Of a stretch of DNA of 24,000 bases, positions 1 through 24,000 are shown piece by piece (position 1 is the stretch's first letter; the number at the start of each line of letters is the position of its first letter). Made by a program: the position numbers and the translations under genes. Source of the stretch: an uncultured Thermoplasmatales archaeon (GTDB taxonomy: Archaea > Thermoplasmatota > E2 > DHVEG-1); assembly GCA_964499875.1 (NCBI GenBank), contig CAZCPZ010000001.1, positions 1 through 24,000 of the forward strand, read 5' to 3'. The notes below the pieces were generated by a model. It had not been told where the DNA came from, did not search any database, and was given only the letters and a program-made list of their open reading frames with translations.

Positions 1-1
1 A

Positions 2-76
2 TGCTCCCGTCGGGATTTGAACCCGAGTTGCCGGCTCGAAAGGCCGGAATGATTGACCGGACTACACCACGGGAGC
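2..76 (-). tRNA. tRNA-Glu (anticodon UUC)
   Basis: The reverse complement folds as a cloverleaf. Acceptor GCTCCCG/CGGGAGC, D-arm GTGTAGTCCGGTCAATCAT (typical of archaeal tRNA-Glu), anticodon stem CCGGC/GCCGG with loop CTTTCGA (anticodon TTC), T-arm TCGGG-TTCAAAT-CCCGA, discriminator A. No CCA is encoded within the window. Confidence 0.9.
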
Positions 77-78
77 AG

Positions 79-150
79 CAGCCCTGCCCAGATTCGAACT
101 GGGGTCGCTGGCTCCAAAGGCCAGAATGTTAACCACTACACCACAGGGCT
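79..150 (-). tRNA. tRNA-Gln (anticodon UUG)
   Basis: The reverse complement AGCCCTGTGGTGTAGTGGTTAACATTCTGGCCTTTGGAGCCAGCGACCCCAGTTCGAATCTGGGCAGGGCTG folds as a cloverleaf. Acceptor AGCCCTG/CAGGGCT, anticodon stem CTGGC/GCCAG with loop CTTTGGA (anticodon TTG), T-arm CCCAG-TTCGAAT-CTGGG. It lies 2 nt from tRNA-Glu. Confidence 0.88.
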
Positions 151-297
151 ACAGCACAGGGGTAGTAAATTATGATAACCTATATTTAGAGGTTTTGGAT
201 ATCTAAAATCTTTCTCTTCATCTTAAGATTTAAAAGGTTATGAAGTTAAAGTTATATTCCCGTTGTTTGGTAATAGATCTTGGAAGAGGTGGATTTC

Positions 298-786
298 ATG
301 GATACAATAAAATTATTAGTTAGGGTTTCAGAGGTTTTAAAGAAAAAGGGTTTAAAGGTTGCTACTGCTGAGTCTTGCACTGGTGGTTTAATTGGTCATA
401 CTTTAACTAATATATCTGGTAGTTCAGAGTATTATGATAGAGGAATGATATCTTATAGCAATAGAGCTAAGATGGAACTACTGGGGGTTCCAGAGGAGTT
501 ACTGGAGAAGTATGGTGCTGTTAGTGAAGAAGTAGCAAGAGCTATGGCAGAGGGAGTGAGAGAGAAGTCAAAGGTTGATATTGGTGTTGCTACTACGGGT
601 ATAGCTGGTCCAACAGGTGGAACTAAGGATAAACCAGTTGGATTGGTATATATTGGGGTTTCTACTAGAGAGAAAACTGTCGTTAGGAGATGCTTGTTTC
701 ATGGAAGTAGATTGGGTAATAAGGAGAGTACTTGTAAAGCAGCCCTGGAATTACTACTGGAGGTTCTTGGTGAAGAGGTGAAATAA
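298..786 (+). CDS. cinA: CinA C-terminal domain / nicotinamide-nucleotide amidohydrolase PncC-like protein
   Basis: Hallmark motif KVATAESCTGGLIGHTLTNISGSS plus GIAGPTGG...KPVGLVYIG. The ATG at 298 is preceded by GGAAGAGGTGGA (SD-like). The ORF track extends it to a TTG at 280. The stop is 2 nt before the rtcA start. Confidence 0.9.
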   Translation: MDTIKLLVRVSEVLKKKGLKVATAESCTGGLIGHTLTNISGSSEYYDRGMISYSNRAKMELLGVPEELLEKYGAVSEEVARAMAEGVREKSKVDIGVATTGIAGPTGGTKDKPVGLVYIGVSTREKTVVRRCLFHGSRLGNKESTCKAALELLLEVLGEEVK

Positions 787-788
787 AG

Positions 789-1832
789 TTGATTTCTATA
801 GATGGATCCTATGGTGAGGGTGGTGGACAGATTCTTAGAACTGCTATTGCTTTATCTGCTGTGACAAATACTCCCGTAGAGATTAAGAATATTAGAGCTA
901 ATCGTCCTAATCCAGGTATTAAAGCACAGCACTATACTGCACTACGTATCGTTAAAGAGTTATGTAACGCTGAGACAGAGGGATTGGAGATAGGTTCTCA
1001 TCGAGTCTTTTTTAACCCAGGAGAGTTTAGAGGTGGAAGCTATAAATTTGATATTGGAACAGCTGGTAGCATCGTACTTGTATGTCAAGCATGTATTCTA
1101 GCTGCTGTTAGAACAACTAAGCCGATAACACTATATTTAAAGGGTGGAACAGATGTTAGATGGTCACCATCCTGGGATTATTTTACTCACGTGTTTCTAC
1201 CGCTACTTAGAAGGATGGGTGTAGAGGTTGAGACTAGGTTAATTAGAAGAGGATACTACCCAGAGGGCGGAGGAGAAGCAGAGATAAGGATTCAACCTGT
1301 TGATGAGCTGAAGCCTATTAAGTTAGAGGATTTCAAGGAATGTAGGAAAATAGAGGGTATAATACATGTAACGAATCTACCTGAGCATATTGGGAAGAGG
1401 ATGAAACACTCAGCAGTGAAGGTTTTTGTCAGCAAGGGTATAGATGCTAGGATTAGTGTGGAAACCAGTAGTTCTAGATCTACTGGTACTGGTATAACTG
1501 TTTGGACGACCTGTGAAGGGATTCATCTAGGTAAAACTATGCTTGGAGAGAAAGGTGTTCCAGCAGAGGAAGTTGGTAGAAAAGCAGCTGAGGAATTGGT
1601 ATCAGAGTTATCTGCTAAACCAACCGTTGATGTAAACCTATTTGATCAACTAGTACCGTACATGGTATTAACTAGGGGAGGAGAGAAATCTGTTTGTAGG
1701 GTAAGAGAGATTAGTAAACATGCTGATACCTGTATGTGGCTTGTATCCAAGTTTTATGGGGAGGAGAGTTTATTTAAGGTTGATAAGTTAGAGGGAATCT
1801 ATAGAGTGGAATCTATTGGAAGAGGATTATAG
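789..1832 (+). CDS. rtcA: RNA 3'-terminal phosphate cyclase
   Basis: N-terminus [24 protein letters not shown] matches the RtcA signature (E. coli: [21 protein letters not shown]). Length 347 aa. TTG start with GAGGTGA 8 nt upstream. Confidence 0.92.
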   Translation: [347 protein letters not shown]

Positions 1833-2534
1833 ATGCGAGACATCTAGTACTTTAATCTTATATCTAACAAATTTAATAACTAGGTAGACTACTAGTAATG
1901 CAGCTAATAGGCTTACGAATACTCCGAGTTCCTCCCATGATACTAGAAAGTTGTATAAACCATGGATGAGGAAAGCAAGTAGGAAGTATGGTATAACTCT
2001 GAGACGAGAGGTGTTGAGAATTAAACTTTTACCGTAACCATAACCAGTTAAAGCAGTTGCTGATGCATGAAGCAAGCATCCTCCAATGCTTCTAATACTC
2101 ATTAGTATAATAAATACCGTTAAACCCTCTGATAGGAAACTCCAACCGTAGAATAGGTTTTCTGTTGCAGAGAAACCAAGACCAGCAACTGCACCATAGA
2201 TTAAACCATCTTCTAATTCCTGTAGAGATCTCCTAACTGTTTTAGTGCGAAGAGCCATTGGTTTAGCGATTTCCTCTGCAAAAGGAGCAATGAGTATAAC
2301 CGTTAGAAGAGTGAAGTCATCCGCTGATGTGAAGGATATAGATATTGAGATATCCAGTATTATCTCTAGGAAGAGAGCTGCTATTACAGCGAGTGATGCA
2401 CCCCATAGGAAGCAGAATAGAATGGTACTCCATCTCTCCCTATTATATCGTTCAGTGTTTCTAATCCATATAGTGTATATCAGTGGCGGTAGGAAGGATG
2501 CTATAAGTAGGATAATCAACTCTCTAGTATTCAC
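1827..2534 (-). CDS. PrsW-family intramembrane metalloprotease
   Basis: Polytopic membrane protein with the PrsW motifs FAEEIAKP (EExxK) and HGLYN (HxxxN). It overlaps the rtcA end convergently by 6 nt. Confidence 0.8.
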   Translation of the reverse strand: MNTRELIILLIASFLPPLIYTIWIRNTERYNRERWSTILFCFLWGASLAVIAALFLEIILDISISISFTSADDFTLLTVILIAPFAEEIAKPMALRTKTVRRSLQELEDGLIYGAVAGLGFSATENLFYGWSFLSEGLTVFIILMSIRSIGGCLLHASATALTGYGYGKSLILNTSRLRVIPYFLLAFLIHGLYNFLVSWEELGVFVSLLAALLVVYLVIKFVRYKIKVLDVSHL

Positions 2535-2620
2535 ATGGTTCTTAAAACCTGGAATGGTTTTTAATGTTTTAGAGGGATCTTTACACCTTTAGGATATACG
2601 TGGAAAGAAGGGAGAGAGTG

Positions 2621-4123
2621 TTAGCCTAGTATTATCATTAAAACAAGGATTTTCACTAGGTAGAGGATTGGATCAAAGAGAGGTAATCTTAGTATAAATG
2701 GTATAGGTGCTACTGGTGGTCCTTCTTCTGGTAGAGTAGAGGAGTTGGTTAATCTAATGAAGTGAACGGTGTTTCTTTTAATCAACTTGTTTACATTAAA
2801 GGTTTCTCCATTAGAAACTTCTTCATCTATAATTTCTAGGTGATGAGAATCATCTATTATGTAGTAGGCTATGGTGTAAGATGAGTTCCAAGGTATATTA
2901 GTTATGTTAATGTTGTACTCTGTATCTACTGCATCATAGTTGCTTATCAAGATGGAGATGTTGTTTTTATCTTTGGAGATACCTGCTAGATAATTGATCC
3001 CCGGGTGGATCGTTGTCTCATTAATGGGTGTTAACCTAATAGGTGTGTCTTGGGTGATATAGTATAGTGCCTTGTACACCAAGGCTGGTGTTTTATATAA
3101 ACCTTTATCGGTGAATAAACTAAGGTCGAAACCTGAGAGTTTAAGTAACCAGTTGTTATCTTGGGTTCCACGGTATCTAAAAGCATAGTTAAGATCAGCA
3201 TCTTGAAATAGTATAATTGAGTTGGCTGTAAAAGCAGCATTTCTAGCATTTTCTTTGTCTCTCTGAGGAGTTAGTAGATGAATATTCCACTCAGTTAGTA
3301 TATCCTCACATTCTGTTAAACCAAAGGAGTCAAGTAGTGATCTAACTCTTAGAGAATTAACTCTTAGCTCCTCTGGAGTTGTTGCGTAGCAATGCCAAGA
3401 GAAGAAATCAATTAGTACATTATTTTCTACTAAGTGTTCAAGGAATAATCTTGTATAGTTGAGGTTATCAATAGATGATACACTTGATCCACCAATTTTT
3501 AGAGAGTTATTATAGTTTTTCAGGGTTTGAGCAGTTATACTGTAAAGTTGATAATATTCCTCGCTGGTTCCATTCCAGAAACCTTTTAGATCTGGTTCAT
3601 TCCATATCTCCCAGTATGTGATATTATAGTGGTAGCCATTGTTCCATCCATCATTATAATGCATAACTATATGTTTACATACCTCAGCCCATTTACTATA
3701 GTTCTCTGGTGGTTGACGAAGAATTTTATTATCACTAGCGCTTTCTCCTAGTCTATAAAATATTTTACAGCCTGCATCTATAATAGATTTTATAACCTCA
3801 TCAGACTCGCTGAAATCATAGCTGTTTTCATCAAAGGGGTCAGCGCTCCAATTCGGGAATATGCTATGTATATCTGTTGGTCCAAAGAAGTCATGTGTCC
3901 TAACCATATCTACTCCAATATCCCTGTATTGCTCTATTAACTCAACACCTTCTATATAATACACAGGGGAAGGGCCACAGTTTATCTCACAATAAGATTT
4001 GATTAAACCATACGTATTCAAGCAATCTAAATGTGTTTCCAGAGAAGAACCATCTGGTGGGGTTTCAAACATAGAAAGAAGGATAAAAACAAGAACAGCT
4101 AAACCAATGGTAAACTTACTCAT
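2621..4123 (-). CDS. Secreted, membrane-anchored clan GH-A glycoside hydrolase, GH39-like
   Basis: N-terminal signal-like helix. YWEIWNEPDLKGFW is an acid/base NEP motif (Glu codon at 3596-3598) that resembles the alpha-L-iduronidase/GH39 FETWNEPDHHDF context. Also LKIGGSS, FFSWHCY, and the putative nucleophile ILTEWN. Many N-x-S/T sequons. C-terminal hydrophobic tail ILYLVKILVLMIILG. Confidence 0.75.
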   Translation of the reverse strand: MSKFTIGLAVLVFILLSMFETPPDGSSLETHLDCLNTYGLIKSYCEINCGPSPVYYIEGVELIEQYRDIGVDMVRTHDFFGPTDIHSIFPNWSADPFDENSYDFSESDEVIKSIIDAGCKIFYRLGESASDNKILRQPPENYSKWAEVCKHIVMHYNDGWNNGYHYNITYWEIWNEPDLKGFWNGTSEEYYQLYSITAQTLKNYNNSLKIGGSSVSSIDNLNYTRLFLEHLVENNVLIDFFSWHCYATTPEELRVNSLRVRSLLDSFGLTECEDILTEWNIHLLTPQRDKENARNAAFTANSIILFQDADLNYAFRYRGTQDNNWLLKLSGFDLSLFTDKGLYKTPALVYKALYYITQDTPIRLTPINETTIHPGINYLAGISKDKNNISILISNYDAVDTEYNINITNIPWNSSYTIAYYIIDDSHHLEIIDEEVSNGETFNVNKLIKRNTVHFIRLTNSSTLPEEGPPVAPIPFILRLPLFDPILYLVKILVLMIILG

Positions 4124-4266
4124 TAAAAAAAGTATATATAAATAATGGTATTTAAAACATTGAGATAAGATTTTTTGACATAGAAACTAAATTTAGCAGA
4201 ATAGAAACAATCTGATACCGCGTTGAGAGATAATTTTTATATATGTCAACTCCTTAGAAGTTTCTT
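4124..4266. promoter_or_regulatory. Divergent AT-rich promoter region with TATA-like boxes for both flanking genes
   Basis: TTTTTATATAT at 4235-4245 is centred about 27 nt before the GTG at 4267. On the minus strand, TTTTAAATA (4150-4158) and TTTATATATA (4134-4143) lie upstream of the ATG at 4123. Neither start has an SD motif, which suggests leaderless or very short leaders. Confidence 0.35.
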
Positions 4267-5175
4267 GTGAAAATAGAGGTATACTTTGTTTTAGTGCTTT
4301 TAATGATAACCTCTCTTCTATCTGGTTGTGTAACAGATGAGGATAGCATCATATATGATGGAAGAATAAGGTTCTACTTACTTCATTTACCTAAGAGCTA
4401 TAACCCCTCTACTCCTACACCTCTTGTTATAGCTTTACATGGCGGTGGAGGAAACGCTCACCACATGGAGGAGAAAACAGGTTTTAGTTTATTGGCAGAT
4501 GAAGAAAGATTCATAGTTGTGTATCCAGAGGGTACAGGTAGGTTGAAACATAGAGGTTTAACATGGAACGCTGGTTACTGTTGTGGTTATGCATTGGAGA
4601 ATAATGTAGATGATGTAGGATTCATTGAAACCCTGATTAAGAAATTAGAGAGTGAATATAATATTGATCCAAATAGAATCTATGTAACGGGTCACTCGAA
4701 TGGAGCCATGCTAACATATAGAGTGGGAGCAGAATTATCTAATATAGTTGCTGCTATTGCACCAGTTGCAGGATCCATAGGTGGTTACGCTACTAATGAT
4801 TCTCCATTATGGGTTATACCAGAGCCAAAGTATCCTGTTTCTGTTGTAGCTATCCATGGTTTACTTGATGCTCATGTACCATATTATGGTGGTCATGGTT
4901 CAAATGCCACTGGTAGTAGAATAGATTTATCAGTGAATGAATCTATATCCTTCTGGGTTCAACACGATGATTGTGATTCAACTCCTATTAGAGAGGTGTA
5001 TGGTAATATAGTTAAAGAAACCTATTCTAATGGAAGTAATAATACAGAGGTTGCGTTATATACTATCCTAGATGGCGATCATAGATGGCCTGGTTCATAT
5101 ATAGAGGAATACAAGAATTTCTCAGCTACTAGGGTGATATGGGATTTCTTTAAGAGTCATCCTAAAAATATTTGA
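4267..5175 (+). CDS. Secreted lipoprotein esterase, PHB depolymerase / LpqC (CE1-like) family
   Basis: Lipobox-like LLSGC after a hydrophobic N-terminus. PLVIALHGGGGN, FIVVYPEG, WNAGYCCG, DDVGFI and the nucleophile elbow YVTGHSNGAM match the COG3509-type esterase pattern. Confidence 0.75.
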   Translation: MKIEVYFVLVLLMITSLLSGCVTDEDSIIYDGRIRFYLLHLPKSYNPSTPTPLVIALHGGGGNAHHMEEKTGFSLLADEERFIVVYPEGTGRLKHRGLTWNAGYCCGYALENNVDDVGFIETLIKKLESEYNIDPNRIYVTGHSNGAMLTYRVGAELSNIVAAIAPVAGSIGGYATNDSPLWVIPEPKYPVSVVAIHGLLDAHVPYYGGHGSNATGSRIDLSVNESISFWVQHDDCDSTPIREVYGNIVKETYSNGSNNTEVALYTILDGDHRWPGSYIEEYKNFSATRVIWDFFKSHPKNI

Positions 5176-5188
5176 AATGAGAGCATAG

Positions 5189-5219
5189 AGAGGGATTCCT
5201 TGGTAAGGAATACTCCTCT
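5189..5219 (+). terminator. Hairpin followed by T-runs downstream of the esterase gene
   Basis: Perfect 7-bp stem ATTCCTT (5195-5201) / AAGGAAT (5205-5211) with a 3-nt loop and imperfect extensions. It is followed by TAGTTTTTTC and GTTTTTC runs near 5236-5260. The link to termination is an inference. Confidence 0.3.
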
Positions 5220-5296
5220 TTAACATTGAGTAGATAGTTTTTTCAAAATGTTTTTCTAGGGTTAGTATATTGCGGGGTATCAGCCACAGTTATTAG

Positions 5297-6547
5297 GTGG
5301 CGGAGGAAAAAGAGTTGGATCACAGTATATGGCTTATAGTTGGGGGAGCAAGCGCTGTAGCTTTCTATATGGCTTGGAGTATTGGCGCTAATGATGTCGC
5401 TAATTCTATGGCGACTGCTGTTGGTGCAAGAGCTATTACCTTCCGTCAAGCAGTTTTTATTGCTGGTATACTAAACTTGATAGGAGCAGTATTTGTTGGT
5501 AGTCACGTCACTGACACTGTTAGGAAAGGTATTGTAAATGTTACCGGTATAAACCCTGAGTCGCTACTATTAGGTTTTATAGCGAGTTTGCTTGCAGCAG
5601 CTATATGGGTTACTATCTCAACTTGGAAGGAGATGCCAATCTCTACCACTCACTCTGTGATAGGAGCTTTAATGGGTTTCGGTATAATAGCTGGTGGTTT
5701 ATCAACTGTTAAATGGAGTACTGTTACCGCTGTTGTATCTAGTTGGGTTTTATCACCGATTGTAGGTTGTATACTAGCATTCTTTGTGTTTAGAGTTATT
5801 GTTAAGCTTATATTTGCTACGGAGAATCCTGTTAGATCAGCTAGGATAGTTGGACCAGTAATTATAGGGTTTACTGCTATGCTAATCACTTCATCGTTAT
5901 TCCTCAAAACTCCTTTGAGCAGTAAACTAGGGTTATCAGAGGAAGATGGCGTCCTTATTGCAGGGGTAGTTGCGGTGATTGTAGGCGCACTGGGTATTTT
6001 ATTACTAAGGAGGGTTAAATCTAAACCAGGGGAAGAGTATAAAACCGTTGAAGGAATATTTCGTAAGCTACAGATTGTAACTTCTTGCTACGTGGCTTTT
6101 GCTCATGGAGCAAATGATGTAGCTAATGCTATTGGTCCAGTGGCTTCTATTATACCACTTGCTCAAGGTATACCTGTTGGTTCAACGGTTGAGGTACCAA
6201 TCTCATTACTTGCTCTTGGAGGATTTGGTATAGCCGTTGGTTGTATGACTTGGGGTCAAAGAGTTATGAGAACAGTTGGAGGGAGAATCACAAGTCTAAC
6301 AAATACTAGAGGGTTCTCCGTTGATTTTGGTGCTGCAACAACTGTTCTAGTTGCATCTAAATTAGGTATGCCGATTTCTACTTCTCACACTGTTGTTGGA
6401 GCAGTAATCGGCGTAGGATTAGCTAGGGGTTTAGAAGCTATTGATTTAAGTATCATTAAGAAGATAGTTGTATCTTGGCTGCTTACTCTTCCAATAGCCG
6501 CTGGTACATCCATAGTAATTTTTATAATCCTACAAGCTATAGTTTAG
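5297..6547 (+). CDS. pitA: Inorganic phosphate transporter, PiT (PHO4) family
   Basis: Duplicated signature GANDVANSMATAVG (N-terminal half) and GANDVANAIGPV (C-terminal half). About 10-12 predicted TM segments. GTG start. Confidence 0.93.
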   Translation: MAEEKELDHSIWLIVGGASAVAFYMAWSIGANDVANSMATAVGARAITFRQAVFIAGILNLIGAVFVGSHVTDTVRKGIVNVTGINPESLLLGFIASLLAAAIWVTISTWKEMPISTTHSVIGALMGFGIIAGGLSTVKWSTVTAVVSSWVLSPIVGCILAFFVFRVIVKLIFATENPVRSARIVGPVIIGFTAMLITSSLFLKTPLSSKLGLSEEDGVLIAGVVAVIVGALGILLLRRVKSKPGEEYKTVEGIFRKLQIVTSCYVAFAHGANDVANAIGPVASIIPLAQGIPVGSTVEVPISLLALGGFGIAVGCMTWGQRVMRTVGGRITSLTNTRGFSVDFGAATTVLVASKLGMPISTSHTVVGAVIGVGLARGLEAIDLSIIKKIVVSWLLTLPIAAGTSIVIFIILQAIV

Positions 6548-6562
6548 TAGAGAGGAGGATAT

Positions 6563-7255
6563 ATGGAGAAGAATCATTTCCGGGTTCCATTAACGAGTAC
6601 ATTTAGGAGGAAATCCCCTTTTGCTTTGCTATTAGAGCACATGAATAAGGTTAGGGAATGCATTGATCTACTAGGAGATGGTTTGATTCGCTACTATAAA
6701 GGGGATTACACCTCTTTCTCTAGTATTGCTAAGAGAGTGGATGAGCTTGAGCATGAAGCAGATTTGATTAAAAGTAATATTAGGAATCATCTTCCAAAAA
6801 CTATTTTGATGTCTGTTGAGAAAGGAAAATTTTTGTGGTTACTAAGGGAGCAGGATAAGATTCTTGATCACGCAGAGAATTTAGCTAAGATGCTTGATAT
6901 GAGACATACTAGGATACCTGATGAGATTCAAAAAATTTTTATTGAGCATGTAGAGTGTGTCGTTAAGACTGTTAAAGCTATGGAGAAAGCCGTTGAGAAT
7001 ATTAGTGATCTACTTGAGACAGGTTTCATTAGAAGGGAGAGAGAGGAGACAAAAGAAGCTATACATAAAGTACATGATTTTGAGAGAGAAGCAGATTTGA
7101 AGAAGTATGAGGCAACGAAGGGTATCTATAAACTTGAGAAGAAGCTTGATCCAATGGATGTGTATCATCTATTGAAGATAGCGGATTGGGTTGATGATAT
7201 CGCTGATCACGCAGAGAATGTAGCAGATTGGCTTAGAGCTATGATTGCTAGGTGA
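6563..7255 (+). CDS. DUF47 / TIGR00153-type PhoU-like Pit accessory protein
   Basis: Duplicated helical motifs ELEHEADLIK...REQDKILDHAENLA and FEREADLKK...IADWVDDIADHAENVA. It sits immediately downstream of pit, with GAGGAGG before the ATG. Confidence 0.88.
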   Translation: MEKNHFRVPLTSTFRRKSPFALLLEHMNKVRECIDLLGDGLIRYYKGDYTSFSSIAKRVDELEHEADLIKSNIRNHLPKTILMSVEKGKFLWLLREQDKILDHAENLAKMLDMRHTRIPDEIQKIFIEHVECVVKTVKAMEKAVENISDLLETGFIRREREETKEAIHKVHDFEREADLKKYEATKGIYKLEKKLDPMDVYHLLKIADWVDDIADHAENVADWLRAMIAR

Positions 7256-8129
7256 GAAAAGCCTTCACCGCATTTATTCCCCGTGGTAACCCCATGGAGG
7301 AAGCAATTGGTTTACATTTGGTTCTAAGTAGGTAGATGATTGGTCTATAGCTTGTTTCAGAGAAGGATTCATAGTTAGCCATTCCTTTACATATTATTAG
7401 ATCACAATTTTTGAGATGGTTTGATAACTCATCAGGTATACAGCTGAAGTTTACTCCTACTGCGAAGCAACCAGTTGTTAGTATCTCATCAACAACTTCT
7501 CTGAAACCTATTTTCTCGGCATCCTCCATTGTGGCATCACTGAGTATAGGTTCTCCTTTAACAACCAAAGTTATATGGAGTTTTGGATTAAACTCCTTGA
7601 TTTCTTGGAGAAGTAGTTTATCGAATACTATTTCACCACAGTTATCCGCAAAGAATAGGATTTCACTACTCTCTAGCAGTAAATCTTTTAAGGTATCTGT
7701 ATCATCGTATCCTAAACCCTCTTTTAACATAGAGTCAAAGTTTTCTTCTAATAACTTTGGATGGGTACTTCCTCCTTCTATACCAAAGTCTAGGGTGTTA
7801 CCTATAATAGAGCATAGTATACTAGTCTTTAGTGGATCATTTGATTCATCGATTAATCTCTCAACTTTAGGTAGAAGAGTTAATGCTGTCTTGTTACTCT
7901 GATCTTTCAATTTTTTATATGGATCCTCATCTCCTAAGAGAGTGTATACCTTACTATGTACTACTGTTGCAATCTCTGCGCTACTTCTATTTGGATTATA
8001 TATTCTTGATAGAATACCACAAGCTGTCTTCATAATAGTGGTTTGAAGGTTTTTATCAGTGGTGCTAAGATTAGTTTCGAAGAGAACTCTTCTTAGCAAA
8101 CACGGTATACATTCTGCGTGGATCTTCAT
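7248..8129 (-). CDS. DUF89 / ARMT1-like damage-control phosphatase
   Basis: N-terminus MKIHAECIPCLLRRV, ADNCGEIVFDKLL, and CDLIICKGMANYES are typical of archaeal DUF89 subfamily proteins. Convergent 8-nt overlap with the DUF47 gene. Confidence 0.8.
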   Translation of the reverse strand: MKIHAECIPCLLRRVLFETNLSTTDKNLQTTIMKTACGILSRIYNPNRSSAEIATVVHSKVYTLLGDEDPYKKLKDQSNKTALTLLPKVERLIDESNDPLKTSILCSIIGNTLDFGIEGGSTHPKLLEENFDSMLKEGLGYDDTDTLKDLLLESSEILFFADNCGEIVFDKLLLQEIKEFNPKLHITLVVKGEPILSDATMEDAEKIGFREVVDEILTTGCFAVGVNFSCIPDELSNHLKNCDLIICKGMANYESFSETSYRPIIYLLRTKCKPIASSMGLPRGINAVKAFLT

Positions 8130-8390
8130 ACAGGTTAGCTGGTAACACTAGTTTTATATTAGAGGATTGCGAAAAAGAGTAGGTTTTTAAAGGTGGAGAT
8201 ACATATATTATTTGATGAGTTCTTATAGAAAAAAAGCTTATAAGAAGGTGCCCTTTGATCCCCTCCATGAGAAGGGGATTGAGGAGAGAGTTAAAGAGGA
8301 AGTTAATTTATTCAAAATGGAGGAGAATCTTGTTAGAGGAGAATCAGAGAGACCCCCCACTGAGAGTAGTGAAAAGGACTTAGATTAGGT

Positions 8391-9980
8391 TTATGTTAGA
8401 GTCTTCAGTAAGTAAACACCTTTATCTTTGAATCCGAGTTGTCTATAGTAATTCCTTACACCTATCCCACTTAATACAAATAGATGCCTCTTATCGAATT
8501 CATCTCTGCAGATTCTCTCAGCCTCCTCGATGAGTGTCTTCCCGTAACCTCTATGCTGCCATCCATCCATGAGGTGTTCCCCAATAGGTATTTCTCTACC
8601 AACAACTTTGAGTTCCCTTATGATCATACAGGGGTGTCTAGATAACTCTGGTCTATGTGGATTAGTGATATCTCGTAGACGAAGATAACCTATTATAGCA
8701 TCGTTTTTCTCTTCTACTAGCGATAAGAAGATTTCTTCTCCTTCACTGGCAGGGTAATTGATAACATGGAGATTAATACTGTTCTCATCGATCTCCAACT
8801 GTTGACGTAGTAGTTTATGTCCAATCTCCCTGCAGCGGATACATCTACAGTGTGCATCATGTCTCTCCATATCTTCCTCTACTAGTTGACGTAGGTTACT
8901 CTTGGTTACACCAGCTGCTATATATGGTGCAGGTACATCTCTTTGAATTCGTTGAATACGAACCCATTCTGGGATAAAAGATTTAATCTTAGCTATTAGA
9001 TATGAGGCTTCCTCTGAGGTTAAAGGGTTATATCTACCCTTCTTCCATTCCTCATAAAGTGGAGTACCTTCTATAACGAGTGTTGGATATATCTTGATCA
9101 TATCTGGTCGGAAATCCGGGTTTTCAAATATAGTTTTAAAAGCTTCGAGGTCTTTATCTATATCTGAGGCAGGTAAACCTGGCATCATATGGTAGCAGAC
9201 TTTTAAACCACTTTCTTTAGCTAAACGAGTCGCTTGTATAGAGTCAGTTACAGTGTGCCCTCGTTTAATCTTGTATAGTATTTCATCGAATACTGTTTGT
9301 ACTCCTAGTTCAACTCGAGTAGCTCCTAGATGTAGAGATTGATCTATATGTTGTAGCCTGAACCAATCAGGTCTTGTTTCAACTGTTAAACCGACACATC
9401 GATGGGGCGCTTTTTCATTTCTTCTCTGTGCCTCCTCTAGAGTAGAAGAGGGATTTTCGTTTAGGGCATCTAGGCATCTCTTTATAAACCATTCTTGGTA
9501 GAAGAAGGGTCTAGCTGTTAGTGTACCGCCCATGATTATGAGATCTATCTTATCAGTAGCGTGTCCTATGATTTGAAGTTGAGTTAATCTACTCTTTGTT
9601 TGTAGGTATGGATCAAATCTATTGTTGTGTGCTCTTAGAGCAGCTGGTTCATAACCAGTGTAGCTCTGAGGGGTTCCTCTTTGTGGTCCACCTGGACACG
9701 GTGTGCATCTACCATGCGGACACTTTTCTGGGCTTGTCATAACTGCTATGATTGCTACCCCTGATATTGTTCGCATTGGTTTAGTTCTAAGAACCATTAG
9801 GACCCTCCTTTTATCCTCCTCCGGTAGATTCCCTGGTATATACTGTAATATCTCACTGTCAGGAGGTATCCTCTTCAATTTGTATTTCTCGCATAACTGT
9901 ATTTTTAAACGATGCAGTTCTTCTTTAGATCGAATGGAGTTGGATAGGATATTATCTATGATCTCAGAGTATATATTCAT
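8391..9980 (-). CDS. elp3: Elp3-type tRNA uridine(34) modification radical SAM / GNAT acetyltransferase
   Basis: Radical-SAM cluster region SPEKCPHGRCTPCPGGP, a central TIM-like core (VETRPDW, RVELGVQTV), and a C-terminal GNAT (HRGYGKTLIEEAE). Length 529 aa. Confidence 0.93.
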   Translation of the reverse strand: MNIYSEIIDNILSNSIRSKEELHRLKIQLCEKYKLKRIPPDSEILQYIPGNLPEEDKRRVLMVLRTKPMRTISGVAIIAVMTSPEKCPHGRCTPCPGGPQRGTPQSYTGYEPAALRAHNNRFDPYLQTKSRLTQLQIIGHATDKIDLIIMGGTLTARPFFYQEWFIKRCLDALNENPSSTLEEAQRRNEKAPHRCVGLTVETRPDWFRLQHIDQSLHLGATRVELGVQTVFDEILYKIKRGHTVTDSIQATRLAKESGLKVCYHMMPGLPASDIDKDLEAFKTIFENPDFRPDMIKIYPTLVIEGTPLYEEWKKGRYNPLTSEEASYLIAKIKSFIPEWVRIQRIQRDVPAPYIAAGVTKSNLRQLVEEDMERHDAHCRCIRCREIGHKLLRQQLEIDENSINLHVINYPASEGEEIFLSLVEEKNDAIIGYLRLRDITNPHRPELSRHPCMIIRELKVVGREIPIGEHLMDGWQHRGYGKTLIEEAERICRDEFDKRHLFVLSGIGVRNYYRQLGFKDKGVYLLKTLT

Positions 9981-10138
9981 CTCCTATAGAGATCAATGGG
10001 GTTTACTAGGATAAAAAACTTATGTATAAAAAGAAAGTTTGGGCACTCAATAACTATAGAGTTATAATGGTCCTATAAATGACACAATAAATTTATTTTT
10101 CAATAAAATTTTAAATAATAAATATTCTATGTCTCTAT

Positions 10139-10504
10139 TTGATGGTGTTGAGAGTATTCTATGTGGTTGTGCTCCTAGTTTCACTGCTTCTAACCCCTAT
10201 GTTATCGATGTGTCAGGATATCTCCTCTAGTAGTATTTTATCTGGTGGAGTATACTATGTTGCTCCATGGGGAGATGATGATAACCCTGGTACTATAGAT
10301 AAACCTTGGCGTACCATTGGTAAAGCCGCTGATACACTTGAAGCAGGAGATACAGTATATATCAGAGAAGGTGTATACTATGAGAGGGTCATACCAAGGT
10401 ATTCTGGTACTCAAGGTAGTTATATAACATATGCTGCTTTCCCTGGGGAGAATGCAACTATAAGTGGTAAGGAATTAGTTTACCTGATGATCTCACGGGT
10501 TTAA
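10139..10504 (+). CDS. N-terminal fragment (signal peptide + DUF1565-like start of a right-handed beta-helix protein), interrupted by a frameshift
   Basis: Signal-like MVLRVFYVVVLLVSLLLTP, then YYVAPWGDDDNPGTIDKPWRTIGKAADTLEAGDTVYIREGVYYE (pectate-lyase-fold N-cap pattern). The ATG at 10142 is a more likely start than the TTG at 10139. The frame ends 33 nt after the point (10469-10471) where homology switches to the -1 frame. Confidence 0.7.
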   Translation: MMVLRVFYVVVLLVSLLLTPMLSMCQDISSSSILSGGVYYVAPWGDDDNPGTIDKPWRTIGKAADTLEAGDTVYIREGVYYERVIPRYSGTQGSYITYAAFPGENATISGKELVYLMISRV

Positions 10505-10611
10505 TCTATATTGCTGATAAGAGTTATATTAAAGTAGAGAGATTAAATATCAAGGATGTTGGACCTCACGATAATAATGCTGGTATACTAGTATATAATT
10601 CTCATCACATA

Positions 10612-12633
10612 GTGGCTAAGGATAACTATATCTATAACACTAGTTCCTCTGGTATAGGTGTTTGGGAGAGTAGCGATATAGTTGTTGATGGAAACGAAGT
10701 AGTTTTAGCTTGTAATGATGGAGAGGAAGAGTGTATAACGATTGCTGGTACTAAAGGTTTTGAGGTTAAAAATAATCTTGTTCATCATGGTGGACCAGGT
10801 ACACTTGGTGGAGAGGGTATAGATATCAAGGATGGTTCTAGAAATGGTAGGGTTTATAGAAACAAGGTTTATCATCTGAATAGGATAGGTATCTACGTTG
10901 ATGCTTGGGATAAACATACTTACAGTATTGACATCTACCAAAACATTGTATATGATTGCAATGCATATGGTTTCGCAGTGGCTTCAGAGAAAGGAGGGCT
11001 ACTAGAGGAGGTAAGGATCTATAATAATGTTGCGTATGGTAATAGTATGTGTGGTATAGGTGTAGCTGGTTGGGGTGAACGTGTCTTTAGGCATCCTATG
11101 AGGGGTATAGTGATAATGAATAATGTTTTCTATGATAATGGCAGGGGAGACTGGGGTGGGGGGATCTCAATTGAGAATAGGGATGCAGAAGATATTGTTA
11201 TTAGGAATAATATTTGTAGTCAAAACCTTCTGTTTCAGATACAAGTAGAGGTTAAGATACCAAATCTAGTGGTGGATCATAATTTGATTGATGGGTATAG
11301 GGGTTATGAGACAGAGATTCGTGGTGAGAATTATGTAGAGGGTGATCCATCGTTTATGAACCCCAGTCTAGGTGATTTTCATCTAACGAAGGGATCCCCA
11401 GCTATAGATAATGGCTCCTCTAATGGTGCCCCTGGTTTCGATTTCGATGATAACTATAGGCCCCGTATGAATGATTATGATATAGGTGCTTTTGAGTATC
11501 CTAGAACAAAGTATTATGGAGTAGATACTATTGAGAAGGAAGAGTTTTCATTCCTCAAGAATCATTTAGGTGGAAACCTAGCAGGTGTAGCATTAGAATG
11601 CAGTGTTGAGGATTGGTGGGAAACCTTGAGGGAGGCTGAGAGGAATAATATTAGGCTTATTATATGGCCTCTTGGTCATGGTCACCAGTATACCCCTTGG
11701 AAGTGGAATGGTACAGGTTGGGATATCTCTGAGGGTTTAGAGGTTTTAGAGTATGCAGAGAGTTATGTTACTAGTGGTGGAGAATCCTTATTAGCTGTGT
11801 TAATGTCTCATGAACCATTCTGGAATGATGGGAATCCTTTTACAACAAGTCAGATGAAACAACTATATTCTAAGCTAAAAAGTGTTGCTCCTCATGTTAA
11901 ACTCTATGTTGCTTTTGGTTGCCTATCTTGTTTTGATGTTAACCCTGATACTAGGATTGAGAATGGCATCGCGGATGTAGCTGGTATATGGCTACATTGC
12001 TTTGGTGGAATGGAAGGAAGCATAGAGGATGCATTGAATAGGATTGATAGAGACTATGAGTTGATACAAGAGAAGAATTTGGATATGGATTTATTTTTTG
12101 CTATTCAGACTTTTGGCATAGAGGGTACAAGATACAGGATGCCTTCTGCTAATGAGATGCTAGAATTTGGCAGTAGGGTTTTTGAGAAGAATAAACTCGA
12201 TGGAATCTTCTGGTATCCATGGGGTAACCCAGCTGGTTACACAGAGTGGTTAGAGAAGGATAGATATGATGAGAAGGGTAATGATAGGTGGAGTGTTGTA
12301 CAGTATTTCTCAGATGTTTATATGAATAAGAGTGAAGCATTGTATGTAGAAATAGTTAGACCATCCAACTACCTGTATGTGTTTGATAATGAGATACTAC
12401 CTTTTGGTTATCCTTTGATTATAGGTGGAGTAACTATTAGAGTAGAGGTATCTAAGGATGTTGATGGAGTTGAATTTTATATTGATAATGTCTCGAAGTT
12501 TGTGGATACAGAGGAGCCTTTTGAGTGGTTCTGGGATGAGAACATTATTGGTTGGTCTGAAATAAGGGTAGTGGCTTATGGAGATAATGAACAAGTAGAT
12601 GATACATTATCTACTCTAGTGATTAATACTTGA
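10612..12633 (+). CDS. C-terminal portion of the same beta-helix protein: parallel beta-helix repeats + TIM-barrel-like domain + Ig-like tail
   Basis: Periodic beta-helix repeats (NYIYNTSSSGIGVWESSDIVVDGNEV, NLVHHGG, NKVYHLNRIGIYV, NIVYDCNAYGF, NNVAYGNSMCGIGV, NNVFYDNG, NNICSQN). After about residue 300 come an alpha/beta region and a C-terminal beta-sandwich-like tail. This frame is open back to 10471 and encodes further beta-helix sequence (GISLPDDLTGLIYIADKSYIKVERLNIKDV...), so the GTG at 10612 is probably not a true start. Confidence 0.7.
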   Translation: MAKDNYIYNTSSSGIGVWESSDIVVDGNEVVLACNDGEEECITIAGTKGFEVKNNLVHHGGPGTLGGEGIDIKDGSRNGRVYRNKVYHLNRIGIYVDAWDKHTYSIDIYQNIVYDCNAYGFAVASEKGGLLEEVRIYNNVAYGNSMCGIGVAGWGERVFRHPMRGIVIMNNVFYDNGRGDWGGGISIENRDAEDIVIRNNICSQNLLFQIQVEVKIPNLVVDHNLIDGYRGYETEIRGENYVEGDPSFMNPSLGDFHLTKGSPAIDNGSSNGAPGFDFDDNYRPRMNDYDIGAFEYPRTKYYGVDTIEKEEFSFLKNHLGGNLAGVALECSVEDWWETLREAERNNIRLIIWPLGHGHQYTPWKWNGTGWDISEGLEVLEYAESYVTSGGESLLAVLMSHEPFWNDGNPFTTSQMKQLYSKLKSVAPHVKLYVAFGCLSCFDVNPDTRIENGIADVAGIWLHCFGGMEGSIEDALNRIDRDYELIQEKNLDMDLFFAIQTFGIEGTRYRMPSANEMLEFGSRVFEKNKLDGIFWYPWGNPAGYTEWLEKDRYDEKGNDRWSVVQYFSDVYMNKSEALYVEIVRPSNYLYVFDNEILPFGYPLIIGGVTIRVEVSKDVDGVEFYIDNVSKFVDTEEPFEWFWDENIIGWSEIRVVAYGDNEQVDDTLSTLVINT

Positions 12634-12855
12634 AATAATCGGTAGAAAAAACTCTTCATGAAAGAGAGGATATTTTATGGTTTCGACCAGGAGAAGTATG
12701 GAGAAAAGATATATCTAAGATCTAAGAGAACCCTAGGTAGAGAGGAATCCACGAGTTGAGATTGAGAATAACAAAATAGGATGGAGGATACCTCTTGGGA
12801 AGAACAGTTGTCAAATAGTAGTAAATGATAAATAAATCAATTATGATATATTTTT

Positions 12856-15414
12856 GTGGAGAATAAAACATGGTTCTACTTGGTATTAGTAATTAATCTA
12901 TCAATTCTTTCTATTCAATGGTCTAACCTAGAGAATGTTAACCAGTGTTTCCTGAATCCACCTAAGATTAAACATTTGATGGAGGACACAATTACCTATT
13001 TTTCAGTACCAGAGGGTTGTAAACTAGATATAACATTGCATCATATATGGATGTATGGTAACTCCACTTTCAGGGTTTTCAATGAAACCGGTGAGATTTA
13101 CAAGGAGGTTGTTTTTACTAATAATGAGAGTGATGTAACAAAACATGTCTTCTTTAACCAATCTGGTACTTATAAGATGGTTGCTTTTGGAACTGGTTTC
13201 TCATATGATCTAGAGTTTAATGGTTATAGTTCCAATTGGGGTTTCGTTGTAGCTGCTTTTCCACATAAGGGTTTATTTAGACTTAGAGAAGGTGAATCCA
13301 TAAAGGTTTTCTTTAAAGTGAAAGGTAGAAGCTTCTACTTCTATGCTACTGAGGACTTTGATTTAACGAGGAGAGATGGTTATATAGAGGTCTATAATCC
13401 AGAGGGGGATAAGAAAGCTAGTTTCCATCTGATCTCAAATATCCTAGATAACTGTTTCCAGCAGAGTGTTGAGTTGAAGAAGAATAGTGATGATGAAGAG
13501 TTTTGGTATGCCATATTATATGGTGAGGGGAGTAGGACTGCTAAGCTAGGTTTATGGGTTAACCAGAGTAACTATGATTACCCAACCGGTTTAACTACTT
13601 TTTTAACAACCAAACCAGAATACTATTTTAAACCTTGTTTCAAGAGTCGATGTATAGATATAGAGGTTTATGGTGAAATCACTAAAAAAGCACTTGTAGG
13701 AGCAGCTGGTTATCCTTATCGTTATACTGATACCATCTATAATTATACGAGTGAACTTAATCTAAAGACCTTTAATAAATATGTTAGTTGGAGGTGGAGG
13801 GAGAGAGATGAGGATGCTAATCCTAGAAATGATGATAATGATCCTTTTCATATAAACTGGAAGGGGTTTGATTTTAGAAGTTTTGATGAGAGATTCAGTT
13901 TCTTCAACAAACTAGGTATAGCTCCCGTGCTTAACTTGAAATGGAGTAGAGATTGCTTCTTATCTAAACATCCAGCAATCTGGGATGAGAATGATATACA
14001 GGAATACGCAGAGTTTTGTTTAGCCACGGTTATACATTGTGTCGCACCTGATCTAGAGGATCCACCGAGTAATAGAACACCCTATAATATTATGGGTATA
14101 CAGCTTCTAGGTGAACCTAATATACTACTTGAGGAGGAGCTAAATATAGATTCTGCTTTAGATAAATATATTGAGATTCTAAAAATAGTTGGTAATAGGA
14201 TTAAGGATTACCCTGATGGGAGAGTTAATAGTGTAAAGATTTTTGCTCCTGGTATAGGTAGTGATGAACTAGGGGAGTATGGAAAAATATACTGGGTTTC
14301 TCGTATACTTAGAGAAGCAGAGGAATATGTAGATGTGATTTCATGGGATGAATATTATAAGTGGCTGTTAGAGGAAGTAGATAACTATGGTAGAGATACT
14401 AGGGAGATGATTAGTTTAATAAAACACCTGGGTTACGATAAAGAGGTGGGTATGTGTGAATTTAACCTTAGAGGTGGTATACCAACTTCTCAATACTTCT
14501 TTGGCTCTAAGTACTCTGAGTTATATTTGTTTGGCGCCATGGCTAATAGTATCAATAATGGTATGAGGTATATCATCTATTATAGTTTGGTGGATTCATG
14601 GTATGAACCCAGGTTTAAAGGATTAATATCCTCTAATCCCATGCCACCCTACTCAAATATACCTCTTTTAACTAGGAAACCACAGTTTTATTCAATGAAG
14701 ATACTGGGAGAGATATGTAAGGGTTCTATACTCAAACTATCATATGATGCCTCGCAGTTTGATTGTATAGCATCATATGATGACAAGGTTTATAGAATGG
14801 GTTTATCGAATAGATACGAGGGAAAAACCATTATTAAGTTTAATCTAGATAAGAACTTCAAGGTGAAAGTATACAGTGTGGAAAAAGATTCCATAGAATT
14901 CCTCTACGAGAGTTGGAGTAATGAAACCATAGTGATGCCTCCTTGGAGTATATATTATGTTGAAGGAGTTATAGGTGAGTCTAAACCTGATCTCGAGTGT
15001 AGTGGGGAGCTTGTGTGGAGAAATACTAAACCTAATTCTAGTGTACATGGTTATTTCTATGTTGAGAATAAAGGCGATTCTCTCTCCATGCTTAACTGGG
15101 AGATCACTGATTACCCTAGTTGGGGTAACTGGTCTTTCAACCCAATGCGAGGAGAAAACTTGACACCTATAATTAGTCCTATTAGAGTAGATGTAACTAT
15201 TGATGTACCAGATGAGGATAACAAGGTTTTCACAGGGTATATAACAGTTACTAATCTAGATGATTCTATGGATACCTGTAGTATACCAGTTATGATTTCA
15301 ACATCTAGTAATAGATGGTTTTATCAAACCCATCTCGTTAACAACTTGTTTAAACCCCATTGGAGGTTTATCGTTGAGTATAATAGAAACCTTTGGTCTC
15401 ACAAAGAGGTTTAA
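12856..15414 (+). CDS. Large secreted protein: N-terminal beta-rich region, clan GH-A-like (beta/alpha)8 core, C-terminal CARDB/Ig-like domain
   Basis: GTG start followed by a hydrophobic signal-like segment. Colinear with the GH39-like protein at 2621-4123: IQLLGEPN (Glu 14113-14115) vs WEIWNEPD, VDVISWDEY vs IDFFSWHCY, MCEFNL (Glu 14458-14460) vs LTEWNI. C-terminal LECSGELVWRNTKPNSSVHGYFYVENKGDS...WGNWSFNP...FTGYITVTN is a beta-sandwich pattern common in archaeal surface proteins. Dense N-x-S/T sequons. Confidence 0.6.
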   Translation: MENKTWFYLVLVINLSILSIQWSNLENVNQCFLNPPKIKHLMEDTITYFSVPEGCKLDITLHHIWMYGNSTFRVFNETGEIYKEVVFTNNESDVTKHVFFNQSGTYKMVAFGTGFSYDLEFNGYSSNWGFVVAAFPHKGLFRLREGESIKVFFKVKGRSFYFYATEDFDLTRRDGYIEVYNPEGDKKASFHLISNILDNCFQQSVELKKNSDDEEFWYAILYGEGSRTAKLGLWVNQSNYDYPTGLTTFLTTKPEYYFKPCFKSRCIDIEVYGEITKKALVGAAGYPYRYTDTIYNYTSELNLKTFNKYVSWRWRERDEDANPRNDDNDPFHINWKGFDFRSFDERFSFFNKLGIAPVLNLKWSRDCFLSKHPAIWDENDIQEYAEFCLATVIHCVAPDLEDPPSNRTPYNIMGIQLLGEPNILLEEELNIDSALDKYIEILKIVGNRIKDYPDGRVNSVKIFAPGIGSDELGEYGKIYWVSRILREAEEYVDVISWDEYYKWLLEEVDNYGRDTREMISLIKHLGYDKEVGMCEFNLRGGIPTSQYFFGSKYSELYLFGAMANSINNGMRYIIYYSLVDSWYEPRFKGLISSNPMPPYSNIPLLTRKPQFYSMKILGEICKGSILKLSYDASQFDCIASYDDKVYRMGLSNRYEGKTIIKFNLDKNFKVKVYSVEKDSIEFLYESWSNETIVMPPWSIYYVEGVIGESKPDLECSGELVWRNTKPNSSVHGYFYVENKGDSLSMLNWEITDYPSWGNWSFNPMRGENLTPIISPIRVDVTIDVPDEDNKVFTGYITVTNLDDSMDTCSIPVMISTSSNRWFYQTHLVNNLFKPHWRFIVEYNRNLWSHKEV

Positions 15415-16327
15415 CTCCTTTACTGCTGTTAATAGGGTATCTTTTAGTGTTGAGGAGGGCGAAATTTTTGGTTTCCTAGGTCCTAATGGTGCTGGTAAAA
15501 CCACTACGATTAAGATGCTTACAACTCTGCTTCACCCCACTGAGGGATCCGCCACTATCGCTGGTTATGATATTAGGAGGAATAGAAATGAGGTTCGCAA
15601 GGTTATAGGCGTGGTATTCCAAGATCCAGCACTGGATACAGAGCTCACTGGCAGGGAGAATCTTGATTATCATGCTCGTATGTATGGTATGAGTAGGTTG
15701 GAACGAGAGAAACGTATATCTGAGGTTCTCTCACTAGTTGATTTAGAGGATAAGAAGGATACACTTGTTAAGTATTATTCTGGTGGTATGAAACGTAGAC
15801 TTGAGATCGCTAGAGGGTTGATGCATCAACCTAGGGTGTTGTTTCTAGATGAACCTACTCTTGGTTTAGATTCAAAGACTCGTAGGCGTATATGGAGTTA
15901 TATTAGGGAGATGAATAAAAACGAGGGAACAACTATTTTTCTAACTACTCATTATATGGAGGAAGCTGATGTACTCTGTGATAGAGTGGGGATAATTGAT
16001 CATGGTTCTCTAATAGTAGTTGATACACCTAGGAGTTTAAAGAGTAAACTAGGGAGAGATGTTATAACTATTAAAACAAGTGATTCAGATAAACTATGTA
16101 ATATACTTGATGAGGAGGAATGGGTTCAGAAGAGCGAGGTACATGGGGGTATGGTTAATATAGGTGTTGAGAGAGGCGAAGAAAAGATTCCAGTGATTTT
16201 TGAGATTGCTCATAGACATGGGATCCATATAACCTCTATTAGTGTTAGGAATCCTACTCTCGATGACGTGTTTCTTCACTTCACTGGTAGAACCATAGAG
16301 GGGGATAAGAAGATTGGTTTTAGATAG
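15374..16327 (+). CDS. ABC-2-type exporter ATP-binding protein (DrrA-like)
   Basis: Walker A GPNGAGKTT, Q-loop VFQD, signature YSGGMKRRLE, Walker B LFLDEPTLGLD, H-loop TTHYMEEA. TTG is the only possible start upstream of the first conserved strand. It overlaps the preceding gene by 41 nt. Confidence 0.93.
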   Translation: MSIIETFGLTKRFNSFTAVNRVSFSVEEGEIFGFLGPNGAGKTTTIKMLTTLLHPTEGSATIAGYDIRRNRNEVRKVIGVVFQDPALDTELTGRENLDYHARMYGMSRLEREKRISEVLSLVDLEDKKDTLVKYYSGGMKRRLEIARGLMHQPRVLFLDEPTLGLDSKTRRRIWSYIREMNKNEGTTIFLTTHYMEEADVLCDRVGIIDHGSLIVVDTPRSLKSKLGRDVITIKTSDSDKLCNILDEEEWVQKSEVHGGMVNIGVERGEEKIPVIFEIAHRHGIHITSISVRNPTLDDVFLHFTGRTIEGDKKIGFR

Positions 16328-17081
16328 AGAGTTTCAAGCGATTTATGTTATGTGGCTTCGTCAGATGAAACGTTTTATTAGATCTAAGAGTAGAGTAGTT
16401 TCAACTATACTACAACCCATGTTTTTCTTATTCTTCCTTGGAGCAGGTTTTAGGAGAGCTAGTTTGGATGGAATAAATGATTACATCTCTTTTTTAACCC
16501 CTGGTATTGTAGCTATGGCTATCATGCTCTCATCTATGTTCGCTGGAGTCTCAGTTTTATGGGATAGAAAATTTGGTTTCCTCCAAGAGGTTCTTGTTGC
16601 CCCTGTTAGTAGGCTTTCGATTATTATTGGTAGAACCCTTGGTGGAGCAACTATTGCTATACTACAGGGATGTATTATTCTCATTATCTCTATTCTACTT
16701 GGAGCCTCTATATCTGGAAACTTGTTTCTAGCGGTTTTATTCATGGTTTTTATTGCTTTTACTGCTGTTGGCTTGGGTTTAGCAATTGCTTCTAGGATGG
16801 AGGATTTCCAGGGTTTCCAGTTGTTTATGAATCTACTGGTGATTCCTTTACTGTTTTTATCATCAGCTTTCTTCCCTGTGACAAGTGATTCTATGCTTAA
16901 AACTATAGCGTTATTTAACCCATTGTTTTATATGGTTGATGGTTTAAGAGGTAGCCTCATCGATGCTACTGTGGGTGTAGAGGTTGTTAACTCACCCTTC
17001 ATAGATTTAATAGCAGTTGTAATCATCTGTATTTTTATATTAGGCATGGGTAGTATCTTGTTTAGTAGAAGCGAGGTTTAG
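16314..17081 (+). CDS. ABC-2 family transporter permease
   Basis: Six predicted TM helices with an N-terminal amphipathic YVMWLRQMKRFIRSKSR segment typical of ABC-2 permeases. 14-nt overlap with the ATPase gene. Confidence 0.85.
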   Translation: MVLDREFQAIYVMWLRQMKRFIRSKSRVVSTILQPMFFLFFLGAGFRRASLDGINDYISFLTPGIVAMAIMLSSMFAGVSVLWDRKFGFLQEVLVAPVSRLSIIIGRTLGGATIAILQGCIILIISILLGASISGNLFLAVLFMVFIAFTAVGLGLAIASRMEDFQGFQLFMNLLVIPLLFLSSAFFPVTSDSMLKTIALFNPLFYMVDGLRGSLIDATVGVEVVNSPFIDLIAVVIICIFILGMGSILFSRSEV

Positions 17082-17791
17082 CTACTTGGTGGAATCTGGA
17101 ACCAGAATGTATAGGGTGTGAAACCTATCATAACTAAGTTTGAGTAGAAATAACCCGGGAAAACCGCAAATAGGATTAAACCTATATACCCTGTTACATA
17201 TCCAATTAGTAGAGGTAGCATGTATGAGAATAATACGTAGCATACCTTTTCCACTGGATCAAGACACATTACCAAGGCTAGGCCACCAACTATAGCTAGG
17301 AAGCTTGAGAAAGCATTTATGATTCGTTGACCAAACAATCCTAATCCTATTCCAAAGCCGCCTCCAATAACTATTATAGGTGAGAGATGAGCCTGGAAGT
17401 TTTCCATGGACACTATATCATATGATGATATATTCTCCAGTATTCTACCTATGTTTTTACGTGAGAAAATATCTTCAAGAGTTGTGTTTTTATCTACTAT
17501 ATTGTGTTTTTTCAGTATCTCTAGTTCTGATTCAAGTTTATCTACTATATGAAGATCTATTTCTTCTGCGGTTTCTGATAGATTGTTAAGTAAATGCTTG
17601 TATTCCTCGAAGGGCATGTATTTTATCTTCTTCTCTATTTGACCACCCTCTTTATATCTTATTATGTGCAATCGAATGGTTTCCCCATCTAAGCGGTGTT
17701 TACTAGGTTTCGATGTAGAAGGTGTTATTGATGAGTAGGATAACACTAATAGTAGAGCTATAATAACTGTGATTTTGTTTTTGATTTGCAT
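17078..17791 (-). CDS. Hypothetical membrane protein (signal/anchor, charged helical ectodomain, glycine-zipper TM bundle)
   Basis: The ATG at 17791 is preceded by GGAGGGTGG (the ORF track extends it to a GTG at 17806). N-terminal hydrophobic segment, about 110 aa rich in K/E, then IIVIGGGFGIGLGLFG and three further hydrophobic segments. I recognise no family motif. Confidence 0.6.
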   Translation of the reverse strand: MQIKNKITVIIALLLVLSYSSITPSTSKPSKHRLDGETIRLHIIRYKEGGQIEKKIKYMPFEEYKHLLNNLSETAEEIDLHIVDKLESELEILKKHNIVDKNTTLEDIFSRKNIGRILENISSYDIVSMENFQAHLSPIIVIGGGFGIGLGLFGQRIINAFSSFLAIVGGLALVMCLDPVEKVCYVLFSYMLPLLIGYVTGYIGLILFAVFPGYFYSNLVMIGFTPYTFWFQIPPSS

Positions 17792-17878
17792 TTTTCCACC
17801 CTCCACTTGGAATGAGGTAAACCTAAAACAACCATATTATTTAATTTTGTCGATTTTTAATTCGTTTTTTAACGATAA

Positions 17879-18634
17879 TCATTGTTGACAGTTTGAACAG
17901 TAAAAAGTCTTACGCTTGTTTGGTTCTTGTCTATAAAACAATATTTTACTTTTACATCTCGGACAGATTTTTTTATTGTATATCAGTAGAATAGGCTTTA
18001 TTCCTTTACCAATAAGTTTATATTCCAGGAATTTTTGAGTAAGATCTTTTGTATACATCATTATCCTATTGATATCCCCTGATTCTAACTCCTCGACCAG
18101 TTTCTCTGGATTAACCTGTGATCTAAAGAGAATCTCGTTTCTGAGAATGTTACCGATGCCGTTGAATACTCTTTGATCAAGTAGTAGATCACCTATTTTC
18201 CTCTCCTTATTCTCCAATATTAGAGTGAGAAGTTTTTCTTCATCCCAGTTTGTTAATGGATCAACACCATAATCACTGGATAATCTATTCCATAGTTTCT
18301 CTCTAGTATCTACTTCAACTATAGGGGCATTATATACAACAAGATTAGTTTCCGGGAAGAAAAGAGTTAACCTTACTCTACTAAAAGGTTTACTATATTC
18401 TCCCTCAAATCTTATACTACCATACATCATAAGATGAATCCTTATTGCATACTCATTGAAGTATAGTAGTATATTCTTCCCAAAACTAGTAGATCCACTT
18501 AGTTTTCTACCAATTAACAAGGATGGATCAATGTATAGTTTCTTACTCTTGATAAATAAATCCTTCAATGTCTCTCCTTTAAATTGCTTTTCTATACGTA
18601 GAGCATGAATTCTAGCTGTTGGACCCTCAGTCAT
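17879..18634 (-). CDS. nei: Fpg/Nei-family DNA glycosylase / AP lyase (endonuclease VIII-like)
   Basis: N-terminus MTEGPTARI (E. coli Nei: MPEGPEIRR), conserved Lys context FGKNILL, H2TH motif LLDQRVFNGIGNILRNEILFRSQVNP, and C-terminal zinc finger CPRCKSKILFYRQEPNKRKTFYCSNCQ. I chose the ATG at 18634 over the TTG at 18649 because this family uses the residue after Met1 as the nucleophile. Confidence 0.85.
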   Translation of the reverse strand: MTEGPTARIHALRIEKQFKGETLKDLFIKSKKLYIDPSLLIGRKLSGSTSFGKNILLYFNEYAIRIHLMMYGSIRFEGEYSKPFSRVRLTLFFPETNLVVYNAPIVEVDTREKLWNRLSSDYGVDPLTNWDEEKLLTLILENKERKIGDLLLDQRVFNGIGNILRNEILFRSQVNPEKLVEELESGDINRIMMYTKDLTQKFLEYKLIGKGIKPILLIYNKKICPRCKSKILFYRQEPNKRKTFYCSNCQQ

Positions 18635-18714
18635 CCTAGATCTTCCCAAACCATATTCATGGGAGAAGAAAAGTTTTCTTTTTTATTTGTTAATCTGAAA
18701 TAGTTTTTCCTCGG

Positions 18715-19140
18715 TTATGGTTTCTGGAGGAGGAATAAGCTTAGTAGTATTAATAGTAAGATTATTGCAAGTACCACCATTACCATTGTTATCTTCCAGT
18801 TTGTACCAAAGATAATGGGTATTGGACCAATTAATACCACGCCACCTCCATGGAAAGAGGTTTTCTTCTCTGGTTTCTCTTCAAATACTTCTCTTGTATC
18901 TAAAGGTTCCTTTGCTGAGAGTGATTCCTCTATTTCTACTTCTCCTAATCTACTTAGGAAGAATAGTATGAAAGATAGCATTATGAGTAGGAATCCTATG
19001 AATGCTGTTAAACCACTACCTATTAGAAATGGCATGATGAAGAATACACCTACTTCTACTTCCCCTATTGATACACCATATAATAGTAATGTTACTCCTC
19101 CTAGGAAACAGATTATGGAGAGGAGTTGCTTGGAATTCAT
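18715..19140 (-). CDS. Small archaeal membrane protein, DUF131/TIGR00304-like
   Basis: Two N-terminal TM helices, an acidic linker, then GGGVVLIGPIPIIFG and a final TM helix. The motif is recalled from the DUF131 family and was not verified by search. 4-nt overlap with the folD stop. Confidence 0.5.
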   Translation of the reverse strand: MNSKQLLSIICFLGGVTLLLYGVSIGEVEVGVFFIMPFLIGSGLTAFIGFLLIMLSFILFFLSRLGEVEIEESLSAKEPLDTREVFEEKPEKKTSFHGGGVVLIGPIPIIFGTNWKITMVMVVLAIILLLILLSLFLLQKP

Positions 19141-19997
19141 TTCTTCATCTCCATGCAGAGTTTAAACGTCTTAGTCATGTTTAGCAGGGAGCAAGCAATG
19201 GTTACTGGTCCTACGCCTCCTGGAACTGGTGTTAGGAAACCTGCTTTATCTTTAACTGTTTCAAAGTCTACATCCCCTCTCACTCCACTACTGGTTTTTG
19301 TTATACCAACATCTATCACACATGCTCCCTCTTTAATATACTCCTCTGTGATTAAACCCGGTACACCTGTAGCTGTCACTAGTATATCTGCTTTCACAGT
19401 ATATTCTTTTATATTCTTAGTGTATATATGACAAATTGTTACTGTTGCATCCCTATTTAACATTATTGTTGCTAATGGTTTACCAACTATGTGGCTATGG
19501 TTGATTATAACGATGTTTGAACCCTTTATTGGTATCTCTATGTGTTGCAATATTCTTAGTACAGCCATTGGTGTACATGGGATGATTCTCTCTTCCCCTG
19601 TTATCAGGGTTCCAATGTTATATGGTGTTACTCCCTCTACATCCTTAAAAGGGTTAATCTTTGATAGTATTCTATGTAGACTCAAGTGTTTTGGTAATGG
19701 GAGTTGTAGTAGTATACCATGTACCTCTGGGTCATTGTTTAACTCCTCTATTAATCTATATATTTCTCCCTCAGATGTATCCCCTGGTACCATGTATTGA
19801 GTGGTTTGTATACCTATATCTAAGCATGCTTTATCTCTAAGTCTTAAGTATAGTTTTGACGACTCATCCTCTCCTATTATTATACTAGCTATACTAGGAT
19901 TGATTTTGTAGATGCTTCTAAGTTGATCTAACTCTGCCGATACCTCTTTTTTGATCTCCGCAGCGATTCTCCTCCCATCTATAATAGTAGCGCTCAT
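19137..19997 (-). CDS. folD: Bifunctional 5,10-methylenetetrahydrofolate dehydrogenase / methenyl-THF cyclohydrolase
   Basis: IIDGRRIAAEIKKEV, YLRLRDKACLDIGI, HGILLQLPLP, CTPMAVLRIL, VIINHSHIVGKPLA, TPVPGGVGPVT are canonical FolD motifs. Length 286 aa. Confidence 0.93.
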   Translation of the reverse strand: MSATIIDGRRIAAEIKKEVSAELDQLRSIYKINPSIASIIIGEDESSKLYLRLRDKACLDIGIQTTQYMVPGDTSEGEIYRLIEELNNDPEVHGILLQLPLPKHLSLHRILSKINPFKDVEGVTPYNIGTLITGEERIIPCTPMAVLRILQHIEIPIKGSNIVIINHSHIVGKPLATIMLNRDATVTICHIYTKNIKEYTVKADILVTATGVPGLITEEYIKEGACVIDVGITKTSSGVRGDVDFETVKDKAGFLTPVPGGVGPVTIACSLLNMTKTFKLCMEMKK

Positions 19998-20039
19998 AAA
20001 ATCTCTTTGAATGAAAAAGAAAGGGTTAGTTAAAAAGTT

Positions 20040-20618
20040 TTAGATGAAGAAACCTGTTATAGAGATTCTGATCCAGTTGAAGAAACCCACGCCTTCTAGT
20101 TTTATATCACCATTCTTTATTGCTTGTCTAAACCCCTCTGGATTCATGGTTTCCAGTAGATGTCTCACTATTCTCTCTGTTGTATACACGTTTATAGTTG
20201 GATCTTTTATTGGTCCCTGTTGAAATTTTACTAGTTTACCCTTCTCTATGATTACTCCTATGGTTATCACTGCTCCATTATCCTTTGTTATAAACCAGTT
20301 CATCCGCTCATCTGTGAGATATTTACCTACATCATAGTTTTTAACTACTCTACTTAGTTGAAGGAAAAGGTCATCTTCTTTACCTATGGAGAGAAGCAGG
20401 ATTTTATATGCATCTAAGGATGTAACTCTACCGTCTCTATCCATATCCGCTATTGGATCCTCACCTATCTTACCTACAGCCATTTTTAGAGCTATGAGTG
20501 CATCTACACTTGTTATCTCCTCATCATTGTTAATATCTCCCGTTATTGTTTGAGCATTAATTATGGAAGCAGGGATGATAAATAGGAGAGAGGTTAGGGG
20601 GAGGAATCTATGCTTCAT
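20040..20618 (-). CDS. Secreted dockerin-containing protein with C-terminal SCP2-like domain
   Basis: Signal peptide (LLFIIPASIINAQ). Two 22-residue dockerin repeats, DINNDEEITSVDALIALKMAVG and DMDRDGRVTSLDAYKILLLSIG (20379-20540). The C-terminal ~105 aa end in ...NPEGFRQAIKNGDIKLEGVG, which resembles the SCP2 sterol-carrier fold signature (tentative). The ATG overlaps the upstream stop as ATGA. Confidence 0.75.
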   Translation of the reverse strand: MKHRFLPLTSLLFIIPASIINAQTITGDINNDEEITSVDALIALKMAVGKIGEDPIADMDRDGRVTSLDAYKILLLSIGKEDDLFLQLSRVVKNYDVGKYLTDERMNWFITKDNGAVITIGVIIEKGKLVKFQQGPIKDPTINVYTTERIVRHLLETMNPEGFRQAIKNGDIKLEGVGFFNWIRISITGFFI

Positions 20619-21178
20619 TTTCTTGACCCTCTATGCCTCTTATAGATAAATATAATTATTATTGAAAACATGAGTATAAATATTTCAAAACCAGGTGTTC
20701 CTCCTCCACCTTCTTGAGACGTTGAAGCTGCTGCGGCTTGGAAGTTTCCATGTTCTACTGTAACCTCTATATCTGCATGGCTATCTACATCATAGGCTTT
20801 AGCATTCTGTATCGTTACAGATGTTGAACCATTACTTAGAACATTAAAGGTTATCCTAGCTATTTCTCCATCACCATTTATACCATTAGAGTCAGCTATA
20901 CCTATAGTTATTATACCCTCATTATCAGTATTTGATGACAGCATCCCCTTAACTAGGTCTCCTTTCTCCACTTTTAATACTTCTAGTATTGATGGATCAT
21001 ATAGGATTGTTAAATCTATGCTACCAACGTTTACTGCATCTTCTACTATCACTGATACCCGTGTTTCTTTACCAATCTCCCCGCTGGTATCTGGAATTGT
21101 TATTGTTAATGCAGCAGTAGTTTGAATAAATAAGGCAAGTGATATGAGAGTAATTATTATAATCTTTAAAAACCTCAT
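20615..21178 (-). CDS. Cohesin-domain protein with PGF-CTERM archaeal sorting/anchor signal
   Basis: Signal peptide, then a cohesin-like module (ETRVSVIVEDAVNVGSIDLTILYDPSILEV...GDGEIARITFNV...VEHGNF). Ala/Ser/Gly linker, then GTPGFEIFILMFSIIIIFIYKRHRGSRK (PGF + hydrophobic helix + basic tail) at 20618-20710. Confidence 0.8.
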   Translation of the reverse strand: MRFLKIIIITLISLALFIQTTAALTITIPDTSGEIGKETRVSVIVEDAVNVGSIDLTILYDPSILEVLKVEKGDLVKGMLSSNTDNEGIITIGIADSNGINGDGEIARITFNVLSNGSTSVTIQNAKAYDVDSHADIEVTVEHGNFQAAAASTSQEGGGGTPGFEIFILMFSIIIIFIYKRHRGSRK

Positions 21179-21187
21179 TCTTTATCA

Positions 21188-21195
21188 ACCTCCTT
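21188..21195 (-). promoter_or_regulatory. Shine-Dalgarno sequence AAGGAGGT for the cohesin/PGF-CTERM gene
   Basis: The plus-strand ACCTCCTT at 21188-21195 reads AAGGAGGT on the minus strand. It lies 9 nt upstream of the ATG at 21178 and just after the upstream stop at 21198-21200. A similar GGAGGAG at 23987-23993 precedes the ATG at 23978. Confidence 0.6.
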
Positions 21196-21197
21196 TC

Positions 21198-23978
21198 CTA
21201 CCCTCCTAACCCTATATCAAAGGTATACTTTATACCCTTACTGTAACCCATCAGTAGATAGTTTGTTTTATCAGCTTGTCTCTCTGTGGCTTCCTCTAGT
21301 ATCTTAGCCGCATCTAGAGATGTTACTTTACCATCATTATTCATATCGCCAATTAGATTCTCCTCTATCTTCCCAACATACATCTCTAGAGCTAATAATG
21401 CATCTATACTTGATATCATACCATCTCCATTACAGTCCCCTTTTAGTAGATCCATGGAATTAGGATCCTCAACTGTGAATACACCATTTATTATCTCGAT
21501 GTCAACAGTGTTATCATTTACATCATTTGCAGAGGCTTCTAAGGTAATAGTTGTATAGTCTCCAGGATCGCCTGTAACATTGAAGGTTATAACTGCTACA
21601 GATCCGTTTCCACTGAATCCATCGGTGTCTACAAAAGCTATGCGAACCTCACCATCTAGAATGTTTGACTCGAATAGAGAGTCTGAAGTGAAGGAACCCG
21701 TTACTGCCGAGACAGCGGATAAAACACTAGGGTTGTATCTAACTATTAAATCCATGTTTCTTATATCCCTGGCATTCACCATTTGAATAGGTATCTCAAC
21801 GGTTTCATTCGGTGGCATACTTCTACTTTCGGTGAATAAAATAGTTTTATCACTACTAGTGGTACCACTTGGTATGCCACTACCAATTATACTTCTACCA
21901 TATAAATCTTGGTACATATCAGCTAAACCAGATGGTATACTAGAGTTATCTGTTGAACCCTGTCCGAAGCCGAATAAGTTACCACTCATAATAGTACCAA
22001 TGATACTAAGAGTTTGAGTATAGTAGCTACCAAGGTTTGAGACGAGGTAATCCAGTATAAGGTATCCATCCTCGCTGTCATAGTATACAACCGGTGTAAC
22101 CTGGTAGTATTTATCTTCATCTGTTATACCACCAGCGTAGTATACATGTATACTTGTTTCCTCCGTGAACTCTATTCTATGAGTAGTTACCTTCTCATTG
22201 GTTCTTTCTTTATTAGACCACCCTCCAAACCCAGGGATTTGACTAGCGATCTTATCAAACAAACTTCTAGATTTAATTGTTACACTATGAGTTGATTTTT
22301 CTTCATTGAAACTTGACTCTGACATCCTAATCCATGTCCATTGTTCATCTGGACCAATTGACATTCCATGAGCGAAACCTTGTATCTCATTGTTTCTATC
22401 ATAGTTTAGTAGATCCCTTGTTCTAGATGGATAGGTAGCTAGTACTCCATAGGTATGCACCGGGGAATCATATGGTATAGTACTAGGTGTTGGTCCCTGT
22501 ATTGGTACCATTATCAACAGTGTTTCTCCACTGAGTTCATCTGGTTTTATAATTGGGTACTCATAAACCTTATAGGTTGTAGTGACTGCAACCATGTAGT
22601 CCCTAGAATCTGCACTGAAACCATATCCAACCTCGGTTTCATATGTTGAACCAGTTGTTTTCTCCCATTTATTCGTAACCTTCTTAGATATTGTTATCTC
22701 ACCTTTAAATAAGCCACAGATTCTATTGAATATACCTGGGTCTCCACTTGTAGTGACAATTGAAACTGATTTTACACTCATAGAAGTTGATTCACCATGT
22801 TCATTCTCATACTTTGCATAGAATACACCTCTATCAGGTATAACAGATGGATCTCGAGGTGGAGCATTTATAACCGCTATTATTTGATCAGTAAGTGTAG
22901 CCTCTCCTTTATATGTTGGTTCTCCTACAACAACTGAGTCACCATTTACATCTCCAACAGTTAAACCATCAGATGTTTCATATTCTACATCAAAACTATC
23001 CAACTCATTTCCATTTAAGTTATAGATATGTATTCTATCATCGTGCGCATCACCGGTTACTATCTCGTCTAATCCATCTTGATTTACGTCTCCAGCAGCT
23101 AATTCATCTGAGCCATCAAAATGTGCATCAATTGGCACATAAAGTAGATGCCCATTTTGATCATAGATATAGATTTTATGATAATTGTTTCCCTCTCCAA
23201 ATATGATTTCTTCTAATCCATCTCCATCTACGTCTCCACATGCTACTTCATCATCTCCATTGAAGTGCCCTTCTCTACTTGGGTCATCACCGGCAGCTGG
23301 GAAATCATCTATCTCTCTAAGCTTGTTGGATCGACTTGTATCATATTTGAATATATGAAAGTAACCATCACTGTCATCTCCATGGATTATCTCATCTATT
23401 CCATCTCCATCTATATCTCCAGCGGCAATCCTGTCGCTCCTTGTGAAACCATCATCGATCTCATACCAAGCTATCTCGTTACCATTTATATTAAAAACCC
23501 TTAAACCTTTACCGTTTGGATCACTTGCATCTCCCAGTATAATCTCCTCTTTACCATCCCCATTTATGTCTCCAACTGCTAGGTCATCGTATCTCTCAAA
23601 ATCTACATCAAAATGGGTTATCTCTGAGCTACTTAGATCTCCGGAGCTAGGTGGGACATCATATATATGTATATCATCGTCACTTGCATCACCTATAACA
23701 ACTTCATCTACTCCATCTCCATCTATATCTCCAGCAACGATAGCATCATGATTTTCATAATTTCTACTGTGGTAAGAAGTACTTATGCCACCTATAGAAG
23801 GATGGCTACCATCCATCTCGAAATACCATATCTTATCTCCTCTATCTCCTAGTATGATCTCACCATTCATTATAATCTTACCTTTACCAACTGGTGGTGT
23901 ATCCTCAGCATTTACTATTATACCTACTGCTATTAGAATTAGTAGTATTCCACCAAGATATATTATGGTCTTGGACAT
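21198..23978 (-). CDS. Large surface protein: N-terminal signal/anchor, seven FG-GAP (integrin-alpha-like) repeats, unassigned core, cohesin module, dockerin module
   Basis: FG-GAP calcium-loop motifs AGDIDGDGVDEVVIGD, VGDINGDGKEEIILGD, AGDIDGDGIDEIIHGD, CGDVDGDGLEEIIFGE, AGDVNQDGLDEIVTGD and VGDVNGDSVVVGE, plus a degenerate first repeat. Cohesin-like ETVEIPIQMVNARDIRNMDLIVRYNPSVLSAV...GNGSVAVITFNV...INGVFTV (about 21471-21806). Dockerin GDCNGDGMISSIDALLALEMYVGKIEENLIGDMNNDGKVTSLDAAKILE (21294-21440). Confidence 0.85.
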   Translation of the reverse strand: MSKTIIYLGGILLILIAVGIIVNAEDTPPVGKGKIIMNGEIILGDRGDKIWYFEMDGSHPSIGGISTSYHSRNYENHDAIVAGDIDGDGVDEVVIGDASDDDIHIYDVPPSSGDLSSSEITHFDVDFERYDDLAVGDINGDGKEEIILGDASDPNGKGLRVFNINGNEIAWYEIDDGFTRSDRIAAGDIDGDGIDEIIHGDDSDGYFHIFKYDTSRSNKLREIDDFPAAGDDPSREGHFNGDDEVACGDVDGDGLEEIIFGEGNNYHKIYIYDQNGHLLYVPIDAHFDGSDELAAGDVNQDGLDEIVTGDAHDDRIHIYNLNGNELDSFDVEYETSDGLTVGDVNGDSVVVGEPTYKGEATLTDQIIAVINAPPRDPSVIPDRGVFYAKYENEHGESTSMSVKSVSIVTTSGDPGIFNRICGLFKGEITISKKVTNKWEKTTGSTYETEVGYGFSADSRDYMVAVTTTYKVYEYPIIKPDELSGETLLIMVPIQGPTPSTIPYDSPVHTYGVLATYPSRTRDLLNYDRNNEIQGFAHGMSIGPDEQWTWIRMSESSFNEEKSTHSVTIKSRSLFDKIASQIPGFGGWSNKERTNEKVTTHRIEFTEETSIHVYYAGGITDEDKYYQVTPVVYYDSEDGYLILDYLVSNLGSYYTQTLSIIGTIMSGNLFGFGQGSTDNSSIPSGLADMYQDLYGRSIIGSGIPSGTTSSDKTILFTESRSMPPNETVEIPIQMVNARDIRNMDLIVRYNPSVLSAVSAVTGSFTSDSLFESNILDGEVRIAFVDTDGFSGNGSVAVITFNVTGDPGDYTTITLEASANDVNDNTVDIEIINGVFTVEDPNSMDLLKGDCNGDGMISSIDALLALEMYVGKIEENLIGDMNNDGKVTSLDAAKILEEATERQADKTNYLLMGYSKGIKYTFDIGLGG
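22914..23876 (-). repeat. Intragenic array of about seven FG-GAP repeat units (about 140-185 nt each)
   Basis: Recurring GAT-rich D-x-D-G-D-G coding motif. An exact 24-nt duplicate TCCATCTCCATCTATATCTCCAGC occurs at 23400-23423 and 23712-23735. These are coding repeats, not CRISPR. Confidence 0.8.
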
Positions 23979-24000
23979 TCTTCTATCTCCTCCGGATCTT

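Follow-up and report, generated by a model that had tools for sequence, protein, structure and literature searches.

A conserved archaeal cohesin-dockerin gene cluster, proposed to encode a non-cellulosomal surface-display complex

The end of the window (the whole 24,000-nucleotide stretch of DNA analysed, from an uncultured Thermoplasmatales archaeon) carries three co-oriented genes, g1, g2 and g3, all on the minus strand, which encode proteins of 926, 187 and 192 aa and together hold two cohesins, two dockerins and FG-GAP repeats. The question raised by this locus is whether these modules dock into one complex, and what such a complex would do. All cohesin, dockerin and FG-GAP assignments made in an earlier note on this DNA passed the HMM check, in which matches were counted above the Pfam gathering cut-offs, and no cohesin or dockerin was detected in the other ORFs of the window (phmmer, E<=1). 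The features of the locus are:

23979-24000, minus strand: 22 nt upstream of g1 at the window end, containing GGAGGAG
21198-23978, minus strand: g1 (ORF call; Pfam matches over cut-offs)
22929-23891, minus strand: g1 FG-GAP/VCBS beta-propeller, aa ~30-350 (Pfam; AF2; Foldseek)
22014-22928, minus strand: g1 middle domain, aa ~351-655 (conservation; no Pfam model)
21471-21848, minus strand: g1 adaptor-type cohesin, aa ~711-836 (Pfam; 2XDH; cohesin tree)
21279-21446, minus strand: g1 type I dockerin, aa ~845-900, with two Ca2+ loops, DCNGDGMISSID and DMNNDGKVTSLD (Pfam; tree)
21179-21197, minus strand: g1/g2 spacer of 19 nt, GAAAGGAGGTTGATAAAGA, with the Shine-Dalgarno-like AAGGAGGT inside
20615-21178, minus strand: g2 (ORF call; Pfam Cohesin match)
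20618-20698, minus strand: g2 PGF-CTERM-like tripartite signal, aa 161-187 (sequence)
20040-20618, minus strand: g3 (ORF call; Pfam Dockerin_1 match)
20043-20378, minus strand: g3 alpha/beta domain with predicted SCP2-like fold, aa 81-192 (AF2 model; Foldseek)
19998-20039, minus strand: g3/folD gap of 42 nt, with two T5 runs (sequence)

The gene junctions were as first described, with the 19-nt gap between g1 and g2, an ATGA shared by the g2 stop and g3 start codons (20615-20618), and the gap with T runs preceding folD, whose identity was confirmed by Pfam; this gap may be where the transcription unit ends, or may hold the folD promoter. The same locus is present on a longer contig (L001): aligned from L001 position 1606 onwards, the reverse complement of the window differs from it at 8 of 10,877 nt. 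There, two further cohesin/dockerin genes lie beyond the window end, immediately upstream of g1: a PD40 propeller-cohesin-dockerin protein, then a cohesin anchor, this second cassette coming next to an AT-rich intergenic region of 264 nt that reaches from g1 past the window. The proposal of a three-gene operon was thus right as to the tight packing of the genes but not as to the size of the unit: g1-g3 form the downstream portion of a cluster that comprises five genes or more.

In the adaptor, g1, a signal-like N-terminus is followed by the FG-GAP beta-propeller, the conserved middle domain and a disordered linker, after which come the cohesin, the dockerin and a Gly-rich tail; orthologs with identical architecture show 37-86% identity. 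The propeller displays repeated GD(I/V)(D/N)GDG.(D/E)E Ca2+-type loops and matches the Pfam models FG-GAP_3 (62.2 bits versus a cut-off of 26.9, in five stretches) and FG-GAP (33.4 bits versus 22.1); in the AF2 model of g1 (pLDDT 73.8) its pLDDT is mostly 85-93, and integrin alpha subunits were its top non-cohesin Foldseek matches, at low TM-score. The middle domain (28 invariant columns in alignment A2; pLDDT 58-85) always comes after this type of propeller, and the two together, representing ~60-72% of g1, are also found, with 32-41% identity, in proteins devoid of cohesin and dockerin from Thermococcus (fused to PKD), Persephonella and Deltaproteobacteria MAGs. The g1 cohesin (48.9 bits versus 24.1, aa 720-833) has the crystal structure 2XDH as its top PDB match both by sequence (E 1.4e-11) and by structure (Foldseek; TM 0.87, rmsd 2.1), and Dockerin_1 matches g1 at aa 846-892 (30.8 bits versus 22.9).

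The anchor, g2, opens with a signal-like segment, continues with a cohesin (aa 25-144; 62.6 bits, over the gathering cut-off; top PDB sequence match 2XDH, E 1.2e-12) and a short linker rich in Ala, Ser, Thr and Gly, and closes with a C-terminal sorting signal of PGF type, the sole C-terminus of this type among the window proteins. The tripartite tail on which g2 had been assigned to PGF-CTERM is present (TPGFE, 14 hydrophobic residues, then KRHRGSRK), but the TIGR04126 (PGF-CTERM) model gave no match in this copy at E<=1, and related models stayed below threshold (Heimdall-CTERM, 19.0 versus a cut-off of 24; Loki-CTERM, 17.3 versus 19.9). The Archaeoglobales ortholog L012 passes TIGR04126 (25.5 versus 24.5), and each of the 11 archaeal small cohesins examined ends in (T/S)PGFE followed by a hydrophobic segment and a basic tail.

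The third protein, g3, starts with a signal-like segment and carries a dockerin (aa 27-76; Dockerin_1 at 29.4 bits over aa 27-71, above the gathering cut-off) ahead of its C-terminal domain; nine full-length members of its family, with 49-100% identity, were found. Its AF2 model is of medium confidence (pLDDT 71; ~70-83 within the C-terminal domain), and the Foldseek PDB matches of this domain are nearly all of SCP2 type (4jgx, 3bdq, 3bn8/3cnu AF1534, SdsA1 and UbiJ; E 6e-5 to 1e-3, TM ~0.5). No Pfam model, SCP2 included, matched the C-terminal domain, nor did hhalign find a sequence link to SCP2 (probability 0.4%). Of the dockerin plus SCP2-like domain described earlier, the dockerin and the predicted fold were retained and the SCP2 sequence model was not, the SCP2-like, or sterol-carrier-like, assignment holding at the level of the modelled fold only. 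The domain belongs to a large family without a Pfam model (572 representative clusters of relatives at E<=1e-3), most members of which start with a signal-like segment. Judging from the modelled fold, it may bind a hydrophobic ligand; a "lipid-handling" role was overstated, its sole basis being this fold resemblance.

The order adaptor, anchor, Doc-SCP2-like protein is kept at eight or more separate loci, which come from Thermoplasmata-like genomes (the window locus/L001, L005, L009 and L007) and Archaeoglobales genomes (L010, Archaeoglobus; L011, Geoglobus; L012, Archaeoglobales) and include L020. Its junctions are short spacers or stop/start codon overlaps, with adaptor/anchor spacers of ~4-25 nt (6 nt in L005, 4 nt in L012, 5 nt in L020), while its flanks vary, with folD at some loci and Peptidase_C92 or a beta-helix protein at others. 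The division into anchor, adaptor and dockerin-only subunit put forward in the earlier note recurs in two archaeal lineages and in differing neighbourhoods, with the three genes syntenic and translationally coupled. Most loci show a strict pairing of one adaptor gene per anchor gene; g3 is present once per cluster regardless of adaptor number, and its dockerin is accompanied by an adaptor cohesin at almost every locus. It is not obligatory, since L021 has an adaptor-anchor pair without adjoining g3 and the Archaeoglobaceae genome L015 has g3 alone. The metagenomic protein P0190, a PD40-like-Coh-Doc protein fused directly to a g3-type domain, links adaptor and g3 in the manner of a Rosetta-stone protein.

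The modules themselves follow the same pattern. The cohesin tree separates an anchor clade (with g2) from an adaptor clade (with g1), and the dockerins form g3, PD40-adaptor and FG-adaptor clades, the last including the g1 dockerin. Both Thermoplasmata-like and Archaeoglobales sequences are represented in each of these clades, which argues that the modules were inherited as a set. The g1 and g3 dockerins each contain two complete D-x-N/D-x-D...D Ca2+ loops. Helix 1 (ITSVDALxALKM) is almost identical across the three dockerin types, so that they could compete for one cohesin, and helix 2 is type-specific.

Set beside the domains, conservation, synteny and orthology to Archaeoglobus fulgidus modules observed here, our preferred reading, with a probability of about 60%, is that g1-g3 belong to an archaeal non-cellulosomal cohesin-dockerin surface-display cluster whose parts dock as follows. 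All three proteins, which begin with signal-peptide-like segments, would be exported. The PGF-type signal of g2 would be processed, presumably by archaeosortase A, and g2 would become lipid-anchored, thus holding one cohesin near the membrane. The Ca2+-dependent dockerin of g1 would plug into this cohesin, so that g1 displays its integrin-alpha-like propeller and middle domain and makes a second cohesin, of adaptor type, available. This would be filled by g3, a terminal subunit having a dockerin and no cohesin, which brings in the SCP2-like-fold domain; we infer this last pairing as one of several arrangements allowed by the module count. The upstream PD40 cassette, with its own anchor, would run in parallel as another arm of the system. 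Most likely the outcome is a Ca2+-dependent complex, lipid-anchored at the cell surface, that serves in adhesion or in capturing ligands and not in polysaccharide degradation. Weighing against this reading are the window copy of the g2 tail, which passes neither TIGR04126 nor the related models, the near identity of dockerin helix 1 between types, the pLDDT 71 model behind the SCP2 resemblance, and the loci where g3 is missing or stands alone.

Among the other arrangements, the adaptor cohesins could bind the dockerins of further g1 or PD40 adaptors, yielding a head-to-tail chain of propellers that starts from lipid-anchored g2 and in which g3, for want of a cohesin, would be a terminator or cap and not cargo. 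The single cohesin and single dockerin of each adaptor, the shared helix 1, which makes cross-binding plausible, and the lone g3 per cluster agree with such a polymer; we consider it unlikely, as the type-specific helix 2 argues for distinct specificities and the strict adaptor/anchor pairing fits 1:1 docking better. Comparable doubt applies to an arrangement in which all dockerin types bind anchor cohesins only, g1 and g3 thus being alternative occupants of the same anchor, and the adaptor cohesins recruit dockerin proteins encoded elsewhere. The only pairing with experimental support (PMC9705933), between an adaptor dockerin and a small cohesin of A. fulgidus, is of this kind, helix 1 is conserved between types, and the four cohesins and three dockerins of five-gene loci leave cohesins free. 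Against it, adaptor cohesin and g3 dockerin occur together at almost every locus, the P0190 fusion suggests one assembly, and no further dockerin genes were found within ~24 kb.

Archaeal cohesin and dockerin modules are widely scattered and their role is not known (PMC9012536), and g1-g3 could be independent secreted proteins sharing common extracellular modules, with no defined complex; this is very improbable given the gene order and translational coupling kept across two archaeal classes and differing neighbourhoods, the parallel clade structure of each module type, the P0190 fusion, and the binding of the orthologous A. fulgidus pair as related in PMC9705933. Scaffolding, as in a cellulosome, of glycoside hydrolases or beta-helix lyases like those encoded in the neighbourhood is hardly credible: the window does encode a GH39-like protein, an esterase and a beta-helix/NosD protein, and a Pel9A-like beta-helix protein directly follows the trio in L020, but the former three carry neither dockerin nor cohesin, neighbour genes vary from locus to locus, the dockerin-bearing subunits are propellers and an SCP2-like domain, Pfam found no CBM, and the window has no dockerin-bearing hydrolase or multi-cohesin scaffoldin, so that the earlier verdict of "not a cellulosome" stands.

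Contrary to the earlier suggestion, the system is not undescribed: the cohesin/dockerin gene pair of A. fulgidus has been known since 1999, and 2XDH, the crystal structure of an A. fulgidus cohesin, is the top PDB match of both window cohesins; 2XDH also matches, with 134 bits, a PD40-type adaptor encoded in an Archaeoglobus MAG. Strong and specific binding of the ORF2375 dockerin (adaptor type) to the ORF2376 cohesin (small cohesin) is reported in PMC9705933, which cites Voronov-Goldman 2011 and Haimovitz 2008. No literature description of a conserved g3-type SCP2-like-fold protein in such cassettes was found. The window cluster is a relative of the A. fulgidus ORF2375/ORF2376 pair, for which dockerin-cohesin binding was measured, with the addition of a conserved SCP2-like-fold protein.

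The locus examined holds three genes on the minus strand, followed by folD and then by a DUF131 gene:

21198-23978, minus strand: g1, an ORF of 926 aa encoding the adaptor, a propeller-cohesin-dockerin protein
20615-21178, minus strand: g2, an ORF of 187 aa encoding the anchor, a small single-cohesin protein with a predicted PGF-type C-terminus
20040-20618, minus strand: g3, an ORF of 192 aa encoding a dockerin protein with a C-terminal domain of predicted SCP2-like fold
19137-19997: folD, downstream of g3

The tight junctions described in the earlier note were found as claimed when read from the sequence: g1 and g2 are separated by a 19-nt spacer that includes AAGGAGGT, the g2 stop and g3 start codons overlap as ATGA, and the 42-nt gap between g3 and folD contains two T5 runs. 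A hydrophobic, signal-peptide-like segment is present at the N-terminus of all three predicted proteins (3/3). A scan of the operon with bacterial promoter and terminator models, which are not relevant to an archaeal host, gave results below the shuffled expectation. Elsewhere in the window, the minus strand of positions 1-150 carries two predicted tRNA genes with zero spacer, tRNA-Glu(UUC) (1-77, abutting the window edge) and tRNA-Gln(UUG) (78-150), and the plus strand encodes a 673-aa beta-helix/NosD-like protein with a Big_7 domain (10612-12633), an 852-aa protein having no Pfam match (12856-15414) and an adjoining ABC transporter pair (15374-17081).

Every cohesin, dockerin and FG-GAP module that had been proposed for the three proteins scored above its Pfam gathering cut-off. 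For Cohesin (PF00963, cut-off 24.1 bits) the scores were 48.9 bits in g1 (aa 720-833) and 62.6 bits in g2 (aa 25-144), and for Dockerin_1 (PF00404, cut-off 22.9 bits) they were 30.8 bits in g1 (aa 846-892) and 29.4 bits in g3 (aa 27-71); a search of all other ORFs in the window returned no cohesin and no dockerin. The non-cellulosomal cohesin of Archaeoglobus fulgidus (PDB 2XDH) is the top PDB sequence match for both g2 (E 1e-12) and g1 (E 1e-11), and it is also the top Foldseek match of the g1 cohesin model, the one model compared in this way (TM 0.87, rmsd 2.1), with many cellulosomal cohesins matching at a TM of about 0.8, as expected for the cohesin beta-sandwich fold. Both dockerins possess two complete Ca2+ loops (DCNGDGMISSID and DMNNDGKVTSLD in g1; DINNDEEITSVD and DMDRDGRVTSLD in g3) and two predicted helices in the structure models. 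When g1 and g3 were aligned with the related loci L001-L015, helix 1 (ITSVDALxALKM) proved near-invariant across three dockerin types and both archaeal classes, whereas helix 2 differs by type (VTSxDAYKILLL in g3, VTSLDAAKILE in FG-GAP adaptors and VxANDAxxIM in adaptors with a PD40 propeller). Many bacterial type I dockerins are internally two-fold symmetric, unlike these, and the presence of one shared and one type-specific helix may mean that each archaeal dockerin presents one common and one specific binding face.

The trio is only part of the cluster. An ENA contig (L001) represents the same locus, aligning with the reverse complement of the window from L001 position 1606 with 8 mismatches in 10,877 nt, and reaches 1.6 kb upstream of g1. 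There, beyond a 264-nt AT-rich intergenic region, lies a second cassette (L001 1-1363, minus strand, beyond window position 24000), which consists of the 3' part of a cohesin-dockerin protein gene and of a gene for a 182-aa cohesin protein ending TPGFEV...YNRK. The description of the locus as a three-gene operon understates the size of the cluster. In locus L005 (GCA_053938305.1) the upstream adaptor is intact, a 611-aa protein composed of a PD40 propeller, a cohesin and a dockerin. The cohesin of the PD40 adaptor in L001 displays an apparent frameshift (+3 to +2) near position 392, and the same frameshift recurs in an independent contig from JGI/Logan (L019). L001 and L019 begin at an identical base, a coincidence suggestive of a break in assembly at a repeat.

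The g3 family includes nine full-length members with 49-100% identity. Where the neighbourhood of a member was available on a sufficiently long contig, the shared arrangement was a propeller adaptor ending in cohesin and dockerin, a cohesin protein of about 180 aa with a PGF-type tail, and a dockerin-SCP2-like protein of about 190 aa, with g3 last in each case except for one stand-alone ortholog (L015). Neighbouring genes are about 4-25 nt apart or overlap by their stop and start codons. The following forms were found:

Five genes (PD40 cassette, FG-GAP cassette and g3): the window with L001, L005, and L009 ('Thermoplasmata archaeon B44_G15')
Three genes with the PD40 adaptor only, adjoining folD: L007/L008
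Three genes, Archaeoglobales: L010 (Archaeoglobus sp.)
Three genes, Archaeoglobales, PD40 adaptor: L011 (Geoglobus sp.)
Three genes, Archaeoglobales, 997-aa FG-GAP adaptor: L012 (Archaeoglobales MAG)
A further trio: L020

The flanks of the Archaeoglobales trios and of L020 differ, with Peptidase_C92 and asparagine synthase genes in one and a Pel9A-like beta-helix protein in another. In L007 and L020, too, beta-helix proteins are encoded close to the cohesin-dockerin cluster or immediately behind it, and none carries a dockerin. Two exceptions to the arrangement were found. Locus L021 encodes an adaptor and a cohesin protein with g3 absent, and in the Archaeoglobaceae MAG contig L015 the g3 ortholog (9929-10516) is surrounded by ribosomal-protein and aldehyde:ferredoxin oxidoreductase-like genes and has no cohesin gene nearer than 10 kb, so that the dockerin-SCP2-like protein can be encoded away from its presumed partners. 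In Archaeoglobus sp. (L002-L004/L010, about 1-2732) two or three overlapping ORFs take the place of a single FG-GAP adaptor gene, corresponding to a propeller/middle part and a middle/cohesin/dockerin part; this was seen in three independent assemblies and reflects either a genuinely split gene or a frameshift that recurs.

Neighbour-joining trees show a deep split of the cohesins between an anchor and an adaptor clade, the latter with PD40 and FG-GAP sub-clades, and divide the dockerins into g3, PD40-adaptor and FG-adaptor clades. Thermoplasmata-like and Archaeoglobales sequences are both represented in every one of these clades, which indicates that the modules are orthologous sets travelling together rather than occurring side by side by chance. 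Synteny of the trio in related genomes, a check named beforehand, was found in Thermoplasmata-like as well as in Archaeoglobales loci.

The adaptor g1 carries FG-GAP_3 (PF13517; 62.2 bits over 5 stretches) and FG-GAP (PF01839; 33.4 bits) repeats, both above the Pfam cut-off. In its AF2 model (pLDDT 73.8 for the whole protein) the propeller is well predicted, with regular four-strand blades at a pLDDT of about 85-93, and the mixed middle domain moderately so; a disordered linker (aa 656-710) precedes the cohesin and dockerin. The propeller and the middle domain of about 300 residues together make up about 60-72% of the protein, and have cohesin- and dockerin-free relatives (32-41% identity) in Thermococcus, where they are fused to PKD domains, in Persephonella, in Deltaproteobacteria and in other MAGs, with 28 invariant columns in the alignment. 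This part of g1 resembles a portable head for binding or adhesion. The top non-cohesin structural matches of g1 are the integrins alpha V, alpha IIb and alpha X, at a global TM of only 0.17-0.19. Integrin alpha-type adhesins share with g1 FG-GAP repeats that have Ca2+-type loops and are followed by beta-rich domains; g1 differs in having no beta-subunit partner, and its middle domain falls outside any known family. A Gly-rich tail after the dockerin is conserved in all adaptors (aa 901-926 of g1; window 21201-21278, minus strand) and reads ...GY.KGIKY..(I)GIGG in the FG type and ...GGL.NFGNFGGFGG in the PD40 type.

The C-terminus of the anchor g2, TPGFEIFILMFSIIIIFIYKRHRGSRK, contains the PGF motif literally, with a hydrophobic stretch and then a basic tail behind it, and the same layout, opening with (T/S)PGFE, is found in 11/11 of the archaeal orthologs extracted. 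The PGF-CTERM assignment made earlier stands for this layout and fails on the model score of this copy: g2 has no match to TIGR04126 (curated cut-off 24.5 bits) at E<=1, and remains below every curated CTERM model, with sub-threshold scores for Heimdall-CTERM (19.0, cut-off 24) and Loki-CTERM (17.3, cut-off 19.9). Among the orthologs, that of the Archaeoglobales MAG (L012) passes TIGR04126 at 25.5 bits, and those of L013 and L010 score 20.9 and 18.1. Because the orthologs share the layout and one of them passes the model, we treat the g2 C-terminus as a putative PGF-type sorting signal, and its low score as the effect of an I/F-rich helix in an AT-rich genome (GC about 37%). Known substrates of archaeosortase A, such as the Haloferax volcanii S-layer glycoprotein, display a C-terminal layout like that of g2, with a Ser/Thr/Gly-rich linker before it; for g2, processing and lipid attachment are predicted, and its score lies under all of the curated models. 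No exosortase/archaeosortase family member was found among the genes of the window, within about 25 kb of the source genome, or among those of the related loci.

For g3, the AF2 model built on nine family members has a pLDDT of 71 overall and of 70-83 in the C-terminal domain, and nearly all of its top Foldseek matches in the PDB are SCP2-type structures. These matches of a medium-confidence model (E 6e-5 to 1e-2, target TM about 0.5) include yeast, insect and human SCP2, A. fulgidus AF1534, the SCP2-like domains of the alkylsulfatases SdsA1 and PisA1, and UbiJ. At the sequence level, membership of the SCP2 family was not found: g3 has no match to Pfam SCP2 (PF02036) at E<=1, its family profiles retrieved no SCP2 from the PDB sequences, and hhalign against human SCP2 gave an insignificant result (probability 0.4%, E 0.14) with an alignment co-linear along both. 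The SCP2-like label was therefore a reasonable guess at the level of the predicted fold, but it does not denote membership of the family. What the g3 domain may share with SCP2, SdsA1, UbiJ and AF1534 is the helix and strand order predicted by the model; it differs from them in being predicted to be extracellular, in being joined to a dockerin, and in belonging to a separate family having no Pfam model and no significant sequence similarity to SCP2 proteins.

This family is large. A full HMMER scan of 1.84 billion representatives with the g3 domain (aa 81-192; window 20043-20378, minus strand) yielded 572 clusters at E<=1e-3 and 82 at E<=1e-10. Of the 150 best-ranked proteins, 132 have a hydrophobic signal-like N-terminus, and among these best 150 the domain occurs in short stand-alone proteins or as an N- or C-terminal module of larger ones; g3 thus flags a large family of mostly secreted domains, as judged from the N-termini. 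In ten scanned relatives no Pfam model covered the g3-type domain, and some of them carry CARDB, GEVED or weak, sub-threshold caspase-like matches. Names were uninformative, with a single 'hypothetical protein' label among the relatives, and the neighbourhood of the stand-alone member P0145 consists of housekeeping genes and gave no indication of function. In the 742-aa metagenomic protein P0190, a g3-type domain is fused directly after the dockerin of a PD40-like-cohesin-dockerin protein, and since this fusion joins the two, g3 appears functionally linked to the adaptors. Proteins of about 300 aa, among them P0155 and P0158, combine a g3-type domain, an acidic linker and a C-terminal domain without Pfam match that is cupredoxin-like by the look of its sequence.

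The elements found at this locus are modules, secretion-type N-termini, synteny, orthology and fold resemblances, and from these we infer an anchoring chemistry, a partner for g3 and a biological role for the cassette. In the proposed assembly, the cohesin of a lipid-anchored g2 would hold g1 through the g1 dockerin, a mode of docking between adaptor dockerin and small cohesin that is experimentally established for a related system, since binding of the A. fulgidus pair has been demonstrated; the g3 dockerin would most plausibly take the adaptor-type cohesin of g1. The module counts allow two other arrangements equally well, namely that the adaptors form a head-to-tail polymer with g3 as its cap, or that all dockerins compete for the anchors, and the near-identical helix 1 of the dockerins keeps both alive. 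On the boldest reading, the conserved cassette of anchored cohesin, adaptor and dockerin-SCP2-like protein could be a hitherto unrecognised archaeal surface organelle, a stalk or chain of Ca2+-locked propeller adaptors rising from the membrane with a hydrophobic-ligand carrier at its end, which would take up or pass on lipids, fatty acids, hydrocarbons or quinones at the surface or between cells; we consider this reading improbable as it stands, at roughly one chance in eight. If it were true, it would provide a function for a cohesin-dockerin pair of A. fulgidus that has been 'enigmatic' for 25 years, and define a new extracellular SCP2-like domain family of at least 572 representative clusters.

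The natural role of the A. fulgidus pair, which has served for years as a thermostable connector in biotechnology, is a long-standing question, and the present locus places a pair of this type within a conserved cassette common to Archaeoglobales and Thermoplasmata-like archaea. The cassette combines a predicted PGF-type membrane anchor with two propeller adaptors that are interchangeable (FG-GAP and PD40) and with a subunit made up of a dockerin and a domain of predicted SCP2-like fold. 'Function unknown' is thereby turned into a compact testable model, comprising a 4 x 3 cohesin-dockerin matrix, lipid binding by the 112-residue domain, and ArtA-dependent anchoring, and the cassette-bearing lineages Archaeoglobus and Geoglobus include cultivable species. 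The cassette is also a source of new, presumably thermostable and possibly orthogonal cohesin-dockerin pairs.

Among known systems, the proposed hierarchy of cell-bound cohesin, adaptor and terminal dockerin subunit resembles that of cellulosome scaffoldins (C. thermocellum OlpA, OlpB and SdbA; Acetivibrio cellulolyticus ScaB), as do the type I-like dockerins with two Ca2+ loops and the cohesin fold (TM about 0.8); the bacterial scaffoldins differ from the cassette, which has one cohesin per protein and, in place of SLH domains or LPXTG, a putative PGF-type signal. The evidence does not favour a cellulosome-like role, and a cellulosome was rejected, in agreement with the earlier note, since each protein has a single cohesin, the window encodes no multi-cohesin scaffoldin, CBM or dockerin-bearing hydrolase, and its GH39-like, esterase and beta-helix proteins all lack a dockerin.

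Another comparison is with the cohesin and dockerin proteins of ANME archaea, described by Chadwick et al. 2022 (PMC9012536) and Timmers et al. 2017 (PMC5244752) and proposed to serve the surface attachment of functional proteins or cell-cell contact; like the system predicted for the window, they are archaeal, extracellular and non-cellulolytic. They differ in that some resemble scaffoldins and bear as many as five cohesins, and in that dockerins are found on ABC substrate-binding or S-layer proteins (PMC9012536, PMC5244752); neither paper reports a conserved trio that includes a propeller adaptor and an SCP2-like subunit.

The closest relative is the pair ORF2375/ORF2376 of A. fulgidus, a system known since Bayer et al. 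1999, as cited in PMC9012536, so that the claim of an undescribed machine was overstated. In A. fulgidus DSM 4304 the dockerin occupies aa 432-506 of ORF2375 and a cohesin aa 29-162 of ORF2376 (PMC9705933); by the account given in PMC9705933, this was the strongest and most specific pair in the microarray of Haimovitz et al. 2008 and in Voronov-Goldman et al. 2011 (PDB 2XDH). Hyperthermostable designer cellulosomes have later been built with the pair (PMC6394049). The literature found credits A. fulgidus with one dockerin only, and one pattern-based scan of a genome collection returned no g3 ortholog in DSM 4304. A word-indexed search with g2 yielded close relatives and no named A. fulgidus protein, and a literature search by A. 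fulgidus locus tags gave only unrelated accession-number matches. In the literature searched we found no description of a combination of dockerin, cohesin and SCP2, that is of the third subunit, nor of a PGF-type anchor on the small cohesin, an FG-GAP adaptor or an occurrence in Thermoplasmata-like archaea.

What the two systems share is a large protein with cohesin and dockerin followed directly by a small single-cohesin protein, the large-then-small gene layout present in all related loci. At 134 bits, the PD40-type adaptor of an Archaeoglobus MAG has a cohesin that matches 2XDH from end to end, insertion included. They differ in that g1 has an FG-GAP propeller and a middle domain, whereas the Archaeoglobus adaptor matching 2XDH has a PD40 propeller, the PD40-type paralog of the source locus lying upstream of g1 and outside the window, and in that a third conserved gene, for a dockerin and a predicted SCP2-like fold, follows in the window-type cassette. 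The feature is real and the structural reading of the locus from its sequence was largely right: it is a non-cellulosomal cohesin-dockerin system of the A. fulgidus type in which the adaptor head differs and one more conserved subunit is present.

Follow-up and report, generated by a model that had tools for sequence, protein, structure and literature searches.

The gene studied here encodes a putatively secreted protein in which a type-I-like dockerin is followed by a domain that very probably adopts the SCP2 fold, an assignment that is well supported by structure prediction. It lies in a window of 24,000 nucleotides (the whole stretch of DNA analysed, with a G+C content of 37.5%) and is the last of three contiguous genes that encode cohesin or dockerin domains. 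Because the gene order is shared and the cohesins of the window are closest to the PDB entry 2xdh, the window appears to carry the Thermoplasmata version of the Archaeoglobus-type cohesin-dockerin cluster. The SCP2-like fold as a dockerin-borne module appears to be new; the cohesin-dockerin cassette itself was already known but unexplained. The features of the three genes are collected in the table.

Table. Features of the dockerin-SCP2-like gene and of the two neighbouring cassette genes; positions are those of the window and residue numbers those of the respective protein.
Feature	Position	Strand	Basis or remark
SCP2-like dockerin protein gene	20040..20618	-	ATG-to-stop ORF, 192 aa
Signal-peptide-like N-terminus, aa 1-22 (MKHRFLPLTSLLFIIPASIINA)	20553..20618	-	read from sequence
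Type-I-like dockerin, aa 25-80, two F-hand calcium-binding repeats	20379..20546	-	Pfam PF00404
SCP2-fold domain (predicted), aa 82-192	20043..20375	-	AlphaFold2 and Foldseek
C-terminal helix, unusually hydrophobic, aa 178-192 (GFFNWIRISITGFFI)	20043..20087	-	after near-invariant G178
Small cohesin protein, 187 aa: signal peptide, cohesin aa 25-144, PGF-CTERM-like tail	20615..21178	-	Pfam Cohesin 62.6 bits
PGF-CTERM-like tail of small cohesin, aa 157-187 (GGGGTPGFEIFILMFSIIIIFIYKRHRGSRK)	20618..20710	-	motif by eye
Secreted 926-aa protein, first cassette gene	21198..23978	-	FG-GAP beta-propeller region, unassigned middle region, cohesin, dockerin
Cohesin of the 926-aa protein, aa 720-833	21480..21821	-	Pfam
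Dockerin of the 926-aa protein, aa 846-892	21303..21443	-	Pfam

The open reading frame ends with a stop codon at 20040-20042 in the ORF list and includes the peptide that had been quoted in an earlier, sequence-only reading of this DNA. Five full-length homologues with 69-95% identity to the 192-aa protein are present in other assemblies, one of them a named protein, RLF41361.1, of a Thermoplasmata archaeon MAG. The gene is judged to be real and conserved because these five homologues share its neighbouring genes. Inspection by eye of the N-terminus, in which MKHRFLPLTSLLFIIPASIINA is followed by QT, showed a basic n-region, a hydrophobic core of 16 residues and an I-N-A cleavage-type motif, so that it looks like a Sec signal peptide. 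Equivalent hydrophobic N-termini are present in all the homologues. A lipoprotein or lipobox reading was rejected, the N-terminus having no cysteine.

The Pfam Dockerin_1 family (PF00404) matches aa 27-71 of the protein with an E-value of 9.6e-7 (29.4 bits, against a gathering cutoff of 22.9), and the PDB dockerins 1daq and 2mte align to aa 25-81. Both calcium loops are intact in the sequence (D28-x-N30-x-D32...D39 and D58-x-D60-x-D62...D69), with D or N at loop positions 1, 3, 5 and 12 and a helix after each loop, as in dockerins of type I. The overall layout proposed from the letters, a signal peptide and a two-repeat dockerin in front of a C-terminal domain, is thus borne out by the ORF, the Pfam match, the calcium loops and the appearance of the N-terminus; the remainder behind the dockerin was put at about 105 residues, close to the 111 residues counted here (aa 82-192). 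The dockerin can be aligned with the dockerins of the cassette propeller proteins. In this alignment the second helix carries the signature DA[YF]xIL[LQM]L in the dockerins of the SCP2-like proteins, whereas that in the dockerins of the propeller proteins is DA[AM]xI[LM]. These differing signatures suggest that the two sets of dockerins may prefer different cohesins.

The structure of the C-terminal domain was predicted with AlphaFold2 from an alignment of 71 sequences (A4), the diverse relatives in it coming from an exhaustive profile search. Without templates, the model reached a pLDDT of 86.2 and a pTM of 0.75; AlphaFold2 on the full protein with six close homologues only gave a pLDDT of 36.6. 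In the model, aa 82-192 begin with a helix; four strands come next, then a pair of helices, the fifth strand and a last helix. The arrangement is that of the SCP2 fold, in which helices precede the first strand of a five-stranded sheet, separate its fourth and fifth strands and follow the fifth. A Foldseek comparison of the model with the PDB returned the SCP2 fold at each of ranks 1-23 (probability 1.00, best E-value 3e-5, TM-scores of 0.47-0.59), the TM-scores being moderate and the rmsd values high. The best match is Aedes SCP2-L2 (3bdq, E 3e-5, TM 0.56), and the same 23 ranks include Yarrowia SCP2 (4jgx), Archaeoglobus AF1534 (3bn8/3cnu), human SCP2, Thermus TT1886 (1wfr/2cx7) and the C-terminal SCP2-like domains of alkylsulfatases; UbiJ-SCP2 follows lower in the list. 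The alkylsulfatase matches (SdsA1, 2cfu; Pisa1, 2yhe) have the lowest rmsd (3.4-4.6 Å), at 20-22% identity. The sequence-only reading had named an unrelated fold with no hydrophobic cavity as the result that would speak against it; in the Foldseek comparison, SCP2 is the one fold to which the model is assigned.

The sequence profiles remain below their thresholds. The comparison with the Pfam SCP2 profile (PF02036), to which the sequence-only reading had pointed, gave no match in the window protein at any E <= 10, and a Pfam and NCBIfam scan of aa 82-192 gave none at E <= 1. Scanning the family consensus and eight stand-alone members against Pfam returned nothing relevant, the consensus having no SCP2 match at E <= 10. 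Matches below threshold are found in the relatives only: among 71 domain-only relatives, Alkyl_sulf_C is matched by 6 (best E 2.4e-4) and SCP2 by 4 (best E 1e-3), and these two are the only Pfam families matched by more than two of the 71. Both families belong to the SCP2 clan. A search of the PDB sequences with the family HMM did not find SCP2; its best match, the helical TorS (E 0.017), was dismissed as spurious. The hhalign comparisons are not significant either, with an E-value of 0.16 for human SCP2 alone and of 0.055 for a low-diversity vertebrate SCP2 profile, the human SCP2 query sequence being 100% identical to the database entry. The alignment at E 0.055 pairs PTINVYTTERIVRHLLETMNPEGFRQAIKNGDIKLEGVGFFNW with a segment of human SCP2 and sets beta4, helix D, beta5 and helix E in the SCP2 register, in agreement with the structural register. 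The terminal G-x-hK/hE-G motif noticed from the letters reappears in the hhalign result, in which NGDIKLEG of the window domain is aligned with QGKLKITG of human SCP2 at an E-value that is not significant. By its sequence, then, the domain falls short of SCP2 membership at the Pfam threshold. The proposed fusion of a dockerin to an SCP2-like domain holds for the fold, on the AlphaFold2 model and 23 of 23 Foldseek matches, and does not hold for the Pfam profile.

The domain resembles the SCP2 carriers in its predicted size of ~110 aa, in the order of its helices and strands, in its best Foldseek matches and in its G-x-I-K-L-E-G segment, which aligns with G-K-L-K-I-T-G of SCP2. In contrast to these carriers, which are cytosolic or peroxisomal, the window protein is putatively secreted, is fused to a dockerin and lies below every curated sequence threshold. 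The domain has a single long N-terminal helix, whereas SCP2 has three N-terminal helices, and its family shows polar NERxN and DPTxNVYTxE motifs and a much more hydrophobic last helix. The conservation table of the 71 sequences shows that one face of every strand is uniformly hydrophobic, a pattern to be expected where a sheet lines an apolar core or cavity. Conservation is strongest at polar residues (E104, R105, N107, D139, P140, T141, N143, Y145, E148, N181 and K/R184); of the two motifs, NERxN is located in strand 1 and DPTxNVYTxE around strand 4. As deduced from strand alternation, the conserved polar residues are located on the sheet face opposite the hydrophobic one. The last helix follows G178, which is near-invariant (69 of the 71 sequences). 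Its Eisenberg mean hydrophobicity is 0.57, compared with 0.07 for helix E of human SCP2, its hydrophobic moment is low, and the pLDDT falls to ~50 over the last dozen residues of the window protein. A transmembrane span was rejected for this helix, which is too short (14-15 residues) and contains N181 and R184.

Similarities are also present with the alkylsulfatases SdsA1 and Pisa1, whose C-terminal family, Alkyl_sulf_C, is the one most often matched, below threshold, by the relatives of the window domain. There, as is predicted for the window protein, an extracytoplasmic SCP2-fold unit is an accessory joined to another component. However, the module of the alkylsulfatases is covalently fused to a metallo-beta-lactamase-type enzyme, whereas the window domain would be attached non-covalently through its dockerin, and the cassette has no enzyme gene.

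An exhaustive profile search with six C-terminal domains retrieved 337 clusters (50% identity) at E <= 1e-3, 25 of them at E <= 1e-10. Word-indexed homologue searches returned six near-identical proteins only, and a few more with an alignment as the query. The consensus of the roughly 95-aa domain reads ...FGNERINxYI...G...DPTLNVYTSE.TI..I..S.DP....ALK.G.I.YEGVGFFNKIKF... The named members are all archaeal (Thermoplasmata, Archaeoglobi, ANME-1, Nanoarchaeota and 'Euryarchaeota'), include WP_048094681.1 of the cultured Geoglobus ahangari and are annotated only as hypothetical or 'dockerin type I repeat'. A signal-peptide-like hydrophobic N-terminus is present in 126 of 147 family representatives. 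The same 147 representatives show five arrangements: a signal peptide and the domain only (59), the domain right behind the signal peptide and then more sequence (58), the domain as the very last part of a large surface protein (16), a short N-terminal module and the domain (12, six of these with dockerins) and an internal domain (2). The 58 C-terminally extended representatives are typically ~300 aa long, the domain being followed by an acidic linker and then a cupredoxin-like domain. The Pfam families found in family members include beta-helix/NosD, laminin-G, peptidase C13, DUF11 and FG-GAP. The gene neighbourhoods of stand-alone members, one from ANME-1 and two on metagenome contigs, contain housekeeping genes only and give no hint of lipid metabolism. 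With the fold taken from the model, the family is best described as a divergent, mostly secreted archaeal SCP2-fold family that has so far been unannotated.

The arrangement of signal peptide, SCP2-like domain, acidic low-complexity linker and cupredoxin-like domain, seen for example in P0019, P0025, P0028 and P0030, accounts for ~40% of the representatives, and one family member of this SCP2-like and cupredoxin-like type comes from a Nanoarchaeota MAG. The pairing joins a lipid-binding fold to a redox-type fold.

The cassette occupies 23978..20040 of the window on the minus strand, in the order propeller protein with cohesin and dockerin, small cohesin, dockerin-SCP2-like protein. The ATG of the dockerin-SCP2-like gene overlaps the stop codon of the small cohesin by 4 nt (ATGA), and a gap of 19 nt separates the small-cohesin gene from the propeller gene. 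The dockerin-SCP2-like gene is probably translationally coupled with the cohesin gene, and the three genes are read as one operon. The 926-aa protein matches the Pfam families FG-GAP_3 (62.2 bits), Cohesin (48.9 bits) and Dockerin_1 (30.8 bits). The tail of the small cohesin, read by eye, consists of TPGFE, IFILMFSIIIIFIY and KRHRGSRK, and a tail of this PGF type is present in every orthologous small cohesin. Among the NCBIfam models, Heimdall-CTERM and Loki-CTERM match this tail below threshold, and PF18204 has a weak match on the Geoglobus small-cohesin orthologue. From its tail, the small cohesin is presumed to be the membrane anchor of the complex.

A genome scan with a 10-sequence alignment found four loci. 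Two Thermoplasmata MAGs (L001 and L003) and an Archaeoglobus MAG (L006) have the same three-gene order, as does Geoglobus ahangari in its complete genome (L009), where the 4-nt gene overlap is repeated as well. A fourth Thermoplasmata locus and an Archaeoglobales locus, counted by protein only, also encode a dockerin-SCP2-like protein. L001 has, at 2109..4498 of JBMXPX010000084.1, an extra upstream PD40/Tricorn propeller-cohesin protein and a second small PGF-tailed cohesin; its cassette appears to be duplicated or modular. The comparison of the window with L001 covers the window up to its end at 24000, the region upstream of the propeller gene lying outside it. In L006 (736..2732) two overlapping ORFs take the place of a single propeller/cohesin/dockerin gene, which suggests a frameshift or an assembly error.

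The closest PDB match of both window cohesins is 2xdh (E 1.4e-11 for the propeller protein and 1.2e-12 for the small cohesin), which we take to be the cohesin from Archaeoglobus fulgidus described by Voronov-Goldman et al. (2011). As in the Archaeoglobus-type cassette, the large cohesin-plus-dockerin protein, the small cohesin and the dockerin protein are contiguous, and this holds for the Archaeoglobus MAG and Geoglobus too. The host of the window, however, is a Thermoplasmata-type archaeon, and the first gene of the window encodes an FG-GAP propeller, whereas the propeller is of PD40/Tricorn type in Geoglobus (L009) and at some Thermoplasmata loci (L003 and the extra upstream gene of L001). 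The Archaeoglobus cohesin-dockerin cluster has been called enigmatic since 1999. A. fulgidus itself presumably has a third, dockerin-only ORF in this cluster. The accessible literature yielded no assignment of a fold or function for that third ORF, and a literature search for SCP2 linked with a dockerin found none. The dockerin of ORF2375 and the cohesin of ORF2376 of A. fulgidus form a strong and specific pair in experiments (PMC9705933). For cohesin-dockerin systems that are not part of a cellulosome, published accounts still give no known function (PMC5244752; PMC9012536).

Bacterial cellulosomes are likewise assembled at the cell surface from cohesins and dockerins that fit together like socket and plug, and they too have a cohesin protein as anchor. 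However, the anchor in the window is PGF-CTERM-like, not based on SLH domains or sortase. A cellulosome was rejected for the cassette, which has one cohesin per protein and neither a multi-cohesin scaffoldin nor any carbohydrate-active enzyme or CBM. The cargo domains of the window are a propeller and an SCP2-like fold, not carbohydrate-active enzymes.

Other genes of the window are recorded here as separate observations. A 302-aa esterase at 4267..5175 (+) matches the NCBIfam model for the extracellular catalytic domain of type 1 short-chain-length PHA depolymerase with 173.8 bits, against a cutoff of 150, an annotation unusual for a Thermoplasmata-type archaeon; it adjoins a GH39-like glycosidase at 2621..4123 (-). 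A beta-helix surface protein (Pel9A-like/NosD/disaggregatase-related) with choice-of-anchor Q and Big_7 domains extends over two consecutive ORFs at 10139..10504 and 10612..12633 (+), a split that may reflect a frameshift, a pseudogene or an assembly error. An 852-aa ORF at 12856..15414 (+) is without a match in Pfam or NCBIfam. Its last part overlaps the beginning of a DrrA-type ABC ATPase, which is followed by an ABC-2 permease (15374..17081), and the ORF may be an uncharacterised accessory component of the DrrA-type exporter. A 242-aa ORF at 17078..17806 (-) likewise has no Pfam or NCBIfam match.

The model that we favour, with somewhat better than even confidence and by analogy with characterised systems, is a cohesin-tethered SCP2-like binder of hydrophobic ligands at the cell surface. 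The small cohesin protein would be fixed at the membrane by its PGF-CTERM-like tail, and the propeller protein would dock onto it, by analogy with A. fulgidus 2375/2376. Having both a cohesin and a dockerin, the 926-aa propeller protein would act as a bridge, and the SCP2-like protein would plug through its dockerin, in a calcium-dependent manner, into the remaining cohesin as a small docked subunit. To our knowledge, hydrophobic ligands are bound by every characterised SCP2-fold domain among the Foldseek matches. The SCP2-like domain of the window would, by analogy, most likely hold an apolar ligand too. The apolar part of a hydrophobic molecule would be placed between the sheet and the helices, candidate ligands being a fatty acid, an isoprenoid lipid, a hydrocarbon or a quinone-type compound. 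With such a ligand in the module, the hydrophobic molecule could therefore be captured, presented or handed over at the cell surface. The cohesin that is bound, the cavity, the bound ligand and the identity of this ligand are what we infer in this model, and 'cargo' is one reading of the docked SCP2-like subunit.

A plain carrier model leaves the conserved polar face and the very hydrophobic last helix unexplained. The protein could instead be fixed to the membrane by this helix or by a membrane lipid occupying the pocket. The SCP2-like domain would then be a membrane-association or anchor module and its dockerin a second attachment point for the propeller protein, making the protein an adaptor or anchor and not cargo. 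The mean hydrophobicity of the helix (0.57) with its low hydrophobic moment is consistent with such a role, as is the AlphaFold2 confidence of ~50, a value also seen in segments that need a partner or a membrane. The 16 of 147 representatives that are large surface proteins ending in the domain, at the usual site of archaeal anchors, point in the same direction, together with the 58 in which the domain follows the signal peptide and precedes an acidic, stalk-like linker and another domain. However, 59 of the 147 representatives are stand-alone, and an anchor with nothing to anchor makes little sense. The helix, with 14-15 residues including N181 and R184, is too short to span the membrane, and the cassette already has a dedicated PGF-CTERM-like anchor. 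We regard the membrane module as possible but rather improbable.

The polar face would be accounted for if the SCP2-like fold served in protein or glycan recognition through this face and its hydrophobic pocket were vestigial; an S-layer component, a partner cell or the propeller protein would be examples of partners. SCP2 carriers are normally weakly conserved in sequence, whereas the strongest conservation among the 71 diverse sequences falls on polar residues that strand alternation clusters on one sheet face. The fusions of the domain to adhesin-type modules (FG-GAP, laminin-G, beta-helix and DUF11) are also in line with recognition. We nevertheless consider recognition unlikely: the facing of the residues is deduced from sequence alternation, there is no known partner, and the characterised SCP2-fold domains among the Foldseek matches bind hydrophobic ligands. 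It is far less probable still that the SCP2 resemblance is a modelling coincidence and that the domain has an unrelated, undescribed fold or function. Although the sequence-profile evidence is sub-threshold throughout and the TM-scores are moderate, the AlphaFold2 model is confident without templates and its 23 top structural matches (23/23) are all of one fold. The sub-threshold Pfam matches fall independently within the same clan, and the hhalign register agrees with the structural register. The tethered binder of hydrophobic ligands is retained as the preferred reading.

The SCP2 fold predicted for the conserved third gene provides the first functional clue to this cassette, and the hypothesis is testable in the cultured Geoglobus ahangari. 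If the SCP2-like domain is an anchor or adaptor instead of a ligand binder, it would be a new kind of surface-attachment module. A widespread family of secreted archaeal SCP2-fold proteins, with a Nanoarchaeota member among them, would be a candidate for extracellular or cell-to-cell lipid transfer. A wider proposal, which we put forward tentatively and with considerable doubt, is that the whole family (at least 337 clusters, from Thermoplasmata, Archaeoglobi, ANME-1 and Nanoarchaeota) consists of secreted SCP2-fold modules that move lipids or other hydrophobic molecules outside the cell, and that the cassette is a surface-tethered lipid-capture device. If this were true, possible roles would include the capture of fatty acids or hydrocarbons by Archaeoglobi-type degraders and the scavenging of lipids by DPANN symbionts that are unable to make their own membranes, and the versions fused to cupredoxin-like domains might shuttle lipophilic redox carriers. 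The 'enigmatic' archaeal cohesin-dockerin system would then gain its first function.

Follow-up and report, generated by a model that had tools for sequence, protein, structure and literature searches.

Non-cellulosomal cohesin-dockerin pairs are widespread in archaea. To our knowledge, only the pair of A. fulgidus has been studied so far, chiefly as a biotechnological tool. A gene in a 24-kb window, the whole stretch of 24,000 nucleotides that was analysed, adds a candidate for what such pairs display at the archaeal surface. Its product is a large secreted protein of 926 amino acids in which an integrin-like propeller and a conserved, unnamed domain are combined. The host is an uncultured archaeon, probably of the Thermoplasmata lineage as judged from Elp3 homologues. 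The protein probably serves as head and adaptor in a non-cellulosomal surface display complex, whose three components would be joined by cohesins and dockerins. Most likely, it docks by its own dockerin in the cohesin of a small, presumably membrane-anchored neighbour and would add a new cargo to a docking system of a known kind.

Layout of the 926-amino acid protein

The open reading frame has an ATG start with a GGAGG motif upstream, and its N-terminus is signal peptide-like. Residues 4-21 of the signal peptide form a helix in the structural model. The coordinates of the gene, its parts and its two neighbours are given in Table 1. A scan for promoters and terminators used bacterial models and is uninformative for an archaeon.

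Table 1. Coordinates of the three genes and of their parts in the window.
Feature	Position	Strand	Description
Putative head/adaptor gene	21198..23978	-	926 aa; signal peptide, FG-GAP propeller, central domain, linker, cohesin, dockerin, tail
Signal peptide, residues 1-24	23907..23978	-	MSK, hydrophobic core, VNA|ED; read from the sequence
FG-GAP β-propeller, residues about 31-352	22923..23888	-	Pfam, loop search, model, fold match
Central domain, residues about 353-657	22008..22922	-	Conserved; always after the propeller in its family
Hairpin 1, distal part, residues 400-432	22683..22781	-	Amphipathic, low-confidence conformation
Hairpin 2, distal part, residues 564-590	22209..22289	-	Amphipathic, low-confidence conformation
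Linker, residues 658-719	21822..22007	-	Gly/Ser-rich; pLDDT < 50, low confidence, disordered
Cohesin of the large protein, residues 720-836	21471..21821	-	Pfam, 2xdh match, class analysis
Dockerin of the large protein, residues 846-895	21294..21443	-	Type-I-like; two Ca2+-loop/helix segments
C-terminal tail, residues 896-926	21201..21293	-	Conserved L-x-G-Y-x-x-G-I-K (alignment)
Putative anchor gene	20615..21178	-	187 aa; signal peptide, cohesin residues 25-145, C-terminal TPGFE, hydrophobic stretch and basic residues
Putative PGF-CTERM-type sorting signal of the anchor	20618..20701	-	TPGFE, hydrophobic stretch, basic residues
Dockerin-X gene	20040..20618	-	192 aa; signal peptide, dockerin residues 27-78, conserved 115-aa domain (orthologue alignment)

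Pfam recognised the propeller by FG-GAP_3 in five stretches (E 7e-17, 62.2 bits, cut-off 26.9) and by FG-GAP (E 4e-8, 33.4 bits, cut-off 22.1). The original prediction had counted seven FG-GAP repeats with canonical calcium loops. The FG-GAP repeats stand, the number of loops does not: a loop search found five canonical Ca2+ loops of the form D-x-[DN]-x-D-G-x-x-E, with residues 84, 137, 188, 249 and 297 as their first positions. The sixth loop is degenerate and truncated (343 DVNGDS), and the N-terminal half-unit (40-53) has no Ca2+ loop. Six D-x-L-A-x-G-D motifs are present besides this closing half-unit. Counted from these six full or partial motifs and the half-unit, seven blades are plausible.

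The AlphaFold2 model does contain the anticipated propeller, an all-β structure at residues 33-351 with ~26 β-strands and a pLDDT of about 80-90. Its integrin-like character, also proposed earlier, agrees with the Foldseek search, in which the PDB entries closest in fold to the full model were the ectodomains of integrin αV (E 7e-14) and αIIb. Integrin α ectodomains and the large protein have in common the FG-GAP repeats with D-x-[DN]-x-D-G-x-x-E loops. Differences are considerable. The identity is 9-10%, and the large protein is without a β-subunit partner, thigh and calf legs and a transmembrane helix. The domain behind its propeller has no sequence kinship with the integrin leg domains.

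A cohesin and a dockerin had been read in the same chain, and both were borne out by Pfam. The cohesin match covers residues 720-833 (E 1e-12, 48.9 bits, cut-off 24.1). Among solved structures, the A. fulgidus cohesin 2xdh comes closest, with a sequence E of 4.5e-13, a Foldseek TM of 0.80 at an rmsd of 2.4 Å and about 28% identity. Bacterial type-I cohesins were matched by Foldseek with TM values of 0.7-0.77. Dockerin_1 was found at residues 846-892 (E 3e-7, 30.8 bits, cut-off 22.9). A pattern search located both dockerin Ca2+ loops, DCNGDGMISSID and DMNNDGKVTSLD.

Neighbouring genes and cohesin-dockerin classes

The gene of the large protein is followed after 19 nt by the anchor gene. The start of the dockerin-X gene overlaps the anchor stop (gap of −4 nt). 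Pfam detected a cohesin in the 187-aa anchor (E 6e-17) and a dockerin in the 192-aa dockerin-X protein (E 1e-6). The anchor ends in ...GGGGTPGFEIFILMFSIIIIFIYKRHRGSRK; the TPGFE is invariant in four orthologues, together with a transmembrane stretch and a basic tail. PF18204 (PGF-CTERM) was recorded as a weak or faint match for the anchor orthologues in two loci (L002 and L088). The anchor of the window itself had sub-threshold matches to Heimdall/Loki-CTERM, below the curated cut-offs. An archaeosortase gene was not present within the 24-kb window. The 115-aa X domain had no match in Pfam and NCBIfam, and a dockerin-X profile searched against the PDB matched only dockerins. The C-terminus of dockerin-X (NGDIKLEGVG) may resemble SCP2, a likeness that no search backs.

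The gene order large protein, cohesin anchor and dockerin-X was observed in six loci (L001, L002, L003, L087, L088 and L090), among which the large proteins have 35-86% identity. A further locus (L089) has kept the large gene and the anchor without a dockerin-X gene. The large gene is always followed by the gene of a cohesin protein with a putative PGF-CTERM-type anchor and in most loci then by a dockerin-X gene. In L090, a second cassette is located directly upstream. Its first protein combines a PD40 propeller, a cohesin and a dockerin, and the next one is a cohesin that carries a PGF-CTERM signal. The design is the same, the cargo another. The contig profile search with the large-protein alignment matched generic FG-GAP motifs and listed 80 unrelated propeller proteins, none of them from A. 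fulgidus.

The cohesins form two classes that are kept across loci. Identity is 41% among the large-protein cohesins, 49% among the anchor cohesins and 28% across the classes. The large-protein class is characterised by a GSxT(Q/S)(N/D)SL motif, in common with Coh2375 of A. fulgidus (2xdh; GSLTQNSL). Two dockerin classes are kept as well. In the second helix, segment 2 has class-specific residues at position 14 (Ala in the dockerin of the large protein) and position 18 (Glu). In their first helices, by contrast, both dockerin classes are nearly identical. Given these near-identical helices, both dockerins could bind either cohesin by cross-reactivity or dual binding modes, self-association included.

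An experimental precedent exists in A. fulgidus: ORF2375 carries a dockerin (aa 432-506) with strong and specific binding to the cohesin (aa 29-162) of its neighbour ORF2376 (PMC9705933). The resemblance extends to the architecture: the genes are adjacent, and one protein carries a cohesin and then a C-terminal dockerin. Like the anchor, ORF2376 is a small neighbour with an N-terminal cohesin right after the signal peptide. ORF2375 has about 500 aa and, with the dockerin at this position, no room for a propeller and a central domain together. We know of no counterpart of the dockerin-X gene in A. fulgidus. The non-cellulosomal ORF2375/ORF2376 pair was reportedly described by Bayer in 1999, Haimovitz in 2008 and Voronov-Goldman in 2011. 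From the gene layout and by analogy, dockerins and cohesins would pair within the operon.

The original prediction had proposed a head-to-tail fibre. In such a model, as spelled out here, the dockerin would bind the cohesin of the next copy, giving head-to-tail, propeller-studded chains, with the small cohesin protein as a membrane-bound chain starter and the dockerin-X protein as a chain terminator. This fits the presence of cohesin and dockerin in one chain, and the almost identical first-helix faces of both dockerin classes make a shared specificity conceivable. According to Haimovitz in 2008 and Voronov-Goldman in 2011, the single dockerin of A. fulgidus reportedly binds the two cohesins of this species, one of which is on its own polypeptide. 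However, the cohesin classes are distinct across all loci, as the low identity between them indicates, and the second-helix residues of the dockerins stay class-specific. A dedicated partner, dockerin-X, is conserved alongside, its gene is coupled in translation to that of the anchor, and homologous heads work with simple monomeric anchors. Head-to-tail polymerisation is less parsimonious than an anchored chain, and a self-polymerising fibre is unlikely. The conserved operon, the two cohesin and dockerin classes, the direct anchors in homologues and the A. fulgidus precedent argue together for a defined anchored complex, which replaces the fibre as the leading reading.

The central domain and its hairpins

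The region from residue 356 to 720 had been described as unrecognised. An unannotated domain is supported by Pfam, NCBIfam and PDB searches, while its extent had to be corrected: the domain ends at ~657 and the linker follows. The Pfam scan left residues ~353-715 unmatched, and Pfam and NCBIfam provided zero matches to the central region even at E 10. PDB sequences were not matched significantly by the single sequence or by a profile, and the best PDB match of a profile from 21 diverse central domains was a bromodomain (E 0.04). Permissive Pfam scans gave chance-level matches, Toxin_10 with E 0.096 and CEL_III_C with E 0.36.

The head module of propeller and central domain is rare, with 79 clusters among 1.84 billion representatives. 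Elsewhere, relatives of this module are followed by PKD and a transmembrane anchor, by CARDB, by a T9SS tail or by nothing. The Thermococcus homologue P0028 has C-terminal PKD repeats and a transmembrane/basic tail. Because head homologues end in PKD with a transmembrane/basic tail, CARDB or a T9SS domain, the C-terminus of the large protein is considered its anchoring end. Where homologues of the head have neither cohesin nor dockerin, their genes stand alone. The neighbourhoods of the Thermococcus, Persephonella and deltaproteobacterial homologues had no common neighbours, and neither a neighbour nor a homologue hints at a ligand.

A model of the central domain alone has a pLDDT of 77 and a confident β core. 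Two inserts of 50-60 aa are helices in the full-length model and long β-hairpins of 25-28 residues in the domain-only model, with low pLDDT. The family alignment comprised 106 trimmed domains. When windows of the domain were ranked by period-2 hydrophobic moment in these members, seven of the top eight fell on residues 410-432 and 566-589, in the distal hairpin parts. Hydrophobic columns of the distal hairpin parts have 2.5-3% charged residues, and the polar columns consist of about 58% S/T/G/A/N.

Such strongly amphipathic hairpins would suit a module that forms β-barrels, be it a pore-forming toxin or a ring like that of secretins. Target binding would fall to the propeller, and the hairpins of several subunits would extend into an oligomeric β-barrel in the target membrane or into a surface ring. 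Ser/Thr/Gly-rich, long amphipathic hairpins of uncertain resting conformation beside a binding domain are a likeness to β-barrel pore formers and secretins. Amphipathic hairpins as in pore-forming toxins are present in the central domain; they are a necessary feature, but not a sufficient one. Ordinary β-sandwich strands would also give an alternating hydrophobicity, and hairpin 1 of the protein in the window alternates weakly.

Fold searches require caution. With the central model, Foldseek placed secretin barrels first (E 1e-6), but the TM-scores of these matches were 0.1-0.2 with an rmsd of 15-20 Å. A control search in a viral library yielded a nonsense match, a herpesvirus His-rich glycoprotein, with E 6e-9. 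As this nonsense match was equally 'significant', the Foldseek E-values mirror the long-hairpin shape rather than homology. On account of the TM-scores and the equally strong viral match, secretin homology of the central domain was dropped. Pfam Secretin had no match in the central domain at E 10. A secretin also needs an outer membrane, which archaea do not have.

Hints to β-pore formers were at chance level and concerned epsilon toxin and Sip (Foldseek E about 0.1), Mpf2Ba1 (E 1.6), Toxin_10 and CEL-III_C. For a membership in aerolysin/ETX-MTX2 or MACPF/CDC, the searches provided only chance-level profile and fold matches. The central domain differs from these families and from GspD/InvG by the lack of significant sequence or profile matches. 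A toxin tethered to the surface of its producer would be unusual. A barrel-forming function of the central domain is quite improbable. For the protein as a whole, a surface-tethered, propeller-targeted pore or ring former, built on a barrel module not recognised before with two hairpins per subunit and a cohesin-dockerin tether in this locus, is likewise quite improbable. If true, such a pore or ring former would be common to archaea (Thermoplasmata-type, Archaeoglobales, Thermococcus) and bacteria (Persephonella, Deltaproteobacteria, T9SS-bearing lineages).

The proposed display complex

In the anchored complex favoured here, Sec signal peptides would export all three proteins. The 187-aa neighbour would be fixed to the membrane by its PGF-CTERM-type signal, presumably with processing by archaeosortase A and attachment to a lipid. 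In a Ca2+-dependent step, the anchor cohesin may then capture the 926-aa protein by its C-terminal dockerin. A flexible linker of roughly 60 aa would keep the N-terminal head off the cell. The head would consist of a seven-bladed, Ca2+-binding, integrin-α-like propeller and a conserved, β-rich domain of 300 aa. The cohesin of the large protein, which belongs to the other class, would recruit the third gene product with its dockerin and 115-aa domain. Most likely, the head is the functional part and would bind a ligand, a surface or another cell. That the large protein acts at the surface in binding a ligand or cells is plausible, and the central domain may mediate oligomerisation or insertion via its two amphipathic hairpins.

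The division of labour is reminiscent of bacterial cellulosome scaffoldins (C. thermocellum, A. cellulolyticus ScaA/ScaB/ScaC), with a cell-anchored cohesin, an adaptor that has a cohesin as well as a dockerin, and a terminal subunit that bears a dockerin. The dockerin of the large protein also appears type-I-like and Ca2+-dependent. In contrast to the cellulosome, the three-gene system is without enzymes, CBM and a multi-cohesin scaffoldin. Its anchor signal appears to be of the archaeal PGF-CTERM type, not SLH or sortase, and the adaptor carries the presumed functional head itself. A mini-cellulosome-like scaffold, with the cohesin recruiting dockerin-bearing, glycan-active enzymes for the degradation of extracellular polymers, would agree with the Pel9A-like β-helix gene directly after the operon in L002 and L003 and with the β-helix, GH39-like and esterase genes elsewhere within the window, but is very improbable: neither of the two dockerins in the whole window is on an enzyme, the β-helix proteins have no detectable dockerin, and the 115-aa domain of the sole co-conserved dockerin protein does not look enzymatic and has no family match.

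Abundant extracellular cohesin and dockerin proteins were described for ANME and other archaea, with a proposed role in surface attachment and cell-cell contact (Timmers 2017, PMC5244752; Chadwick 2022, PMC9012536). These surveys gave domain counts and named cargo such as substrate-binding proteins and S-layer domains. In the literature searched, no paper joined FG-GAP, dockerin, cohesin and archaea.

The locus is a clean, minimal and conserved three-gene system in which the proposed anchor, adaptor and terminal roles are separate. It is kept across divergent archaeal loci, Archaeoglobales included. The locus further brings to light a rare, unannotated domain whose fusion to an integrin-like propeller is obligatory in archaea and bacteria alike. 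If the hairpins mediate oligomerisation or membrane insertion, the central domain would represent a new family of surface effectors. If they do neither, it would still be a new adhesin head and deserve a Pfam entry.

Domain architecture and predicted folds

The longest ORF of the window starts with an ATG eight bases 3' of a GGAGG motif (Table). The N-terminus of its product, the big protein, consists of MSK, a 20-residue hydrophobic core and VNA/ED, and reads as a typical Sec signal peptide. Pfam confirmed the domain order of the original prediction, FG-GAP repeats, an unassigned core, a cohesin and a dockerin: the four Pfam profiles of the Table scored above gathering scores, and residues about 353–719 had no match. 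NCBIfam yielded nothing beyond the Pfam matches. In NCBI records, orthologues from Archaeoglobaceae have no other label than 'dockerin type I domain-containing protein'.

Canonical Ca2+ loops had been proposed for all seven repeats. Five copies of D-x-[DN]-x-D-G-x-x-E start at residues 84, 137, 188, 249 and 297, but the sixth is truncated (343 DVNGDS) and no loop was found in the N-terminal half-unit (40–53). An AlphaFold2 model of the full-length protein, with a 39-sequence family alignment as input, had a mean pLDDT of 72. It supports the presence of a propeller: residues 33–351 are all-β (pLDDT 80–90), and integrin αV, αIIb and αX ectodomains ranked first in a Foldseek search of the PDB (E 7e-14 to 1e-9). 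Six D-x-L-A-x-G-D motifs, the half-unit and about 26 strands of the model would fit seven blades, with the N-terminus closing the ring. The cohesin part matched the Archaeoglobus fulgidus cohesin 2xdh (TM 0.80, rmsd 2.4 Å, 28% identity) and bacterial type-I cohesins (TM 0.7–0.77).

Of the unassigned region, originally placed at 356–720, a conserved domain without annotation remains, but it ends near residue 657. Residues 658–719 are a Gly/Ser-rich linker (pLDDT <50). The tail after the dockerin was modelled with low confidence; its motif L-x-G-Y-x-x-G-I-K is kept in 8/8 aligned full-architecture homologues, with overall identities down to 35%.

Table. Positions of genes, domains and loci; positions not marked as residues are window or contig nucleotides.
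Feature	Position	Strand	Remarks
Big gene	21198..23978	(-)	926 aa
FG-GAP_3	five stretches of big protein	(-)	Pfam E 7e-17
FG-GAP	big protein	(-)	Pfam E 4e-8
Cohesin	residues 720-833	(-)	Pfam E 1e-12
Dockerin_1	residues 846-892	(-)	Pfam E 3e-7
Tail	21201..21293	(-)	residues 896-926
Anchor gene	20615..21178	(-)	187 aa; 19 nt downstream of big gene
Dockerin-X gene	20040..20618	(-)	192 aa; 4-nt overlap with anchor stop
115-aa domain of dockerin-X	20043..20381	(-)	residues 80-192
Elp3 ORF	8391..9980	(-)	529 aa from first ATG
Pel9A-like ORFs	10139..10504, 10612..12633	(+)	adjacent
Pel9A-like gene, other loci	L002:9876-10191, L003:9893-11401		directly after dockerin-X gene
852-aa ORF	12856..15414	(+)	directly upstream of and overlapping ABC-2 pair
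ABC-2 transporter pair	15374..17081
242-aa ORF	17078..17806	(-)	237-aa gene at equivalent position in L001
Second display cassette	L090:1-2003, L001:27-1363		just past window 24000
Cohesin-dockerin ORFs in L001	27..437, 527..811		break within cohesin

A rare central domain

Propeller and central domain (residues about 353–657), together the head, move as one unit in homology searches. Head homologues align with about 70% of the query at 30–41% identity and occur in Persephonella (roughly 700 aa), in MAGs of Deltaproteobacteria (roughly 830 aa) and in PKD-bearing Thermococcus proteins (roughly 1000 aa). With the central domain (residues 345–660) as the only query, exhaustive phmmer searching of 1.84 billion representatives returned just 79 clusters at E ≤ 1e-3. 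In full-length matches, the domain starts about 330–850 residues into the protein; the few earlier starts are in short, apparently truncated proteins. Among 42 distant members, FG-GAP was recognisable in 19, CARDB in nine, a cohesin in three and a T9SS tail in two.

Absence of a known annotated domain from this region held: Pfam and NCBIfam gave no match even at E 10, and PDB sequence searches, a 21-sequence profile included, gave none of significance. The region is a genuine, rare domain family without annotation. The most conserved positions in 106 aligned copies are P373, P374, D460, P492, Y503, H508, Y516, Y625 and Y632; the two prolines first named are part of an INAPP motif directly after the propeller. 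The set looks structural rather than catalytic, since proline and tyrosine predominate.

A model of the domain alone had a pLDDT of 77, with a core at 90–96 (fragment residues 11–50, 111–210 and 261–310) and two long β-hairpins (protein residues 386–456 and 546–614) whose distal halves fall below 50. The full-length model has these distal segments partly helical (414–442 and 570–580). When 9-residue windows of the 106-copy alignment are ranked by period-2 hydrophobic moment, the top eight comprise seven in the distal hairpins (410–432 and 566–589) and one at 607–615. Hydrophobic columns of the distal hairpins are charged in 2.5–3% of sequences, and polar columns are about 58% Ser/Thr/Gly/Ala/Asn.

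Foldseek matched the domain model to about 40 secretin chains in the PDB (InvG, GspD, PilQ, pIV; E 1e-6 to 3e-4, probability up to 1.0), but with TM 0.1–0.2 and rmsd 15–20 Å. A viral model, a herpesvirus 'histidine-rich glycoprotein-like' protein, scored comparably (E 6e-9, probability 1.00, TM 0.25). Secretin homology was therefore rejected; the statistics reflect long-hairpin shape. A model made up largely of long β-hairpins gives inflated 3Di statistics. Matches to β-pore formers (epsilon toxin, Sip, Mpf2Ba1, Toxin_10, CEL-III_C) recurred, each weak and insignificant. Two interpretations fit these data: the hairpins may be ordinary strands of an elongated sandwich packed on the propeller or, with low probability, mobile elements driving oligomerisation or insertion.

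Operon and genomic neighbourhood

Two small genes follow the big gene. The first encodes the predicted anchor, in which a cohesin (E 6e-17) lies between a signal peptide and the C-terminus ...GGGGTPGFEIFILMFSIIIIFIYKRHRGSRK. TPGFE, a hydrophobic stretch and basic residues are invariant among anchor orthologues, two of which have PGF-CTERM in precomputed Pfam matches; the window's own anchor gave sub-threshold Heimdall/Loki-CTERM matches only. In dockerin-X, encoded by the second, a signal peptide and a dockerin (E 1e-6) precede a 115-aa domain that matched nothing in Pfam, NCBIfam or PDB sequences. Dockerin-X orthologues are 48–71% identical over the full length, this domain included, and invariant positions comprise E104, M106-N107-W108 and E175-G176-V177-G178. 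The C-terminal NGDIKLEGVG may resemble SCP2-type domains; Pfam, NCBIfam and PDB sequence searches gave no support for this resemblance.

The trio recurs in L002, an Archaeoglobales MAG with a 37% identical big protein, in L003, L087 and L088, and in L090, a contig of a relative with an 86% identical big protein. Locus L089 has the big gene and the anchor gene only. L090 and L001, the ENA copy of the window's contig, reach past the window end. There, upstream of the big gene, lies a second display cassette in tandem. In L090 it encodes a PD40/DPP-IV-like β-propeller with cohesin and dockerin (at least 481 aa, truncated at the contig end) and, after it, another cohesin, of 184 aa, with a PGF-CTERM signal. 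In L001, a frameshift, pseudogene formation or faulty assembly may account for the split of the cohesin-dockerin part into two ORFs.

A right-handed β-helix (Pel9A-like) protein, which also has Big_7 and disaggregatase-related regions, is spread over two window ORFs. The place of Pel9A-like genes in L002 and L003 hints that they recurrently accompany the operon, although none of these proteins showed a dockerin. The 852-aa ORF had no Pfam match at E 0.01, and the 242-aa ORF had no Pfam match. Housekeeping genes of the window (Elp3, RtcA, FolD, a DUF131 protein, a PhoU-type regulator) look archaeal, and G+C is about 37%. Elp3 shares 76% identity with its best named homologue, from a MAG, and 67% with that of Thermoplasmatales archaeon SG8-52-2, so that an uncultured member of the Thermoplasmata lineage is the probable host. 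For Elp3, the NCBI record of this contig calls a different start codon (495 aa, 94% of the ORF covered).

Predicted cohesin–dockerin pairing

Across six loci, cohesin identity is 41% among big proteins, 49% among anchors and 28% between the classes. Cohesin 2xdh of A. fulgidus has the GSLTQNSL motif, as is typical of the big-protein class. Specificity of cellulosome dockerins is determined by positions 10, 11, 17, 18 and 22 of each segment. Between the classes, dockerins diverge less than cohesins, but their second segments differ consistently: Ala occupies position 14 in 6/6 big proteins, against Tyr/Phe in 5/5 dockerin-X, and position 18 has Glu, Asp or Arg in the former and Leu, Met or Ser in the latter. 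That two cohesin classes separated long ago, and that the dockerins too fall into two classes, speaks for defined pairs without redundancy.

The predicted partner of the big-protein dockerin is the anchor cohesin, because L089 retains just these two genes and because head homologues without cohesin and dockerin have a direct anchor in their place, for example PKD repeats with a C-terminal hydrophobic/basic tail (Thermococcus P0028), CARDB domains or T9SS sorting domains. A third reason is a precedent. According to PMC9705933, the dockerin (aa 432–506) of the A. fulgidus cohesin-dockerin protein ORF2375 binds the cohesin (aa 29–162) of the adjacent ORF2376, more specifically and more strongly than any other of 154 surveyed pairs (citing Haimovitz 2008; Voronov-Goldman 2011). 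On these three lines, a linear anchored chain would be the simplest and most economical arrangement, running from the membrane through anchor cohesin, big-protein dockerin and big-protein cohesin to dockerin-X. Head-to-tail polymerisation of the big protein into a fibre, as originally proposed, is unlikely: the two dockerin classes have almost the same first-helix face and the A. fulgidus dockerin reportedly binds both cohesins, but a polymer leaves the co-conserved anchor and dockerin-X unexplained.

No paper combining FG-GAP, dockerin, cohesin and archaea was found in a literature search. Cohesin and dockerin proteins are abundant in ANME and other archaea, with proposed roles in surface attachment and cell–cell contact and without assigned partners (PMC5244752, PMC9012536). 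The architecture is a new, cargo-bearing form of the known archaeal non-cellulosomal cohesin–dockerin system, and the operon is best read as encoding a putative anchored surface complex of three components and not a fibre.
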